Shown: piece after piece, positions 1-58,267 of the stretch
How positions within the stretch are numbered: position 1 is the first letter of the stretch
Layout of the letters: each line of letters starts with the position of its first letter
From: Promethearchaeati archaeon
GTDB lineage: Archaea > Asgardarchaeota > Heimdallarchaeia > Heimdallarchaeales > Heimdallarchaeaceae
Reading direction: 5' to 3'
Assembly: GCA_013166775.1 (NCBI GenBank)
Contig: JABLTJ010000021.1
Location: 1 to 58,267, forward strand
Length of the DNA stretch: 58,267 bases
Program-made: the position numbers and the translations under genes
The notes under the pieces: generated by a model
Told to the model about the DNA's origin: nothing
The model's input: only the letters and a program-made list of their open reading frames with translations
Databases searched by the model: none

Positions 1-73
1 ACAGAAGAAAGAGAATAAAGGGCGACTTCTTTGCAGAAGCCGCGACAAGGCCTAAATTAGGCCCTGCGATGGA

Positions 74-92
74 GGAAGCTCTAGGAGCTTCC
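74..92 (-). other. Perfect 8-bp hairpin immediately 3' of the 16S rRNA (pre-rRNA trailer)
   Basis: GGAAGCTC-TAG-GAGCTTCC. Confidence 0.6.
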
Positions 93-98
93 AAACGT

Positions 99-1611
<1,513 letters not shown>

Positions 1612-1722
1612 CCTTTTTCGATTACGTGTACGATCTTCCAAAACTACTTATTGAATCAACTTTTCTTAGCGCAACATATACGTCTATAAAGTTTTTATAC
1701 ACAACTAAAATTTTGTCCTAAA

Positions 1723-1740
1723 ATTCTCTTAGTCTTCTGT
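1723..1740 (-). other. 5' arm of the 16S pre-rRNA processing stem (pairs with 1..16, cut by the window edge)
   Basis: ATTCTCTTAGTCTTCTGT is an inverted repeat of ACAGAAGAAAGAGAAT at 1-16, with a small bulge. Confidence 0.6.
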
Positions 1741-2075
1741 AGTTTCTCAAATTTCTCGGAGTTCTTGTTTTCCTCGGAGGTGATTGTTCATTTCAAACAG
1801 CATCTTTCTATTTTATCACGTGCTTTTTTAAGTTATCGTTCGAAGGCTTTTTGTAGACAGCCGAACCTAACCTAAAGCTGTTAGTATATCTTCTTTCTTA
1901 TCTTTTTATCAATTGTGATTTAAGAGTTTTTTGCCTCAATTTAGCCACAAAGTACACAGGGAATAAGATAAGAAGAAGGCACGAATGGGGAAACCCCATC
2001 CTGCCTAATGAAGACATGGCTTACATCCACCGATTTCTAACGAAATCACGTGGCAATATACTTAGATTGAGTTTG

Positions 2076-2090
2076 ATATATATACTTTGC
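2076..2090 (-). promoter_or_regulatory. Putative BRE/TATA promoter of the 16S precursor
   Basis: Minus strand GCAAAGTATATATAT, followed ~25-30 nt later by a GC-richer, hairpin-rich leader. Confidence 0.45.
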
Positions 2091-2241
2091 TCTTTTTCTC
2101 AAAGAAAACGTTTCTAGATTAATGTCGGGCGTTTAGATATCTGAAATAAGAAAATACACAACCTTCGAAAAGTCATCTTTTTTCTTTGTATGTTTAATTA
2201 GTTTTGTTTCATTAAATGGATAACAAAATCTAGAGTGATGC

Positions 2242-2313
2242 ATGATGAACATACGATATGATCCTGATGAAGGAGATGACGGAATACTCCCCCCATTCTG
2301 GTCTCCTGGATAA
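2242..2313 (+). CDS. 23-aa acidic/Pro-rich peptide MMNIRYDPDEGDDGILPPFWSPG (not in the ORF track)
   Basis: SD-like GAGTGA upstream, GC-richer than its flanks, T-rich tract downstream, directly upstream of the TPR-like gene. Confidence 0.5.
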   Translation: MMNIRYDPDEGDDGILPPFWSPG

Positions 2314-2392
2314 CTTACTCTCTTTTAATTTCATAATTTAAAAGAGATTTTTTTTCTCTCCTTTATAAACTAATTTACAGATAAATTAGTGG

Positions 2393-3970
2393 ATGATAGT
2401 GAGAATCAACATAATTCAAGAACTAAATTTAGTTTCTACACCTGATGAATTTCGTCATTTTATAAGTCAATTACGTGTTATTTGCTCTAATGAAAAATCA
2501 ATCAATATTGAAAACTTAATAGATCAAGCAATAGCAAAAAATAAAATTTATGGAAACAACAAAACTCTAATCGATTTATTCGATTTGAAAATCAGACAAA
2601 TATATCATTTCAAAGATAGAATACATGAAGCACTTGAAATACTTTCAAAAATGCGTAGTTTATCTAAAATATCAGATTACAGTACAGGATTAGCACTATC
2701 AGAACAGCTTTCTTGGCATGTTGAAAAACTATTAGGTAATAAGGCTAGAAGTTTCGAAAGTATAAAGAATGCGATGAAAATAACTGAATCGTCAGATGTT
2801 GATGAATATGCAAAAAATTTCTGCAGATATTCATACGCAGTGGAAAACTGGTTGAGATATAGAGATTATGAATGTGCAAACATGCTAGAAGAGAGTGCTG
2901 ATTTTTTTTATTCTGAAGGATTTTTCCATGGATTAGTTGGAACATTGGGGATTCTGACTATTATTTATCAACAAACTCAAAATAAACAACAATCAATGAA
3001 GTTGACAAAGAAGATTTTACGTAAGGATAATCTTTTTCGTAAATTACCAAAGGAGCTACAATCTACTATTTGCTTTTTTATTGGTTTCAGTAACGAGTTA
3101 TCTTTAAATCTTAGAGAAGCAGAAATGTATCTTCTAAAATCACAAATCATTCTAAAACCCATCTACGGAAAAAGCATTTACTCCGGGTACTATTTAACAA
3201 CTCTATCATATCTAACTGCAACTTATGCTCTTCAAGGTAAACTAGAATTAGCTCTCAAACAAATGAAAGAGGTTGAAGAATTGGTAATAGAAGGAATAGC
3301 TACAAAAAACCTTGATTCTTTTGGTATAGAGCAAACATTACACATTTTCAATCTATCCAAATTCTATATTAATTCCAGATTATCAAATTTTACTATTGAA
3401 ATTGAACAAGAGCTTGTACAATCTATCCTTGACAATCTTGACAAATATTATAGCAACCCAATAATGTTTAGTGAATTTCTTCTGAATGCAAATCTAACTA
3501 AAGAACAATTAATAAAAATCAAAAATCTAAAAAATCCAAGTACCAGAAGAGTAGAACATATCATTAATTTCCTAGTTGAGAAAACAGTTCATACTGAAGA
3601 GCAACAGATTCTTCGATATACAACTATATTGCAGAAGAGATTAATGGTTGAAAGAATGACATATATTGAGAAAGCTTTTGCAGATTTATTAGCTGCACAA
3701 GAATATTATAAGATTGGTCGTTTCTCAGAAATCTACCCCCTTCTAAAGAAACATAAGAATCAACTTGACCGAATTGAAGTTTTAGAGATGAGAATCTTCA
3801 TGGAAGCTTTTATTCAGGCTGGTGAATTCAATAATGGTGACCCTCTTGCTCCAGCTTTACATTTTATGGCTATTAAACGCTGCAGAGAACACAATTTTAC
3901 CAGATTAGAGGAAACATTGCTTGATCATCAACAAACTCTTCGTAGAATTGCCCTAAATCGGTTGGTTTGA
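2393..3970 (+). CDS. Alpha-helical repeat (TPR-like) protein, 525 aa
   Basis: Repeated amphipathic helices with TPR-like patterns (e.g. YLTATYALQGKLELALKQMKEV, IGFSNELSLNLREAEMYLLKS). Confidence 0.75.
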   Translation: MIVRINIIQELNLVSTPDEFRHFISQLRVICSNEKSINIENLIDQAIAKNKIYGNNKTLIDLFDLKIRQIYHFKDRIHEALEILSKMRSLSKISDYSTGLALSEQLSWHVEKLLGNKARSFESIKNAMKITESSDVDEYAKNFCRYSYAVENWLRYRDYECANMLEESADFFYSEGFFHGLVGTLGILTIIYQQTQNKQQSMKLTKKILRKDNLFRKLPKELQSTICFFIGFSNELSLNLREAEMYLLKSQIILKPIYGKSIYSGYYLTTLSYLTATYALQGKLELALKQMKEVEELVIEGIATKNLDSFGIEQTLHIFNLSKFYINSRLSNFTIEIEQELVQSILDNLDKYYSNPIMFSEFLLNANLTKEQLIKIKNLKNPSTRRVEHIINFLVEKTVHTEEQQILRYTTILQKRLMVERMTYIEKAFADLLAAQEYYKIGRFSEIYPLLKKHKNQLDRIEVLEMRIFMEAFIQAGEFNNGDPLAPALHFMAIKRCREHNFTRLEETLLDHQQTLRRIALNRLV

Positions 3971-4052
3971 AAATATGTAGGATTTTTTCTTTTTACATTG
4001 AGACTTTGGAAAGATATTAATTTGTTAATTTCTATATGAAGATGATTAACTT

Positions 4053-4202
4053 ATGAGCGATGAAAATACTAAACCTTGTCCTCACTGTGGTTCTATCATG
4101 ATCAAGAGAAACGATTATCTTCCTGATGATTTTGATCTTACAGAAGTCAAAGAACATTGGCTTTGTAGTGCTTGTATGTCTTATGAGTTGATTGATGGTT
4201 AA
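4053..4202 (+). CDS. 49-aa zinc-ribbon microprotein (CPHCG...CSAC), not in the ORF track
   Basis: MSDENTKPCPHCGSIMIKRNDYLPDDFDLTEVKEHWLCSACMSYELIDG; its stop overlaps the convergent cdd stop. Confidence 0.8.
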   Translation: MSDENTKPCPHCGSIMIKRNDYLPDDFDLTEVKEHWLCSACMSYELIDG

Positions 4203-4627
4203 TTTTTCTTCTTTTCTATTTTTATTTCTCCTACAGGTAGAAGTTCACTTAACATCATCTTGATTTGTTCGTTTTTTTTATTAACAGCTATTACTTCTAT
4301 ATCATGTTCATACAACAAGGAGAACTCGTTTAGTTTTTGTCTACATGATCCACATGGCAAAACTGGTGGTGAACTATATGAGTAAACAATTACAACTTGT
4401 ATATCTTTCTCACCATTGTTTACTGCTGTTCCTATTGCATTCATCTCTGCATGTAGAGCTAAATAATCCGAAAACTCAACATTACATCCTGTATATATCT
4501 TACCACTCTTCATTAATAGTGCGGCACCAACCTTGAACTCACTGTATGGTGCATAAGCTTTTTTACTACTTTCTTTTGCCTTATTGATTAGCTCTTGCAA
4601 TACCTTTTCTTTGCTCATCAAAATCAT
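4199..4627 (-). CDS. cdd: Cytidine deaminase
   Basis: AYAPYSEFKVGAA, GCNVE, HAE and PCGSC zinc motifs. Confidence 0.93.
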   Translation of the reverse strand: MILMSKEKVLQELINKAKESSKKAYAPYSEFKVGAALLMKSGKIYTGCNVEFSDYLALHAEMNAIGTAVNNGEKDIQVVIVYSYSSPPVLPCGSCRQKLNEFSLLYEHDIEVIAVNKKNEQIKMMLSELLPVGEIKIEKKKN

Positions 4628-4933
4628 TTGACTAGAGTCTTGTTTTCCTAAAAGCTTTTCCTAAAACATACATCAAAAATTTGCGGTAAAAGAATCACAA
4701 AACAATACCTTTTTATCTAAGATTTTAATCGTCCATAATGCGAATGTCGAATTAGATATTTGCATCTCTGTTGTACTTTACCCTAACCGGTAAGGAAACG
4801 TAGCTGAACATTAATGCTACAGTATTATGTTCAAAAACATAACAATTATAAATCAAAGAGGTAAATCCTCTTCTTGCGCAGTAATGTGCGAGTTTTATCT
4901 CCTCCAGGATTCCTAATCCACTGAATCGCATTC

Positions 4934-4978
4934 AGTTAGCTGACAAGAACTCTCCAAGAAGGCGAAAACTGATTTCTA
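4934..4978 (+). other. 5' arm of the 23S pre-rRNA processing stem with a BHB-like motif (pairs with 8371..8416)
   Basis: AGTTAGCTGACAAGAACTCTCCAAGAA-GGCG-AAA-ACTGATTTCTA is a near-perfect inverted repeat of TAGAAATCGGT-T-CGTC-AGA-TTCTTGGAGAGTTCTTGACAGCTAACT. Confidence 0.85.
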
Positions 4979-4984
4979 GAGTAA

Positions 4985-7900
4985 CCTACACTATGCATAC
5001 GCCATGTAGTGGATGACTTGGCTAGGGAGCCGATGAAGGGCGCGGTAAGCGGCGAAACGCTATGGGGAGACGCAGACAGTCTACGATCCATAGATTCCCG
5101 AATCGGATTTCCGGTTATGGCTTAATAAGCTGTAACAGCCAGAAATGGCGGGGAACGCAGGGAACCAAAACATTCAAGTACCTGCAGGAAAAGAAAGCAA
5201 TTGCGATTCCGGTAGTAACGGCGAGTAAAACCGGAAGAGATCAAACCGAATTCCCTTTTCGAAAGATTAGGGCAGATGTGGTGTTTTTGACTACAATATA
5301 GACCGTCAGTGTGAAGTCGAAAATCCCTGGAAAGGGATGCCGTAGAGGGTAATAGCCCCGTAGACGTAAGCACCCGGCTTAGTAGTATCAAGACTAGTGT
5401 GGCTTGGATGTGTCGCACAAAGTCGGGAGAACTAACTCCCAAATCTAAATACTCCCCTAGACCGATAGTGCACTAGTAACGTGAGTGAAAGTTGAAAAGT
5501 ATTCGAAGTCCGAGAGTGAAAAGTGCCTGAAACTACATGGTAACAGACGTGGATGGCTTGAAAGGGTAGAGTCTCGACGAAGGAACCCATCGCAAGGTGG
5601 TAGTACGAGTCGAGAGGACCAGAGTCATCCGTTCCGTCTCGAAACACGGGCCGAGGAGTTCAGGTTTGTGGCAAGCTTAAGCGAAAGCGGTAGCGTAGCG
5701 AAAGCAACCGGCGCGCAGCTTCGGCAAGGCGCGACGTCCGATAAGGGCGTGAAGTCACAGGTCTGAGACCCGAAAGCAGTTGATCTATCCCTGGCCAAGA
5801 TGAAGCGCTTCGAAAGGAGCGTGGAGGTCTGAAGGGGTATTGATATGCAATTCATTCCCATGAGTTGGGGATAGTGGCAAAAGACCAATCTAAACTGCTG
5901 ATAGCTGGTTCCCTCCGAAGTATCACCACAGGATAGCGCTGCTGGAGGTTGCATGTGAGGTAGAGCTACGGACGGAAGGTCCTGGGGAGTGAAATCCTCA
6001 CCCTTCCTTCCAACTCCGAACTTGCATGCGCCGTAGAAGGCGGCAGACGGGCGTGTATCCGCAAGGGATATGGCCGAAAGGGGAACAACCCTACAATGGG
6101 TTAAGGGCCCTAAATCCCGGTTAAATGTTAAACTGAATGGCGTCCAACGACTAAGACAATGAGGCGGTAAGCTTAGAGGCAGCTATCCGTTAAAAAAAGC
6201 GTAACAGCTTACTCATCGAGTTGTTGGGCCCAGAAAATGGACGGGGCTAAACCGGGTCCCGATACCCATTTGGACTCTAAAAGAGTCTCAGGTAGGAGGG
6301 CGATCGGGTTGGGCAGAAGCTGGGGAGTGATTCCCAGTGGACCGACCTGATTTGCAGATCTCGGTGGTAGTAGGAGCATAGTGAGGTGAGAATCCTCATC
6401 GCCGAAAGCCCAAGGGTTCCTTGGCACTGTTCGTCAGCCAAGGGTTAGTCGGTCCTAAGGTCGGCCTTAACACGAGCCGATCGAAAGGGAAACAGGTTCA
6501 TATTCCTGTACCACGCATATAGGTGTGGCAACACAAGCTTTGAGCTAACGCTGGTGGGTAGGTGGCCTAGGAGAATATCCTAGTTAAATGTAGAATTCTG
6601 GGGAGAACCGTTAAGGTGAGAACCAGACGAATGTATGAAGAGGCTGGCCATAGGTTGCTGGCTGCCATCAATCCCAACAGCCCGTGAAAAGGCAAAAAGA
6701 ACGATTATGCGTGTCCGTACCCAGAACCGACACAGGTGTGGCTAGCTTAGAAGGCTAAGGCGTGTTAGGGGAGCTCGGGTGAAGGAAATCGGCAAATTAG
6801 TCCCGTACCTTGGGTATAAGGGATGCCTGGAGAGGTGCAAGCCTCACCAGGTCGCAGTGACTAGGGGCACCCGACTGTTTAATAAAAACATAGCAAACTG
6901 CAAGGGCGAAAGCCTGAGTACAGTTTGTGAATCCTGGCCGGTGCCGGTGCTTGAAACCTGGGTTCAACCAGGCTAAGACCCGGTAAACGCCGGAGCTAAC
7001 TATGAGCTTCTTAAGGTAGGCAAATGCCTTGTCTGCTAATTACAGACGTCCATGAAGGGACCAACGAGGTGCCCACTGTCTCCACCCGAAGCCTACTGAA
7101 CCCACAGTCCAGCGAACAGTCTGGAACGCACCATCGGGAAGAGAAGACCCTGTGGAGCTTTACTGCTGTCAGGGGCTGTTGTATTGGTGTGCATGCATAG
7201 CATAGTCAGGAGATGCTGATCCTACATTCTCCGGGATGTAGGGGAGTCGAACTTGAAATACTGACCTTGTGCATTGGTACGACTTACCTCTTGCGAGGGG
7301 GACACCCCCTGCCTGGCAGTTTCACTGGGGCGGTAGCCTCTTGAAAAGATATCAAGAGGGCCCAATGCCGAGCTCAACCGGGACAGAAATCCGGTGTAGA
7401 GTGCAAGGGCAAAAGCTCGGTTGACTGTGAACTTAACAATATGGTTCGCAGATGTTAACGCAGGGCCTAGCGATCCTCCGTATTGTCCTTAGTAGACGAC
7501 GGAGGTGGCAGAAAAGTTACCCCAGGGGTAACTGCGCTTCGAAATAATCACGTAGAAGTGCTCTCAACTGGGTAACGCTTATATCTAATTTCCATCTTTT
7601 CAAAAAGGCAGAGTTGAAATAGCTCCTGTCTTCAAATTTCCGTTTGTGAGGAATTCAAGTTTTCGCCATATTGGCCAATAATAGACTTGAGCAGAAAGGA
7701 TCCTATATCTGTCTGAAATCCAACCATTATTAATTAATGGAAAATCCCGAATGAACATGATGGAGAGCCAATAAGCGTGAGGAAACCGATAGATCGAAGG
7801 ATTGGTAACTTGCCTGATTAACAGGTTGACAACTGATCCATAAGATCGATGTGCCTTCAGGCACAAGCGCAGCCCTGAACAGAGTTGTCGTGGGTAAGAG

Positions 7901-8365
7901 TTCACATCGACCTCACGGCTTGCTACCTCGATGTCGGCTCTTCCTAGCTTGGTGGTGATTCAGCCGCCAAGAGTGGGGTTGTTCGCCCATTAAAAGGGAA
8001 CGTGAGCTGGGTTTAGACCGTTGTGAGACAGGTCGGATTCTATCTGATGGTGCTGACGGGTGATTGAGAGTAAAGTCTCCACAGTACGAGAGGAACAGGC
8101 GGCTGGGGCCTCTGGTGTACCGGTTGTCCTTCCGGGCATTGCCGGGTAGCTAAGCCCTCGACGATAAGAGCGGAATGCATCTACGCTCGAAGCGTCTCTC
8201 GAAACGAGTCACCCATTCTGCAGCGATATAAGGGGACTGGCGACAGTAACCTTTGTTGTAGACGAGGGCGCGGAAAGAAGATCCGTTTGATAGAGTGGGG
8301 GTGTACGCGTCGAGCTTCGGCGAGATGTTTAGCCCACCACCACTAACTGCTCAAGCGTAGTTAGG
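4985..8365 (+). rRNA. rrl: 23S rRNA (archaeal), containing a 348-nt intron
   Basis: Conserved motifs GACCGATAGTG, GATAGCTGGTT, CTTAAGGTAG, CCTCGATGTCGGCT and sarcin-ricin AGTACGAGAGGAAC; helix 1 CCTACACTATGC/GCGTAGTTAGG. Ends are approximate. Confidence 0.98.
7531..7878 (+). other. 348-nt BHB-type intron in the 23S peptidyl-transferase loop (E. coli 2450/2451)
   Basis: GGGG-UA^A-CUGCGCUU ... AAGCGCAG-CCCU-GA^A. Removal gives CCAGGGGUAACAGAG. Confidence 0.85.
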
Positions 8366-8415
8366 CCAAATAGAAATCGGTTCGTCAGATTCTTGGAGAG
8401 TTCTTGACAGCTAAC

Positions 8416-8424
8416 TTTTTTTTT
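8416..8424 (+). terminator. T-run terminator of the 23S transcript
   Basis: T9 immediately after the 3' processing-stem arm. Confidence 0.55.
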
Positions 8425-8520
8425 GGATTTTTTCCTTAATTTTGCTGTGCTTTTATACTGTGAAGCAGTTAATTTTCTGAGTGATTTTCCATTTTGTTCA
8501 CTCTTTAAGAGGCAGTCTCA

Positions 8521-11358
8521 ATGAGTAAAAAGAAAAGATATACAGGGAGTTATAAAAAAACTAATACTTCTACTAAACCGATTGTTAGAGTATTGAAGAA
8601 AATTACTCCCTATTTCTTTACAGCTTTAGTGGGTTTTATTTCTTTTTTATTTATATTTCCTGAAGTAACAAGCTTTATTCCTGTTGGCTTTTTTGCTTCA
8701 ATATCCTCTTTTAGTGAATCACTTGCCTTAAATCTAAAAGATACTTTGAGATTTTTATTTTATAACAAATATTTCTTAATTTTAGTTCTAGTTTTGATTC
8801 TATTATCACTTATAATCAAATTCTTACCATATTACCCCATATCAGATGATCAATTCTTTACACTCAAAAAATTATTATTACCTTTTTACCGAAAAATAAG
8901 TATTCTTGTAGTTTCATCATCAGTAACAACCACTTCTAATTCCTTTCCATTTAGTACACAAGAAAGCAAAATTCATCAATCCTTTATCAATTGCCTGTTT
9001 TTAAAATCAAGAAAACAACACATTGCACTCTACAAAAGTGGAGAAAATGTAATAATATTTTTTCCAGTCATGGCAAAAGGTTGGAAAAATAGCAAAGTGG
9101 AAAATCAGCTAAAAAAAGAAATCATCTTTGTTAGCAATTCAATTGATACTCACTATAAATGTAAGGTTAGAAATTTAACTAATGAGCAAGTTGCTATACT
9201 AATTGTCAATCTAGATAAAATGAAGATAAGAAATAAAATTGATCTTTCTTCCAAGAATATCGAGAACATACATTTGATTGATCAGATGTATAATATTCTA
9301 CAAAACGAACGGTTAAGTAATATTTGTTTAATCTTTAAAGCACACAATCTAAAGAAGAAAGAAGATAGTTTCTTCATAGACTTGTTGGTTCTAGCTGATG
9401 CGAAGATAGTTGAAGCTTTTGTTTCAGATGCTAGTGGGTTAGATATAAAGAGTGCTACAATGAGAGTAAGAAAACAGGATTTTTCAAAACTTGTTTTTTC
9501 CAACAAACGAAATCAACATTTAATAGCTTTAGAAAAATTATCTTCTTTTATGCATATTCCATATAATTACAAAGGTGGATTCTTGCCCTTAAAAGCAAGA
9601 GAAATGCAGGGAAATTCTGTTGATTTACTTAGTAATAGGGAAATGATTCTGATTGGTAAAGATGTTAATAATGAGAATTTAAATCAAGATATTACCATTA
9701 ATATCAAAGACATATTGTTAAATGTGGAAATATATGGAATGATAGGAAGGGGAAAAACTAAACTGGTTTCATCAATCCTTGGTCAACTTTTAGATAATAA
9801 TGTTAATTCTATCGTTTTTGATATTAAAGGAGAATATGCTAGAACATTTGTTGATGATTCAAGAGTAGAGATTTTTACAATCGGTCGTCCAAGACCTTTG
9901 TGTATCAATATATTTGAAACATTAGATGAAGATGATGTTCGAAATACTTTGTTAATTATAGAGGAAATGATGGTTTCTTCAAATCAAGATTTTTCACCAG
10001 CAATGAAGAATCTCTTCGAAAATGCACTATTTCTGACTCATAGATCGCAGAAACGCAATTTGAAGTCTTTTGTTGAAAATGTATTTAAAGCATCAAAAAA
10101 TTTACAATCTTATTCTAACGTTTCATATATTCAGCAAACCATTGATGCTGTTTTAAATAGACTTAATTTTATTTTTAACCCAATTAATTTTGAAATACTT
10201 GGTACTTCAAGAACCACCCTTGATTTATCATTACTTGATAGAGGAAAAAGTATCATTTTGGATTTAAGTCAATTTCAAAAGAGAGCTGCTAGACCATCAG
10301 ATATCTTCCTGATATGTAATTTAATATTGAAAATGCTTTATAGACACGCTTCAGCAAAAGAGATGACAAATAAACTTAGATATGCTGTCATTCTAGAAGA
10401 AGCAATAAACATTATTCCCAACTTTTATCGCTCTGAAAGTTCAGCATCACTTATTACCGCAGAAAATAACTTTCTGTTAGGAAGAAGCTTAGGTATCGGT
10501 CATATTACAATCTCACAATTGTGGGATAGTGTTAGTAACGTTGTACATGGAAATTCAGCAACAAAGATAGTTTTTCGTTCAAGTGAAAAAACTGAGCAAA
10601 TAGGAAAAGCTTTGAATCTTGAAGAAGATGAAACCTCCAAAATTCAAAGACTCCCAACACAACACTGTTTTCTTTTCTCCGAAGATGCAGAACTTGCCAT
10701 TCAGATTCGAACAATAGATTTAGTAAATGATCCAATAAGCTATTCAGAGTATCAAGCTAAGATGATAAAAGAACACGGTAGAAGTATCTTTCCGTTATTG
10801 TACAATAATTTCATAGATATGAGAACTGCATTATATCAGAGAAGTAACAAGCAAACATTAGGAAAATCAGCTAAGGATCCTAACACCAGAAATATCACAC
10901 CAATTCATAATAAATTGGAACATTTTATCCCAGAGGAGAAAAAGGTTGATTCAGAACAAAAAAACAGTGCTATTAATTCAGTGGATCAAGAAGTCTTAGA
11001 TATTAATACTTCCATAGATCTGATACCAGAAAACCTAATATGTGAGAGACTATGCCCTGAAAAAACAGACAACAGAGAGTGTTTGAAATATAAAATTGGA
11101 GCAAATATAGTAAAATCAACAATTTCGAATCAAAATTCTCATCAAGAGATTAGTTTCCTATTAAATAATGAAGATAAGCTGTCTTCTGAAGTCAAGGAAA
11201 TTGCAGAAAAACGCAATATGGAATTTAGCTCTTTTTTAGTTTTTTGTGTTGCAAGAAGTTTAGTAATGAATTTATCTTCTGAAAATCTTATAACTCCTGA
11301 GGAAGCATATAATTTTCTTAAGGAATTTATTCCAAAGAATCAAATTTCATTAAGTTGA
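8521..11358 (+). CDS. Membrane-anchored HerA/FtsK/VirB4-like ATPase (DUF87-type), 945 aa
   Basis: Two N-terminal TM segments; Walker A GMIGRGKT; IVFDIKGEY; Walker B VILEEA; GRSLGIGHITISQ. Confidence 0.8.
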   Translation: MSKKKRYTGSYKKTNTSTKPIVRVLKKITPYFFTALVGFISFLFIFPEVTSFIPVGFFASISSFSESLALNLKDTLRFLFYNKYFLILVLVLILLSLIIKFLPYYPISDDQFFTLKKLLLPFYRKISILVVSSSVTTTSNSFPFSTQESKIHQSFINCLFLKSRKQHIALYKSGENVIIFFPVMAKGWKNSKVENQLKKEIIFVSNSIDTHYKCKVRNLTNEQVAILIVNLDKMKIRNKIDLSSKNIENIHLIDQMYNILQNERLSNICLIFKAHNLKKKEDSFFIDLLVLADAKIVEAFVSDASGLDIKSATMRVRKQDFSKLVFSNKRNQHLIALEKLSSFMHIPYNYKGGFLPLKAREMQGNSVDLLSNREMILIGKDVNNENLNQDITINIKDILLNVEIYGMIGRGKTKLVSSILGQLLDNNVNSIVFDIKGEYARTFVDDSRVEIFTIGRPRPLCINIFETLDEDDVRNTLLIIEEMMVSSNQDFSPAMKNLFENALFLTHRSQKRNLKSFVENVFKASKNLQSYSNVSYIQQTIDAVLNRLNFIFNPINFEILGTSRTTLDLSLLDRGKSIILDLSQFQKRAARPSDIFLICNLILKMLYRHASAKEMTNKLRYAVILEEAINIIPNFYRSESSASLITAENNFLLGRSLGIGHITISQLWDSVSNVVHGNSATKIVFRSSEKTEQIGKALNLEEDETSKIQRLPTQHCFLFSEDAELAIQIRTIDLVNDPISYSEYQAKMIKEHGRSIFPLLYNNFIDMRTALYQRSNKQTLGKSAKDPNTRNITPIHNKLEHFIPEEKKVDSEQKNSAINSVDQEVLDINTSIDLIPENLICERLCPEKTDNRECLKYKIGANIVKSTISNQNSHQEISFLLNNEDKLSSEVKEIAEKRNMEFSSFLVFCVARSLVMNLSSENLITPEEAYNFLKEFIPKNQISLS

Positions 11359-11498
11359 TACGTGTTTTTTTTAATTTATATAAGATTTAGTTAATTCTCT
11401 TATTTAATAAAATTTAAAAACAATCATTAGTTGGTTGAACCTAGTTCTGACCACGTTGACCGTTGGTTCGATCATCGGAAGTGGTAGAGGATGATATT

Positions 11499-12140
11499 AT
11501 GTTTGAAAAAGAACTTATAGAAGCAATTAAAAAAATGAAAGAGCAATCTCCATCTCGCAATTTCCTGGAATCAGTAGACCTTTCAATAAATCTTCGTGAT
11601 ATTAATCTACAAGATCCATCGAAACGATTTCAGATAGATGTTCAGTTACCAAATCCAGTTGAGAAAGAGGTAAGTATATGTATCTTAGCAGAGGGTGCCC
11701 AACTTGTTGAAGCACAATCAGTTGGAGCTGCGAGAGTAATTGATAAGGACGAATTAGAAAATATAAGCAGAGAACCAAAAATAGCAAAAAAGTTAGCTCA
11801 ACAATATGATTTTTTCCTAGCAAGTGCTCCTTTGATGCCGATAATCGGAAGAAGCTTAGGGAAATTTTTAGGTCCAAGAGGGAAAATGCCTAAACCTATT
11901 CCCCCATCAGCCTCAATAGAACCTCTGTTACAAAACTATGGTTCTACAATACAGATACGACTACGACAATCTCCGGTTGTTCAAGCAAGAATTGCAACTG
12001 TAAAAATGGAAAATGAAGCTATAAGGGACAACGCTGTTGCTGTTCTGAGAAATGTTGAAAGTAGACTTGAAAAAGGAGAAAACAACATTCGATCAGTATA
12101 TATCAAAACTACAATGGGTCCTGCAGTAAAAGTCAAGTAG
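11499..12140 (+). CDS. rpl1: 50S ribosomal protein uL1 (ATG start after GAGG, rather than the TTG at 11463)
   Basis: RNFLESVDL, LGKFLGPRGKMP, KTTMGP. Confidence 0.97.
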   Translation: MFEKELIEAIKKMKEQSPSRNFLESVDLSINLRDINLQDPSKRFQIDVQLPNPVEKEVSICILAEGAQLVEAQSVGAARVIDKDELENISREPKIAKKLAQQYDFFLASAPLMPIIGRSLGKFLGPRGKMPKPIPPSASIEPLLQNYGSTIQIRLRQSPVVQARIATVKMENEAIRDNAVAVLRNVESRLEKGENNIRSVYIKTTMGPAVKVK

Positions 12141-12148
12141 GTGCCAAA

Positions 12149-13159
12149 ATGTCTTCTACAAGAATTTCAGAAAAGAAAAAAAACACGGTTGAAAAACTGA
12201 AACAAGAACTTCAATCCTACCCTATCATTGGACTAGTTAAAATAGATAACATCAATGCTCGTATTGTACAACAAGTTCGGAAAGATTTGAGGAAAGAAGC
12301 TAAGATAATCATGGCTAAAAACAGTTTAATGAGAATAGCTGTATCGGAATCAAAGAAGAAAGTTAAGGGAATAGAAAAAATAAATGAATATATTGTAGGC
12401 TCATGCGCCTTTATATTAACTGAAACCAATCCTTACAAACTTGCTTCTTTCATGGATAAAAACAAAGTTCCAGCCCCTGCTAAAGTTGGACAAATAGCTC
12501 CGAACGATGTTATAATTATGCCAATGAATACTGGAATACCTCCTGGACCTGTCATAGCAGAGCTTCAATCCCTTGGTTTAAAAACTAGGATTGAAGGAGG
12601 ACAAATTCGCATAGTTGAAGAAGCAGTTGTTACTAAAGAAGGAGAACGTGTTAATAGAACTGTTGCACTTCTTTTAAGAAGGCTAAACATAGAACCTTTT
12701 GAAGCAGGTTTAAAGTTCATTATAGCATTTGAAAACAGCGTTATAATTCCTGGAGATTCTCTTATAATAGATTACGATTTCTACGAACAAGGAGTAAGAT
12801 GGGCATATATTTCTGCATTGAATCTTGCGATAAATGCGGGTATTGTAACAGAACAAAGCTTGCCACTCATTCTTACAAATGTCCATCAAAGAGCGGTAAA
12901 TCTTTCGGTTGCCGCTGGATTTTTAACAAAGAAATCTTTACCATTGATTTTATCAAAAGCAGCTAACAATGGTCTTTCGTTAGCTAGCCAAGTTGGTAAT
13001 AAAAATCCCGAAGCTATTTCAGAGAAAGTTCAAGGAAAAATAAAACAAACAGCTTCTTCACAACCAGCCAAACCAGTTGTTAAAGAAGAGAGTAAGGAAG
13101 AACAAACACAAGAAGAAGAGCCCGAGGAAGATTTAGGGTTAGGATCATTATTTGGATAA
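12149..13159 (+). CDS. rpl10: Ribosomal protein uL10 (P0)
   Basis: KNSLM, APAKVG, NTGIPPGP and an acidic tail ending GLGSLFG. Confidence 0.97.
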   Translation: MSSTRISEKKKNTVEKLKQELQSYPIIGLVKIDNINARIVQQVRKDLRKEAKIIMAKNSLMRIAVSESKKKVKGIEKINEYIVGSCAFILTETNPYKLASFMDKNKVPAPAKVGQIAPNDVIIMPMNTGIPPGPVIAELQSLGLKTRIEGGQIRIVEEAVVTKEGERVNRTVALLLRRLNIEPFEAGLKFIIAFENSVIIPGDSLIIDYDFYEQGVRWAYISALNLAINAGIVTEQSLPLILTNVHQRAVNLSVAAGFLTKKSLPLILSKAANNGLSLASQVGNKNPEAISEKVQGKIKQTASSQPAKPVVKEESKEEQTQEEEPEEDLGLGSLFG

Positions 13160-13169
13160 GTGAAAAAAA

Positions 13170-13475
13170 ATGGAATACGTATATGCCGCATTAGTACTAC
13201 ATGAAATAAGCTCAAGTATAACTCAAGCTAAGGTAAAAGGGATACTTGAAGCCGCTGGTGCAAAAGTAGATGAGTCTCGTGTCAAAGCTTTAGTTGCAGC
13301 TTTGAAAGAAGTTGACATAAATGAAGCTTTGAAAACAGCTGTTATGGCAGCTGCTCCCGCAGCAGCACCTGCTGCAGCACCAAGCGAGAAAGCTGCTCCA
13401 GCAGCAAAAGAAGAACAAAAGGAAGAAGAACCAGAAGAGGACTCTGATTTAGGTTTAAGTGCTCTATTTGGATAA
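13170..13475 (+). CDS. rpl12: Ribosomal stalk protein P1 (aL12)
   Basis: MEYVYAAL, Ala/Pro hinge, acidic tail ending GLSALFG. Confidence 0.97.
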   Translation: MEYVYAALVLHEISSSITQAKVKGILEAAGAKVDESRVKALVAALKEVDINEALKTAVMAAAPAAAPAAAPSEKAAPAAKEEQKEEEPEEDSDLGLSALFG

Positions 13476-13549
13476 TTTCTTCATCTTTTTACTATTTTTT
13501 TATTTAATCTTTTTATTTTTTGTTTATCATAACTCACATTATTATGATA

Positions 13550-13882
13550 TCATTCATCACAAGGTATAGTATTTTTGAGATAAACATTGAACGCATCAAC
13601 TAGATTATTACATTCTTCCAGGACAGGATAATCTTGGAAAGAAGACATACTGGTTTCTTTTTTAGCATCTGAACTAAGAGACGCAACTCTTGATCTTCTG
13701 ATATTTCCCCTACCATCGATTGATAAAATGAGTGTGTGGTCATCAGCATGCATTAATACAAAATTAAACAACTGACTGTCTTTTAGTTCTTCAATCTGTT
13801 TTTTTTCAATTTTGCATTCCACCATTCTTCCGCATTTATCACAGCTGAACGCTCTCACGATATATTTATCTTTGTTTTCCAT
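13550..13882 (-). CDS. Small putative Zn-binding protein (CDKC...HxxxH), last gene of the GTPase operon
   Basis: FSCDKCG and MHADDH; co-oriented, 22 bp from the GTPase gene. Confidence 0.7.
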   Translation of the reverse strand: MENKDKYIVRAFSCDKCGRMVECKIEKKQIEELKDSQLFNFVLMHADDHTLILSIDGRGNIRRSRVASLSSDAKKETSMSSFQDYPVLEECNNLVDAFNVYLKNTIPCDE

Positions 13883-13904
13883 TCCAATTCCACTGATTGT
13901 TTTA

Positions 13905-14501
13905 TTAGTTACCCGAATACTTTGAAACTAGTTCATCGGCTAAATTACTTTCTTTGTTGGTTATATGATCTACTATATACTCAAATGGTTCTGATACATT
14001 TACAGAATAAAGCCCACTAACTAGAAAGTGTTTTTTGATGTTGTAGTTTTTCATAAAATCATGAACATCTTCGATTGATACTTCAGCATTTTCTATATCT
14101 AGTTTATTTCCAACTAATATTTCAGGTATTGTTGGATAAAAGTGGTTTTCAAGATAGTTTCTTGTTAAGTCGACAAATTCATTTAGATAAACAAGGGTTT
14201 CGATATCAGTAACATCATATACATAAATTACTCCTTTTACCCCTCGAAGAAAGACATCTATCATGAATCTAAATTGCTTTTGACCTGCAAAATCCCAAAT
14301 TTGTAGTGTAACTGTTTTACCACAATACACCATTCTCTTCACTGTTATATCTACACCTTTTGTCATAGAAATTTGATTAAGATCAGAAATTTCACCAGAA
14401 TAACCTTTTGAAATTGTTGTTTTTCCTACAGAACCTAGTCCTAAAACTGCTATTTTGAGAATGTTTCCTTGTTTTGTGTTATGTGAGTATAGGGTGCTCA
14501 T
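13905..14501 (-). CDS. Ras/Rab-like small GTPase
   Basis: G1 GLGSVGKT, G2 Thr (MTKG), G3 WDFAGQ, G4 NKLD, G5 VSG; no C-terminal Cys. Confidence 0.93.
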   Translation of the reverse strand: MSTLYSHNTKQGNILKIAVLGLGSVGKTTISKGYSGEISDLNQISMTKGVDITVKRMVYCGKTVTLQIWDFAGQKQFRFMIDVFLRGVKGVIYVYDVTDIETLVYLNEFVDLTRNYLENHFYPTIPEILVGNKLDIENAEVSIEDVHDFMKNYNIKKHFLVSGLYSVNVSEPFEYIVDHITNKESNLADELVSKYSGN

Positions 14502-14525
14502 TATAAATCATATCCTAAAAAAGAT

Positions 14526-15869
14526 TTAAAACACCACATTTTTTGTGTCAATTGTGGGTTCTCCTGCAACAAATCCATGAATTGAAACAGCTGAATAAAT
14601 CGGTTTTTGATTGATAAGAGAGAATTCTCCTCCTGAATAAAGAGTGATAAAAGGAACATCCTCTCCTACTGCTTGTTCAATCAGCTTATTTTCTTTATCA
14701 ATTTTATCTCCTGCTATTAACAGTCTATTACTACAGTTTATGAAAATTCCAAATCGTATATCTGTCATACCATTTGTGAGATTGTTAGCACATTCAAGTG
14801 CGGATTTTTGAATTCCGGTTCCTGATTGTGTAAAGAAATCAGTTTTAATATTATTACTGCTTAAAGTTTTTTCTGGAATCGTTGCTATTACTCCATCCAA
14901 TATTGGGTGACACACAGATACAAAAGGAACATAATCTTCATACTCATTTTCTAATGCTGATAAATATAACAAAGAAGCATAGGATAACTTACCAAATGCT
15001 TCATCATACAAATCTCTAGAGATATCAATTAATTCCAAAAACGCTTCATTTGCTGGTTTTTTGTTTATTTTTTGCACGTATCCACTACTCTTTAAAAACT
15101 CTGTTAGAAAGAAATCTCTGCTATGTTGTGATTTATCAAATGTCCAATTATTGTTAAAACTAAGTTTATCGGATGAAAATACGGTTCCAACTAAAGCATT
15201 TTGGAAAACACTATCGCCGCTAAATTGATAACAATATTTCATGTCTAAATCTATTGTAGCCCCACCCAATGCATTTTTTATTCCACCTTCTACTAAAGTT
15301 CTCAATATAGTATCGGCAAATAAGGTTGAACCGTAACCGTTTTTCCCCATACTTCTATTAATCATCCTTCCAATAAGATTGAACATTTTTTTAAATTTCT
15401 TCGCGAAAAATGTATCCAGAACTTTTAGTTGCTCAAATGCATTAGTTTGATAAAAAGGTCCTGGTGTTAAGAAAAATCCCAGTTTTGATGATTTGGTTGT
15501 AGATTCATACGCTTTTCTTATTTTTTGAGCACCTTTTTTGGGATTTATGCGTACATTTGTGTAGTCAAAGGGAGGTTGAATCTGAACTTCATCACCTTTG
15601 AATCCCATAACTGAACAACCTTGTGTAGTTGGTAATCCATTAGATGTAGCAACTCCAGGAAAAATACCCCCAATTATGTTTTTTGTTCCACTTTCCTCAC
15701 AAATTTTTGCAAGAGCATTTTCGTAATCTCTCTTACTTTGGTAATTAGGTGTAAATCCAACAATAAGAAATTCGGGTGTGCCATTTATCTCACCAATTAC
15801 ATCTCTAATAATAGCATTTGTTGCTTGTTTAATTGATCTGTGACTTGTTGTTCCTGCTGTTATTTGCAT
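14526..15869 (-). CDS. FIST-domain sensory protein (FIST_N + FIST_C)
   Basis: IIGG..PG N-terminal motif, LGGAT, KINKKPA, C-terminal FINCSNRL and YSGGEF. Confidence 0.8.
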   Translation of the reverse strand: MQITAGTTSHRSIKQATNAIIRDVIGEINGTPEFLIVGFTPNYQSKRDYENALAKICEESGTKNIIGGIFPGVATSNGLPTTQGCSVMGFKGDEVQIQPPFDYTNVRINPKKGAQKIRKAYESTTKSSKLGFFLTPGPFYQTNAFEQLKVLDTFFAKKFKKMFNLIGRMINRSMGKNGYGSTLFADTILRTLVEGGIKNALGGATIDLDMKYCYQFSGDSVFQNALVGTVFSSDKLSFNNNWTFDKSQHSRDFFLTEFLKSSGYVQKINKKPANEAFLELIDISRDLYDEAFGKLSYASLLYLSALENEYEDYVPFVSVCHPILDGVIATIPEKTLSSNNIKTDFFTQSGTGIQKSALECANNLTNGMTDIRFGIFINCSNRLLIAGDKIDKENKLIEQAVGEDVPFITLYSGGEFSLINQKPIYSAVSIHGFVAGEPTIDTKNVVF

Positions 15870-15878
15870 AAAAAAACC

Positions 15879-16238
15879 TCACAAGTAGCTAGCAATGATT
15901 TGAGATTTTCGTTTTGCTTCAATAGACAATAAACTAAGATTCACATTCTGATTTGCCAATGTTGTAAGAATTGATACATTATTCACAACAAAAAACAAAA
16001 CACAAAAATCATTTAGTTCATAAGTCACTTTATTTAAGTTATTTGATCTCATTTCAAGTGAAACTTTTTCTACGTTAGCTTTACACCACTGGACTGTTCT
16101 CAGTAATTCCTGTGAATAGTTCTCATTAAAACATGATTCTACAACGTTTCCATCAATTCTGAACAATATTGAAGCTTCAACATCTTCTAAATATATGAGA
16201 TCTTCCAATTCAGAAGAAATTCCCTTGGTATAATTCAT
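15879..16238 (-). CDS. Roadblock/LC7 (MglB-like) protein
   Basis: 119 aa; VEASILFRIDGNVV; C-terminal helix NLSLLSIEAKR. Confidence 0.8.
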   Translation of the reverse strand: MNYTKGISSELEDLIYLEDVEASILFRIDGNVVESCFNENYSQELLRTVQWCKANVEKVSLEMRSNNLNKVTYELNDFCVLFFVVNNVSILTTLANQNVNLSLLSIEAKRKSQIIASYL

Positions 16239-17161
16239 CTCCTAACCTCTTGCAATATCTCAGGATCAGTTAAAACGTTTACAAGTTCAATATTCTCCTT
16301 TCCTTCTCTTCTTTTTCTTCCTCCAAGTAGGTTAGTTGCTATTTGAGCAATAATCTGTTTCTTTGGATCTTTATCTTTAGACATTTCCTTAATCTTCTTC
16401 TTCAATTCTAAGTACCTTACATCGTTAGTTTTAGAATCGGTGATTATCTCTGCAACTGAACTAGTATCTATAGATATACCTTGACCGAAAACAAATTCCA
16501 AAGGATAAATTCCTTCATGGTGGGCAGTTCTTCTTGATTTAATTACTTTACATGTTCTGTTGTATTTACCCCCCAATCCTAAATTCTGGATATGAATCAC
16601 GCTGTCTGATAAGTAGATCGGAACTCTTGTTTCAACAGCACCAATATCTGTTTGTCCAAATGCATTTGGTTCTTCAATTGTCTGCAATACTGTTCCTAGT
16701 GAGCTTAAGTGGTGATATATTTTTGTTAATACTTTTCTTTGATCTTTCTCCGAAGGAAATTCCCAGAGAATTGGTGTTAAAGGATCTAGTATGATTCTAG
16801 TGTGTTTTACGTTCTTATATTTGAGCTTCTGTGCTAAAGCAGGTAGTATATTGGTCATAAATTCAACAATTTTTTCGCTTTCAACAAGATGAATCAAATC
16901 GTTGTAATTTTTTGCAATCTCTTTTATTTTTATACCTAGTGATTCTGCTTCTGACATTAGCTTTGAAGGTGTTTCTTCGAAAGAAAGATACAATATATGA
17001 TCTCCTTCGAGCAATCCTTGATATACATAAGCTAAAGCAAATGTAGTTTTCCCCGTCCCACTGCTTCCTACTATTGAGTTAATTGAATTTTTAATTAATC
17101 CTCCTTGTAAGAGCACATCAAGACCTTCAATGCCAGATGATATTCTCTCTGCATGTGTCAT
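16235..17161 (-). CDS. Single-domain KaiC-like (RecA-fold) ATPase
   Basis: RISSGIEGLDVLLQGG, Walker A GSSGTGKT, YLSFEE, RIILD, IKSRRTAH. Confidence 0.9.
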   Translation of the reverse strand: MTHAERISSGIEGLDVLLQGGLIKNSINSIVGSSGTGKTTFALAYVYQGLLEGDHILYLSFEETPSKLMSEAESLGIKIKEIAKNYNDLIHLVESEKIVEFMTNILPALAQKLKYKNVKHTRIILDPLTPILWEFPSEKDQRKVLTKIYHHLSSLGTVLQTIEEPNAFGQTDIGAVETRVPIYLSDSVIHIQNLGLGGKYNRTCKVIKSRRTAHHEGIYPLEFVFGQGISIDTSSVAEIITDSKTNDVRYLELKKKIKEMSKDKDPKKQIIAQIATNLLGGRKRREGKENIELVNVLTDPEILQEVRR

Positions 17162-17286
17162 TTGAATCTATATTGATTCTCAAATAAGCTAAATAAACTC
17201 CACAATTTATTTTTTTGAATCTCTTTGAAAATAAATGTTAAGAGCAATATTTTATAAATAAAATATTATACAGACAATCGAATAAT

Positions 17287-18045
17287 ATGAGTTCCTTTCT
17301 AAAAAAAATAAAAGAGCTTTTCATATCAAAAGAAAAAATATTCAATAATCTGTTAATCGAAGAATTGGAAAACAAGGATTTCATTAACATAAGAAAACTA
17401 TCTTCAAAACTATCTGTTCAACAACGATATAAAATCACAAATAAACTAATATCAAATGGTAGTATAAGTGGAATTCTTTTACCTGAAACAACGTTTTTTT
17501 TCTCAATACAAAACAAAGAATTAACAGAAATTAAGGATCAGCTTAAAAGAAAAGGAAGCATAGATTCATCTTCTCTGAAAGAGAAATGGGGGGTTAAGAA
17601 CAAGTATCTAGAATTACTATTGATGCATTTTGAGAAGGGTATTCTAACACCCAAAACCTATTACACTATCAGATATCTTCATGAGCATATCTTATCTACA
17701 CTAAATAAAGAGGAAGAGTATGAAATCAAGCTGTTCAATGAAAAATTAAATGCTGACCTAGATGATATAATCAAGATTATACTAGATTTAATAGAAGAAG
17801 GATTACTCCTTGGTGTTTTGCAGAATGATGAAATATTTCTAAGCGCAACAAAATTTGAGGACCTAATTACTGAATATGCTGAAGAGAAATACAATCTAGC
17901 TGATGAGGTTGAATTCAATGAAATCTCTATCGATTTAAAAGTTTCACAAGATTCTATAGAGAAGTTTTTGGTTAATATTGTGGAAAAAATGCCTGGAATA
18001 TATGCTGTATATCCCTTAGAAAAAAAGATAAAATTCAAGAAATAA
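17287..18045 (+). CDS. Tandem winged-helix (PCI/UFL1/DDRGK-like) protein
   Basis: About four repeated WH-like units, e.g. KLISNGSISGIL and DLIEEGLLLGVL. Confidence 0.55.
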   Translation: MSSFLKKIKELFISKEKIFNNLLIEELENKDFINIRKLSSKLSVQQRYKITNKLISNGSISGILLPETTFFFSIQNKELTEIKDQLKRKGSIDSSSLKEKWGVKNKYLELLLMHFEKGILTPKTYYTIRYLHEHILSTLNKEEEYEIKLFNEKLNADLDDIIKIILDLIEEGLLLGVLQNDEIFLSATKFEDLITEYAEEKYNLADEVEFNEISIDLKVSQDSIEKFLVNIVEKMPGIYAVYPLEKKIKFKK

Positions 18046-18165
18046 GGCTAAATATGCAAAAATGAGAAGTTGCATATATAATCGACTAGAAATTTAATGT
18101 ATCTATCTATCTGTCATAGTGCGAAATCTTTAAAATGGTTTGTTTTATTCGAACGATAGATTAAA

Positions 18166-18603
18166 ATGGTTAAGAAGTTACCTTGGGTTTTTCCTGGTAT
18201 TAGGAGACCTAATTTCAGTTTGCATCAAATCTCCATTAGAATACCTACAAGAATTCCTCGAAGCGTTCTCTATATTGTAATCTTTGGTATAATCTTCTAC
18301 ATTTTTAGTGGAGGAGCTTATGATATTGTAAATCAAGAAAATCTTGTCAGTATTGGACAAAGAGGAAACGCTCCGCTCTTCCTTGCACCAAGTCTGCACG
18401 CACAATATTTAATCGAGGGCCTTGTAGCTGGTTTTGTATTCGCTTTTGCAGCATTGAGCCTATATCTTTTTGATCATGCTACAAAGTATGCGTTTGATGT
18501 TAGTACAGCTCAAAAGATTGAATTAATTGCAACCGTCTTAATTGTCATATGGTACATAGCAATTCTTCTTTTATATAATGCAAAAATGCCTGCTAGGGTT
18601 TAG
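18166..18603 (+). CDS. Oligosaccharyltransferase subunit OSTC/DC2-like (OST3/OST6 family TM domain)
   Basis: 145 aa, three TM segments; GGAYDIV, FLA...QYLIEGL and C-terminal KMP parallel OSTC GGIIYDVI, FLA..QYIMEGL and KLP (recalled from memory). Confidence 0.85.
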   Translation: MVKKLPWVFPGIRRPNFSLHQISIRIPTRIPRSVLYIVIFGIIFYIFSGGAYDIVNQENLVSIGQRGNAPLFLAPSLHAQYLIEGLVAGFVFAFAALSLYLFDHATKYAFDVSTAQKIELIATVLIVIWYIAILLLYNAKMPARV

Positions 18604-18606
18604 TAA

Positions 18607-19245
18607 CTACAAGCTCCCTCTTATTTCTTCAATTCCATTGGAAGAGAGAGAATAATATAGCTCCTCATCTTTATGTTTGGCTTTCCAGAGTTTTTTATTT
18701 ATGTATTGAAAAATGATGGTTCTATCGGAATAATTACTTATTACTGCATTAGCAATAGGTCTAATCTTTTGTTGTTCATCATCTCTAAAAATACTAACTT
18801 GGTTTGTTATGAGTATAGGTAAATTTTGTTTCTTGCTTAACTTCTTTAAATATGCCATTTGCAGAGCTAAAATTTTATGTGTATATCTTTCACTCCTTGT
18901 TTTATTGCTGAATCTGAAATGATCTGTTATGCCATTAATTGCAATAAAACTATATTTTTTGTTTTTTAAAAATTTATGTAGCTTCATCAGAATCTTAATT
19001 TGCTGTTTTTTATCCACAATTTGAATCACATAAATATCTTGAAGACTTATTTTTGTATTAAGAATTATTTCTTGTAATCGTTGAGCACTAAAACTCATTT
19101 CACAGTCAAAAATTACTACTTTCTGCTCATTTTTTATCCCCTTACAAAGCTGATAAAGTAGAGTAGTAGTGCCTGAATTAGGTGATCCTGCAACATGGGT
19201 TATACCGGGGGGTATTTTTGATTTATTGATAATTTGTGAAAGCAT
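18607..19245 (-). CDS. RadB-like RecA/Rad51 paralog with a degenerate Walker A
   Basis: GITHVAGSPNSGTT, FDCEMSFSAQRL, PILITNQV. Confidence 0.8.
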   Translation of the reverse strand: MLSQIINKSKIPPGITHVAGSPNSGTTTLLYQLCKGIKNEQKVVIFDCEMSFSAQRLQEIILNTKISLQDIYVIQIVDKKQQIKILMKLHKFLKNKKYSFIAINGITDHFRFSNKTRSERYTHKILALQMAYLKKLSKKQNLPILITNQVSIFRDDEQQKIRPIANAVISNYSDRTIIFQYINKKLWKAKHKDEELYYSLSSNGIEEIRGSL

Positions 19246-19383
19246 TCAAACACCAGAATGTGACAAGATCTTGTTATATCGAGAAATTCTTTGTATATAT
19301 ATTTTAAGTATAGAAATTAAAATTTAAGTCAAAAAAATTCAAAACACAAATCGAATTTCATAAAATTATGTTTATTTAAAAAC

Positions 19384-19608
19384 TTAAACTAGAATAAAAT
19401 ACAAAATGACAGAAAATAATACCATGATTATTCCTTTCGCAATTGCAACAAATTTATCTCTTCGTCTAACTTGCGTCAATAAATCTACAACCTGTTTGGA
19501 AACTATCATTAATCCTATCCACATTACCGCCTTTGCAATATAGATTAGTATATATTGCATTATAACAATAAGCTGTTGAAGGAAATCGTTCCCCATATCA
19601 ATAGCCAT
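19384..19608 (-). CDS. 74-aa small membrane protein (weak TMEM258/OST5-like pattern)
   Basis: Hydrophobic segments separated by a basic loop TQVRRRD. Confidence 0.6.
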   Translation of the reverse strand: MAIDMGNDFLQQLIVIMQYILIYIAKAVMWIGLMIVSKQVVDLLTQVRRRDKFVAIAKGIIMVLFSVILYFILV

Positions 19609-19698
19609 AAGTCATTCATACATATATTATCAGAAAATATTAAATACTCAACGAAAATTTTTAGTAGCCAAATAGAAGTATTTTTGTATCACTTTGTA

Positions 19699-20490
19699 TT
19701 ATAAATTTCCTTCTTCTCTTCTATATATTTTTGGCATTTCTCTTTTATGTTGACTATTTTTCATTAATTCCTTAATCTTTTTAATTTGATCTGGGTTTAA
19801 AATCAATTCTTTTGCAAGGACTTCCTCACCTTGTTTAAGCTCGTACCCTCTTAGAAAAGAATCCAGTTTTTCATATGATACTCCTATTTCTTCTTCATCT
19901 GTTTGATTTACCCAGAGTCCCGCAGTAGGAGCTTTAGTTATTATTCGTTGATTAATTTCAAGACATTTTGCAATTTCAAATACACGGGTTTTATAAATAT
20001 CCCCTAAAGGAAAGAAATCTGCAGCTAAATCCCCATATTTAGTACCATATCCTATAGATAATTCAGATTTATTTGATGTTCCTATAACTAGTTTGTTTTC
20101 TATGTTTGCAATAGAATACAGAATTACTCCCCTTATTCTGGCTTTTAAGTTGCCCTTGGCTAAAAGATTTTTTCCTATTTCAGGAATTATTTTTATTATT
20201 TCTTTAAGCATAGGTGTTATGTTTATGATTTTTAATTCTGTATTCAGTTCTTTTGCGATAAGTTTAGCATCTTCAGTATGCACAATCTCTAATTCATCTT
20301 CAGGAAGATGAAATAATGAAACCTTTTCATTTCCAATTGCACGTATAGATAAATAAGCAATTACAGCAGAATCAATACCTCCACTAAGACCACAAACTAA
20401 ACCGTTAGTTTTTGATTTTTCAACCTCCTCTCTAATAAAATCTACAAGTTGTTTGATGATTTTATCTTGGGAATCTTTATGGTTCTTCAT
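19699..20490 (-). CDS. nadE: NH3-dependent NAD+ synthetase
   Basis: GLSGGIDS, GNLKARIR, GTSNKSE, GYGTKYGD, PTAGLW..QTDE. Confidence 0.96.
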   Translation of the reverse strand: MKNHKDSQDKIIKQLVDFIREEVEKSKTNGLVCGLSGGIDSAVIAYLSIRAIGNEKVSLFHLPEDELEIVHTEDAKLIAKELNTELKIINITPMLKEIIKIIPEIGKNLLAKGNLKARIRGVILYSIANIENKLVIGTSNKSELSIGYGTKYGDLAADFFPLGDIYKTRVFEIAKCLEINQRIITKAPTAGLWVNQTDEEEIGVSYEKLDSFLRGYELKQGEEVLAKELILNPDQIKKIKELMKNSQHKREMPKIYRREEGNL

Positions 20491-20566
20491 AATTTACAAC
20501 CGCTTATCTCTGAGAACAAATCCCTTGTGTTTTTTAAAAGCTTAACATATGTGCTTTAAAATTGAA

Positions 20567-20642
20567 TGGAGCCTCGGAGGGGATTTGAACCCCTGACCTC
20601 TGCCTTACCAAGGAAGCGCTCTACCAACTGAGCTATCGAGGC
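20567..20642 (-). tRNA. tRNA-Thr(GGT), CCA encoded
   Basis: Cloverleaf; anticodon loop TTGGTAA; T-loop GTTCAAATC. Confidence 0.93.
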
Positions 20643-20782
20643 TATTTAAATAAGTCCATGTAAAAAACTTTTAAAATTTGTGTTCTGTGTAGATAGTAGC
20701 TTAATAGTGAAAATCCACTACGGGCGAAAAATCTAAATATACTTTCTTTAACATCCTAACAAATCGCTTGAAACGGGATAAT

Positions 20783-30551: not shown

Positions 30552-31347
30552 TTAAACTTTTATTTTGAATAAATCTCAAGGCAAATGTGCCAAACAATGC
30601 ATAAAGAAGAGGAAATACAAAAACAATCAAAGAATCTGATGGAAGAATAAGTGCTAGAACAAGACTTAGTACTAATGGAAATAAACATGAGAAAGCAATG
30701 AAAATGATAATATTATCCTCGATTAGCTTCATAGTTTTTTTAATTTTGAAAAGAAAATCTGGATCAGAATCTACAAAAAAATCTTCCCTCTTAATGTTTT
30801 GAAAAGCATTTTGATATTGTTTATTTAGAAAAATCTCCTTTCCCTCATCAATAATCGTGTTTTCATCTTCTCCTAGATTCATATTAAAAAGCATTTCTTG
30901 GAAGTATTTTTGATAATAATTATCAAAAGCACTACCTGAAATCAAAAATTCTATTGCTTTGGGAAATGAGTTTGAGGAGATCATGTTTATTGATAGAGAA
31001 TTAATAATTAAGAAAGCTGATTCATCAAACATTTGATGCCTTTTTATTATTGTTGAACGCAGATAATCACCAAAAACAAAAACATATGTAAAACAAACGA
31101 TTAAACTGATAGCGATTGTTAGAATGATATTAGCATAAGTTAAGAAATGAAAAATCAAAAAAAACAAAACCAATACAATGATAGCACTATTTCCAATAAA
31201 TCTGAGCTTAATTAGATCTTTCTCTGTAATAAAAAAATTAGAATACTTTCTTACTTTAGCTAAAATCATTTTATCAAGAAATTTCATTGGAAAGATACTG
31301 AATTGTCTGATATTAGATTTATAATTTGATTTGCTAAGGAAATTCAA
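30535..31347 (-). CDS. TadB/TadC (T2SSF-like) pilus platform membrane protein
   Basis: TM pairs flanking FLIINSLSINMIS..SFPKAI; overlaps its neighbour. Confidence 0.65.
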   Translation of the reverse strand: MNFLSKSNYKSNIRQFSIFPMKFLDKMILAKVRKYSNFFITEKDLIKLRFIGNSAIIVLVLFFLIFHFLTYANIILTIAISLIVCFTYVFVFGDYLRSTIIKRHQMFDESAFLIINSLSINMISSNSFPKAIEFLISGSAFDNYYQKYFQEMLFNMNLGEDENTIIDEGKEIFLNKQYQNAFQNIKREDFFVDSDPDFLFKIKKTMKLIEDNIIIFIAFSCLFPLVLSLVLALILPSDSLIVFVFPLLYALFGTFALRFIQNKSLSEKND

Positions 31348-31409
31348 TTTACCACCCTTTACTATCTAAATCACTGCATCTTGTTACCAGAGAGAGTAAA
31401 GAACTCAAT

Positions 31410-32828
31410 TCAACAACCAATATCTTCTACCCCTTGTAGATGTTCATTCTTCTGGAATTTTTGGTTTCTTTTTCTTATAGAGGTATAAAATTCCTTCAAC
31501 AATGACTTTTCTTTGATATTTTCAATAATTCTTTCATTATTTTCTTCAACATTGTAAATTCTAGTTAGAAAATCTTGATTAGGAGAATCTTCTCCAAATT
31601 CCTTGTTCACTTCGTAAATTTCGAATATTCTTCGTATAAACGAAAATTCAGTAATGTCTCTTTTCATTATAATTATGATATCAAGGGATAGGAAGTCTGA
31701 AGGTGATATCTTGTGCAAATTCTCCCATCTTCTCAAGATTTTGTGAATTGAATCAGAATGCGCTGTTTGGATTCCTTTTAATCCTGCATTTAATGCTTCA
31801 AACATTGCTTGTGTATGTTCTCGGGATTGGATCTCTCCAAGATAAATCCAATCTGGTGACCGATGAAGAAGTTTTAGAATCTCTGAAGTTTTAGTATGGT
31901 TTGCCTTATTAGATTCAAATGAATCAACTTGAATTGATAGATGTTTGTATCCTAAAGAAGATTGATCTATTGATTCAATTGCATCCTCTATAGCAATCTT
32001 CCGCCAGTTTTTTGGTGTATACAAATCTATTGCATTTGCTAGTGTTGTTTTCCCTGCATTGGGCTCTCCAATAACTGTAATGTTTCTTCTTCGTTTTACT
32101 GCTTCTACTAGGTATGCACCTATAATAGAAGGGAATGTTCCTAAGTTGACTAAATCAACTAAAGTCAATGGATTTGATTTCAGCTTTCTTATATTAAAAG
32201 TAGGTCCGTTAGGTGACAAGGGTGGAAAATCCATGGAAATTCTAAGATGAAAGAATTTTGTTTGAAATTCAACTTTCAAAGACGGTTTTTTTGGTGATAT
32301 AGATATTGGATGCTCTAATTTTAATCTTGTAAGGAGTCCTTCAATTTCATCTTCCTCAAGAATAATTTTAGTATTGCATCTTCCAAAATATTGGTGATCT
32401 AAATAGATTTGTGAGTTCTTCTGATCCATATATATTTCATTAACTGAATCATCAAGAAAGAGACACATTATTCTATCTAATTTTATCAAACGATAAATGA
32501 AGAGTTCTGCGAAAACATCAGGATTAATTGAAAGATTGTCTATTTCAAGAATTTTCCACATGCATATTGATTTGAGGGTTTCCAGAAGTTCATCAAATTT
32601 AAGAATCCCTTTACTCAATCTTTCTTTGTTTTTATAAATCAACGATGTTAATTCGGAGAAGAATAAAGGTTCTAAGGCAAAATCATAGAGGGGATTAGCA
32701 CTGTAATAAATAATCTTATTCTCCTTAATAATCTCTATTTTATATCCTTTTACAGAATACTCGCTTATGAGAGTACTAGAATCCAATACCTCTTTTAGCA
32801 AGCTATTACGACCATTCATTTCAATCAT
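31410..32828 (-). CDS. Type II/IV secretion ATPase (TadA/CpaF/ArlI-like)
   Basis: Walker A GEPNAGKT, AIEDAIE Asp box, LHRSPDWIYLGEI, QTAH. Confidence 0.92.
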   Translation of the reverse strand: MIEMNGRNSLLKEVLDSSTLISEYSVKGYKIEIIKENKIIYYSANPLYDFALEPLFFSELTSLIYKNKERLSKGILKFDELLETLKSICMWKILEIDNLSINPDVFAELFIYRLIKLDRIMCLFLDDSVNEIYMDQKNSQIYLDHQYFGRCNTKIILEEDEIEGLLTRLKLEHPISISPKKPSLKVEFQTKFFHLRISMDFPPLSPNGPTFNIRKLKSNPLTLVDLVNLGTFPSIIGAYLVEAVKRRRNITVIGEPNAGKTTLANAIDLYTPKNWRKIAIEDAIESIDQSSLGYKHLSIQVDSFESNKANHTKTSEILKLLHRSPDWIYLGEIQSREHTQAMFEALNAGLKGIQTAHSDSIHKILRRWENLHKISPSDFLSLDIIIIMKRDITEFSFIRRIFEIYEVNKEFGEDSPNQDFLTRIYNVEENNERIIENIKEKSLLKEFYTSIRKRNQKFQKNEHLQGVEDIGC

Positions 32829-32967
32829 TTGACATTAACTATTCTAGTGTTTAATATATCAACTCCACTTTTTTGTTATCAAAATTAGGATTGTTTTTCT
32901 TCTTCAAAAACTAGTAATAATGTAATAACTTTAAATAGAAAAAACTAATACTTGTTGGTGTGAGATA

Positions 32968-33939
32968 ATGGGTAGCAACTACGATGCAATGTGGACTGAA
33001 AAATACAGACCAAAATCTCTTGATGAACTTAAAGGTCATAAAGATATTATTTTACGTCTCAAAGGATTTGTTGAAAGAAGAAATCTACCACATCTTTTAT
33101 TAGCTGGACCTCCTGGAACTGGGAAAACCACCGCTTTATTAGCTTTAGCTAATGATTTATTCGGTTCGAACAATGTTGCACGTAACTTGCTAGAGATGAA
33201 TGCTTCAGATGATAGGGGGATTGATGCAATTAGGACCAAGGTAAAGGAATTCGCAAGAACCGCATCTTATGGGGGCGTTCCTTTCAAGATTATTTGTTTG
33301 GACGAAGCAGACAGTTTAACCTCTGCAGCACAACATGCTCTAAGAAGAACGATGGAAAGGTATGTAAAAACTAGTCGATTTGCCTTGATTTGTAATTATT
33401 CCAGCAAAATTATAGAACCAATACAATCTAGATGCGCCATCTTTAGATTCAAACCACTTGATGAAAAAAGCATGAAAGAATTTCTCATCCACATTTGTAA
33501 AAATGAAAATCTTGCATATGATAAGGAAGGAATAGATACTGTCCTTTATATCTCTGAAGGTGATTTAAGAAAGGCAATAAATATTCTTCAGTCTACTGCG
33601 GCCTCAGGAAAATCAATCGAGAGAGTTACTGTGTTGCAGACTGTTGGTCACGCAGACCCTGAAAGAATTAGAGAAATGTTATTGCATGCTTTAAAAAGTG
33701 ATTTTAACAAAGCTCGTGAGATATTACAACATCTAATTCTAGAATATGGACTATCCGGAACAGATGTAACATATCAAATCTACAGAGAAATTCCCTCTTT
33801 ATCGTTACCTGATTTACAAAAACTTGCTATTACAGAATTTTTGGCAGAAGTTGATTTTCGTATTTCTGAGGGTGCGTCTAGCAATATTCAATTGAGTGCA
33901 TTCTTAGCTAAACTTGTAAAGGATGGAAATAAGGAATAA
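32968..33939 (+). CDS. rfcS: Replication factor C small subunit
   Basis: WTEKYRP, GPPGTGKT, EMNASDDRG, LDEAD, SRC. Confidence 0.97.
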   Translation: MGSNYDAMWTEKYRPKSLDELKGHKDIILRLKGFVERRNLPHLLLAGPPGTGKTTALLALANDLFGSNNVARNLLEMNASDDRGIDAIRTKVKEFARTASYGGVPFKIICLDEADSLTSAAQHALRRTMERYVKTSRFALICNYSSKIIEPIQSRCAIFRFKPLDEKSMKEFLIHICKNENLAYDKEGIDTVLYISEGDLRKAINILQSTAASGKSIERVTVLQTVGHADPERIREMLLHALKSDFNKAREILQHLILEYGLSGTDVTYQIYREIPSLSLPDLQKLAITEFLAEVDFRISEGASSNIQLSAFLAKLVKDGNKE

Positions 33940-33943
33940 GAGA

Positions 33944-34795
33944 TCAAATTGAATCAGAAGCCTTGAAAAAATTGTAAAGTATAGAATTTATTGATAAATC
34001 TCTTTTGAAATCTAAAAACTCAATTTTCAGCTTTTCTAAGATAGATTTGGTTGCTTTTTCACTTTCTATCCATTTAATCTTCTCATAGAAATGTTCTACT
34101 AAAACTAAATTTCTAGGATCAGCAGGTGCTAAGTTAATTTCTTTTATCCTATCTTCAGAAGTCAACAAATATCTAGCATCTTGTAATTCTTCTGGTAATA
34201 GATTAAAATTGAGCACATAAGAAACGATTCTTCTTATTTGCTCCCATAAGAAGGATTGAGCAACAAATTCGAAGATAACATTATCGTTTTTTTCAAAGAT
34301 ATCTATCCTGCTAATTTCTCTATTTGTTACTCTATGATCTTTCCTACAGAATAGTCTAAAATCGTGCTTCCCTTCAAAAATTGAACAGATGTTCTTTAAT
34401 TCCTCTAAGGACAAATTAGATGTTTTTTTTACGTGGTCTGAAGGAAGAACATACCAATATTTCTTCCAACTACTAAATTTTGGTGAAAAAGCATCCTCAA
34501 CCTCTGCATATGCCCAACATATGATTGATTTATTTTTTGGTCCCACTGCGTTAATTTGGTCTAGTATTATTTCTTTCTCTGAATCAAACGCAAAAACATT
34601 TCCTACTGCATTAACAGATTTGTCAGTTCTACTTGCGCTTTTAAAATTGTTTATTTTTACATTTTGAATATGGTTTGATTTCTTCAACATTGTAACAATT
34701 CTTCCTTCTATTGTCGTGATATTTGGTTGCCTTTGATAACCAAAATAGTTTTTTCCCTCATAAAAAACTCTCACTAAATATCTCATCCTTTTCAT
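33944..34795 (-). CDS. truA: tRNA pseudouridine(38-40) synthase; the start is likely 34795 or 34786 because the track start overlaps the tRNA
   Basis: YEGKNYFGYQRQP, ASRTDKSVNA, GKHDF, SFLWEQIRRIV. Confidence 0.92.
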   Translation of the reverse strand: MKRMRYLVRVFYEGKNYFGYQRQPNITTIEGRIVTMLKKSNHIQNVKINNFKSASRTDKSVNAVGNVFAFDSEKEIILDQINAVGPKNKSIICWAYAEVEDAFSPKFSSWKKYWYVLPSDHVKKTSNLSLEELKNICSIFEGKHDFRLFCRKDHRVTNREISRIDIFEKNDNVIFEFVAQSFLWEQIRRIVSYVLNFNLLPEELQDARYLLTSEDRIKEINLAPADPRNLVLVEHFYEKIKWIESEKATKSILEKLKIEFLDFKRDLSINSILYNFFKASDSI

Positions 34796-34878
34796 GTTCT
34801 TTCCTTCTGAAAGAAATAAAAGTCTACTGTATCCAGAAGAAAAAATTAAAGAACTCATATTAATTTCGGTATTATACT

Positions 34879-34956
34879 GCCTCGATGGTGTAGCTCGGCC
34901 AATCATTGCGGACTCTCACTCCGCAGACCCGGGTTCAAATCCCGGTCGAGGCACCA
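34879..34956 (+). tRNA. tRNA-Glu(CTC), CCA encoded
   Basis: Acceptor GCCTCGA/TCGAGGC; anticodon arm GCGGA-CTCTCAC-TCCGC. Confidence 0.95.
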
Positions 34957-34970
34957 AATTCTTATTCTAT

Positions 34971-35270
34971 TTAATTTCTCTCCCAAATCCTGAATAATTG
35001 CTTTAAGGAATGCGCTAGAACATTGTTTTCATCGAATTGATATATTAATATTCGGCCAAATTTCTTTTCTCTAATTAAACCAACTTCAGTCAAAAATTTG
35101 AGATGATCTTTAACTGCTGTATGATTTAGGTTAATAGTTCGAGAAATCGCTGATATATTTAGTTCTCCTAATTCCGCTAGTAATTTTAGAATTCTCACTC
35201 TTCCTTTGGATGATAAAACATCTTCTATAGCAAGACCAGTTAGATTACCGTTTTGGTTTTGTTTATTCAT
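34971..35270 (-). CDS. ArsR-like winged-helix protein
   Basis: LSSKGRVRILKLL...LNISAISR...HLKFL..VGLI. Confidence 0.85.
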   Translation of the reverse strand: MNKQNQNGNLTGLAIEDVLSSKGRVRILKLLAELGELNISAISRTINLNHTAVKDHLKFLTEVGLIREKKFGRILIYQFDENNVLAHSLKQLFRIWERN

Positions 35271-35307
35271 CTTCTTCTACTTCCTCGTTTACATAAATCA
35301 AGCTAAT

Positions 35308-36522
35308 TTACATGTGCTCTATTGTTTTCTTCTGGCTCTCAATTGCTTTCATAAGAAATAGTTCAATAGTTTCGACAGATATATCTGGAATGCTTATCAG
35401 CGTTGTTTTCCCCCTCATGCCCTCTCCTGATATCTTTGTACTAATAACATCTTGTTTTGATAATTCTTTAAGATAGGTCCAAATTTGTGTGTGTTTTCTT
35501 GGTTCTTCATTATACTCTTCACATACAAGTTTGTATGAACTTATAGCGTCATTAGTTGATATGTAAGCGTTTTTTGTATGTTTTAATTTTCTAATAGTAG
35601 CAAGAAGTATTAATTTTTGGTGAAGAGATAATGTCAAAATTACTTCTCTCCTAATCTCTGGATGAATAAGAGCTTTTGCCTTTCTAACATGATCAGGATA
35701 TAGAATTGGTGAATTCTCATCATCCGAACATTGACCAGCTCCCCAGAGAAGCTCGATGGCATACCTTGCATCACCGGATTTACTGGAGATGTCTGCAATC
35801 AATTCAATTGCATCTTCAGTAATAGTGCCATCATAAAATGCTAGTTCTGATCTTGATTTTATAATATCTTTCAGATCAGTTTCACTATATTTGTCTAGAG
35901 ATATGTGATTAGATTGAAAGCTACTTTGAGTACTTGCATCAAGTTGATGAATAAAGTTAAGATTCCTTGCAACAAAAATGTAAGAAATCCACTGTTTTTC
36001 AGTCATTTCACTAATACGTAATAGAACATAAAGAAAATCAGTTCCTGAACGGGAAATTAAGTAATCAATCTCATCTAGAACCAGCAATACTTTTACTGAA
36101 TAGAAATCTAATAATCTAATAAGGAGAGATTGCAGCTCTTCAAATGAATATCCTCTTGGTGGTATTGCTTTGTTTAATTTCCTTGCTAAAGTACTAACAA
36201 TCAAATAGGGACTTTTGTATATTCGGCAATTTATGTAGACAAAAAGAAAATTATTTTGTTTGTCAATATTTTGAAGTAATTGTCCAAATCTCTTTGCTAG
36301 TGTTGTTTTTCCTGAACCTGTGGGGCCTGTTATGCAGACTTTTCTTAAAGGCTCATCTTGGGGTTCAAATATAGTTTTAAAATACTTGGCAAGCGTTCGC
36401 AGTTCTTCTTCTCTGTGTGGTAGGTATGGTGGAATATAAGTAACTGACAAACAGCTTATGTTTTTGAACACAGTTGGTTTTTTGATTAATGATTTAAAGA
36501 ATTCCTCATCAGATGTATTCAT
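35308..36522 (-). CDS. cdc6: Cdc6/Orc1 replication initiator (ATG after SD GAGGTGAG)
   Basis: YIPPYLPHREEE, GPTGSGKT, YINC, LVLDEID, GDARYAI, C-terminal wH GMRGKT. Confidence 0.95.
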   Translation of the reverse strand: MNTSDEEFFKSLIKKPTVFKNISCLSVTYIPPYLPHREEELRTLAKYFKTIFEPQDEPLRKVCITGPTGSGKTTLAKRFGQLLQNIDKQNNFLFVYINCRIYKSPYLIVSTLARKLNKAIPPRGYSFEELQSLLIRLLDFYSVKVLLVLDEIDYLISRSGTDFLYVLLRISEMTEKQWISYIFVARNLNFIHQLDASTQSSFQSNHISLDKYSETDLKDIIKSRSELAFYDGTITEDAIELIADISSKSGDARYAIELLWGAGQCSDDENSPILYPDHVRKAKALIHPEIRREVILTLSLHQKLILLATIRKLKHTKNAYISTNDAISSYKLVCEEYNEEPRKHTQIWTYLKELSKQDVISTKISGEGMRGKTTLISIPDISVETIELFLMKAIESQKKTIEHM

Positions 36523-36778
36523 CGTACTCACCTCTAAAGCAATCAAGTGAAATTCCTATTTATACTTACTAGACAGACATCTCTGAAAGTGATTTAGAAT
36601 CTTGTTTTTACTTTCGCTTTAGTACGAAGTTTAATTACTTCTATTCTACAGTTTTCATTATTTTAAAATCCTTTATTACATTTGCAAGTGTTTGAAACTG
36701 GATAAGCTACTTACTTTTGCTATGAAACCTCTGTCGATAAAGTTAAAAATCCATAGTATGGGTCTTATACTAAAACAT

Positions 36779-36863
36779 GTGGAGATTGCCGAGTGGTCAA
36801 AGGCGCTAGAATGAGGATCTAGTCCTTAGTGGTTCGGGAGTTCGAATCTCCCTCTCCGCACCA
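36779..36863 (+). tRNA. tRNA-Leu(GAG), CCA encoded
   Basis: Long variable arm; CTAGA-ATGAGGA-TCTAG anticodon arm. Confidence 0.94.
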
Positions 36864-36923
36864 TTTATCGATTCTATTTTAATTACTTAAGCTATGAAAA
36901 TAGGACACAAATTGCTACAGAAT

Positions 36924-37100
36924 TTAACTAAATAAATCTCCGAAAGAAATAGTAGTCCAGTCTATCAAATTAAAAATTAGACCAAAAATAATTGCAAAAA
37001 TGAGAATCGCAATACCTATGAGTAATATTTCCTCTAATATTGGAGATCCTCTCTTTCCCTTAATTCTGAAACAGTGGAGTATTTTTAAAAACATCAGCAT
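36924..37100 (-). CDS. Minimal Flp-like type IV pilin with a class III signal peptide
   Basis: KGKRG^SPILEE (Glu at +5) followed by a hydrophobic helix; ~40-aa mature peptide; start uncertain. Confidence 0.75.
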   Translation of the reverse strand: MLMFLKILHCFRIKGKRGSPILEEILLIGIAILIFAIIFGLIFNLIDWTTISFGDLFS

Positions 37101-37302
37101 AGTTCTCAATTTATATCAAAACTTACTTATAAAAACTCCACAAAACAAAAGTATCTGCATAAGAAATCTATTTTACTTTTCTTATGATATAAGGAATAAA
37201 CTTTATTTTCCGAAAATTCTATTAAAAAGACTTGAACATGGAAAACCTTTTTTATAATTAAACTCGGAAGCGATATAGTATCAACCTTAATCGGGTGTTA
37301 TA

Positions 37303-38136
37303 ATGGATATTGAACTTATTGAATTATTTCCTAATTCCATCAAATTCATCTTGTCAGATGTGTCATTGGCGTTTGCAAATGCAATAAGACGAACATCTTT
37401 AGCGGATGTTCCATCTCTTGTTATAGAAGATGTTTATGTTTTAAGAAACACGTCACCTTTATTTGATGAATTTATAGCACACAGATTGGGATTGATTCCC
37501 CTAAAATACGATCCAAAGAAACTTGAATTAAATTTCAGAGATAAGTGCGATTGTGGGGGCATAGGTTGCAATTTGTGCACAGTTACTTTGACTCTTTCAA
37601 AAGAAACCGATAATCAAACAACATCCGTTGCTTACAGTGAAGATCTTGCATCTACACAAGAGGGAGTTGATCCTATTAGTCCTACTATTCCAATTGTAAA
37701 ATTAGGACCAAATCAGGCACTAGAACTTGAATGCATGGCTCAGCTTGGAATTGGTAAAGAACATGCAAAATGGCAACCTGTATCAGCTATGGGTTACCAA
37801 GAGTTTCCTATTCCTAAAATCAATAAGGATAAATGTAATAAATGTTCAGATTGTATAGATGCCTGCTATACCGGTGTTTACCAGAAAGTTGGTGATGAGG
37901 TACAAGTAGTAAATCCTCTTAATTGCACTTTATGTAATTACTGTCTTGATTTCTGTGAACCGGGAGCTATTACAATTAAGAAGGATTCAAACAAAGTAAT
38001 TTTCTCATTTACAACAACTGGGGGTAAGGGTCCATCAGCTGTTCTAAAAGAAGCTGGCGATATACTTCTCTCCAAAATCGACGAATTCAAAAAGAGTTTG
38101 GAAACAACATTAATAGAAGAAGAAAAAGACAAGTAG
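37303..38136 (+). CDS. rpoD: RNA polymerase subunit D (Rpo3) with a ferredoxin-like domain
   Basis: ANAIRR, DEFIAHRLGLIP, GKEHAKW, CxxCxxC...C motifs. Confidence 0.97.
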   Translation: MDIELIELFPNSIKFILSDVSLAFANAIRRTSLADVPSLVIEDVYVLRNTSPLFDEFIAHRLGLIPLKYDPKKLELNFRDKCDCGGIGCNLCTVTLTLSKETDNQTTSVAYSEDLASTQEGVDPISPTIPIVKLGPNQALELECMAQLGIGKEHAKWQPVSAMGYQEFPIPKINKDKCNKCSDCIDACYTGVYQKVGDEVQVVNPLNCTLCNYCLDFCEPGAITIKKDSNKVIFSFTTTGGKGPSAVLKEAGDILLSKIDEFKKSLETTLIEEEKDK

Positions 38137-38148
38137 AGTGAACTGGAA

Positions 38149-38514
38149 ATGCCAAAAAGAACTGGTCCAACTGATCCAAATTTAGTTGATTTAATTAATA
38201 ATTTAAAAAAGAAATCAGCAGAAACTAAAATTGCTTTATGGAAGACTATAGCAGAGAGACTGGAAAAATCGAGACGACAAAGAGCTGCAACTAATCTCAG
38301 TAAAATTAACAGATATACAAAAGTAAATGATATAATAGTAGTACCAGGCTCAGTTTTGAGTTCTGGTTCTTTGAATCATTCAGTTACAATAGCTGCATTA
38401 AAGTTCTCTGAAGGTGCAAAAGAGAAGATTCAAGCAGCTGGTAGCAAGTTCATGTCAATTCAAGAGCTGCTAGATTCCAAACATGAAGCAAAGAAAATTA
38501 AGATTATAATTTAA
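38149..38514 (+). CDS. rpl18e: Ribosomal protein eL18
   Basis: TGPTDP, NLSKINR, VVPGSVL. Confidence 0.95.
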   Translation: MPKRTGPTDPNLVDLINNLKKKSAETKIALWKTIAERLEKSRRQRAATNLSKINRYTKVNDIIVVPGSVLSSGSLNHSVTIAALKFSEGAKEKIQAAGSKFMSIQELLDSKHEAKKIKIII

Positions 38515-38529
38515 ATGAGGTAAACAAAA

Positions 38530-39000
38530 ATGTCAAAGAACGTTAAGAGTGTAGAACTTCAAGTATCTGCTCCTAAACTTTATGTTGATGCAGAAAATGC
38601 TATTTTAGGAAGACTATGCTCAGAGGTAGCTAAATATCTTCTTGAAGGAAATTCGGTTAACATTGTTAATTGTGAAAAAGCTATTATTTCTGGGAAAAAG
38701 CATTCAATTTTAAGAGAATATAGAGATATTCAAAAAATACATACTCACACAAATCCTAGAAGAGGACCATTTCATCCTAAAAGACCAGATAGAATAGTAA
38801 GAAGGACTGTTAGGGGAATGCTTCCGTGGAAAAAAAGCAAAGGCAAAGCTGCTTTTCACAGATTAATGACCTTTATAGGAGTACCTGAGGAATTCAAAGG
38901 TGCAGAGATAATAAAACCAAGATTCTCTGATGCTGATAAACTAAACTGTAAAAAAGTTACAGTCGGTGAACTCTGCAAAGAATTTGGTTGGGAAGAATAA
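38530..39000 (+). CDS. rpl13: Ribosomal protein uL13
   Basis: DAENAILGRL, RGPFHP, RRTVRGMLP. Confidence 0.97.
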   Translation: MSKNVKSVELQVSAPKLYVDAENAILGRLCSEVAKYLLEGNSVNIVNCEKAIISGKKHSILREYRDIQKIHTHTNPRRGPFHPKRPDRIVRRTVRGMLPWKKSKGKAAFHRLMTFIGVPEEFKGAEIIKPRFSDADKLNCKKVTVGELCKEFGWEE

Positions 39001-39006
39001 ATTTAG

Positions 39007-39420
39007 GTGAAAAAAATGGGAAAAGTCATTGTATCTTCTGGAAAAAGAAAAACTGCAATTGCACGAGCAACACTAAAAAAAGGAAAAGGCAGGATAAGAA
39101 TTAATGGTGTTCCTCTTGAAATTCTATCAAATGAATTAAGTAGGGTGAAAATCAATGAAGTTTTTATTTTAGCAGGTGCAGACAGAAGAGAAGCACTCGA
39201 TATCAAAGTGAAAGTAAAGGGAGGAGGATTTATGGGTCAAGCTGAGGCTATTAGAACAGCAATTGCAAGAGGATTAATAGAATATTTTGAAGATACAAGC
39301 TTGAAGGAAAAGTTTGTTGTTTATGATAAGACAATAGTTTCTGGAGATCCTAGAAGAACTGAACCAAAGCACTTTGGGGGACGTAGTTCAAGATCAAGAT
39401 TTCAAAAATCTTATCGATAA
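39007..39420 (+). CDS. rps9: Ribosomal protein uS9
   Basis: [16 protein letters not shown], ends QKSYR. Confidence 0.97.
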
Positions 39421-39455
39421 CTTTTTTTTCTTTTACTTCTTTCTATATACATCTT

Positions 39456-40493
39456 ATGACAAAAATAATAGATTGTTCAATGGGTGAGGGCGGAGGATCT
39501 ATTGTAAGAATCTCTATTGCCCTAGCAGCTCTGACAAATATTTCTTTGAAACTTATAAACATAAGAGCAAAACGATCCAATCCTGGTTTAAGAGCTCAGC
39601 ATTTAGAAGCTATTAATGCAATACAACAATTATCAGGTATGTCCGTAGAGGGTGCAAGAATAGGAAGTCAAACAGTATATATTGAAGAGGGATTTAAGCC
39701 AAAAGATGATGCATTGGTAAATATTAAGACAGCGGGAAGTATTTCATTAGTTTCACAAGCAGTCTTATATTATTCATTTATTCAGAAGAGAAACATAAAA
39801 TTAAAAATAGAGGGGGGAGCAACGCATGGAAAATGGGCGCCTTCAATAGAATATATGGAGAATGTGACACATGCTATATTAAAGCTTATGAATAAGAAAA
39901 TATATACAGAACACCGTAAATTTGGTTTCTTTCCAAAGGGTGGAGCTGAAATCACTATCAAGTATGATAAACATGAAAATCCTTTACCTCTTATTTTATC
40001 AGAAAGAGGTGAATTAGAGGAAATTAGGGGATATTCTACAGCTTCTATGAGTCTTAAAAGTAGAAAAGTTGCAGAAAGACAACTTGATTCATTTATTAAA
40101 AAAGCAAATCCACATGTTGAAGTTACTCCAATAATCAAATATGTTGATAGCATCAGCCCAGGTTCTGGTTTAACTATAGTAAGTCAATATTCAAATGGCT
40201 CCAAAAAAGGAAATTTTGTTCCAGGGGAAAAACATCTCTCAGCAGAGCGTGTTGGAGAAATTTGTAGCACAAAATGGAAAAAAATGGAAAAAGGCACTGG
40301 AGCAATTGATGTTCATGCAGCAGATCAGCTTATAGTTCCTATGGCATTAGTTGAAGATAATTCTGAAATAACAGCAGACGAAATATCAAATCATACAAGA
40401 ACGAACATTGAGTTAATTCAAAAATTCTTTCAAAAAACAATTACAATCAAAAAAGAGACCAATCACTATTCTCTTGTCATAAAAGACCTGTAG
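39456..40493 (+). CDS. rtcA: RNA 3'-terminal phosphate cyclase
   Basis: GEGGG, R.NPGLRAQH, GFFPKGG, ADQL, catalytic-His motif SNHTRTN. Confidence 0.92.
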   Translation: MTKIIDCSMGEGGGSIVRISIALAALTNISLKLINIRAKRSNPGLRAQHLEAINAIQQLSGMSVEGARIGSQTVYIEEGFKPKDDALVNIKTAGSISLVSQAVLYYSFIQKRNIKLKIEGGATHGKWAPSIEYMENVTHAILKLMNKKIYTEHRKFGFFPKGGAEITIKYDKHENPLPLILSERGELEEIRGYSTASMSLKSRKVAERQLDSFIKKANPHVEVTPIIKYVDSISPGSGLTIVSQYSNGSKKGNFVPGEKHLSAERVGEICSTKWKKMEKGTGAIDVHAADQLIVPMALVEDNSEITADEISNHTRTNIELIQKFFQKTITIKKETNHYSLVIKDL

Positions 40494-40650
40494 ATTTTTA
40501 ACATTGTAATAGCATAAACTCTTTCTTAACGACATATTTATATGAGGTTAAAAAAGTCGGAATACAACTTTAAGGAGCATAAGTTGCTCAAATTCAAAAA
40601 ACGAATTAAAGTAAAATAACTCAAAAAATTAAAGATTAAAGTGATTTATA

Positions 40651-41652
40651 ATGGGGCATAGAAGGGTAAGTGCTCCCCATCGATCATCATTGGGATATCG
40701 AAGGGTAAGAGCAAAGAGAATAGTCCCTGCACCTCGAGCTTGGCAAAAATACGAGGGTGCACCCAAGTTATTAGGATTTCTTGGATTTAAGGCAGGGATG
40801 ACTCATTGTATATATATTGAAGATAAACCTCGCAGCCATCTTGTTAACAGAGAAGTAACAGTTGCTGTGACTTGTGTTGAAACACCACCTATGGTGGTTT
40901 TTGGTTTACGTGGTTATGCTAAAACACCTTATGGCTTGAAAATTGTTGGTGATATTCGAACAATGGAGCTCAAAGAGGAGTTAAGTAGAAGAGTAAAATC
41001 TCCAAAGAAGTATGATTTCAAAAAAACACAAAAGAATTTTGAAAAACAGCTAGAACAAATTGTGGAACTTAGAGCTGTAGTTCATACTCAGCCATACTTA
41101 ACAGGAATAGGTATGAAAACACCTAATATAGCAGAAATCAAAATAGGATGCTCTGATATCAAAGAAGGATTCGAATATGGAATGTCTCTATTGGGAAAAG
41201 AGGTACTAATTAGAGACGTATTCAAGACAGGAGAATTTGTTGATTCTGTAGGTGTAACTAAAGGTAAGGGTTTTCAGGGGCCAGTTAAAAGACATGGAGT
41301 AAAGATTTTACAACATAAATCAAAGGGAACCAAACGAGGTGTAGGCTCAATTGGTCCTTGGACTCCAGCTCGAACAATGTGGACAATACCTAGATACGGA
41401 CAAATGGGTTTTCATGTCAGAACAGAGTATAACAAGAGAGTTATGCAAATAGGATCTGATGGAACACAAATTGTTCCTGATGGAGGATTTGTTAAATATG
41501 GAATAGTAAAAAACAATTATGTTTTACTCAAAGGATCCATTCCAGGAACTAAGAAGAGAACAATTTTACTAAGAACCCCGATGAGAAAATCACCACAACC
41601 TGAAAAGGAGCCACAGGTACTCTTTGTTTCAACAAAGAGTCAACAAGGTTAG
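40651..41652 (+). CDS. rpl3: Ribosomal protein uL3
   Basis: GFKAGMTH, TKGKGFQGPVKR, GQMGFH.RT. Confidence 0.98.
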   Translation: MGHRRVSAPHRSSLGYRRVRAKRIVPAPRAWQKYEGAPKLLGFLGFKAGMTHCIYIEDKPRSHLVNREVTVAVTCVETPPMVVFGLRGYAKTPYGLKIVGDIRTMELKEELSRRVKSPKKYDFKKTQKNFEKQLEQIVELRAVVHTQPYLTGIGMKTPNIAEIKIGCSDIKEGFEYGMSLLGKEVLIRDVFKTGEFVDSVGVTKGKGFQGPVKRHGVKILQHKSKGTKRGVGSIGPWTPARTMWTIPRYGQMGFHVRTEYNKRVMQIGSDGTQIVPDGGFVKYGIVKNNYVLLKGSIPGTKKRTILLRTPMRKSPQPEKEPQVLFVSTKSQQG

Positions 41653-41668
41653 AATTGAGGAGATAAAA

Positions 41669-42460
41669 ATGAGCATATCATTATATTCAATTAAAGGTCA
41701 AAAAACAAGTGAAAAATTGGAATTACCAAATGTGTTTCAAACTCCACTAAGACCTGATATCATTAAAAGAGCAGTTTTAGCTGAACAAAGCTGGAAAAGA
41801 CAACCAAAAGGAGTAAGCCCTCAAGCAGGAAAATTAGTGTCTGTTGATAATTGGGGTCCAGGTAGAGGTGTAGCCAGAGTTCCTAGAATGAAAGGATCAG
41901 GTACACACAGTGCTCAAAGAACCGCATTTATCCCTCAAGCAAGAGGGGGACATAGAGCGCATCCTCCAAGATCTGAAAAACGGATAATTGAAAAAATTAA
42001 TAGAAAAGAACACTTATTGGCTCTTAAATCAGCAATCGCATATACTGGAAACAAAGAAGCCATTATTCTACGAGGGCATAGATTTGAGGAACAAATCGAA
42101 TTTCCAATAATTGTTGAATCTAAAGCTGAAGAAATTGAAAAAACAAAAGATGTAATAACACTCTTAGAAAAATTAGGGCTATCGCTTGATTTGATGAAAG
42201 TAAAACTGGGAAAGAAAATCCGTTCAGGAAAAGGAAAAGGAAGGGGGAGGAAATACAAAATCCCAGTAGGTCCATTAATTGTGGTAAGTAACGAAGAAAG
42301 TTCAATAGTTAAAGCTGGAAGGAATGTTTTAGGAACTCAAATAGTTAATGTCAATAAATTGACAACAGAACTATTAGCACCTGGCACCCATCCTGGAAGA
42401 CTAACTATATGGACGGAAGAAGCTATTAAAGCTCTAAATGAAAGGTTTGGTGATAAATAA
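41669..42460 (+). CDS. rpl4: Ribosomal protein uL4 (ATG after GAGGAG)
   Basis: RPDII, WGPGRGVARVPR, LLAPGTHPGRL. Confidence 0.97.
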   Translation: MSISLYSIKGQKTSEKLELPNVFQTPLRPDIIKRAVLAEQSWKRQPKGVSPQAGKLVSVDNWGPGRGVARVPRMKGSGTHSAQRTAFIPQARGGHRAHPPRSEKRIIEKINRKEHLLALKSAIAYTGNKEAIILRGHRFEEQIEFPIIVESKAEEIEKTKDVITLLEKLGLSLDLMKVKLGKKIRSGKGKGRGRKYKIPVGPLIVVSNEESSIVKAGRNVLGTQIVNVNKLTTELLAPGTHPGRLTIWTEEAIKALNERFGDK

Positions 42461-42720
42461 TGGATCCATATCAAGTAATTAAGAAACCGTTAATTTCAGA
42501 AAAAGCTTTCGAGCTAATTGAAAAAGAAAACAAATTAGTGATTGAAGTAAATCTAAAAGCTACTAAAAATCAGATAAAAGAAGCAATTGAAAAATTATAC
42601 AACGTAAAAGTAGAGAGCGTAAATACTTTGATTACACCAAAAGGGCAAAAGAAAGCATACGTCAGACTTAGTGATTTTGATGATGCAGCGGATATTGCTT
42701 CAAGAATGGGATTATTCTAA
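42460..42720 (+). CDS. rpl23: Ribosomal protein uL23
   Basis: PLISEKA, VNTLITPKGQKKAYVRL. Confidence 0.97.
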   Translation: MDPYQVIKKPLISEKAFELIEKENKLVIEVNLKATKNQIKEAIEKLYNVKVESVNTLITPKGQKKAYVRLSDFDDAADIASRMGLF

Positions 42721-42733
42721 GTAGGTGACTAAG

Positions 42734-43468
42734 ATGGGTAAGAAAATATTAGTTCAAAGAAGAGGTAGAGGAACTTCACAGTTCAGAGCAGCATCTCATA
42801 AGAAGAAAGGCAGCGTGAAATATAGGAAAATTTCTAAAATAGAATATAGTGGAAAAATAACCGGAGAAATTAAAGATATAGTACATGATCCAGGAAGAGG
42901 AGCACCTGTGGCTGTAGTTCTTTTTGAAGATAGTTCAAAGAAAATAATTTTACCATCTGAAGGCTTAAGAGTTGGTCAAATTATAGAATATGGTGCAACT
43001 GCCACTATAAATCTTGGAAGTACAATGCCTTTACAATCTATTCCTGACGGATCACCTGTTTTTAATATTGAGTTAACTCCAGGTGATGGGGGTCGTTTAA
43101 TTAGATCAAGTGGTGGTTATGCAACCATTTTAGGCCGTGATAAAGGAAAAGTTACACTGCAACTACCTAGTGGAGAAATGAAAGAAATTCCACAGCGATG
43201 TAGAGCTACAATAGGCATTGTTGCTGGTGGAGGAAGAACAGAAAAACCATTTGTAAAGGCAGGTACTAAACATCACCATAAAAAAGCAAAAGGCCACTAT
43301 TATCCAAAAGTAAGAGGAGTAGCAATGAATGCAGTATCTCATCCACATGGTGGTGGTGCACACCAAAGTCCACCTCGTTCAACTACTGTATCAAGGCATG
43401 CTCAACCAGGTAGAAAAGTTGGATTAATTGCTGCTAGAAGAAGTGGAAGAAGAAGAGGCAAAAAGTAA
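42734..43468 (+). CDS. rpl2: Ribosomal protein uL2
   Basis: QRRGRG, HDPGRGAP, RGVAMN..SHPHGGG. Confidence 0.98.
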   Translation: MGKKILVQRRGRGTSQFRAASHKKKGSVKYRKISKIEYSGKITGEIKDIVHDPGRGAPVAVVLFEDSSKKIILPSEGLRVGQIIEYGATATINLGSTMPLQSIPDGSPVFNIELTPGDGGRLIRSSGGYATILGRDKGKVTLQLPSGEMKEIPQRCRATIGIVAGGGRTEKPFVKAGTKHHHKKAKGHYYPKVRGVAMNAVSHPHGGGAHQSPPRSTTVSRHAQPGRKVGLIAARRSGRRRGKK

Positions 43469-43545
43469 TTTGCTTATTTTCTTAAATTATGAAAGAACTC
43501 AGTCATTAAAAGTAACAAGATTGATTTATACTAAAGGAGATTAAA

Positions 43546-44286
43546 ATGGGAACTAAAAAAATCTATGGGGAAGTTGAATTTATTTTCAAAAAAACTCAAA
43601 ATTTTGAGGGTTGTACCCTGCTTAATGGTTGGCATGGGATTGGTGAATGTGGTTTTATCTCGATGAGTCACATAGTTGATAATCTAAAAGCTGAACGAAT
43701 TGGTTTTATAATGACTAATAATATTCCACAATTCATAACAATAAAAAATGAACAAATAACATTTCCCTTTGAGATTTACAGAAAAGGCAATGTGGTAGTA
43801 ATTTTACCTATATTCGAACCAATAAAATCTGAACATTTGAAATTTACAAAACGAATAGTAGATTGGTCTATGGATGAGAAATTTGAACAAGCCATACTTG
43901 TTGGTGGTTTAGATAAGCGATTGGAAGATGACCACAACATGAAAGCAATATACACCAACGCTTATTTAGACAAAAAGAAAGAAACTGATGTACCAATTTT
44001 AAATGAGGGATTATATGTTACAGGACCTCTAGCTTATATGTTGATGTTCTATGAACTAAATTCATTTCCTGCAGTTTCACTACTGCCATATGCGGAAAGG
44101 TCAAGACCTGATCCTATTGCAGCTAGTGTTGCTGTTGAGAAGATAAATCATCTGTTGGCCATTGATGTAAATGTGAAGGAATTGCTTGAAGAAGCAGAAA
44201 AAATAGAGAAGGAAATCGAATCACTAATAAGAGCTAGCAGACCTACAGAAAGAGAAAATGATTCCGATAAGGGAATGTTTGTCTGA
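43546..44286 (+). CDS. Proteasome assembly chaperone, PAC2 family
   Basis: GWHGIGECG, GG, RPDPIAA, L.EEAE.IE tail. Confidence 0.85.
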   Translation: MGTKKIYGEVEFIFKKTQNFEGCTLLNGWHGIGECGFISMSHIVDNLKAERIGFIMTNNIPQFITIKNEQITFPFEIYRKGNVVVILPIFEPIKSEHLKFTKRIVDWSMDEKFEQAILVGGLDKRLEDDHNMKAIYTNAYLDKKKETDVPILNEGLYVTGPLAYMLMFYELNSFPAVSLLPYAERSRPDPIAASVAVEKINHLLAIDVNVKELLEEAEKIEKEIESLIRASRPTERENDSDKGMFV

Positions 44287-44313
44287 AATAACTTTATCTT
44301 AAAAGACTATAAA

Positions 44314-45432
44314 TTAAATTTCATAGTCTATTTCTTTATCTTTATCAACTGGCAAGTACTCTTCTGATATCGAAATATCAAAAGCGTGTCTGAATTTTTC
44401 TGATTCTTTTATGATTTTTTTAGTTATTTCTTCTAATTTTTCTGTTAATTCTTTTATTCCTGTTATATTCTTTAGAGAGATTGGAAATTCTATATCTAAA
44501 TCTCTTGAAATATTATCTTGTTCTTTTTCAGTTATAAGATCAATTTTATTGAGTACTTTAATAATAGGGGTATCAGGAAATTCATTAGTTATCTCTTCAA
44601 TAAGATTCAATTGTTCATTCAAGGGAATTGCAGCATCCTTGGATACATCAAACATGAATACAATAATATCAGAAACATATCGAATTGTTGCGATACTCTG
44701 ACGTTCTATCATACTCCTTTCCCTTATTGGTCTATCTAATATCCCCGGAGTGTCCACAATTTGAATCTTCATAAATCCTTGCTCTCTATGACCGAAAACA
44801 ACTTGTTTGGTTGTAAAAGGATACTCCCCTACCTCTGGGATACCAGAAGAAATCTCTCTCACAAGTGATGATTTACCTACATTGGGAGCTCCTGCAATAA
44901 CAATAGTTGGAAGTAAAACGTTGAAATCAGGGATTGTTTTTAGTTTTTTTACTATTCTTATCAAGTATTTGACATCTCCTTCAGCTTTTTTGATAAGAGA
45001 AGCAAATCTTCCTCCTGTTTCTCTTCGAATCTGTGCCATTTCGAGTGGATGTTCCGTTTGATACAATTTGATAAGCTGTTCCCTTTCTATATCTTTAATT
45101 TTTTGTGATATTCCCCCTAACCTACCTAGAACCCTTTTTATTTTGTCGACATTTCCAATTAAATTACATAACTCAAAGTAAAAAGGATGAATATCGTTAA
45201 TCCATGGAAATTGGTTGACAATTCTATCTAATCTATTTGTCATTTCAAGTGATAAGACAGATATTCTTTCTTTTTCAGCTTCTGCTATTTTCTCTTCTCT
45301 TGTTTGACGCTTTTTTGATGATTTTCTTCTGATACCAGTCGTTTTTTTAAAAGAAACAGATACAATCTCCGATATGGGTGAAATATAGCTTATTCTTCTA
45401 AAGGGATTTCCTGTTTGTTGATTTTTATTCAA
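44314..45432 (-). CDS. NOG1/GTPBP4-family ribosome biogenesis GTPase
   Basis: HPFY, GAPNVGKS, YPFTT, DTPGILDRP..ER..IE, NKID; start codon uncertain. Confidence 0.93.
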   Translation of the reverse strand: MNKNQQTGNPFRRISYISPISEIVSVSFKKTTGIRRKSSKKRQTREEKIAEAEKERISVLSLEMTNRLDRIVNQFPWINDIHPFYFELCNLIGNVDKIKRVLGRLGGISQKIKDIEREQLIKLYQTEHPLEMAQIRRETGGRFASLIKKAEGDVKYLIRIVKKLKTIPDFNVLLPTIVIAGAPNVGKSSLVREISSGIPEVGEYPFTTKQVVFGHREQGFMKIQIVDTPGILDRPIRERSMIERQSIATIRYVSDIIVFMFDVSKDAAIPLNEQLNLIEEITNEFPDTPIIKVLNKIDLITEKEQDNISRDLDIEFPISLKNITGIKELTEKLEEITKKIIKESEKFRHAFDISISEEYLPVDKDKEIDYEI

Positions 45433-45446
45433 AAAGAATCATCCTC

Positions 45447-46556
45447 TTAATCTAGAACCGATAAATCAATTTCGTGATCAAAGTATTTTTCTAGATTCTT
45501 AATAACTTTTTTCTTTCTGATATTATGTTGTTCTTGGTGGTTTAATATCATTTCTATTAGTCTTGGTTTACAATCTAAACCACATATCAACTCACCATCT
45601 TTGCAACCTTTACGTACTTCACTCAATTCCTTATCATCTCTCACGAAATACTTCTCAAACCAATCATAAATGGTGCAAATATCAGGATCTGCACCTAAAT
45701 TTCGTTGTTCTTTTATTGTGGTTCTGCCACCAGTAAGAGCATCCATAATTTTCCTCTTAATCGTTTTTGCATCATCATTTAAGAAAACACAACTTTCAGG
45801 AGCAGAAGAAGACATTGGTTTTCCTGTTAATCCTTTTAAGAATCTAATATATAGTGATGCAGGAGAATAGATTTTTCTTTTTCTAGCAATATCTCTTGTT
45901 AACCTGATAAACACATCTTGATCAAGTCCAACAGGAACTACAACTGGTAGACTATAATCTGTTGTGGGATGAAGAATATGTGCCGCCTGAATGCAAGAAT
46001 AAAAAACAGTGCCTGCATTTTCTTCTCCGGTTAATCCAAGAGCGGATTTTATTGTGTTATACGTTTGATTTACTGAAAAACTTAAAGCTAAATACTGAAT
46101 TCGAGGTGTTATACTCGATATGTATGCATGAACCTTATTTGGTTTGAATCCAAGTGCAAAAATATCTACCGCGTTTTCTAATGATAATTTATATGTTTCA
46201 TTTAAACTATCAACTTTCCGAAAAACATATTTTTCATCATCCGAAAGCGGAAGAAAAAAGTCACAATCGTACTTTTCTTGAATGAAGCGGATTAGCTCAA
46301 ACAGAATAAAATGACCATAGTGCAAATCACTCGATGGACCACGACCACTGATAATTGCAAAATTCTTATTTTGTTCTGTTCTATCAAGTATTTTGTTAAA
46401 ATCTCTATGAGCAAAAACCACATTTCTTCGAAAAAATAAGTGCTCTTTTCCTATTCTAGGTAATACTTTATCGATCTTGGAAATCCCAAACTCCTCAAGA
46501 ATTCTATCATAATCTGTTTTTTTCTCAATATCTTGGATTTCATTTTCTGTATTCAT
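45447..46556 (-). CDS. trpS: Tryptophanyl-tRNA synthetase (ATG after SD GGTGA)
   Basis: FAHRDF, SGRGPSS.LHYGH (HIGH), GLDQD, MSSS (KMSKS), LTGGR. Confidence 0.95.
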   Translation of the reverse strand: MNTENEIQDIEKKTDYDRILEEFGISKIDKVLPRIGKEHLFFRRNVVFAHRDFNKILDRTEQNKNFAIISGRGPSSDLHYGHFILFELIRFIQEKYDCDFFLPLSDDEKYVFRKVDSLNETYKLSLENAVDIFALGFKPNKVHAYISSITPRIQYLALSFSVNQTYNTIKSALGLTGEENAGTVFYSCIQAAHILHPTTDYSLPVVVPVGLDQDVFIRLTRDIARKRKIYSPASLYIRFLKGLTGKPMSSSAPESCVFLNDDAKTIKRKIMDALTGGRTTIKEQRNLGADPDICTIYDWFEKYFVRDDKELSEVRKGCKDGELICGLDCKPRLIEMILNHQEQHNIRKKKVIKNLEKYFDHEIDLSVLD

Positions 46557-46575
46557 GTAAATCACCTTTTCCAAT

Positions 46576-46684
46576 TGAAAAATAAAGAAACCTCAGAGTA
46601 TTTTGATCTGGACTGCACCCTACCTTATTGTTATTAGGGTAAAAATCATAGCTGGTTAATTCCAGTCCAATTAATCACTCTCAT
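46576..46684 (-). promoter_or_regulatory. Structured trpS leader with a 12-aa Trp-containing uORF (46646..46684, MRVINWTGINQL) and a U-rich tract
   Basis: UGGACUG/CAGUCCA stem overlapping the Trp codon, UACCCUA/UAGGGUG hairpin, competing CUGG/CCAG hairpin, UUUCUUUAUUUUUC tract. Confidence 0.55.
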
Positions 46685-46871
46685 TGTTTTTTTGGAAAAA
46701 ATAATTTATAAGAATATCGTCTAATAACTTACGATTTTCAGAATACACAGAATTAAACAAAAACCATTCTAGACTATCGTATTTTAGATTTCTCTGTGTT
46801 TAAATATTCTACTATAATTAAAATCAATGAGATTAAAGAATTACAAAGTAAAAAAAAGTTGAAGGATTTTA

Positions 46872-48272
46872 ATGGCAGTAAAAAATACTAAGAAGTTTGT
46901 TATCCCTTTAGAATGGAAGCAACAAGATAGTAAAATAAGTATAAATGTACTGGAAATCAAATACAGTGATAGTATAGGAGTATCTAGCTTACTAAATGAA
47001 TTATGTTCAAAAAATGTTGCTTTTTCCCTTAAATTTGATACAAAGAAACAGTATCTTATACTCTACAACTTTTTTATTAAGGAAGCTGATATAGAGAGAA
47101 GAAAAGATTTAATCAAGCATTTGAAAAAAACATACACCCTTCAGGATTTAACAAATGCAACTTCAATATTTATCCCTGAAATTAAAAAGATAGATCAAGA
47201 AGATTCGGTTTTAAAATTAAAGCTAACAAATAACAACAATCAATTCTCTTTTGCTTGTATACTCTCCTCTATTAATTCAGGATCCCATAATTTAAAGAAG
47301 AAGATAACACATTTTATTACTGATTTACTACAAGCAGAAATCTTCTCCATCGTTCTTTCACACATTCCTTCATACCGTAAAGGTGGTCAAATATTGCCAA
47401 AATGGGGAATGTTGTTAATATCCAAATCCTCTAACTTTGATGAAGTTTCGAAGAAAAGAGAACAATTTCTCCGTTATCTCAAAACTAGTTCAACAAAACT
47501 AAATTGTAAGCTTACATTAATTTCAAAGAAAGCAATTGCTAAACACGAGGTTAATTTCCGTTTTTATGTTCCTTGGATAAAACATGAAGGCTTATTTCTA
47601 GATTTAATTAATATTGACCAGCTATTAAGAGCAAGAAAAACAAAAATAGCGGAAAGCATAGAAAGAAAATCGAGTGGTATATCACTAAAAATCCCTCAAC
47701 AAAAAACACAAAAGAAACCTAGCTTAAAGAGCATTTCTTTGTTTAAACCCTTTCCATCAGCAAAAGAGCTAAGTGCTACAGTTGAGATCTCAGATAATAA
47801 TATGCTTGCAGAATCCCCTTCTACCAATTTGATGAATAATAAGAAAATAGAAGAAATTCCAGCACCTAGTAATTTGGATGATCTTACTATTCCGTTACCA
47901 AGAACAGTTAATACGACCTTCGATGCAGAATATCTTAAGGTACGAATAAATAAAGTCTTCAAAGAATTTGATTTTAAGGAAACAGTAATTTTCGAAGATT
48001 CATTTGATTTAGTGCTTCGAAAGGAATCATTCTATATTTTTGTTAAATTCTACCAAGACATACTAAATCAAACCCATGCTTATGAAATAGTTGATATTCT
48101 CAGTTCTATAGCAGGTTTAAGGAATGATTTTTTGTGTGTTGTAGTTGCTGATGTTGTAGAAGAAGGATCGAAAAATGTGTTGCATGAATTCAATATTCTC
48201 CATCTAACACTAAATGATGTTCTTTTGAATGACGCCTTAAAAACTAAAATATACAACACAATTCTTGCTTAA
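46872..48272 (+). CDS. Hypothetical protein with a possible degenerate PD-(D/E)xK/Mrr-like C-terminal domain
   Basis: FDLVLRK..YIFVK pattern after a Pro/Ser/Lys-rich linker. Confidence 0.5.
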   Translation: MAVKNTKKFVIPLEWKQQDSKISINVLEIKYSDSIGVSSLLNELCSKNVAFSLKFDTKKQYLILYNFFIKEADIERRKDLIKHLKKTYTLQDLTNATSIFIPEIKKIDQEDSVLKLKLTNNNNQFSFACILSSINSGSHNLKKKITHFITDLLQAEIFSIVLSHIPSYRKGGQILPKWGMLLISKSSNFDEVSKKREQFLRYLKTSSTKLNCKLTLISKKAIAKHEVNFRFYVPWIKHEGLFLDLINIDQLLRARKTKIAESIERKSSGISLKIPQQKTQKKPSLKSISLFKPFPSAKELSATVEISDNNMLAESPSTNLMNNKKIEEIPAPSNLDDLTIPLPRTVNTTFDAEYLKVRINKVFKEFDFKETVIFEDSFDLVLRKESFYIFVKFYQDILNQTHAYEIVDILSSIAGLRNDFLCVVVADVVEEGSKNVLHEFNILHLTLNDVLLNDALKTKIYNTILA

Positions 48273-48429
48273 GAATAATTTCAAGGCTTATTAGAATAAT
48301 GATAATTAATTTAGATTCTTCTGTGAAGCTCTTACAATTGCTGATTAGTTTCGATTTTTATCTAAAAAATTCAAAACAATGCTTCCGTATTACAGAAACT
48401 TTTCAGTAATGTGAAAAGAATTAATAGCT

Positions 48430-48822
48430 ATGGGGGAAAAAGAATCCAAAATAAATTCTTATATTGCTGGTGTTGTTCAGAAATATTTACCAAAACATGA
48501 GGAAATTATCCACAGTGGGATTTTTCTTGTTCTATCCAAAGAAGAAGGTTTAGAACTCCCTGATTGGTATTATAATGGTTATTCAGTAATTTCGGAAACC
48601 ATTTCATGTTTCCTGCAAAACCTCTGTAAAAGTAGAACCGTAACGTTTTCTGGTGATGGTTTATATCAAATAACAGTTGACGATGAAGTAATTTCTGCTG
48701 AAGATTTAGAGAAGGCAACACAAAATTTGGAGATGTTCTTAGCAGATTATGAGACCGGAATTCAAATAGTTAAAGAAGCAAACAGAGTTTTTAAGTCAAG
48801 TAGCATTGGTGTAGTTGGTTGA
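48430..48822 (+). CDS. Hypothetical 130-aa protein (possible YwgA/Panacea-like winged helix)
   Basis: IFLVL...WYYNGYS...L..L...YQIT pattern. Confidence 0.5.
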   Translation: MGEKESKINSYIAGVVQKYLPKHEEIIHSGIFLVLSKEEGLELPDWYYNGYSVISETISCFLQNLCKSRTVTFSGDGLYQITVDDEVISAEDLEKATQNLEMFLADYETGIQIVKEANRVFKSSSIGVVG

Positions 48823-48827
48823 AATTT

Positions 48828-50204
48828 CTAATATGAAGTTACTGATACATCGGGTTCTTTATCATCGGCTTTAGGTCTAATTTCATCCCAAATCTTCTTA
48901 ATTGTGTCTGCTTCATCTGGGTTTGCATAAACTCTAACAAGTGTAAATAACGAACGATAAGCTTTTGGACCGGAGAAAGTGGTTATATATGTTGTAGTGT
49001 TCAATGCCTCGTTTAATGTGAAAGAATTAGTTCCAAATTTAATGCGATTGTAAGGATCATAGATGTAGATATTGGATGCTTGAAATTCTTGCTCATTAAT
49101 TGTTGATAATTTATAGGTTGAATCTATCTTCATTTTGTTTTCCAGAACTATGTTGTTTTCATTACAGTATTGCTCAACCTTCTTGATGAAAGATTCCTCT
49201 GCAGTCAATTTACATAATCCTTCAACAGTTATGCCTAGATTTTCTGCAGTAGATTCATCAATAATCTTCTCGAATACGGATTTGTATAATCGTCTATTAA
49301 ATAAATCCTTAACGAGTGATCTTGCTTTTGCAAGTTCTTCTGATTTACTTGAGAAAATCTCTCCGACTAATGAGTATTCATTAAGATAAGTATACTCATC
49401 GAGATCATGAGTACGTTCTATTAAATTCAATGGTCCACAAGCTTCTCTTAACATCTCGTGTATTGTGATATCAGCTGCACGGGACGTTTTATGAAAATAC
49501 ACATTCTTATACTCGAAGAAACGACCAATAAGTGATGAGTAGATATCATCTAAACACTTCCAATTATAATGAATAGCATCTTTATCAAGATGTTTCTGTA
49601 TTGTGGTGTTGTTGATTATCCTATTAACAGCTATGATACCAAAATGTAATGTTCCTGCAAAGAAAGAATCTCTCAACATAAAATCTAATCTATCAGCACC
49701 CAATGCTCCTTGAATTAAAGGATGTAGGAGATAGTTTTTACCTTCCCAAATATCCATTAATGCTTGTGGTTTAGTGAATTCCTCTATTGTAGGACGTAAA
49801 CTATCTGATTTAATCATTTTATCTCTATGTACATCATGTCCGTGTGGTGCATCAGGATAAACACGTTTAAAGACAACATCATCATATGTATGACTGAAGG
49901 GCCCGTGACCAATATCATGTAGAAGAGCTGCTAAACGAGCTAATTGAGTTTTTTCAACTACATCATCGTCTTCCCTAAAAACTTCTTCTGCATATTTTCC
50001 TGCTAAATACATAACCCCAACGCTGTGAGTAAATCTAGAATGTGTTGCTGAAGGGTATACTTGTCTAACACCAGATAATTGACTAATCCATCTTAATCTT
50101 TGGAAAATAGGTGAATCAATAATTCTATTTTCCAGTTCTGTCATGCGTATTTCATCATAGATTGGATCACGAATTGTACGAACAAAGTTTAGAACGTCTC
50201 TCAT
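48828..50204 (-). CDS. HD-domain phosphohydrolase (SAMHD1/YwfO-like dNTPase)
   Basis: IRDPIY, FQRLR.I.QL, HSRFTHS.G, LLHDIGHGPFSH, ADRLDF..RD. Confidence 0.93.
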   Translation of the reverse strand: MRDVLNFVRTIRDPIYDEIRMTELENRIIDSPIFQRLRWISQLSGVRQVYPSATHSRFTHSVGVMYLAGKYAEEVFREDDDVVEKTQLARLAALLHDIGHGPFSHTYDDVVFKRVYPDAPHGHDVHRDKMIKSDSLRPTIEEFTKPQALMDIWEGKNYLLHPLIQGALGADRLDFMLRDSFFAGTLHFGIIAVNRIINNTTIQKHLDKDAIHYNWKCLDDIYSSLIGRFFEYKNVYFHKTSRAADITIHEMLREACGPLNLIERTHDLDEYTYLNEYSLVGEIFSSKSEELAKARSLVKDLFNRRLYKSVFEKIIDESTAENLGITVEGLCKLTAEESFIKKVEQYCNENNIVLENKMKIDSTYKLSTINEQEFQASNIYIYDPYNRIKFGTNSFTLNEALNTTTYITTFSGPKAYRSLFTLVRVYANPDEADTIKKIWDEIRPKADDKEPDVSVTSY

Positions 50205-50345
50205 AATGAATCCTCGCTATTATGTATATTTATTTAATATTATAATTATTTAATCTTTCCGCTTTTAACTAAAATTACGACAAAAACGGTATTATTCACC
50301 TTTTCACTAAAAATGGTGATGATTTGTCTTCAAAAAAAGTTTTTG

Positions 50346-50422
50346 TGGTGGACCGACCGGGATTTGAACCCGGGGCCACTTCGTTGCGAACGAAGCGATC
50401 TACCAGGCTGATCTATCGGCCC
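50346..50422 (-). tRNA. tRNA-Ala(CGC), CCA encoded
   Basis: GGGCCGA acceptor with G3:U70; CTTCG-TTCGCAA-CGAAG. Confidence 0.95.
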
Positions 50423-50529
50423 AGATAAAACTAAAACTCAATCAGTAAAGAGTTTATTAAACTTTGTTTAATTAAAATAAATTCATTATATGGTCACAAA
50501 TAAAGGAAAATAAGGGGGAATTTACAGAA

Positions 50530-50943
50530 TCATCCTGGACTTTTAACTCGCATGATCTTTCTTCTACCTATTACATTCCAATATTCAACTTCAGCACCCT
50601 CTTGAATTAGGTTTTTCAAATCTTCTTCTGGTGGTAGCGCTGATTCGAAGGTATCGTATGTTTCAAGATCCATTAATTGAACACTATCTCCACCTAAAGA
50701 GATAATTTGTGCGTTTCTCTTATCGATAATTGGAGCTTGCATTTTCAGATCACCAGGAACAGAAATTTCTGTTTTGCTTCCTGTAAAGATGTTTTCAATC
50801 TTGATTCTACACTTTGCATGTCCGTGTTTTCCAGTTTTTGATTTCTCAATTCCACGAACTAGGTAAACTTCATCATTATGAACAATGTGAAACCCCTCTT
50901 TGATTTGTCCTGCTTTAACGGGTTTGATATCCTGTTCTGACAT
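50530..50943 (-). CDS. eif5a: Translation factor aIF5A
   Basis: SKTGKHGHAK hypusination motif. Confidence 0.97.
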   Translation of the reverse strand: MSEQDIKPVKAGQIKEGFHIVHNDEVYLVRGIEKSKTGKHGHAKCRIKIENIFTGSKTEISVPGDLKMQAPIIDKRNAQIISLGGDSVQLMDLETYDTFESALPPEEDLKNLIQEGAEVEYWNVIGRRKIMRVKSPG

Positions 50944-51078
50944 AATTATCTCCTTTTTTATCTCTATTAATATAATTGCAATTAAAGTCTATTTAAAGGA
51001 TTTTGGTTATTATCTAGGATAATAAATTGGTTGAACAAAAAAATCCGAACAATTTTGTATCTTTAAGACACGATTTTT

Positions 51079-51522
51079 TTACCTTTGAGGTTTCGCTTTA
51101 CGTCCGAGAACAATTTGATTAATAGCCACACCATTAACATGTGTAACTTGCCATTTAACTCCTGGTAAATCTCCCATTGCTCCTTTTTGGGCTCCCCCTA
51201 TACTACATACAACAACTTCATCATGTTCGTCAATATAAAGTAGACCTCCATCATGTGGAACAAAAGCACCAACCTGTTTTCCATTTTTAGTGAGTCTAAC
51301 TCGAACACATTTTCTCATCGCAGAATTTGGTTGTTTACTTTCTACACCATATTTTTCTACAACAATACCTCTAGCTGCTGGTGCTCCCTCTAAAGGATCG
51401 GTTTTCTTATCTAATCTTAACATTCTTCTCTTATAATGGATATCCTTCCAGCGGAAATGTTTTCTCTTGTTTTTTAACTTTCGAGCAGCAAATTCGCCCT
51501 TTGGACTTTTTGAACCAGTCAT
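51079..51522 (-). CDS. rps12: Ribosomal protein uS12
   Basis: [19 protein letters not shown]. Confidence 0.98.
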
Positions 51523-51670
51523 CTTAAATCACGTATTATCTTGGAATTATTAATATTTACGACTGTAGATATTTTACAATCAACCAGTCATCCCTCTTAC
51601 AATTTTAATAAAAACTTTCTGTTCACTAACCTTTAACGGTTTAAAGAAATAGAAAAGAATAAAGTGAGGA

Positions 51671-55566
<3,896 letters not shown>

Positions 55567-55765
55567 TCTATATCTCCAAAAATATTTGAATCTATACTCT
55601 AACTAACACTAGTTTAGTTACCTTAACTCTTTTCCATTTCTAGTTGATAAAAACCTTTTGATTTTTAACACAATTCTAATTGCAGTTAGAAGCTGAAATA
55701 CTTTTCTTGAATCCCCTCAAACAATTCATCAGTATTTTCACCTACTCTCTGCACATCTTGGTACA

Positions 55766-56656
55766 ATGATGATGAATACTGTTGTAAGTTTGCTTGAAAG
55801 TGCCTATGACAATAATATCTATGTAGATGCGAGTGTTTATATGTTCATAGTAGGAAGCGATGATCCTTTACCTGATAAAACTTTGAAAACCTTTCAATGG
55901 ATAAAAAAATATAATTATGCACACCCTAACAGTAAATTCAAAGTGATAAGCTGTTCTTTTGAATCAACAGACAATTACGCATCAGTTATCTACAAATTGG
56001 CTCGAAAACAAGGGTGTATTATTGTTGCTGCCTCGGGGAACTACAAATCCTATTATAGTCATGATCCAGATGCAGAAGAGTATGGCAAAGAATACGTAAG
56101 AAACTATCCTGCTACCTATACTGAAGTGTTTGGAGCTGGTGGATGTTATGGGATGAACGTACCACAGAATTATGAAAACTACAGAATGTCTGCTAAATAC
56201 GAGGATCTTGGACTTGATCTTGGATTTGGTCAATACTTATATTTAGGGAGTGACTTCTATCAAGATCATGGATTATCACAAGCTACAGTTGATTTAGTTG
56301 CTTCTGCTTACAAAATAGCTACAAGAGCTGATCTCTCTGGTGGAACGGCACCAGAAAGTTATGAGGCTACAGGAACAAGTATGGCTGCACCTCAAGTTGC
56401 TGTTGCAGCTTTCCTGGCTGCAAGATTGAGATACATAGAAACCAATGGAAACAATCCACTAGATATGTGGAGTTTTCATGCTTGTGTACAGTACTCGAGC
56501 GAAAATGATCCAGATGCAGACGATTTACTTCATTGGGATGCAGTAGAAAAACCTATCGAGAATCTTGGACAAAAACCAATATACTATTCTTACAGAGTTG
56601 GTTACGGCTCTCTTGATGTTCATGATATGATGGAATATTTAATAAGTCTCTCTTAA
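55766..56656 (+). pseudogene. 5'-truncated subtilisin-like (S8) protease
   Basis: AASGN oxyanion and GTSMAAP Ser motifs are present. There is no signal, propeptide or catalytic Asp. The in-frame upstream sequence reads HLGTMM, with a stop at 55694. Confidence 0.65.
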
Positions 56657-56676
56657 TAATCTAACTAGGTGACTGA

Positions 56677-58113
56677 ATGAGAAAAAGATGGAAAATAACT
56701 TTAGTTGTTGGGATAGTCATAACTCTAACAATTTCGATGTTATTAACCATCTTTTTCTTAATTCTTCCAAGATACTATAATCCTTCAAACATTAATAATT
56801 ATTTATACCCAAATTCAATAATGAATGGCGCGAAATCTGATTTGGAAATCGAAAATGACAATACTATACATTTTCTTCTTACACAATCAACTGAAGAAGG
56901 AGACACAAATAATATATATGCAAAACTCGATTTTTGTAGTAAATCTGCGGATTTTCTTTCACGATTTAATGAAGATATCCTAATGAATTTACATAGTTTA
57001 AAGATAGGGTTAGATTTGGAGAAAAAACCAATCATCTATCTATTTCGTACAACAGGTTTCTTATATGAAATCGGGGAGATTCTTACAATTATTAACAGTA
57101 AATGGGAAAAACATTCTTCATTTATAGAACTGCCTTTTAATCAAAGCGAAATAGCAAGAGGACCGCTATTAAATTGGAACTTCTCTTTTGATGGAAATAT
57201 AAATCTAGCGTACATTTATAAACCACCATTCATTATTAATGAATCCACACCTGAAGTAACAACTCCAGTTATTTATAATGGAGATATTGAAGATTCCGTT
57301 TTTCTATACGAACAATTTCCTGAAATTGAAGATTATAACAATAATGCACCTGGTGACTTTAAGATATTCAATGACTCTATTTTTGTTTTGTGGGAGAGAT
57401 TTTTTTCACTTGAGTCTCACTATCCATGTTTAGCTGTCTATAACCTAGAACAGGATTGGCAACTATACAATCTCAGTATAGAATTTAATACAACAAAACC
57501 TATAACCGTTTTACCAGAAGAAGGTGAAATCAAAGTTTTTCATTATGATCCTGGCTTTACAACGAATATTAGTAGATTGTTCACTACTAAGATAATTAAT
57601 TCATCATTCTCTGTGACAGAAGAAATAATTAATTTTGATGGGAATCTAATTTTCTATCAAGATGCAGTTTGTCAAATATCAAATGATGAGATTTTGTTTA
57701 TATATGTTCGAAGGCCTAATTTACCAAATTTACAATCTGAACTTTTTCTTGGTTTTTACAATGGACTAGAATTTAAAGAGATTCAACTATCTCAAACACC
57801 AAAATATTCTGAATATTATGCACATTGCGAAATCAGTGAAAACTACTTACATTATTCCTGGAGTAGATGGAATTACACTGGAACCAAATATCTAAATCCA
57901 GCAACTTCTAGAATTTTCTATAATCGTATTTCTCTTTCAAATCTTGAAGAATTATTTAATGAAAGTGGCTTCTCATTATCTAAGACCGACAAAATAAATT
58001 TATCACTTCATTTCAATTCAATTGTTTCGTGCAATATTCTTGAAATGCAGATGCTTTCCATAAATGTAGAGAGATTCAAGAAACATATTTATTTCCATTC
58101 AGATTTTTACTAG
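56677..58113 (+). CDS. N-terminally anchored extracellular protein, beta-rich (propeller-like), 478 aa
   Basis: MRKRWK plus a TM helix; repeated short beta-strand blades; many sequons; SD GGTGA. Confidence 0.7.
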   Translation: MRKRWKITLVVGIVITLTISMLLTIFFLILPRYYNPSNINNYLYPNSIMNGAKSDLEIENDNTIHFLLTQSTEEGDTNNIYAKLDFCSKSADFLSRFNEDILMNLHSLKIGLDLEKKPIIYLFRTTGFLYEIGEILTIINSKWEKHSSFIELPFNQSEIARGPLLNWNFSFDGNINLAYIYKPPFIINESTPEVTTPVIYNGDIEDSVFLYEQFPEIEDYNNNAPGDFKIFNDSIFVLWERFFSLESHYPCLAVYNLEQDWQLYNLSIEFNTTKPITVLPEEGEIKVFHYDPGFTTNISRLFTTKIINSSFSVTEEIINFDGNLIFYQDAVCQISNDEILFIYVRRPNLPNLQSELFLGFYNGLEFKEIQLSQTPKYSEYYAHCEISENYLHYSWSRWNYTGTKYLNPATSRIFYNRISLSNLEELFNESGFSLSKTDKINLSLHFNSIVSCNILEMQMLSINVERFKKHIYFHSDFY

Positions 58114-58191
58114 AGGTTTTTTTATGAAATTTCTTAATGAATTAAAAGAAGTTTTTATTGATAAAATTCAAAAAAATTGTACAATTTCATA

Positions 58192-58267
58192 CTCCATGAG
58201 GTAGGGGTTCAGCCCGGCCTCGGCCGCGGCGCGGCGGAACGTGGTCTCGTGCATCCGCGGGCTGCAC
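58192..58267 (-). other. High-GC fragment of heterodisulfide reductase subunit A; probable chimeric contig end
   Basis: Translates [25 protein letters not shown] with every third position G/C, then switches abruptly to AT-rich host sequence and a stop. Confidence 0.8.

What the first reader, a model, noticed from the sequence alone, without database searches (positions are those of the whole stretch)
7531..7878. 348-nt BHB intron between A2450 and A2451 of the peptidyl-transferase centre
Seen: the insert ends close a perfect 8-bp helix (CUGCGCUU/AAGCGCAG) stacked on a 4-bp GGGG/CCCU helix with 3-nt bulges UAA and GAA. EndA-type cleavage gives CCAGGGGUA|ACAGAG, restoring the PTC loop. As with the 16S intron, the outer exon helix is missing, so both introns share the same relaxed geometry. 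Inference: both ribosomal subunits would depend on EndA/RtcB splicing at core functional sites, and the endonuclease should accept relaxed BHB substrates.
Basis: partly seen in the sequence, partly recalled or inferred. Interest (0 to 1): 0.78.

Follow-up and report, generated by a model that had tools for sequence, protein, structure and literature searches.

The report
Enzyme-spliced intron in Heimdall 23S catalytic centre
The only large-subunit ribosomal RNA gene of this Heimdall-group (Asgard) archaeon is split exactly at the ribosome's catalytic adenines by a 348-base, protein-free intron of the known archaeal kind that the tRNA-splicing enzyme cuts out; it is real and shared by its whole family, but it is a familiar mechanism in a new lineage and place.

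Summary
Observation confirmed. Window 7531-7878 is a 348-nt insert in the 23S gene (4985-8366, +) between E. coli A2450 and A2451. Its ends form the described motif: 4-bp GGGG/CCCU helix, 3-nt bulges UAA and GAA on opposite strands, 8-bp inner helix, no outer exon helix.

All 17 informative genomes of the clade holding Ca. Heimdallarchaeum and Heimdallarchaeota AB_125 carry a homologous intron (335-423 nt) at this site. Four of the eight inner-helix pairs show compensatory changes. Sister families read the predicted ligated sequence GGGGUAACAGAG without interruption.

Two public 23S-only contigs from unsampled relatives lack the intron. They are also circularly permuted at the processing-stem bulges, the signature of cDNA from EndA/RtcB-processed rRNA. 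No Rfam family other than LSU rRNA, so no group I model, matched at E<=10. Two natural variants fit only the bulge-helix-bulge (BHB) cut. There is no ORF or homing-endonuclease remnant.

The genome has two EndA paralogs, one A. pernix-like catalytic subunit keeping the specificity-loop lysine, plus RtcB. RNA from this organism itself could not be examined.

This scan has already met the same intron family in other Heimdall genomes. Verdict: a new member of a known kind. The conserved intron fold and two invariant exon-complementary blocks remain unexplained.

The parts
4985..8366 (+). 23S rRNA gene (host gene), 3382 nt against a 2987-position model
   Evidence: Rfam RF02540, 2522 bits, full model
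7525..7528 (+). exon-1 strand (GGGG, E. coli 2445-2448) of the central 4-bp helix H
   Evidence: sequence; 100% paired in 16 distinct sequences
7529..7531 (+). 5' bulge UAA; predicted cut between 7530 and 7531
   Evidence: sequence; G004 has UAG here and still yields GGGGUA on a BHB cut
7531..7878 (+). the intron, 348 nt, no ORF
7532..7539 (+). 5' strand (CUGCGCUU) of the inner helix h'
   Evidence: 4 of 8 pairs with compensatory changes
7804..7810 (+). GGUAACU; its GUAACU is the longest invariant block of the intron; complementary to exon 1 7515-7521 (AGUUACC)
   Evidence: alignment A2; pair counts; not beyond chance in shuffles of this window
7826..7834 (+). UUGACAACU, nearly invariant block complementary to exon 2 7883-7890 (AGUUGUCG)
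7851..7864 (+). terminal hairpin GUGCC-UUCA-GGCAC stacked next to h'
   Evidence: 95% paired, 2 pairs with double changes
7865..7872 (+). 3' strand (AAGCGCAG) of the inner helix h'
7873..7876 (+). intron strand (CCCU) of the central helix H
   Evidence: CCCC in G027
7877..7879 (+). 3' bulge GAA; predicted cut between 7878 and 7879; not closed by an outer helix
   Evidence: sequence; variants GUA (G025) and AAA (G004) still give exon 2 = AC(A/G)GAG
4935..4990 (+). 23S leader strand of the processing stem, with its own BHB bulge (AAA 4965-4967)
   Evidence: cofold; the circular junction in L036 equals the predicted ligation 8388->4967
8360..8420 (+). 23S trailer strand of the processing stem, with bulge AGA 8387-8389
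126..158 (-).

Best explanation
This is an archaeal bulge-helix-bulge (BHB) intron in the single 23S rRNA gene of a Heimdall-group Asgard archaeon, inserted between E. coli A2450 and A2451.

Proposed mechanism. In the precursor, exon residues G2445-G2448 pair with CCCU at the intron's 3' end. The first and last eight intron residues after and before the bulges form helix h'. This presents two 3-nt bulges four base pairs apart. The splicing endonuclease is two 185-aa subunits, one of them a crenarchaeal-type catalytic subunit with the specificity-loop lysine. It cuts after the second nucleotide of each bulge. RtcB then joins the exons to give GGGGUA-ACAGAG, and probably circularises the intron. 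The exon G-run is then free to take up its mature place in the peptidyl-transferase centre.

Origin. The intron has no protein gene and has been inherited vertically since the ancestor of the Heimdallarchaeum/AB_125 family.

What is shown: the motif, its covariation, the same-site conservation, the intron-less junction in relatives and in RNA-type contigs, and the presence of the enzymes. What is inferred: cleavage by EndA, ligation by RtcB, and circularisation of the intron in this organism.
For: Motif and coordinates.

Conservation: a homologous intron sits at the identical site in 17 of 17 informative family genomes. Named records include Ca. Heimdallarchaeum aukensis PM71, Ca. H. endolithica PR6 and Heimdallarchaeota AB_125.

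Covariation: inner helix 98% paired, with compensatory changes in 4 of 8 pairs.

Discriminating variants: G004 (bulges UAG and AAA) and G025 (3' bulge GUA) restore the conserved GGGGUAAC only if cut after the second bulge nucleotide.

Ligated junction in relatives: sister families f3, f4 and f7 read CAGGGGUAACAGAG uninterrupted.

RNA-type contigs: an exact scan for the ligated junction with family-specific flanks found no hit in 185,579 species genomes and two metagenome-collection contigs. Both are 23S-only, 88-97% identical to the window, and lack the intron. Both join the 3' trailer to the 5' leader. In L036 the join is exactly where the processing-stem BHB predicts it. The two contigs have different break points, which fits a circular RNA template.

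Enzymes: two EndA paralogs carry both Pfam endonuclease domains. The first aligns to the A. pernix catalytic chain with Y, H and K kept and K41 aligned to K44 of the CSL. RtcB scores 536 bits.

Literature: only (alpha-beta)2 and epsilon2 enzymes cut non-canonical motifs (PMC5829648 abstract). The CSL lysine confers this (PMC3241643).
Against: The two intron-less contigs come from other, unsampled species. Their genomic state is inferred, and their origin as cDNA is deduced from their circular permutation, not from metadata.

The outer helix of the canonical motif is absent.

A competing exon hairpin (GUUACCCC/GGGGUAAC) is more stable than the BHB in a short mini-substrate.

The second EndA paralog does not clearly align its histidine with the catalytic position, and subunit assembly is untested.
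Confidence: 0.9

Rival explanations
1. A group I self-splicing intron at the classical L2449 site. Shifting the boundary by one base gives a 5' exon ending in U and an intron ending in G, and the size and conserved inner blocks look ribozyme-like.
For: In 15 of 17 sequences the alternative boundary U|AAC...CCCUG|AAC obeys the U/omega-G rule. The interior has a conserved fold. Group I introns do occur in archaeal LSU genes (PMC6125680).
Against: No Rfam hit other than LSU rRNA at E<=10 with permissive filters on either strand. The intron's own 5' and 3' ends pair with each other with covariation, which group I introns do not do. I saw no internal guide sequence near the 5' end able to pair with GGGGU. 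In G004 the intron would end in A. In G025 a group I cut would change A2450 to U. The archaeal group I sites reported are LSU 1923, 1931, 2500, 2593 and SSU 1498, not 2449 (PMC6125680).
Confidence: 0.02
2. An intervening sequence that is cut out but not religated, leaving a 23S in two pieces; or an expansion segment that stays in the mature rRNA.
For: Fragmented rRNAs exist in other organisms (general knowledge). No RNA of this organism was seen.
Against: L036 and L037 read continuously across the junction without the insert. An insert between A2450 and A2451 would disrupt the catalytic loop (established ribosome structure). RtcB is present.
Confidence: 0.03
3. Same splicing chemistry, but the intron is more than a passenger. 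Its conserved core acts in cis as a guide that grips both exons (GGUAACU with exon 1, UUGACAACU with exon 2), standing in for the missing outer helix. Alternatively, the excised circle is a stable functional RNA.
For: The core GUAACU of the first block is the longest invariant run of the intron, and the second block is nearly invariant. Both are complementary to exon residues placed symmetrically, 3 nt outside the BHB. 92.6% of cells pair, against 21-46% when slid. One pair shows C-G to U-A double changes in 3 sequences. The interior fold has 19 pairs with double changes, against 4-11 in slid controls.
Against: The exons do not vary, so most of these pairs say nothing. 5 of 16 sequences break the one variable pair. 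Duplex energies in this window are not beyond dinucleotide shuffles (110 and 134 of 1000 shuffles as good; sum 65 of 1000). The same intron blocks can instead pair within the intron's own hairpin. The unrelated helix-89 introns show no consistent two-exon guide.
Confidence: 0.25

Closest known systems
BHB introns of crenarchaeal 23S/16S rRNA genes (Desulfurococcus mobilis 23S intron, Kjems and Garrett 1985; two short introns of Staphylothermus marinus 23S; ORF-less and remnant 16S introns of Thermoproteales, PMC4496867; overview in PMC3608112)
   Same: An insert in a highly conserved rRNA site. Exon-intron boundaries fold into two 3-nt bulges 4 bp apart. Removal is by the tRNA-splicing endonuclease and ligase. 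ORF-less forms exist.
   Different: The host is an Asgard (Heimdall) archaeon. The site is A2450/A2451, and I found no paper reporting an archaeal intron there in the held library. The outer helix is absent. The interior keeps a conserved fold across five genera of one family.
Relaxed (HBh'/hBH, BHL) pre-tRNA introns cut by (alpha-beta)2 and epsilon2 EndA (PMC3241643, PMC5829648, PMC6379350)
   Same: One flanking helix of the motif is missing. The host has a two-subunit EndA whose catalytic subunit carries the CSL-type loop with the key lysine.
   Different: The substrate is a 3.4-kb pre-rRNA, not a tRNA. The enzyme's range was not assayed here.
Group I intron at LSU position 2449 (yeast mitochondrial omega intron; from memory) and archaeal group I introns (PMC6125680)
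   Same: Practically the same insertion point in the catalytic loop. Similar length. The boundary can be drawn as U| ... G|.
   Different: No ribozyme core was detected. The ends pair as a BHB. Natural variants break the group I boundary rule.
Processing-stem BHB and circular 23S rRNA of archaea (PMC12918454)
   Same: Same enzymes and same bulge rule. The window's own leader and trailer form such a stem, and relatives' contigs show the circular junction.
   Different: That event releases and circularises the rRNA. The intron event removes an internal piece and rejoins the rRNA.

Membership tests
Archaeal BHB (EndA-dependent) intron | Two 3-nt bulges on opposite strands separated by a 4-bp helix at the exon-intron boundaries | tested here: met
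   GGGG/CCCU with bulges UAA and GAA; kept in 16 of 16 distinct sequences
Archaeal BHB (EndA-dependent) intron | Inner helix h' closing the intron | tested here: met
   8 bp, 98% of cells paired, 4 pairs with compensatory changes
Archaeal BHB (EndA-dependent) intron | Outer exon-exon helix h (canonical hBHBh') | tested here: not met
   A7524 faces C7880 and no adjacent pairing exists. This places it in the relaxed class, not outside the family.
Archaeal BHB (EndA-dependent) intron | Cutting after the second bulge nucleotide restores the conserved host sequence | tested here: met
   GGGGUAACAGAG equals the uninterrupted sequence of sister families and of L036/L037. The rule also holds for the bulge variants in G004 and G025.
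Archaeal BHB (EndA-dependent) intron | Host encodes splicing endonuclease and RtcB ligase | tested here: met
   PF01974 + PF02778 in two 185-aa proteins; RtcB 536 bits
Archaeal BHB (EndA-dependent) intron | Spliced rRNA and excised (circular) intron seen in RNA | tested here: inconclusive
   Intron-less, circularly permuted 23S contigs of related species.
Group I intron | Conserved P3-P7 ribozyme core detectable by covariance model | tested here: not met
   No hit other than LSU rRNA at E<=10, both strands. Only Rfam's models were available; no subgroup-specific group I models (as used in PMC6125680) were on hand.
Group I intron | 5' exon ends in U paired to an internal guide; intron ends in G | tested here: not met
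   Possible in 15 of 17 sequences. G004 would end in A, and G025 would yield a mutated A2450. I saw no guide sequence near the 5' end.
Mobile archaeal intron with homing endonuclease | LAGLIDADG ORF inside the intron | tested here: not met
   No conserved ORF. tblastn with a Heimdall LAGLIDADG protein gave only one 15-residue match, at E=1.6.
(alpha-beta)2 splicing endonuclease with broad specificity | Two non-identical subunits; catalytic subunit with Y/H/K triad and the CSL lysine | tested here: met
   Alignment to the A. pernix chain 3p1z_B: triad kept, K41 aligned to K44 (PMC3241643). The second paralog is nearest to M. kandleri, M. jannaschii and ARMAN-2 chains, with NEQ261 a weaker match. 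Its histidine is not aligned. Assembly and activity cannot be tested here.

The most novel reading that the evidence does not exclude
The intron is a self-guiding BHB intron. Its two most conserved blocks pair with exon 1 and exon 2 just outside the bulges, replacing the missing exon-exon helix and holding the exons for RtcB. That would be a functional analogue of the group I internal guide inside an enzyme-cut intron, and splicing would act as a late checkpoint that keeps the catalytic centre unformed until the subunit is assembled.
Probability: 0.2. Interest if true: 0.8.

Novelty: new member of a known kind. Interest (0 to 1): 0.5.

Why it matters
It shows that in the archaeal lineage usually placed nearest to eukaryotes, the single 23S gene cannot yield an active ribosome without the tRNA-splicing endonuclease and RtcB. 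The intron separates the two catalytic-loop adenines.

Other features of this genome use the same machinery:
- the 16S mini-intron (sequence read here);
- the BHB processing stem and the circular 23S seen in relatives' contigs;
- further rRNA introns in relatives;
- BHB elements that earlier notes of this scan report in the same genome (permuted 5S, an mRNA intron, T-loop tRNA introns), none of which I tested.

Together they suggest unusually broad use of protein-dependent RNA splicing in Heimdall archaea.

Practically, it explains over-long or broken 23S genes in these MAGs and matters for rRNA annotation and phylogeny. Ca. Heimdallarchaeum enrichment cultures exist (PMC8813620), so the predictions can be tested at the bench.

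Tried and rejected
- Group I or any other Rfam family in 7300-8100 at E<=10: nothing but LSU.
- ORFs or a homing-endonuclease remnant in the intron family: none.
- A second copy of the intron in the own genome: none.
- Homology between this intron family and the helix-89 (2477/2478) introns of sister families, or the RNA-type contigs: none by nhmmer at E<=10.
- The same site in other Asgard classes: no intron-length match outside the family among 399 genomes. The few pairs of exon matches listed for other classes abut directly, for example G112, G114 and G115.
- C/D-box reading of AUGAUGG...CUGA: rejected, because the boxes are not conserved in relatives (alignment).
- Two-exon guide as a general rule: not reproduced in the unrelated helix-89 introns, and not beyond chance in shuffles of this window.
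- Metadata for contigs Ga0316596_1006408 and OVMT01000040: no paper found.
- Papers that might list archaeal 23S intron positions (PMC3064391, PMC50826): not held. 'No published intron at 2450/2451' therefore rests only on the searches that ran.

Full report
**What is there**

Rfam places an archaeal 23S rRNA gene at 4985-8366 (+) and a 16S gene at 99-1611 (-). The 23S is 395 nt longer than the model. The alignment around the finding shows one large unaligned block inside the conserved GGG(A/G)UAAC-AGAG stretch of the peptidyl-transferase loop.

Reading the sequence gives:
- exon 1 ending ...CCCCAGGGGUA at 7530;
- the insert at 7531-7878;
- exon 2 starting ACAGAGUUGUCG at 7879.

In E. coli numbering, reckoned from my memory of the E. 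coli sequence and checked against the known A2503/U2504/G2505/U2506 register, this is between A2450 and A2451. AAC is repeated at both edges. The DNA alone therefore allows four equivalent boundaries, and the RNA motif picks one.

**The motif**

G7525-G7528 pair with C7873-U7876 (helix H). UAA 7529-7531 is a bulge. CUGCGCUU 7532-7539 pairs with AAGCGCAG 7865-7872 (helix h'). GAA 7877-7879 follows CCCU on the 3' strand.

That is the canonical order for a bulge-helix-bulge (BHB) site, with the bulges on opposite strands 4 bp apart. Cutting after the second nucleotide of each bulge gives GGGGUA + ACAGAG. No helix continues outward, since A7524 faces C7880, so this is the relaxed form lacking the exon-exon helix.

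Cofolding the two ends in about 43-nt context returns exactly H + h'. In a shorter construct an exon hairpin (GUUACCCC/GGGGUAAC) wins, so there is real competition for the G-run.

**Comparative evidence**

The genome is a 3.85-Mb, 89%-complete MAG. A homologous insert sits at the identical site in 12 genomes found with the intron alone. It is also present in five more divergent family members found with flanks. That makes 17 of 17 family genomes in which this part of the 23S is assembled. Three further genomes have contigs that end next to the site, and 11 lack the region.

Record titles name the clade: Ca. Heimdallarchaeum aukensis PM71, Ca. H. endolithica PR6, Heimdallarchaeota AB_125 and other 'Heimdallarchaeota archaeon' MAGs. 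The two closed genomes match those of PMC8813620.

Intron lengths run from 335 to 423 nt, and mean column identity is 56%, against near-identical exons. On this alignment the inner helix is 98% paired, and 4 of its 8 pairs show compensatory double changes (G-C to A-U, C-G to U-A). Sliding the 3' partners by 1-3 columns drops pairing to 28-54% over the three helices counted together.

Two natural variants discriminate between cut rules. G004 has bulges UAG and AAA, and G025 has a 3' bulge GUA. Only the BHB cut gives the conserved GGGGUAAC in both. A group I-type boundary (U| ... G|) would leave an intron ending in A in G004, and would turn A2450 into U in G025.

**The ligated sequence exists in nature**

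Sister families of the same order and class read CAGGGGUAACAGAG without interruption. One genome of a further family has no intron here and reads GGGGAUAACUGAG.

I then scanned for the predicted ligated junction with family-specific flanks (a 47-mer). There was no hit in 185,579 species genomes, but two contigs in the metagenome collection matched: L036 (2737 nt) and L037 (3013 nt, marine sediment).

Both contigs are 23S-only and 88-97% identical to the window's 23S. Both lack the insert. Both join the 23S trailer directly to the leader, and their break points differ.

The window's own leader (4935-4990) and trailer (8360-8420) fold into a long processing stem with a BHB. The ligation product predicted from its bulges (8388 joined to 4967, reading ...GUCAG-AACUGAU...) is exactly the junction in L036. 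L037 joins trailer to leader at the equivalent place with its own junction sequence.

A circular template cut and joined at BHB bulges is what circular archaeal 23S rRNA looks like (PMC12918454). I therefore read these contigs as cDNA of processed rRNA from unsampled relatives, in which the intron has been removed precisely as predicted.

This is strong but indirect. It is not this species, and the libraries' nature is deduced, not documented.

**Enzymes**

The genome has two 185-aa proteins, each with both tRNA-intron-endonuclease domains.

- The first is closest to the catalytic chains of the heterotetrameric A. pernix, S. tokodaii and P. aerophilum enzymes. It keeps the Tyr/His/Lys triad. 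It also keeps the loop sequence (VRKPN against VEKPR) whose lysine, K44 in A. pernix, confers broad substrate range (PMC3241643).
- The second is nearest to M. kandleri, M. jannaschii and ARMAN-2 chains, with the structural subunit NEQ261 a weaker match. It does not align a histidine at the catalytic position.

RtcB is present.

**What it is not**

- No Rfam family other than LSU rRNA matches at E<=10 on either strand.
- No ORF or LAGLIDADG remnant is present.
- The intron is unique in the genome.
- It is unrelated in sequence to the other Heimdall rRNA introns.
- Outside the family, no intron-length match turned up among 399 Asgard genomes, and the few exon pairs listed for other classes abut directly.

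**The interior**

The intron is not free-drifting. It keeps invariant blocks and a consensus fold. 65 predicted pairs are 90% paired, and 19 have double changes, against 4-11 in slid controls.

Earlier notes of this scan on sister genomes proposed that an inner loop grips both exons, and I tested that here. GGUAACU (7804-7810; its GUAACU is the longest invariant run) is complementary to exon 1 7515-7521. UUGACAACU (7826-7834) is complementary to exon 2 7883-7890. Each exon target lies 3 nt outside the BHB.

The complementarity is kept in all 16 distinct sequences (92.6% of cells, against 21-46% when slid). However, the exons do not vary. The one variable pair is compensated in 3 sequences and broken in 5. 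Duplex energies in this window are within the range of shuffles. The same blocks can pair inside the intron's own hairpin. The unrelated helix-89 introns show no such rule. I keep the idea as an open hypothesis at about 0.2-0.25.

**Novelty and score**

Enzyme-cut rRNA introns have been known in Crenarchaeota since 1985 (PMC3608112, PMC4496867). I found no paper describing them in Heimdall or other Asgard 23S genes, or at A2450/A2451. Penev et al. only say that intronic regions were removed. The key older papers could not be read.

This scan has already reported the same intron family in other Heimdall genomes. The verdict is a well-supported new member of a known kind, of moderate interest. 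Its interest would rise if the conserved core proves functional.

Noticed in passing
L020-L031 (sister families f3, f4, f7); equivalent to window 7905|7906: These genomes lack the A2450/A2451 intron but carry an unrelated BHB intron of 68-470 nt, 27 nt downstream (E. coli 2477/2478, helix 89). Example: G032 reads GCUC-ACA-CACAACGAG...CUCGUUGUG-GAGC-AAA. The same cut rule restores AAGAGCUCACAUCGACC.
   Followed up: partly
L004:2019-2168 (G030; also G031, G023, G025, G009): A third BHB intron of about 150 nt between E. coli G2599 and A2600, next to A2602 (UGUG/CGCA helix, bulges AGA and AAA, 11-bp inner helix). It is absent from the window's 23S.
   Followed up: partly
L004:175-851, ORF 268-825 (G030): An insert of about 680 nt in the 23S near E. 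coli ~1780 (CUGUUUAAUAAA|AACAUAGC) encodes a 185-aa LAGLIDADG_3 protein (Pfam E=8.7e-12). Homing-endonuclease introns therefore also occur in Heimdall 23S genes.
   Followed up: partly
window 4935-4990 and 8360-8420; L036, L037: The 23S leader and trailer form a long processing stem with a BHB (bulges AAA 4965-4967 and AGA 8387-8389). Relatives' contigs show the corresponding circular 23S junction.
   Followed up: yes
window 7528 (E. coli 2448): The catalytic loop reads GGGGUAAC (G at 2448) in the window's order and in one genome of a further family (G073). The Rfam archaeal consensus and genome G061 have GGGAUAAC. Some genus members also have G instead of A at 2453 (ACGGAG).
   Followed up: no
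G012:C3:1, G015:C199:33758, G016:C21:26901 (equivalent to window ~7900): Three MAGs of the genus have contigs that end at the same point, 22 nt after the 3' splice site. This may reflect population variation or assembly trouble at the intron.
   Followed up: no
own genome C1:26077-26634 (L014:1267-1824): The second EndA paralog gives a sub-threshold Pfam match to eukaryotic Sen15 (E=0.0044, 17.8 bits against a cut-off of 22).
   Followed up: no
window 99-1611 (-) and 4985-8366 (+): The 16S and 23S genes are divergent and 3.4 kb apart, so they are not co-transcribed. The 16S carries its own 33-nt BHB mini-intron at 126-158 with the same 5' bulge UAA.
   Followed up: partly
window 7515-7533: Exon 1 and the first intron bases can form a hairpin (AGUUACCC/GGGUAACU) that hides the G-run and the 5' bulge. 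It competes with the BHB and is kept in all 12 sequences of the first alignment (A1).
   Followed up: partly

What the first reader, a model, noticed from the sequence alone, without database searches (positions are those of the whole stretch)
13550..17161. Five-gene signalling operon: KaiC-like ATPase - Roadblock - FIST - Rab-like GTPase - Zn-finger protein
Seen: five co-oriented genes with a 4-bp overlap and gaps of 9, 24 and 22 bp. Known: Roadblock/MglB proteins regulate small GTPases (MglA; Ragulator/Rag), FIST domains are proposed small-ligand (amino acid/NO) sensors, and KaiC-like ATPases are proposed archaeal signalling hubs. Inference: a self-contained circuit in which a ligand sensor and a KaiC-like ATPase feed a Roadblock-controlled, eukaryote-like small GTPase, loosely parallel to nutrient sensing through Ragulator-Rag. 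I do not recall this exact combination being characterised.
Basis: partly seen in the sequence, partly recalled or inferred. Interest (0 to 1): 0.78.

Follow-up and report, generated by a model that had tools for sequence, protein, structure and literature searches.

The report
Conserved KaiC-Roadblock-FIST-GTPase operon, Heimdallarchaeaceae
An Asgard archaeon of the family Heimdallarchaeaceae keeps five tightly packed genes together (a KaiC-type ATPase, a Roadblock protein, a FIST sensor-type protein, a Rab-like GTPase and a small Cys/His protein), which names likely partners for one of its roughly 30 otherwise unassignable small GTPases, although how the proteins work together is untested.

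Summary
Five minus-strand ORFs lie at 13550-17161 with a 4-bp overlap and gaps of 9, 24 and 22 bp.

**Domain calls**
- KaiC, FIST and the Ras/Rab-like GTPase are supported by Pfam.
- The 119-aa protein has no hit in the local Pfam copy but folds confidently as Roadblock.
- The "Zn finger" is an orphan protein, here called P5, with invariant CxxC...HxxxH and no known fold.

**Conservation**
- The block keeps the same order in all five genera of Heimdallarchaeaceae and in a second, GC-richer lineage, while the flanking genes differ.
- The older core is KaiC-Roadblock-FIST, which recurs in at least five further Asgard lineages.
- Accessory genes vary. A second Heimdallarchaeia family has a different GTPase clade at the 5' end and an MFS transporter at the 3' end.

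**Reading**
- "Roadblock-controlled GTPase" and the Ragulator-Rag parallel remain inference, because the GTPase is not part of the conserved core.
- The closest analogue in logic is the actinobacterial conservon.

I found no paper describing this combination. This scan has noted the same module before on other genomes.

The parts
16235..17161 (-). Single-domain KaiC-like (RecA-fold) ATPase, 308 aa. It has a ~230-aa core plus a ~75-aa charged C-terminal tail ending in the invariant motif QEV.
   Evidence: PF06745 at 2e-34. The best PDB matches are the KaiC CI domains, 1.7e-37. Walker A GSSGTGKT, the FEE glutamates, Walker B RIILD and KSRxT are invariant across the family. It is the single best match to its own profile in the genome.
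15879..16238 (-). Roadblock/LC7-fold protein, 119 aa. Its start overlaps the KaiC stop by 4 bp.
   Evidence: No hit in the local Pfam copy. The profile matches the Thorarchaeota Roadblock 7f8m at E 0.0038. AlphaFold2 gives pLDDT 93 and an alpha-beta-beta-alpha-beta-beta-beta-alpha topology. The Foldseek top hits are Asgard Roadblocks 7f8m and 9jue, MglC 7ct3, MglB 3t1r/1j3w and LAMTOR, with TM 0.72-0.82. Precomputed Pfam labels it PF27410 'AF0774', and JGI names orthologues Roadblock/LC7/MglB family.
14526..15869 (-). Stand-alone FIST_N + FIST_C protein, 447 aa, predicted soluble.
   Evidence: PF08495 at 1.6e-7 and PF10442 at 3.5e-5. Orthologues carry both domains in precomputed Pfam. It is single copy in the genome. 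No transmembrane-like segment was found.
13905..14501 (-). Rab-like small GTPase of the Ras superfamily, 198 aa, with no C-terminal cysteine motif.
   Evidence: PF00071 at 2.4e-28. The best PDB matches are Ypt1, Rab43, Rab18, Rab7 and Rab35, from 4e-21. G1 GLGSVGKT, switch-I T47, G3 WDFAGQ and G4 NKxD are invariant. It is one of about 30 Ras-family genes in the genome.
13550..13882 (-). P5: a small Cys/His protein of an Asgard-only orphan family, 110 aa. A beta-rich N-terminal domain is followed by a variable linker and a C-terminal helix.
   Evidence: No Pfam or NCBIfam hit. C14, C17, H45 and H49 are invariant across five genera. The AlphaFold2 model has pLDDT 71, with five strands and one helix. 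No PDB fold match was found. A homologue sits in the same position in a second lineage (hhalign 99.5%), and one sits upstream of KaiC in a third (94.6%).
17162..17286 (.). A 125-bp AT-rich intergenic region shared with the divergent gene at 17287-18045. It is the only place for a promoter outside coding sequence.
   Evidence: Sequence read. The internal gaps of 9-24 bp leave no room for separate intergenic promoters. Promoter function was not tested.

Best explanation
SHOWN: The five genes form one conserved, tightly packed gene block, very probably an operon, of a Heimdallarchaeaceae archaeon. The block is built on an older three-gene core: a single-domain KaiC-like ATPase, a Roadblock-fold protein and a stand-alone FIST_N/FIST_C protein. 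That core recurs in several Asgard lineages. Heimdallarchaeaceae and one further lineage carry a dedicated Rab-like GTPase and the small Cys/His protein P5 behind the core. All five proteins are predicted to be soluble.

INFERRED (about one chance in three for the full chain): The FIST protein is the input, acting like bacterial NosP, a stand-alone FIST sensor that modulates the kinase encoded next to it. It sets the ATPase or autophosphorylation state of the KaiC-like protein. The Roadblock protein, probably a dimer, couples that state to the nucleotide state of the Rab-like GTPase, acting as a GAP or GEF platform in the manner of MglB, CvnB or MfpD. GTPase-GTP, perhaps together with the presumably zinc-binding P5, is the output. 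The overall logic and gene order parallel the actinobacterial conservon (kinase-like protein, roadblock, third protein, small GTPase).
For: - **Layout:**
- **Domain and fold assignments:**
- **Within the genus:** same order in 18 of 18 untruncated loci, with FIST identity falling to 59%.
- **Across the family:** same order in all four other genera, with FIST 46-53% identical, gaps of 55 bp or less, and the KaiC/Roadblock overlap mostly kept.
- **Flanks:** the downstream flank (ribosomal L1/L10/P1 genes here) is not shared with other genera.
- **Second lineage:** three independent contigs at 48% GC carry the same five genes in the same order. The GTPase scores 163 bits, against about 100 for the best paralogues, and P5 matches at hhalign 99.5%.
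- **The triad elsewhere:** KaiC-Roadblock-FIST occurs in at least five further lineages. In four genomes from two of them the cluster KaiC is the best match to the family profile.
- **Copy number:** FIST, P5, this KaiC and this Roadblock are each single copy in the genome.
- **Stand-alone FIST next to a kinase is a known arrangement:** PMC8846402, and a distant FIST lying between a response regulator and a histidine kinase.
- **Conservon composition and roles:** abstracts of PMC13343842, PMC13621833, PMC11343762 and PMC13015309.
Against: - The GTPase is not part of the conserved core. Several lineages have KaiC-Roadblock-FIST with no adjacent GTPase.
- In the second Heimdallarchaeia family the GTPase sits at the 5' end. 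It forms a separate clade and is not the best match to this GTPase's profile (70 bits against about 100).
- Roadblock and FIST also co-occur without KaiC or a GTPase, next to gelsolin-like and LuxE/LuxC genes. The Roadblock protein's partner may therefore be FIST or KaiC rather than the GTPase.
- No ligand, cofactor, phosphorylation site or catalytic GAP/GEF feature can be read from the sequences.
- The zinc site of P5 is inferred from four invariant residues only, with a spacing unlike classical C2H2.
- Co-transcription was not tested.
Confidence: 0.5

Rival explanations
1. The functional unit is only the KaiC-Roadblock-FIST triad. Here the Roadblock protein is an adaptor between FIST and KaiC, not a GTPase regulator. 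The GTPase, P5, MFS transporter, thioredoxin and longin-like genes are interchangeable, lineage-specific outputs or merely co-expressed passengers.
For: The triad always appears in the order KaiC, Roadblock, FIST, with overlapping or near-overlapping ORFs, across at least seven lineages, while the fourth and fifth genes vary. The GTPases come from two clades at two positions. Roadblock-FIST linkage persists without a GTPase. P5-like genes sit either after the GTPase or before KaiC.
Against: Acquisition of a small GTPase twice, or its retention at two positions, next to the same triad argues that a GTPase is a preferred partner. Roadblock-fold proteins with known function mostly act on small GTPases (MglB, LAMTOR, CvnB/MfpD; established knowledge). 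Within Heimdallarchaeaceae the GTPase is as strictly retained as the triad.
Confidence: 0.3
2. This is a conservon-like G-protein system in which FIST is not a ligand sensor. It would play the part of CvnC/MfpC, the exchange factor or GTPase-binding subunit, with Roadblock as GAP and KaiC replacing the histidine-kinase-like CvnA.
For: The gene order ATP-binding protein, roadblock, third protein, GTPase matches the core composition of conservons given in PMC13343842 and PMC13621833. MfpC is reported as a GEF (PMC11343762). No ligand-binding residues can be identified in this FIST protein.
Against: None of the five proteins hits DUF742 or a histidine-kinase domain. FIST proteins with experimental data act as sensors of NO or heme (PMC8846402). 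FIST occurs in the triad without a GTPase in several lineages, which a dedicated GEF would not explain.
Confidence: 0.1
3. An archaeal homologue or forerunner of the eukaryotic Ragulator-Rag nutrient-sensing machinery. This takes the first reader's parallel as descent rather than analogy.
For: A Roadblock fold and a small GTPase lie in one operon, and LAMTOR chains are among the structural matches of the Roadblock protein. An MFS transporter is attached to the triad in two lineages.
Against: The GTPase is Rab-like: its best matches are Ypt1 and Rab, the Gtr1_RagA hit is far weaker than Ras, and it has no C-terminal roadblock domain. There is a single Roadblock gene rather than a multi-subunit scaffold. 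The closest structural matches are Asgard Roadblocks, MglC and MglB, ahead of LAMTOR. KaiC and FIST have no counterpart in Ragulator-Rag.
Confidence: 0.04
4. The genes are neighbours only by inherited synteny and have no functional link.
For: Most of the genomes that show the full five-gene order belong to one family. Co-transcription and protein contacts are untested.
Against: The block survives while its flanks change between genera. It recurs in a lineage with 48% GC and different neighbours. Its triad recurs in other families and another class, with a permuted accessory gene order. ORFs overlap or are separated by 55 bp or less.
Confidence: 0.03

Closest known systems
Actinobacterial conservons / G protein systems (CvnA-D; the mycobacterial mfp operon)
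   Same: [quoted passage not shown] The roadblock protein is a likely GAP and the third protein a likely GEF (abstracts of PMC13343842, PMC13621833, PMC11343762 and PMC13015309).
   Different: Here the ATP-binding protein is a RecA-fold KaiC-like ATPase rather than a histidine-kinase-like protein, and the third protein is FIST rather than DUF742. The GTPase is Rab-like with a DxxGQ G3 motif. The host is an archaeon. Only the Roadblock and GTPase superfamilies are shared, so this is an analogy of logic, not membership.
MglA/MglB of Myxococcus xanthus and Thermus thermophilus
   Same: A Roadblock-fold protein is encoded next to a small Ras-superfamily GTPase. MglB and MglC are among the best structural matches of the 119-aa protein (TM about 0.8).
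   Different: The GTPase here keeps the canonical Asp of DxxGQ and is Rab-like rather than MglA-like. Two further conserved partners, KaiC and FIST, lie between or around the pair, and the two genes are not adjacent.
NosP-NahK: a stand-alone FIST-FIST_C sensor acting on a neighbouring kinase in bacteria
   Same: A stand-alone FIST_N + FIST_C protein is encoded beside an ATP-using signalling enzyme (PMC8846402). The classical arrangement was also seen for a distant relative, lying between a response regulator and a histidine kinase.
   Different: The neighbouring enzyme is a KaiC-like ATPase, not a histidine kinase. Nothing here shows haem or NO binding, and sequence similarity to bacterial FIST proteins is remote.
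Archaeal KaiC-like ATPases proposed as signal-transduction hubs (Makarova, Galperin and Koonin, mBio 2017; ArlH/FlaH)
   Same: A single-domain KaiC-like ATPase with intact Walker A/B and catalytic glutamates is embedded in a conserved neighbourhood with putative input and output proteins.
   Different: The 2017 paper could not be read here. Whether it lists a KaiC-Roadblock-FIST neighbourhood is therefore unknown. Its content is cited from my own knowledge only.
Asgard operon of a LAMTOR1-like Roadblock protein, a Rab-like GTPase and a DENN-domain protein (Liu et al., preprint 10.1101/2020.10.19.343400)
   Same: It is another conserved Asgard neighbourhood that pairs a Roadblock-superfamily protein with a Rab-like GTPase.
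   Different: That text mentions no KaiC or FIST, and there is no DENN domain here. It is a different operon.
Eukaryotic Ragulator-Rag
   Same: Roadblock-fold proteins regulate small GTPases in a nutrient-signalling context. LAMTOR chains appear among the fold matches.
   Different: There is no Rag-type GTPase, no C-terminal roadblock domain on the GTPase and no multi-subunit Roadblock scaffold. KaiC and FIST have no equivalents.

Membership tests
KaiC family (Pfam PF06745) | Profile match above the curated cut-off | tested here: met
   119.4 bits against a cut-off of 26.6. The best PDB matches are KaiC CI domains.
KaiC family (Pfam PF06745) | Walker A, Walker B and the catalytic glutamate pair | tested here: met
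   GSSGTGKT, RIILD and FEE are invariant in 12 sequences from five genera and align to KaiC CI.
KaiC family (Pfam PF06745) | Duplicated CI+CII architecture of clock KaiC; hexamer formation; autophosphorylation | tested here: not met
   Only one ATPase domain is present in 308 aa, so this is not a clock-type KaiC. Hexamer formation and autophosphorylation cannot be tested with these tools.
Roadblock/LC7 (Pfam PF03259; MglB-like) | Sequence profile match | tested here: inconclusive
   P0002 has no PF03259 hit even at E 10. The orthologue in the second lineage hits at 9.7e-7, 28.9 bits, above the cut-off of 23. The family profile matches PDB 7f8m at 0.0038. Precomputed Pfam gives PF27410 for P0002, and additionally PF03259 for a few orthologues.
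Roadblock/LC7 (Pfam PF03259; MglB-like) | Alpha-beta-beta-alpha-beta-beta-beta fold | tested here: met
   The AlphaFold2 model has pLDDT 93. 125 Foldseek matches have E of 0.001 or less, and the listed ones are all Roadblock, MglB, MglC or LAMTOR chains. This rests on a predicted structure only.
Roadblock/LC7 (Pfam PF03259; MglB-like) | Dimerisation and GAP or GEF action on a small GTPase | not testable with these tools
   Needs biochemistry.
FIST (Pfam PF08495 + PF10442) | FIST_N and FIST_C profile matches | tested here: met
   FIST_N scores 31.9 bits against a cut-off of 23.2. FIST_C scores 24.4 bits against 28.5, so it falls below the cut-off for this sequence, but most orthologues carry both domains in precomputed Pfam.
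FIST (Pfam PF08495 + PF10442) | Ligand or cofactor binding (NO or haem, as in NosP and CdpA) | not testable with these tools
   No solved structure is detectable by sequence, and no defined binding motif is available.
Rab family of small GTPases | G1-G5 motifs and a catalytic Gln | tested here: met
   GLGSVGKT, T47, WDFAGQ and NKxD are invariant, and G5 reads VSG.
Rab family of small GTPases | Closest similarity to Rab; Rab-family motifs | tested here: inconclusive
   The best PDB matches are Ypt1, Rab43, Rab18, Rab7 and Rab35. Motifs resembling RabF2 (LQIW) and RabF5 (YVYDVT) are present and the others only partly so; the motif definitions are recalled from my own knowledge. No phylogeny with eukaryotic Rabs was made.
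Rab family of small GTPases | C-terminal cysteine prenylation motif | tested here: not met
   The sequence ends in YSGN and no C-terminal Cys occurs in any orthologue.
Rag/Gtr GTPases (Ragulator-Rag) | Rag-type G domain fused to a C-terminal roadblock domain | tested here: not met
   The protein is 198 aa with a G domain only. Gtr1_RagA scores 9.6e-6 against Ras at 2.4e-28.
MglA-type GTPase | Non-canonical G3 (Thr in place of the Asp of DxxG), as recalled for MglA | tested here: not met
   G3 is WDFAGQ, with the canonical Asp. The MglA feature is cited from my own knowledge.
Actinobacterial conservon (CvnA-D) | Histidine-kinase-like CvnA and DUF742 CvnC alongside roadblock and GTPase | tested here: not met
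   None of the five proteins hits a histidine-kinase or DUF742 profile. Only the roadblock and GTPase components are shared.
Classical C2H2 zinc finger | C-x2-4-C-x12-H-x3-5-H spacing and a beta-beta-alpha fold | tested here: not met
   The spacing is C-x2-C-x27-H-x3-H. No zinc-finger Pfam hit was found. The model is a five-stranded beta domain. Metal binding itself is untested.

The most novel reading that the evidence does not exclude
KaiC-Roadblock-FIST would be a previously undescribed signal-transduction system of Asgard archaea. In it, an ATP-driven KaiC-like ring, set by a cytosolic FIST sensor, gates a dedicated Rab-like GTPase through a Roadblock adaptor. That would be an archaeal example of Roadblock-based control of a Rab-like switch that could be reconstituted from five defined proteins, with P5 as a new zinc-binding effector fold.
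Probability: 0.25. Interest if true: 0.8.

Novelty: new variant of a known kind. Interest (0 to 1): 0.6.

Why it matters
Asgard genomes carry dozens of eukaryote-like small GTPases and many Roadblock and longin proteins. Published work states that these are generally not in operons, so regulators cannot be matched to GTPases from genome layout (PMC10933270; preprint 10.1101/2020.10.19.343400).

This block is an exception. It nominates four specific partners for one Rab-like GTPase, in genomes that include the closed Heimdallarchaeum genomes and the original AB_125 bin. All five proteins are small and predicted soluble, so the hypothesis can be tested by ordinary reconstitution.

The block also links three signalling parts that are not known to work together: a KaiC-like ATPase, a Roadblock protein and a FIST protein.

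Tried and rejected
- **Complex prediction.** A job with two Roadblock copies, GTP, Mg and the GTPase gave no verdict (score 0.00, controls not run). It counts neither for nor against binding.
- **Fold of P5.** Foldseek against the PDB found nothing at E of 0.001 or less. VIA-align wide gave a best Z of 3.5. The Atlas nearest clusters are all unnamed Asgard proteins. A beta-beta-alpha-beta-beta-beta-alpha order reminiscent of longin was considered, but nothing supports it.
- **P5 and EnvZ.** The P5 profile weakly matches the EnvZ DHp domain (E 0.04-0.18). The match does not fall on the phospho-accepting histidine and the model is beta-rich, so I treat it as chance.
- **Pfam and NCBIfam for Roadblock and P5.** No hits.
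- **P5 outside the family by word-indexed search.** Only Heimdallarchaeaceae hypothetical proteins were found.
- **FIST in solved structures.** None by sequence.
- **More distant FIST relatives.** Their contexts are unrelated: LC_3, P0128, P0125, P0108 and P0160 on short contigs.
- **N-terminal extensions of the Roadblock ORFs in the second family.** These look like start-codon calling artefacts and were not used.
- **G077.** This genome, from another family, carries a near-identical block on a 6.8-kb contig. I read it as a probable binning error and did not count it.
- **Literature.** No paper in the library holds 'FIST domain' together with Asgard. None describes KaiC with roadblock and a GTPase in Asgard. 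'AF0774' gives nothing relevant. Makarova et al. 2017 is not held.
- **Euryarchaeal KaiC-AF0774-AF0772 triad.**

Full report
**1. The observation**

One search lists five minus-strand ORFs:

| Coordinates | Length | Protein id |
|---|---|---|
| 16235-17161 | 308 aa | P0001 |
| 15879-16238 | 119 aa | P0002 |
| 14526-15869 | 447 aa | P0003 |
| 13905-14501 | 198 aa | P0004 |
| 13550-13882 | 110 aa | P0005 |

The window is archaeal, with about 31% GC outside the rRNA genes. It carries a 16S gene at 99-1611 on the minus strand and a 23S gene at 4985-8366 on the plus strand. Names attached to orthologues place the organism in Candidatus Heimdallarchaeaceae. This is the family of Heimdallarchaeota AB_125, Heimdallarchaeum aukensis and H. 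endolithica.

**2. What each gene is**

*P0001, the KaiC-like ATPase.*
- It matches PF06745 at 2e-34, and its best solved relatives are KaiC CI domains.
- Walker A (GSSGTGKT), the FEE glutamates, Walker B (RIILD) and KSRxT are invariant across five genera.
- A charged tail of about 75 aa follows the core and ends in an invariant QEV motif.

*P0002, the Roadblock protein.*
- It has no hit in the local Pfam copy. PF03259 searched over the whole genome does not pick it up either, although it finds eight other Roadblock genes.
- Its family profile matches the Thorarchaeota Roadblock 7f8m over the full length at E 0.0038.
- AlphaFold2 gives pLDDT 93 and an alpha-beta-beta-alpha-beta-beta-beta-alpha topology.
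- The Foldseek top hits are Asgard Roadblocks, MglC, MglB and LAMTOR chains at TM 0.72-0.82.
- Precomputed Pfam 38 labels it PF27410 'AF0774', JGI calls orthologues Roadblock/LC7/MglB family, and the orthologue in a second lineage passes PF03259.
- The Roadblock call is therefore right, but it rests on a predicted fold.

*P0003, the FIST protein.*
- It is a stand-alone FIST_N/FIST_C protein (orthologues).

*P0004, the GTPase.*
- It belongs to the Ras superfamily, with all G motifs and the catalytic Gln invariant.
- It is closest to Ypt1 and Rab proteins among solved structures.
- It has no C-terminal cysteine.
- The genome holds about 30 such genes.

*P0005, here called P5.*
- It has no family assignment.
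- Across five genera only C14, C17, H45 and H49 are invariant among its Cys and His residues; C23 is not conserved.
- The model (pLDDT 71) shows five strands, a disordered linker and a terminal helix. It matches no known fold.
- 'Zn finger' is thus a reasonable guess at a metal site, not a family assignment.

None of the five proteins has a transmembrane-like segment.

**3. Conservation within the family**

- The FIST gene has orthologues in 21 of 24 other genomes of the genus.
- In 18 of 18 untruncated loci all five genes are present in the same order. Identities fall to 59% for FIST and 62% for P5.
- The P5 profile finds the gene in 25 of 30 family genomes and in all five genera.
- Six loci from the four other genera show the same five genes in the same order. 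Identities are 63-74% for KaiC, 54-68% for Roadblock, 46-53% for FIST, 56-69% for the GTPase and 46-56% for P5. Gaps are 55 bp or less, and the KaiC/Roadblock overlap is mostly kept.
- The flanks do not follow. The ribosomal L1/L10/P1 genes downstream in the window are not near the block in other genera.
- Only the divergent 252-aa gene upstream is retained. It is present in four of the five loci that include that flank, and in one of them it is inverted.

**4. Beyond the family**

A FIST profile run over 399 Asgard genomes, a library-wide profile search and neighbourhood look-ups gave the following picture.

(a) A lineage at 48% GC, seen on three independent contigs including GCA_030666915.1, has KaiC, Roadblock, FIST, GTPase and a 148-aa P5 homologue in the same order. 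The P5 match is hhalign 99.5%. The GTPase scores 163 bits on the family profile, against about 100 for the best paralogues anywhere.

(b) A second Heimdallarchaeia family, genus g14, has a FIST homologue in 22 of 22 genomes. Its records are named variously Heimdallarchaeota, Hodarchaeota or Promethearchaeota archaeon.
- 16 of 22 loci read GTPase, KaiC, Roadblock, FIST, MFS transporter.
- Two more have the last four genes only, one has Roadblock-FIST-MFS, and three are cut by contig ends.

(c) Further arrangements:

| Lineage | Arrangement |
|---|---|
| G396, from another class | KaiC-Roadblock-FIST-MFS |
| A relative of G396 | KaiC-Roadblock-FIST followed by a weak longin-like gene |
| A third lineage | KaiC-Roadblock-FIST |
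| A fourth lineage | P5-like, KaiC, Roadblock, FIST, thioredoxin |

(d) In two other Asgard families FIST lies behind Roadblock genes and a gelsolin-like gene, and in front of LuxE and LuxC. There is no KaiC.

(e) Still more distant FIST proteins sit in unrelated contexts. One is the classical bacterial-type position between a response regulator and a histidine kinase.

**5. Orthology of the parts**

- In four genomes from lineages (b) and (c), the KaiC gene inside the cluster is the best match to the Heimdallarchaeaceae KaiC profile, at 109-243 bits against 58-68 for the next hit.
- The GTPase of lineage (b) is not the best match to this GTPase's profile, at about 70 bits against about 100.
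- In a quick maximum-likelihood tree, the Heimdallarchaeaceae and lineage (a) GTPases form one group (support 91) and the lineage (b) GTPases form another (support 99).
- The two groups are not joined, although the deep branches are weak.
- The simplest reading is an old KaiC-Roadblock-FIST core to which a small GTPase was attached at two positions, probably twice.
- In the window's genome, FIST, P5, this KaiC and this Roadblock are each single copy.

**6. How it most likely works**

*Shown.* This is a conserved, compact block of five soluble proteins. Internal gaps of 9-24 bp leave no intergenic room for promoters. The only non-coding stretch available for one is the 125-bp AT-rich region upstream of KaiC.

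*Inferred from the families.*
- Stand-alone FIST_N/FIST_C proteins with experimental data, such as NosP, act as sensors that modulate a neighbouring kinase (PMC8846402).
- KaiC-like ATPases have been proposed as archaeal signalling hubs (Makarova et al. 2017, from my own knowledge; the paper is not held here).
- Roadblock dimers act on small GTPases, as in MglB, LAMTOR, CvnB and MfpD (for the actinobacterial cases).

I therefore propose that FIST sets the state of the KaiC-like ATPase. The Roadblock protein would couple that state to the Rab-like GTPase, and the GTPase, with P5, would be the output. I give the full chain about one chance in three. That the five genes form one functional unit I hold at about 0.9.

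The main rival is that the triad is the working unit and the Roadblock protein serves KaiC or FIST, with the GTPase as an interchangeable output. The data in sections 4 and 5 fit this rival well.

**7. Comparison with what is known**

- The best analogue in logic and gene order is the actinobacterial conservon: a histidine-kinase-like CvnA, roadblock CvnB, DUF742 CvnC and GTPase CvnD. This lead came from earlier notes of this scan, and I checked it against the abstracts. Membership fails, because there is no histidine-kinase or DUF742 domain.
- MglA/MglB shares the Roadblock-GTPase pairing, but the GTPase here is not of the MglA type.
- Ragulator-Rag is a remote analogy only.
- Liu et al. describe a different Asgard operon (LAMTOR1-like Roadblock, Rab-like GTPase, DENN) and say most such genes are not in conserved neighbourhoods.
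- Tran et al. say that the small GTPase genes of the cultured Asgard strain MK-D1 (Prometheoarchaeum syntrophicum) are generally not in operons with Roadblock genes.
- I found no paper that describes KaiC-Roadblock-FIST with or without a GTPase.

**8. Earlier notes of this scan**

The same module has been noted at least twelve times in ten or more other genomes. Most are the GTPase-KaiC-Roadblock-FIST-MFS form, and one is the five-gene Heimdallarchaeia form. My own tests agree with those notes on the core triad and on the later addition of the GTPase. A claimed euryarchaeal KaiC-AF0774-AF0772 triad could not be tested here beyond seeing the PF27410 label on the Roadblock genes.

**9. Verdict**

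This is a real, conserved signalling operon and a new combination of known parts. It is apparently undescribed in the literature I could search, and it can be tested by reconstitution. The mechanism is not established, and the eukaryote-like nutrient-sensing reading is not supported as homology.

Noticed in passing
G000 contig C2:16422-17821 (locus L110: 4396-4947 and 5091-5912, minus strand): A second pairing in the same genome. A 273-aa KaiC/PAXNEB-like ATPase lies directly upstream of a 183-aa Rab-like GTPase. A 108-aa ORF with no family comes before the pair, and pyruvate:ferredoxin oxidoreductase genes follow it.
   Followed up: partly
G000 contig C72:10683-11556, plus strand (locus L111): A canonical Roadblock gene (PF03259, 73.7 bits) lies about 100 bp upstream of a divergent small GTPase on a long tree branch. 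This is a possible MglB/MglA-type pair.
   Followed up: no
L078 3982-9634 and L090 4363-10856 (other Asgard families): FIST sits in a different conserved cluster. One or two Roadblock genes, a 274-338-aa protein with a weak Roadblock match and a gelsolin-repeat protein come before FIST. LuxE-type acyl-protein synthetase and LuxC-type acyl-CoA reductase follow it.
   Followed up: partly
window 17287-18045, plus strand: A 252-aa protein with no Pfam hit, transcribed divergently from KaiC, is retained next to the block in four of the five loci from other genera that include that flank (34-35% identity). In one of them it is co-directional.
   Followed up: partly
L076 5353-5838 (minus strand) and L115 7001-7474 (plus strand): Weak longin-like proteins (Fuz_longin_1 at 1.4e-4; Longin at 0.015) sit beside the KaiC-Roadblock-FIST triad in two related lineages.
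   Followed up: no
G077 contig C96 (locus L091; same record as L128, JAUWKS010000107.1): A 6.8-kb contig carries a near-identical copy of the block, with FIST at 779 bits. It is binned in a genome of another family, probably by a binning error.
   Followed up: partly
window 99-1611 (minus strand) and 4985-8366 (plus strand): The 16S and 23S rRNA genes are not in one operon. They point away from each other, and protein-coding ORFs lie between them.
   Followed up: no
window 8521-11358, plus strand: A 945-aa HerA/DUF87-type ATPase gene lies between the 23S rRNA gene and the ribosomal protein L1/L10/P1 genes.
   Followed up: no

What the first reader, a model, noticed from the sequence alone, without database searches (positions are those of the whole stretch)
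46556..46715. Trp-codon leader peptide in switchable RNA structure upstream of trpS: candidate archaeal attenuator
Seen (minus strand): TATA-like CTTATAAA at 46712-46705, then ~20 nt later an apparently leaderless uORF 46684-46646, MRVINWTGINQL. Its Trp codon is the start of UGGACUG, which pairs with CAGUCCA (46615-46609). That stem encloses a 7-bp hairpin (UACCCUA/UAGGGUG) and is extended by AGAGU/ACUCU. A mutually exclusive CUGG-AAUUAA-CCAG hairpin overlaps it. A U-rich tract (46590-46577) precedes the trpS SD and ATG. Known: ribosome stalling at Trp codons controls bacterial trp genes, and archaea terminate at U-tracts with coupled translation. Inference: Trp-tRNA-sensing attenuation of TrpRS. 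Caveats: there is only one Trp codon, and the TATA element could instead serve the divergent gene.
Basis: partly seen in the sequence, partly recalled or inferred. Interest (0 to 1): 0.75.

Follow-up and report, generated by a model that had tools for sequence, protein, structure and literature searches.

The report
Tryptophan-sensing frameshift leader before trpS

Summary
In sister-family leaders that frame is closed by a stop or lacks a start codon. The conserved parts are these. A Shine-Dalgarno-like GAGnGUGRU lies at the transcript start. Three bases later comes a 4-codon mini-ORF, UUG GAC UGG nnn stop (46670-46656). A "connector" frame, -1 to the mini-ORF, is open from the Trp codon to just past the trpS AUG (46668-40).

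Over 23 genus leaders the variable part holds 82, 1 and 82 stops in the three frames. In 10 of 27 family leaders the connector has no AUG, GUG or UUG at all. A second, unrelated TrpRS type in sister families carries the same "..L-D/E-W-stop" mini-ORF, AUG-started, with a -1 connector. thrS and proS of this genome have sister leaders with Thr and Pro codons.

My best reading is a hungry-codon frameshift sensor coupled to trpS translation, with prfB-like logic, and not the proposed hairpin attenuator. The frameshift itself is inferred, not shown. This scan noted the same kind of leader before on other DNA, including leuS/thrS of this genome. I found no publication describing it.

The parts
46704..46721 (-). 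Promoter: BRE-like GACGATATT plus TATA box CTTATAAAT. The transcription start is inferred about 23-27 nt downstream, near 46684-46681.
   Evidence: CGAyAnTCTTATAAAG is nearly invariant in 23 genus loci and in genus g10. The spacing to the conserved block is constant.
46674..46682 (-). Shine-Dalgarno-like GAGAGUGAU (consensus GAG-n-GUGRU) at the 5' end of the leader.
   Evidence: Invariant except the bulged n. The duplex with the genome's own 16S 3' end GAUCACCUCCU is -8.5 to -12 kcal/mol. The true SDs of trpS, thrS and proS give -9.8 to -11.1. Only 2% of random 14-mers of the window reach -8.
46656..46670 (-). Sensor mini-ORF UUG GAC UGG AAU UAA (M-D-W-N-stop). The sensor Trp codon is at 46664-46662.
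   Evidence: UUG lies 3 nt after the SD-like block. The stop falls at the same position in 24 of 27 family leaders but is TAA (6), TGA (6) or TAG (12). Sister families have AUG-started versions: MPLEWK, MQLEWQ, MRLEW, MSDTLDW, MKLILLDW.
46540..46668 (-). Connector reading frame (-1 to the mini-ORF): 42 sense codons from GGA 46668 across the whole leader, the trpS SD and the AUG, ending at TGA 46542-46540, 14 nt into trpS.
   Evidence: Stops in the variable part of 23 leaders: 82, 1 and 82 in the three frames. The frame is open for 33-53 codons and ends between -20 and +47 of the main start in all 27 family leaders. There is no AUG, GUG or UUG in this frame in 10 of 27, including the window. 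The last upstream stop lies 10-13 nt before the Trp codon in 25 of 27.
46646..46684 (-). Probably not the functional frame.
   Evidence: The ATG is not conserved. The position of its stop varies from 12 to 38 codons. The same frame is closed by UGA or lacks a start in sister-family leaders L028 and L122, and in L105 and L020.
46661..46683 (-). 5' strand of the long-range helix. It covers the SD-like block, the UUG start and both UGG triplets.
   Evidence: Single-sequence folds of all clades pair this block with a downstream partner. The duplex is stronger than with a shuffled partner in 27 of 27 (mean z -2.2).
46593..46617 (-). 3' strand of the long-range helix (..GCAGUCCAG..ACUCU..). CCA 46611-46609 is invariant.
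   Evidence: The partner sequence differs by clade: CAGUCCAA, CAG-A-CCAA, UUCCAGUACCA, UCCACUUCCA, and GAUCCA in g13. Pairing is kept throughout.
46616..46641 (-). Inner hairpin (ACCCUA loop UAGGGU) inside the connector frame.
   Evidence: 63% of cells are paired, with two pairs changed on both sides. A hairpin is present at a similar place in every clade. Sister-family leaders have a G+C-rich hairpin 4-5 nt after the mini-ORF.
46562..46567 (-). Shine-Dalgarno GGUGAU of trpS.
   Evidence: AGGUG lies 4-7 nt before the ATG and is conserved in the genus. The predicted probability of being unpaired ranges from 0.01 to 0.72 among relatives.
45447..46556 (-). trpS (tryptophan--tRNA ligase, 369 aa).
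   Evidence: Pfam PF00579. NCBIfam trpS TIGR00233, 210 bits against a cut-off of 177.

Best explanation
The trpS messenger starts about 130 nt upstream of the gene with a translated sensor. A Shine-Dalgarno-like sequence at the 5' end loads a ribosome on a four-codon mini-ORF, UUG GAC UGG AAU UAA. If charged tRNA-Trp is plentiful, UGG is read and the ribosome terminates one codon later, about 100 nt before trpS. If it is scarce, the ribosome waits with UGG in its A site and slips one base back (G GAC to GGA C) into a start-less connector frame. It then translates the whole leader, opening the long-range helix and any pairing of the trpS ribosome-binding site. It terminates 14 nt past the trpS AUG, so that trpS is translated by coupling or reinitiation. 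More TrpRS is therefore made when its product, Trp-tRNA-Trp, is short. The logic is that of bacterial RF2 (prfB), but placed in an upstream ORF. Shown by comparison: the mini-ORF, its SD, the invariant UGG, the selectively open start-less connector ending at the main start, and the long-range pairing. Inferred: that the shift occurs, that it is -1 at this UGG, that it responds to charging, and that the coupling is positive.
For: (1) Frame openness. In the variable part of 23 genus leaders there are 82, 1 and 82 stop codons in the three frames. Per sequence, the chance of zero stops under dinucleotide shuffles is 0.03-0.14, across about six to eight diverged clades. The open frame ends at -20 to +47 of the main start in 27 of 27 family leaders, with AUGA overlaps in one clade.

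(2) No ordinary entry. In 10 of 27 leaders, including the window, the connector has no AUG, GUG or UUG. It is closed 10-13 nt upstream of the UGG in 25 of 27.

(3) The mini-ORF. The SD-like block pairs with the 16S 3' end as strongly as real SDs. UUG follows 3 nt later. The stop position is conserved by all three stop codons in 24 of 27.

(4) Independent lineages. A different TrpRS type (33-40% identity) in families f2 and f3 is preceded by AUG- or UUG-started mini-ORFs ending in ..L-D/E-W-(0-10 aa)-stop. Each has a -1 connector of 26-70 codons ending at the main start, with UAAUG or UAA|UUG junctions.

(5) Sister leaders in this genome. thrS has M-L-G-E-x-E-T, with ACA invariant in 18 of 18 plus four more genera. 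proS has M-I/K-G-E-F-V-P, with CCG invariant in 6 of 6. Each has a shifted frame open to the main start. thrS leader lengths of 99, 102, 105 and 108 nt show only multiple-of-three indels. 12 of 15 aaRS genes have such a long alternative frame, against 18% of 492 control genes.

(6) Between genera g1 and g13 the two changes next to the UGG (GGA CUG to GGG UUG) are both synonymous in the connector frame.

(7) The block is single-copy and found only before trpS.
Against: The P-site re-pairing for a -1 slip is imperfect: GAC to GGA leaves a G.A clash at the wobble position, and GGU to GGG in g13 likewise. There is no classical X XXY YYZ heptamer. A UUG start and a 4-codon ORF are unusual. The trpS SD is only weakly and variably sequestered, so the need for coupling is not evident. 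One leader (L015) has a stop in the connector 13 nt before the AUG. Related sequences are not independent, so the stop counts overstate significance.
Confidence: 0.45

Rival explanations
1. +1 frameshift at the other UGG. The ribosome starts in the first reader's frame, at the 5'-terminal NUG or the invariant GUG 46678-46676. It stalls at UGG 46669-46667 and slips +1 (A[A/C]U U to [A/C]UU) into the same connector frame.
For: The connector is +1 to this frame, the geometry seen at thrS and proS. GUG is invariant in 27 of 27. ACU-U and AAU-U keep the wobble base after a +1 slip. Codon 13 of this frame is TGG, TGA or TAG in 15 of 23.
Against: The first codon is ATG, TTG, CTG or AAG. The frame's stop lies anywhere from 12 to 38 codons. 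In sister-family leaders with the same UUGGAnUGG motif this frame is closed by UGA just upstream (L028, L122) or has no start, while the mini-ORF frame has AUG plus SD. The GUG is explained as part of the SD-like block.
Confidence: 0.13
2. Occlusion or negative uORF. The connector is translated from a non-canonical start (CUG 46665-46663, overlapping the UGG) or by reinitiation after the mini-ORF. It represses trpS by running over its start site. A ribosome stalled at UGG blocks entry into the connector and so relieves the repression.
For: NUG overlaps the UGG in every leader: AUG in f3, CUG in g1 and g10, UUG in g13. The connector crosses the trpS SD and AUG in another frame. The trpS SD is often unpaired, so it may not need help.
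Against: NUG before G is automatic wherever UGG stands, so it is not independent evidence. In f3 that AUG lies 17 nt or more from the SD. The stop of the connector sits at or next to the main start (AUGA, UAAUG, UAA|UUG), which is the usual layout of positive coupling.
Confidence: 0.12
3. One reading: a leaderless Trp leader peptide governs a choice between two hairpins, and so premature transcription termination at the U tract.
For: A long helix is followed by U-rich sequence in all clades. Archaeal RNA polymerase terminates at oligo-U (established knowledge). A Trp codon lies in the 5' strand of the helix.
Against: The ATG is not conserved, and the alternative hairpin is found only in L001 and L002. 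There is no consensus terminator or antiterminator. The MFE z-score is -1.2. The model does not explain why one frame is kept free of stops through the U tract, the SD and the AUG.
Confidence: 0.07
4. A structured RNA that binds tRNA-Trp (T-box-like, with UGG-A as specifier) or TrpRS itself (ThrRS-operator-like tRNA mimic), with no role for translation of the leader.
For: The invariant UGGA is paired with an invariant CCA. All three cognate codons seen here are followed by A in G000.
Against: There is no T-box or other Rfam match. The leader is about 130 nt long and has no conserved loops. Hairpin loops vary freely. This model cannot explain the stop-free frame, the multiple-of-three indels or the conserved stop of the mini-ORF.
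Confidence: 0.04

Closest known systems
Bacterial prfB (release factor 2) autoregulatory +1 frameshift, and eukaryotic antizyme (PMC5009743, read)
   Same: A short zero-frame ORF ends right after a codon whose decoding speed reports the activity of the gene's own product. Slow decoding makes the P-site tRNA slip, and the ribosome continues in a frame that has no start of its own. A Shine-Dalgarno-like sequence just upstream is conserved.
   Different: Here the slow codon is a sense codon (UGG) read by the product of the enzyme, not a stop read by the protein itself. The shift is probably -1, not +1. The shifted frame does not encode the enzyme but is a connector that ends at the start codon of a separate gene. 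The host is an archaeon. Nothing is shown experimentally.
Bacterial leader-peptide attenuators of synthetase genes: pheM-pheST of E. coli, and the predicted trpS and leuS attenuators of Streptomyces (PMC1262725, read)
   Same: A tiny ORF with the cognate codon lies in the leader of the matching aminoacyl-tRNA synthetase gene. The ribosome acts as the sensor of charged tRNA.
   Different: Those have runs of cognate codons and a conserved terminator/antiterminator pair acting on transcription. Here there is one codon, no conserved alternative hairpins, and a stop-free connector frame that points to a translational output.
T-box riboswitches of Firmicutes and Actinobacteria
   Same: They control aaRS genes in response to tRNA charging, with a single specifier codon in the leader.
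   Different: T-boxes bind uncharged tRNA directly and need Stem I, a specifier loop and the T-box bulge. None is found here (no Rfam hit), and reading-frame constraints are present instead.
Hungry-codon ('leftward') frameshifting in starved E. coli (reviewed in PMC5009743, section on tRNA balance)
   Same: An empty A site at a codon whose charged tRNA is scarce lets the P-site tRNA slip by one base.
   Different: In E. coli it is regarded as an error or a by-product. Here it would be a selected, conserved regulatory device.

Membership tests
Classical leader-peptide transcription attenuator (trpL / pheM type) | Short translated leader ORF containing the regulatory (cognate) codon(s) | tested here: met
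   The mini-ORF UUG GAC UGG nnn stop, with SD, is conserved in 27 family leaders. AUG-started versions occur in sister families.
Classical leader-peptide transcription attenuator (trpL / pheM type) | Conserved mutually exclusive antiterminator and terminator hairpins, the terminator followed by a U run | tested here: not met
   RNAalifold consensus energy is -0.15 kcal/mol. The proposed alternative hairpin is present in 2 of 23. Only one long-range helix is conserved.
Classical leader-peptide transcription attenuator (trpL / pheM type) | Premature terminated transcript | not testable with these tools
Autoregulatory programmed frameshift (prfB / antizyme type) | Short zero-frame ORF that ends at or just after the slowly decoded codon | tested here: met
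   The stop lies one codon after UGG in 24 of 27, and 0-10 codons after it in sister families.
Autoregulatory programmed frameshift (prfB / antizyme type) | Long ORF in a shifted frame, selectively kept open and lacking its own start | tested here: met
   82, 1 and 82 stops in the three frames. No canonical start in 10 of 27. The frame is closed 10-13 nt upstream of the UGG.
Autoregulatory programmed frameshift (prfB / antizyme type) | Shine-Dalgarno-like stimulator 5' of the shift site | tested here: met
   GAG-n-GUGRU against the 16S 3' end gives -8.5 to -12 kcal/mol. It ends 6 nt before the P-site codon. Here it may simply be the SD of the mini-ORF.
Autoregulatory programmed frameshift (prfB / antizyme type) | P-site codon that can re-pair in the new frame | tested here: inconclusive
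   G GAA to GGA re-pairs well (f3). G GAC to GGA and G GGU to GGG leave a wobble-position clash (reasoning from anticodons).
Autoregulatory programmed frameshift (prfB / antizyme type) | The shifted frame encodes the regulated protein itself | tested here: not met
   The connector is out of frame with trpS and stops 14 nt into it. Its peptide is not conserved.
Autoregulatory programmed frameshift (prfB / antizyme type) | Frameshifting demonstrated and responsive to the sensed activity | not testable with these tools
   Needs reporters, ribosome profiling or mass spectrometry.
T-box riboswitch | Match to the T-box covariance model (Stem I, specifier loop, T-box bulge) | tested here: not met
   No T-box hit at E <= 10 in 46300-47000.
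Archaeal C/D-box sRNA | Conserved C (RUGAUGA) and D (CUGA) boxes with a terminal stem, about 50-70 nt long | tested here: not met
   No significant Rfam C/D match; the best was U54, 16 bits against a gathering score of 40, at a different place. CUGA is lost in L003, L005 and clades B-D.
Cognate-codon mini-ORF leaders of Asgard aaRS genes (known so far only from this scan's notes) | Mini-ORF with one codon for the enzyme's own amino acid, plus a shifted frame open to the main start, at several aaRS genes of the same genome | tested here: met
   trpS. thrS 18 of 18 and proS 6 of 6. ileS and leuS of G000, single-genome look only.

The most novel reading that the evidence does not exclude
Asgard archaea measure the charging of individual tRNAs with the ribosome itself. 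Each of several aminoacyl-tRNA synthetase messengers opens with a mini-ORF holding one cognate codon. A ribosome starved at that codon shifts frame (-1 at trpS, +1 at thrS and proS) into a start-less connector ORF that delivers it to the synthetase start codon. This would be the first tRNA-charging sensor described in archaea. It would also be the first case of programmed frameshifting in an upstream ORF used as a general amino-acid gauge.
Probability: 0.45. Interest if true: 0.9.

Novelty: new variant of a known kind. Interest (0 to 1): 0.8.

Why it matters
How archaea adjust synthetase levels to amino-acid supply is essentially unknown. T-boxes and leader-peptide attenuators are bacterial, and I found no archaeal example in five full-text searches. 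[quoted passage not shown] That combines the logic of prfB or antizyme with uORF control, which is the mode eukaryotes use for GCN4 and ATF4. The motif is short, sharply defined and repeated for several amino acids. It can therefore be tested directly with frame-specific reporters, and it could serve as a portable sensor of tRNA charging.

Tried and rejected
C/D-box sRNA and every other Rfam family: no hit, and the D box is not conserved.

A regulon motif shared with other Trp genes: the block does not recur in the genome beyond chance, 28 matches against 18 control matches at up to 3 mismatches.

A general initiator motif TGAG at +1: no positional enrichment after 9,501 TATA-like boxes.

An anticodon mimic in hairpin loops: the thrS loop UGUUAA looked like anticodon UGU, but it varies among relatives (AGAUAA, AUGAGA, UAUUAA). 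The trpS loops vary freely.

The second TrpRS paralogue of G000 (C105): it has no such leader.

Conserved consensus structure by RNAalifold on the fixed alignment: nothing found. The pairing partner shifts register between clades, so it was assessed by duplex energy instead.

tRNA-Trp gene: aragorn found 32 tRNAs but no tRNA-Trp in this 89%-complete assembly. Nothing is concluded from that.

Strong sequestration of the trpS SD as the reason for coupling: it holds only in some clades, with P(unpaired) from 0.01 to 0.72.
Full report
**The locus.** The window comes from a Heimdall-group Asgard archaeon. Close relatives of its TrpRS lie on contigs titled "Candidatus Heimdallarchaeota archaeon". 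On the minus strand, 46556-45447 encodes tryptophan--tRNA ligase (Pfam PF00579; NCBIfam trpS above cut-off). An AGGUGAU Shine-Dalgarno sequence precedes the AUG, and this SD is conserved in the genus. Taken alone the 145-nt leader does not fold better than shuffled sequence (z = -1.2). No Rfam family matches it, neither C/D box nor T-box.

**Conservation.** I collected trpS loci from 23 species of the genus, then from the other genera of the family and from sister families. In the genus the leader is 125-132 nt long, with no indel in its first 92 columns. The promoter (CGAyAnTCTTATAAAG) is nearly invariant, and so is a 22-nt block starting about 27 nt after the TATA box, TGAGnGTGRTnAnTTGGnnTGG. 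The block occurs once per genome, always before trpS. It is found in 22 of 24, 2 of 2 and 2 of 2 genomes of three genera, and in no other of 83 genomes of the class. Reversed-pattern controls gave almost nothing. The proposed alternative hairpin CUGG..CCAG exists only in L001 and L002. The AGAGU/ACUCU extension is paired in 61% of cells, and UGGACUG/CAGUCCA in 89% with G-U compensations. RNAalifold finds no fixed consensus. Every clade nevertheless pairs the invariant 5' block with a clade-specific partner 50-70 nt downstream. That duplex beats a shuffled partner in 27 of 27 leaders (mean z -2.2).

**Sister leaders.** While checking other synthetase genes of the genome I saw that thrS and proS have leaders of the same build. 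The thrS mini-ORF is AUG YUA GGU GAA UNN GAA ACA.. (M-L-G-E-x-E-T). Its Thr codon is invariant in 18 genus loci and in four more genera. Those genera also carry an in-frame 3-nt insertion, an E-to-D change and stops at codons 9-11. The proS mini-ORF is AUG AWA GGU GAA UUU GUU CCG (M-I/K-G-E-F-V-P), with the Pro codon invariant in 6 of 6. The shared motif ATG..AGGTGAAT occurs only at these two places in the genome.

**The earlier-note lead and the frame test.** A look-up of this scan's earlier notes then showed that other agents had seen cognate-codon mini-ORFs before synthetase genes of Asgard and DPANN archaea. One note concerns leuS/thrS of this very genome and proposes a prfB-like frameshift. 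I took that as a lead and tested it on trpS. From the UUGGACUGG motif onwards, one frame is open for 33-53 codons. It runs through the whole leader, the trpS SD and the AUG, and stops at +1 to +47 of the AUG in 22 of 23 genus leaders. The exception, L015, stops at -13. The other two frames close after 3 and 7-33 codons. Counting only the variable part (column 25 to the AUG), the three frames hold 82, 1 and 82 stops. For a single sequence the chance of zero stops is 0.03-0.14 under dinucleotide shuffling, and the clades are strongly diverged in this part. Genera g10 and g13 keep the same frame open. The frame is not the trpS frame, and its peptide is not conserved. In 10 of 27 leaders, the window's among them, it contains no AUG, GUG or UUG at all. 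In 25 of 27 it is closed by a stop 10-13 nt upstream of the motif. Ordinary initiation therefore cannot explain it. Entry must occur at the motif.

thrS (18 of 18) and proS (6 of 6) show the same property, in the +1 frame from their cognate codon. The thrS leader lengths of 99, 102, 105 and 108 nt mean that all indels are multiples of three. Across the genome, 12 of 15 aaRS genes have a long alternative frame ending at their start, against 18% of 492 control genes.

**Which Trp codon.** The motif holds two overlapping-frame UGGs. The second (46664-46662) lies in a mini-ORF, UUG GAC UGG nnn stop. Three observations favour the second.

1. The invariant GAG-n-GUGRU just upstream pairs with the genome's own 16S 3' end (GAUCACCUCCU). 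The duplex is -8.5 to -12 kcal/mol, with the one variable base bulged out. That is as strong as the true SDs of trpS, thrS and proS, and it is reached by only 2% of random 14-mers. UUG follows after 3 nt, the spacing used by real genes here.
2. The mini-ORF's stop sits at the same position in 24 of 27 leaders but is TAA, TGA or TAG.
3. Families f2 and f3 have a different TrpRS type (33-40% identity). Their trpS is preceded by the same UUG GA[A/C] UGG, there inside AUG-plus-SD mini-ORFs (MPLEWK, MQLEWQ, MRLEW, MSDTLDW, MKLILLDW) or UUG-started ones. A connector follows in the -1 frame, 26-70 codons long, ending at the main start with UAAUG, UAA|UUG or a stop at +5 to +8.

The f1 and f3 blocks align without a gap (GAGUGUGGUAACUUGGACUGG against GAGACGAUGCAAUUGGAAUGG). 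Between g1 and g13 the two changes next to the UGG (GGA CUG to GGG UUG) are both silent in the connector frame.

**Mechanism.** Shown by comparison: an SD-led mini-ORF with one invariant Trp codon and an early stop; a start-less frame kept open from that codon to the trpS start; and a long-range helix that covers the SD, the start and the Trp codon. Inferred: with UGG unread in the A site, peptidyl-tRNA on GAC slips back onto GGA, CUG is read, and the ribosome runs the connector to the trpS start, where trpS is translated by coupling or reinitiation. The logic matches RF2 and antizyme, where slow decoding of one codon both senses and corrects a shortage of the product (PMC5009743). SD-like stimulators are known for both +1 (prfB) and -1 (dnaX) shifts (same paper).

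Weak points are these. Re-pairing of GAC on GGA is imperfect. There is no heptameric slip site. The start is UUG and the ORF has four codons. The trpS SD is only variably sequestered. No expression data exist.

**Novelty.** Classical attenuators are predicted before trpS and leuS of Streptomyces (PMC1262725), and pheST of E. coli is a known case. T-boxes control aaRS genes in Firmicutes. Five full-text searches and the 2021 review of archaeal recoding (PMC8211752) gave no archaeal synthetase leader of either kind and no frameshift sensor of tRNA charging. Within this scan the same kind of element was noted before on other DNA. The present work adds three things: the Trp member of the Heimdall family, the stop-count test, and the finding that trpS uses -1 geometry shared by two unrelated TrpRS types.

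Noticed in passing
G000:C1:234425-234560 (locus L041/L055), outside the window: The thrS leader has a TATA box, then UUGAGGAC, then the mini-ORF MLGEYETIK with an invariant Thr codon ACA. It contains the internal SD-like AGGUGA, and its +1 frame is open to the thrS AUG. It is conserved in 18 genus loci and four more genera.
   Followed up: yes
G000:C1:267658-267800 (locus L042/L077), outside the window: The proS leader has the mini-ORF MIGEFVPK with an invariant Pro codon CCG, a rare codon in this A+T-rich genome. GAGGAC/GUCUUC pairing shows a compensatory GAGGAU/AUCUUC change in L082 and L083. Only 7 of 15 genus genomes with a hit have this ProRS type. The others carry a 39%-identical ProRS without the leader.
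   Followed up: partly
G000:C105:29134-30216 (locus L054): There is a second TrpRS paralogue, 38% identical to the window's. It is found only in G000 and G006 among the genus genomes searched. Its upstream region has no UUGGAnUGG motif.
   Followed up: partly
L006-L012 and L004/L005 upstream regions (relatives of window 46700-46760): In most relatives a divergent gene starts 20-30 nt on the other side of the same near-palindromic TATA box (CTTATAAG). One TATA element may therefore serve two divergent transcripts, the other one leaderless. In the window the divergent gene (46872-48272) lies 160 nt away.
   Followed up: no
window 46872-48272 (+): A 466-aa ORF divergent from trpS has no Pfam or NCBIfam match.
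   Followed up: no
G000:C1:55430-55500 (locus L047): The valS leader begins with the same UUGAGUGUG as trpS leaders of clade D. It forms a 5'-terminal hairpin UUGAGUG-UGUUAU-CACUCAA followed by U5. A 54-codon alternative frame ends 5 nt into valS.
   Followed up: no
G000:C1 ileS (L046) and leuS (L048) upstream: The ileS mini-ORF is MDREIRY (GAA AUU) and the leuS mini-ORF is MGYRVLLSR (GUU CUU CUU U). Each has a +1 frame open to the main start. The codon before the cognate codon recurs: GAA at thrS, ileS and f3 trpS; GUU at proS and leuS.
   Followed up: partly
L118, L121, L122 (family f3 trpS leaders): A G+C-rich hairpin (for example AGCCGCG-AAGGAGA-CGCGGCU) starts 4-5 nt after the Trp mini-ORF. 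That is the position of a classical -1 frameshift stimulator.
   Followed up: no
window about 100-115 (-): The 3' end of the 16S rRNA (..GGAUCACCUCCU) lies at the edge of the window. It was used to define the anti-Shine-Dalgarno sequence.
   Followed up: partly
G000 whole assembly: aragorn finds 32 tRNA genes but no tRNA-Trp. The gene may be intron-containing or unassembled, since the assembly is 89% complete.
   Followed up: no
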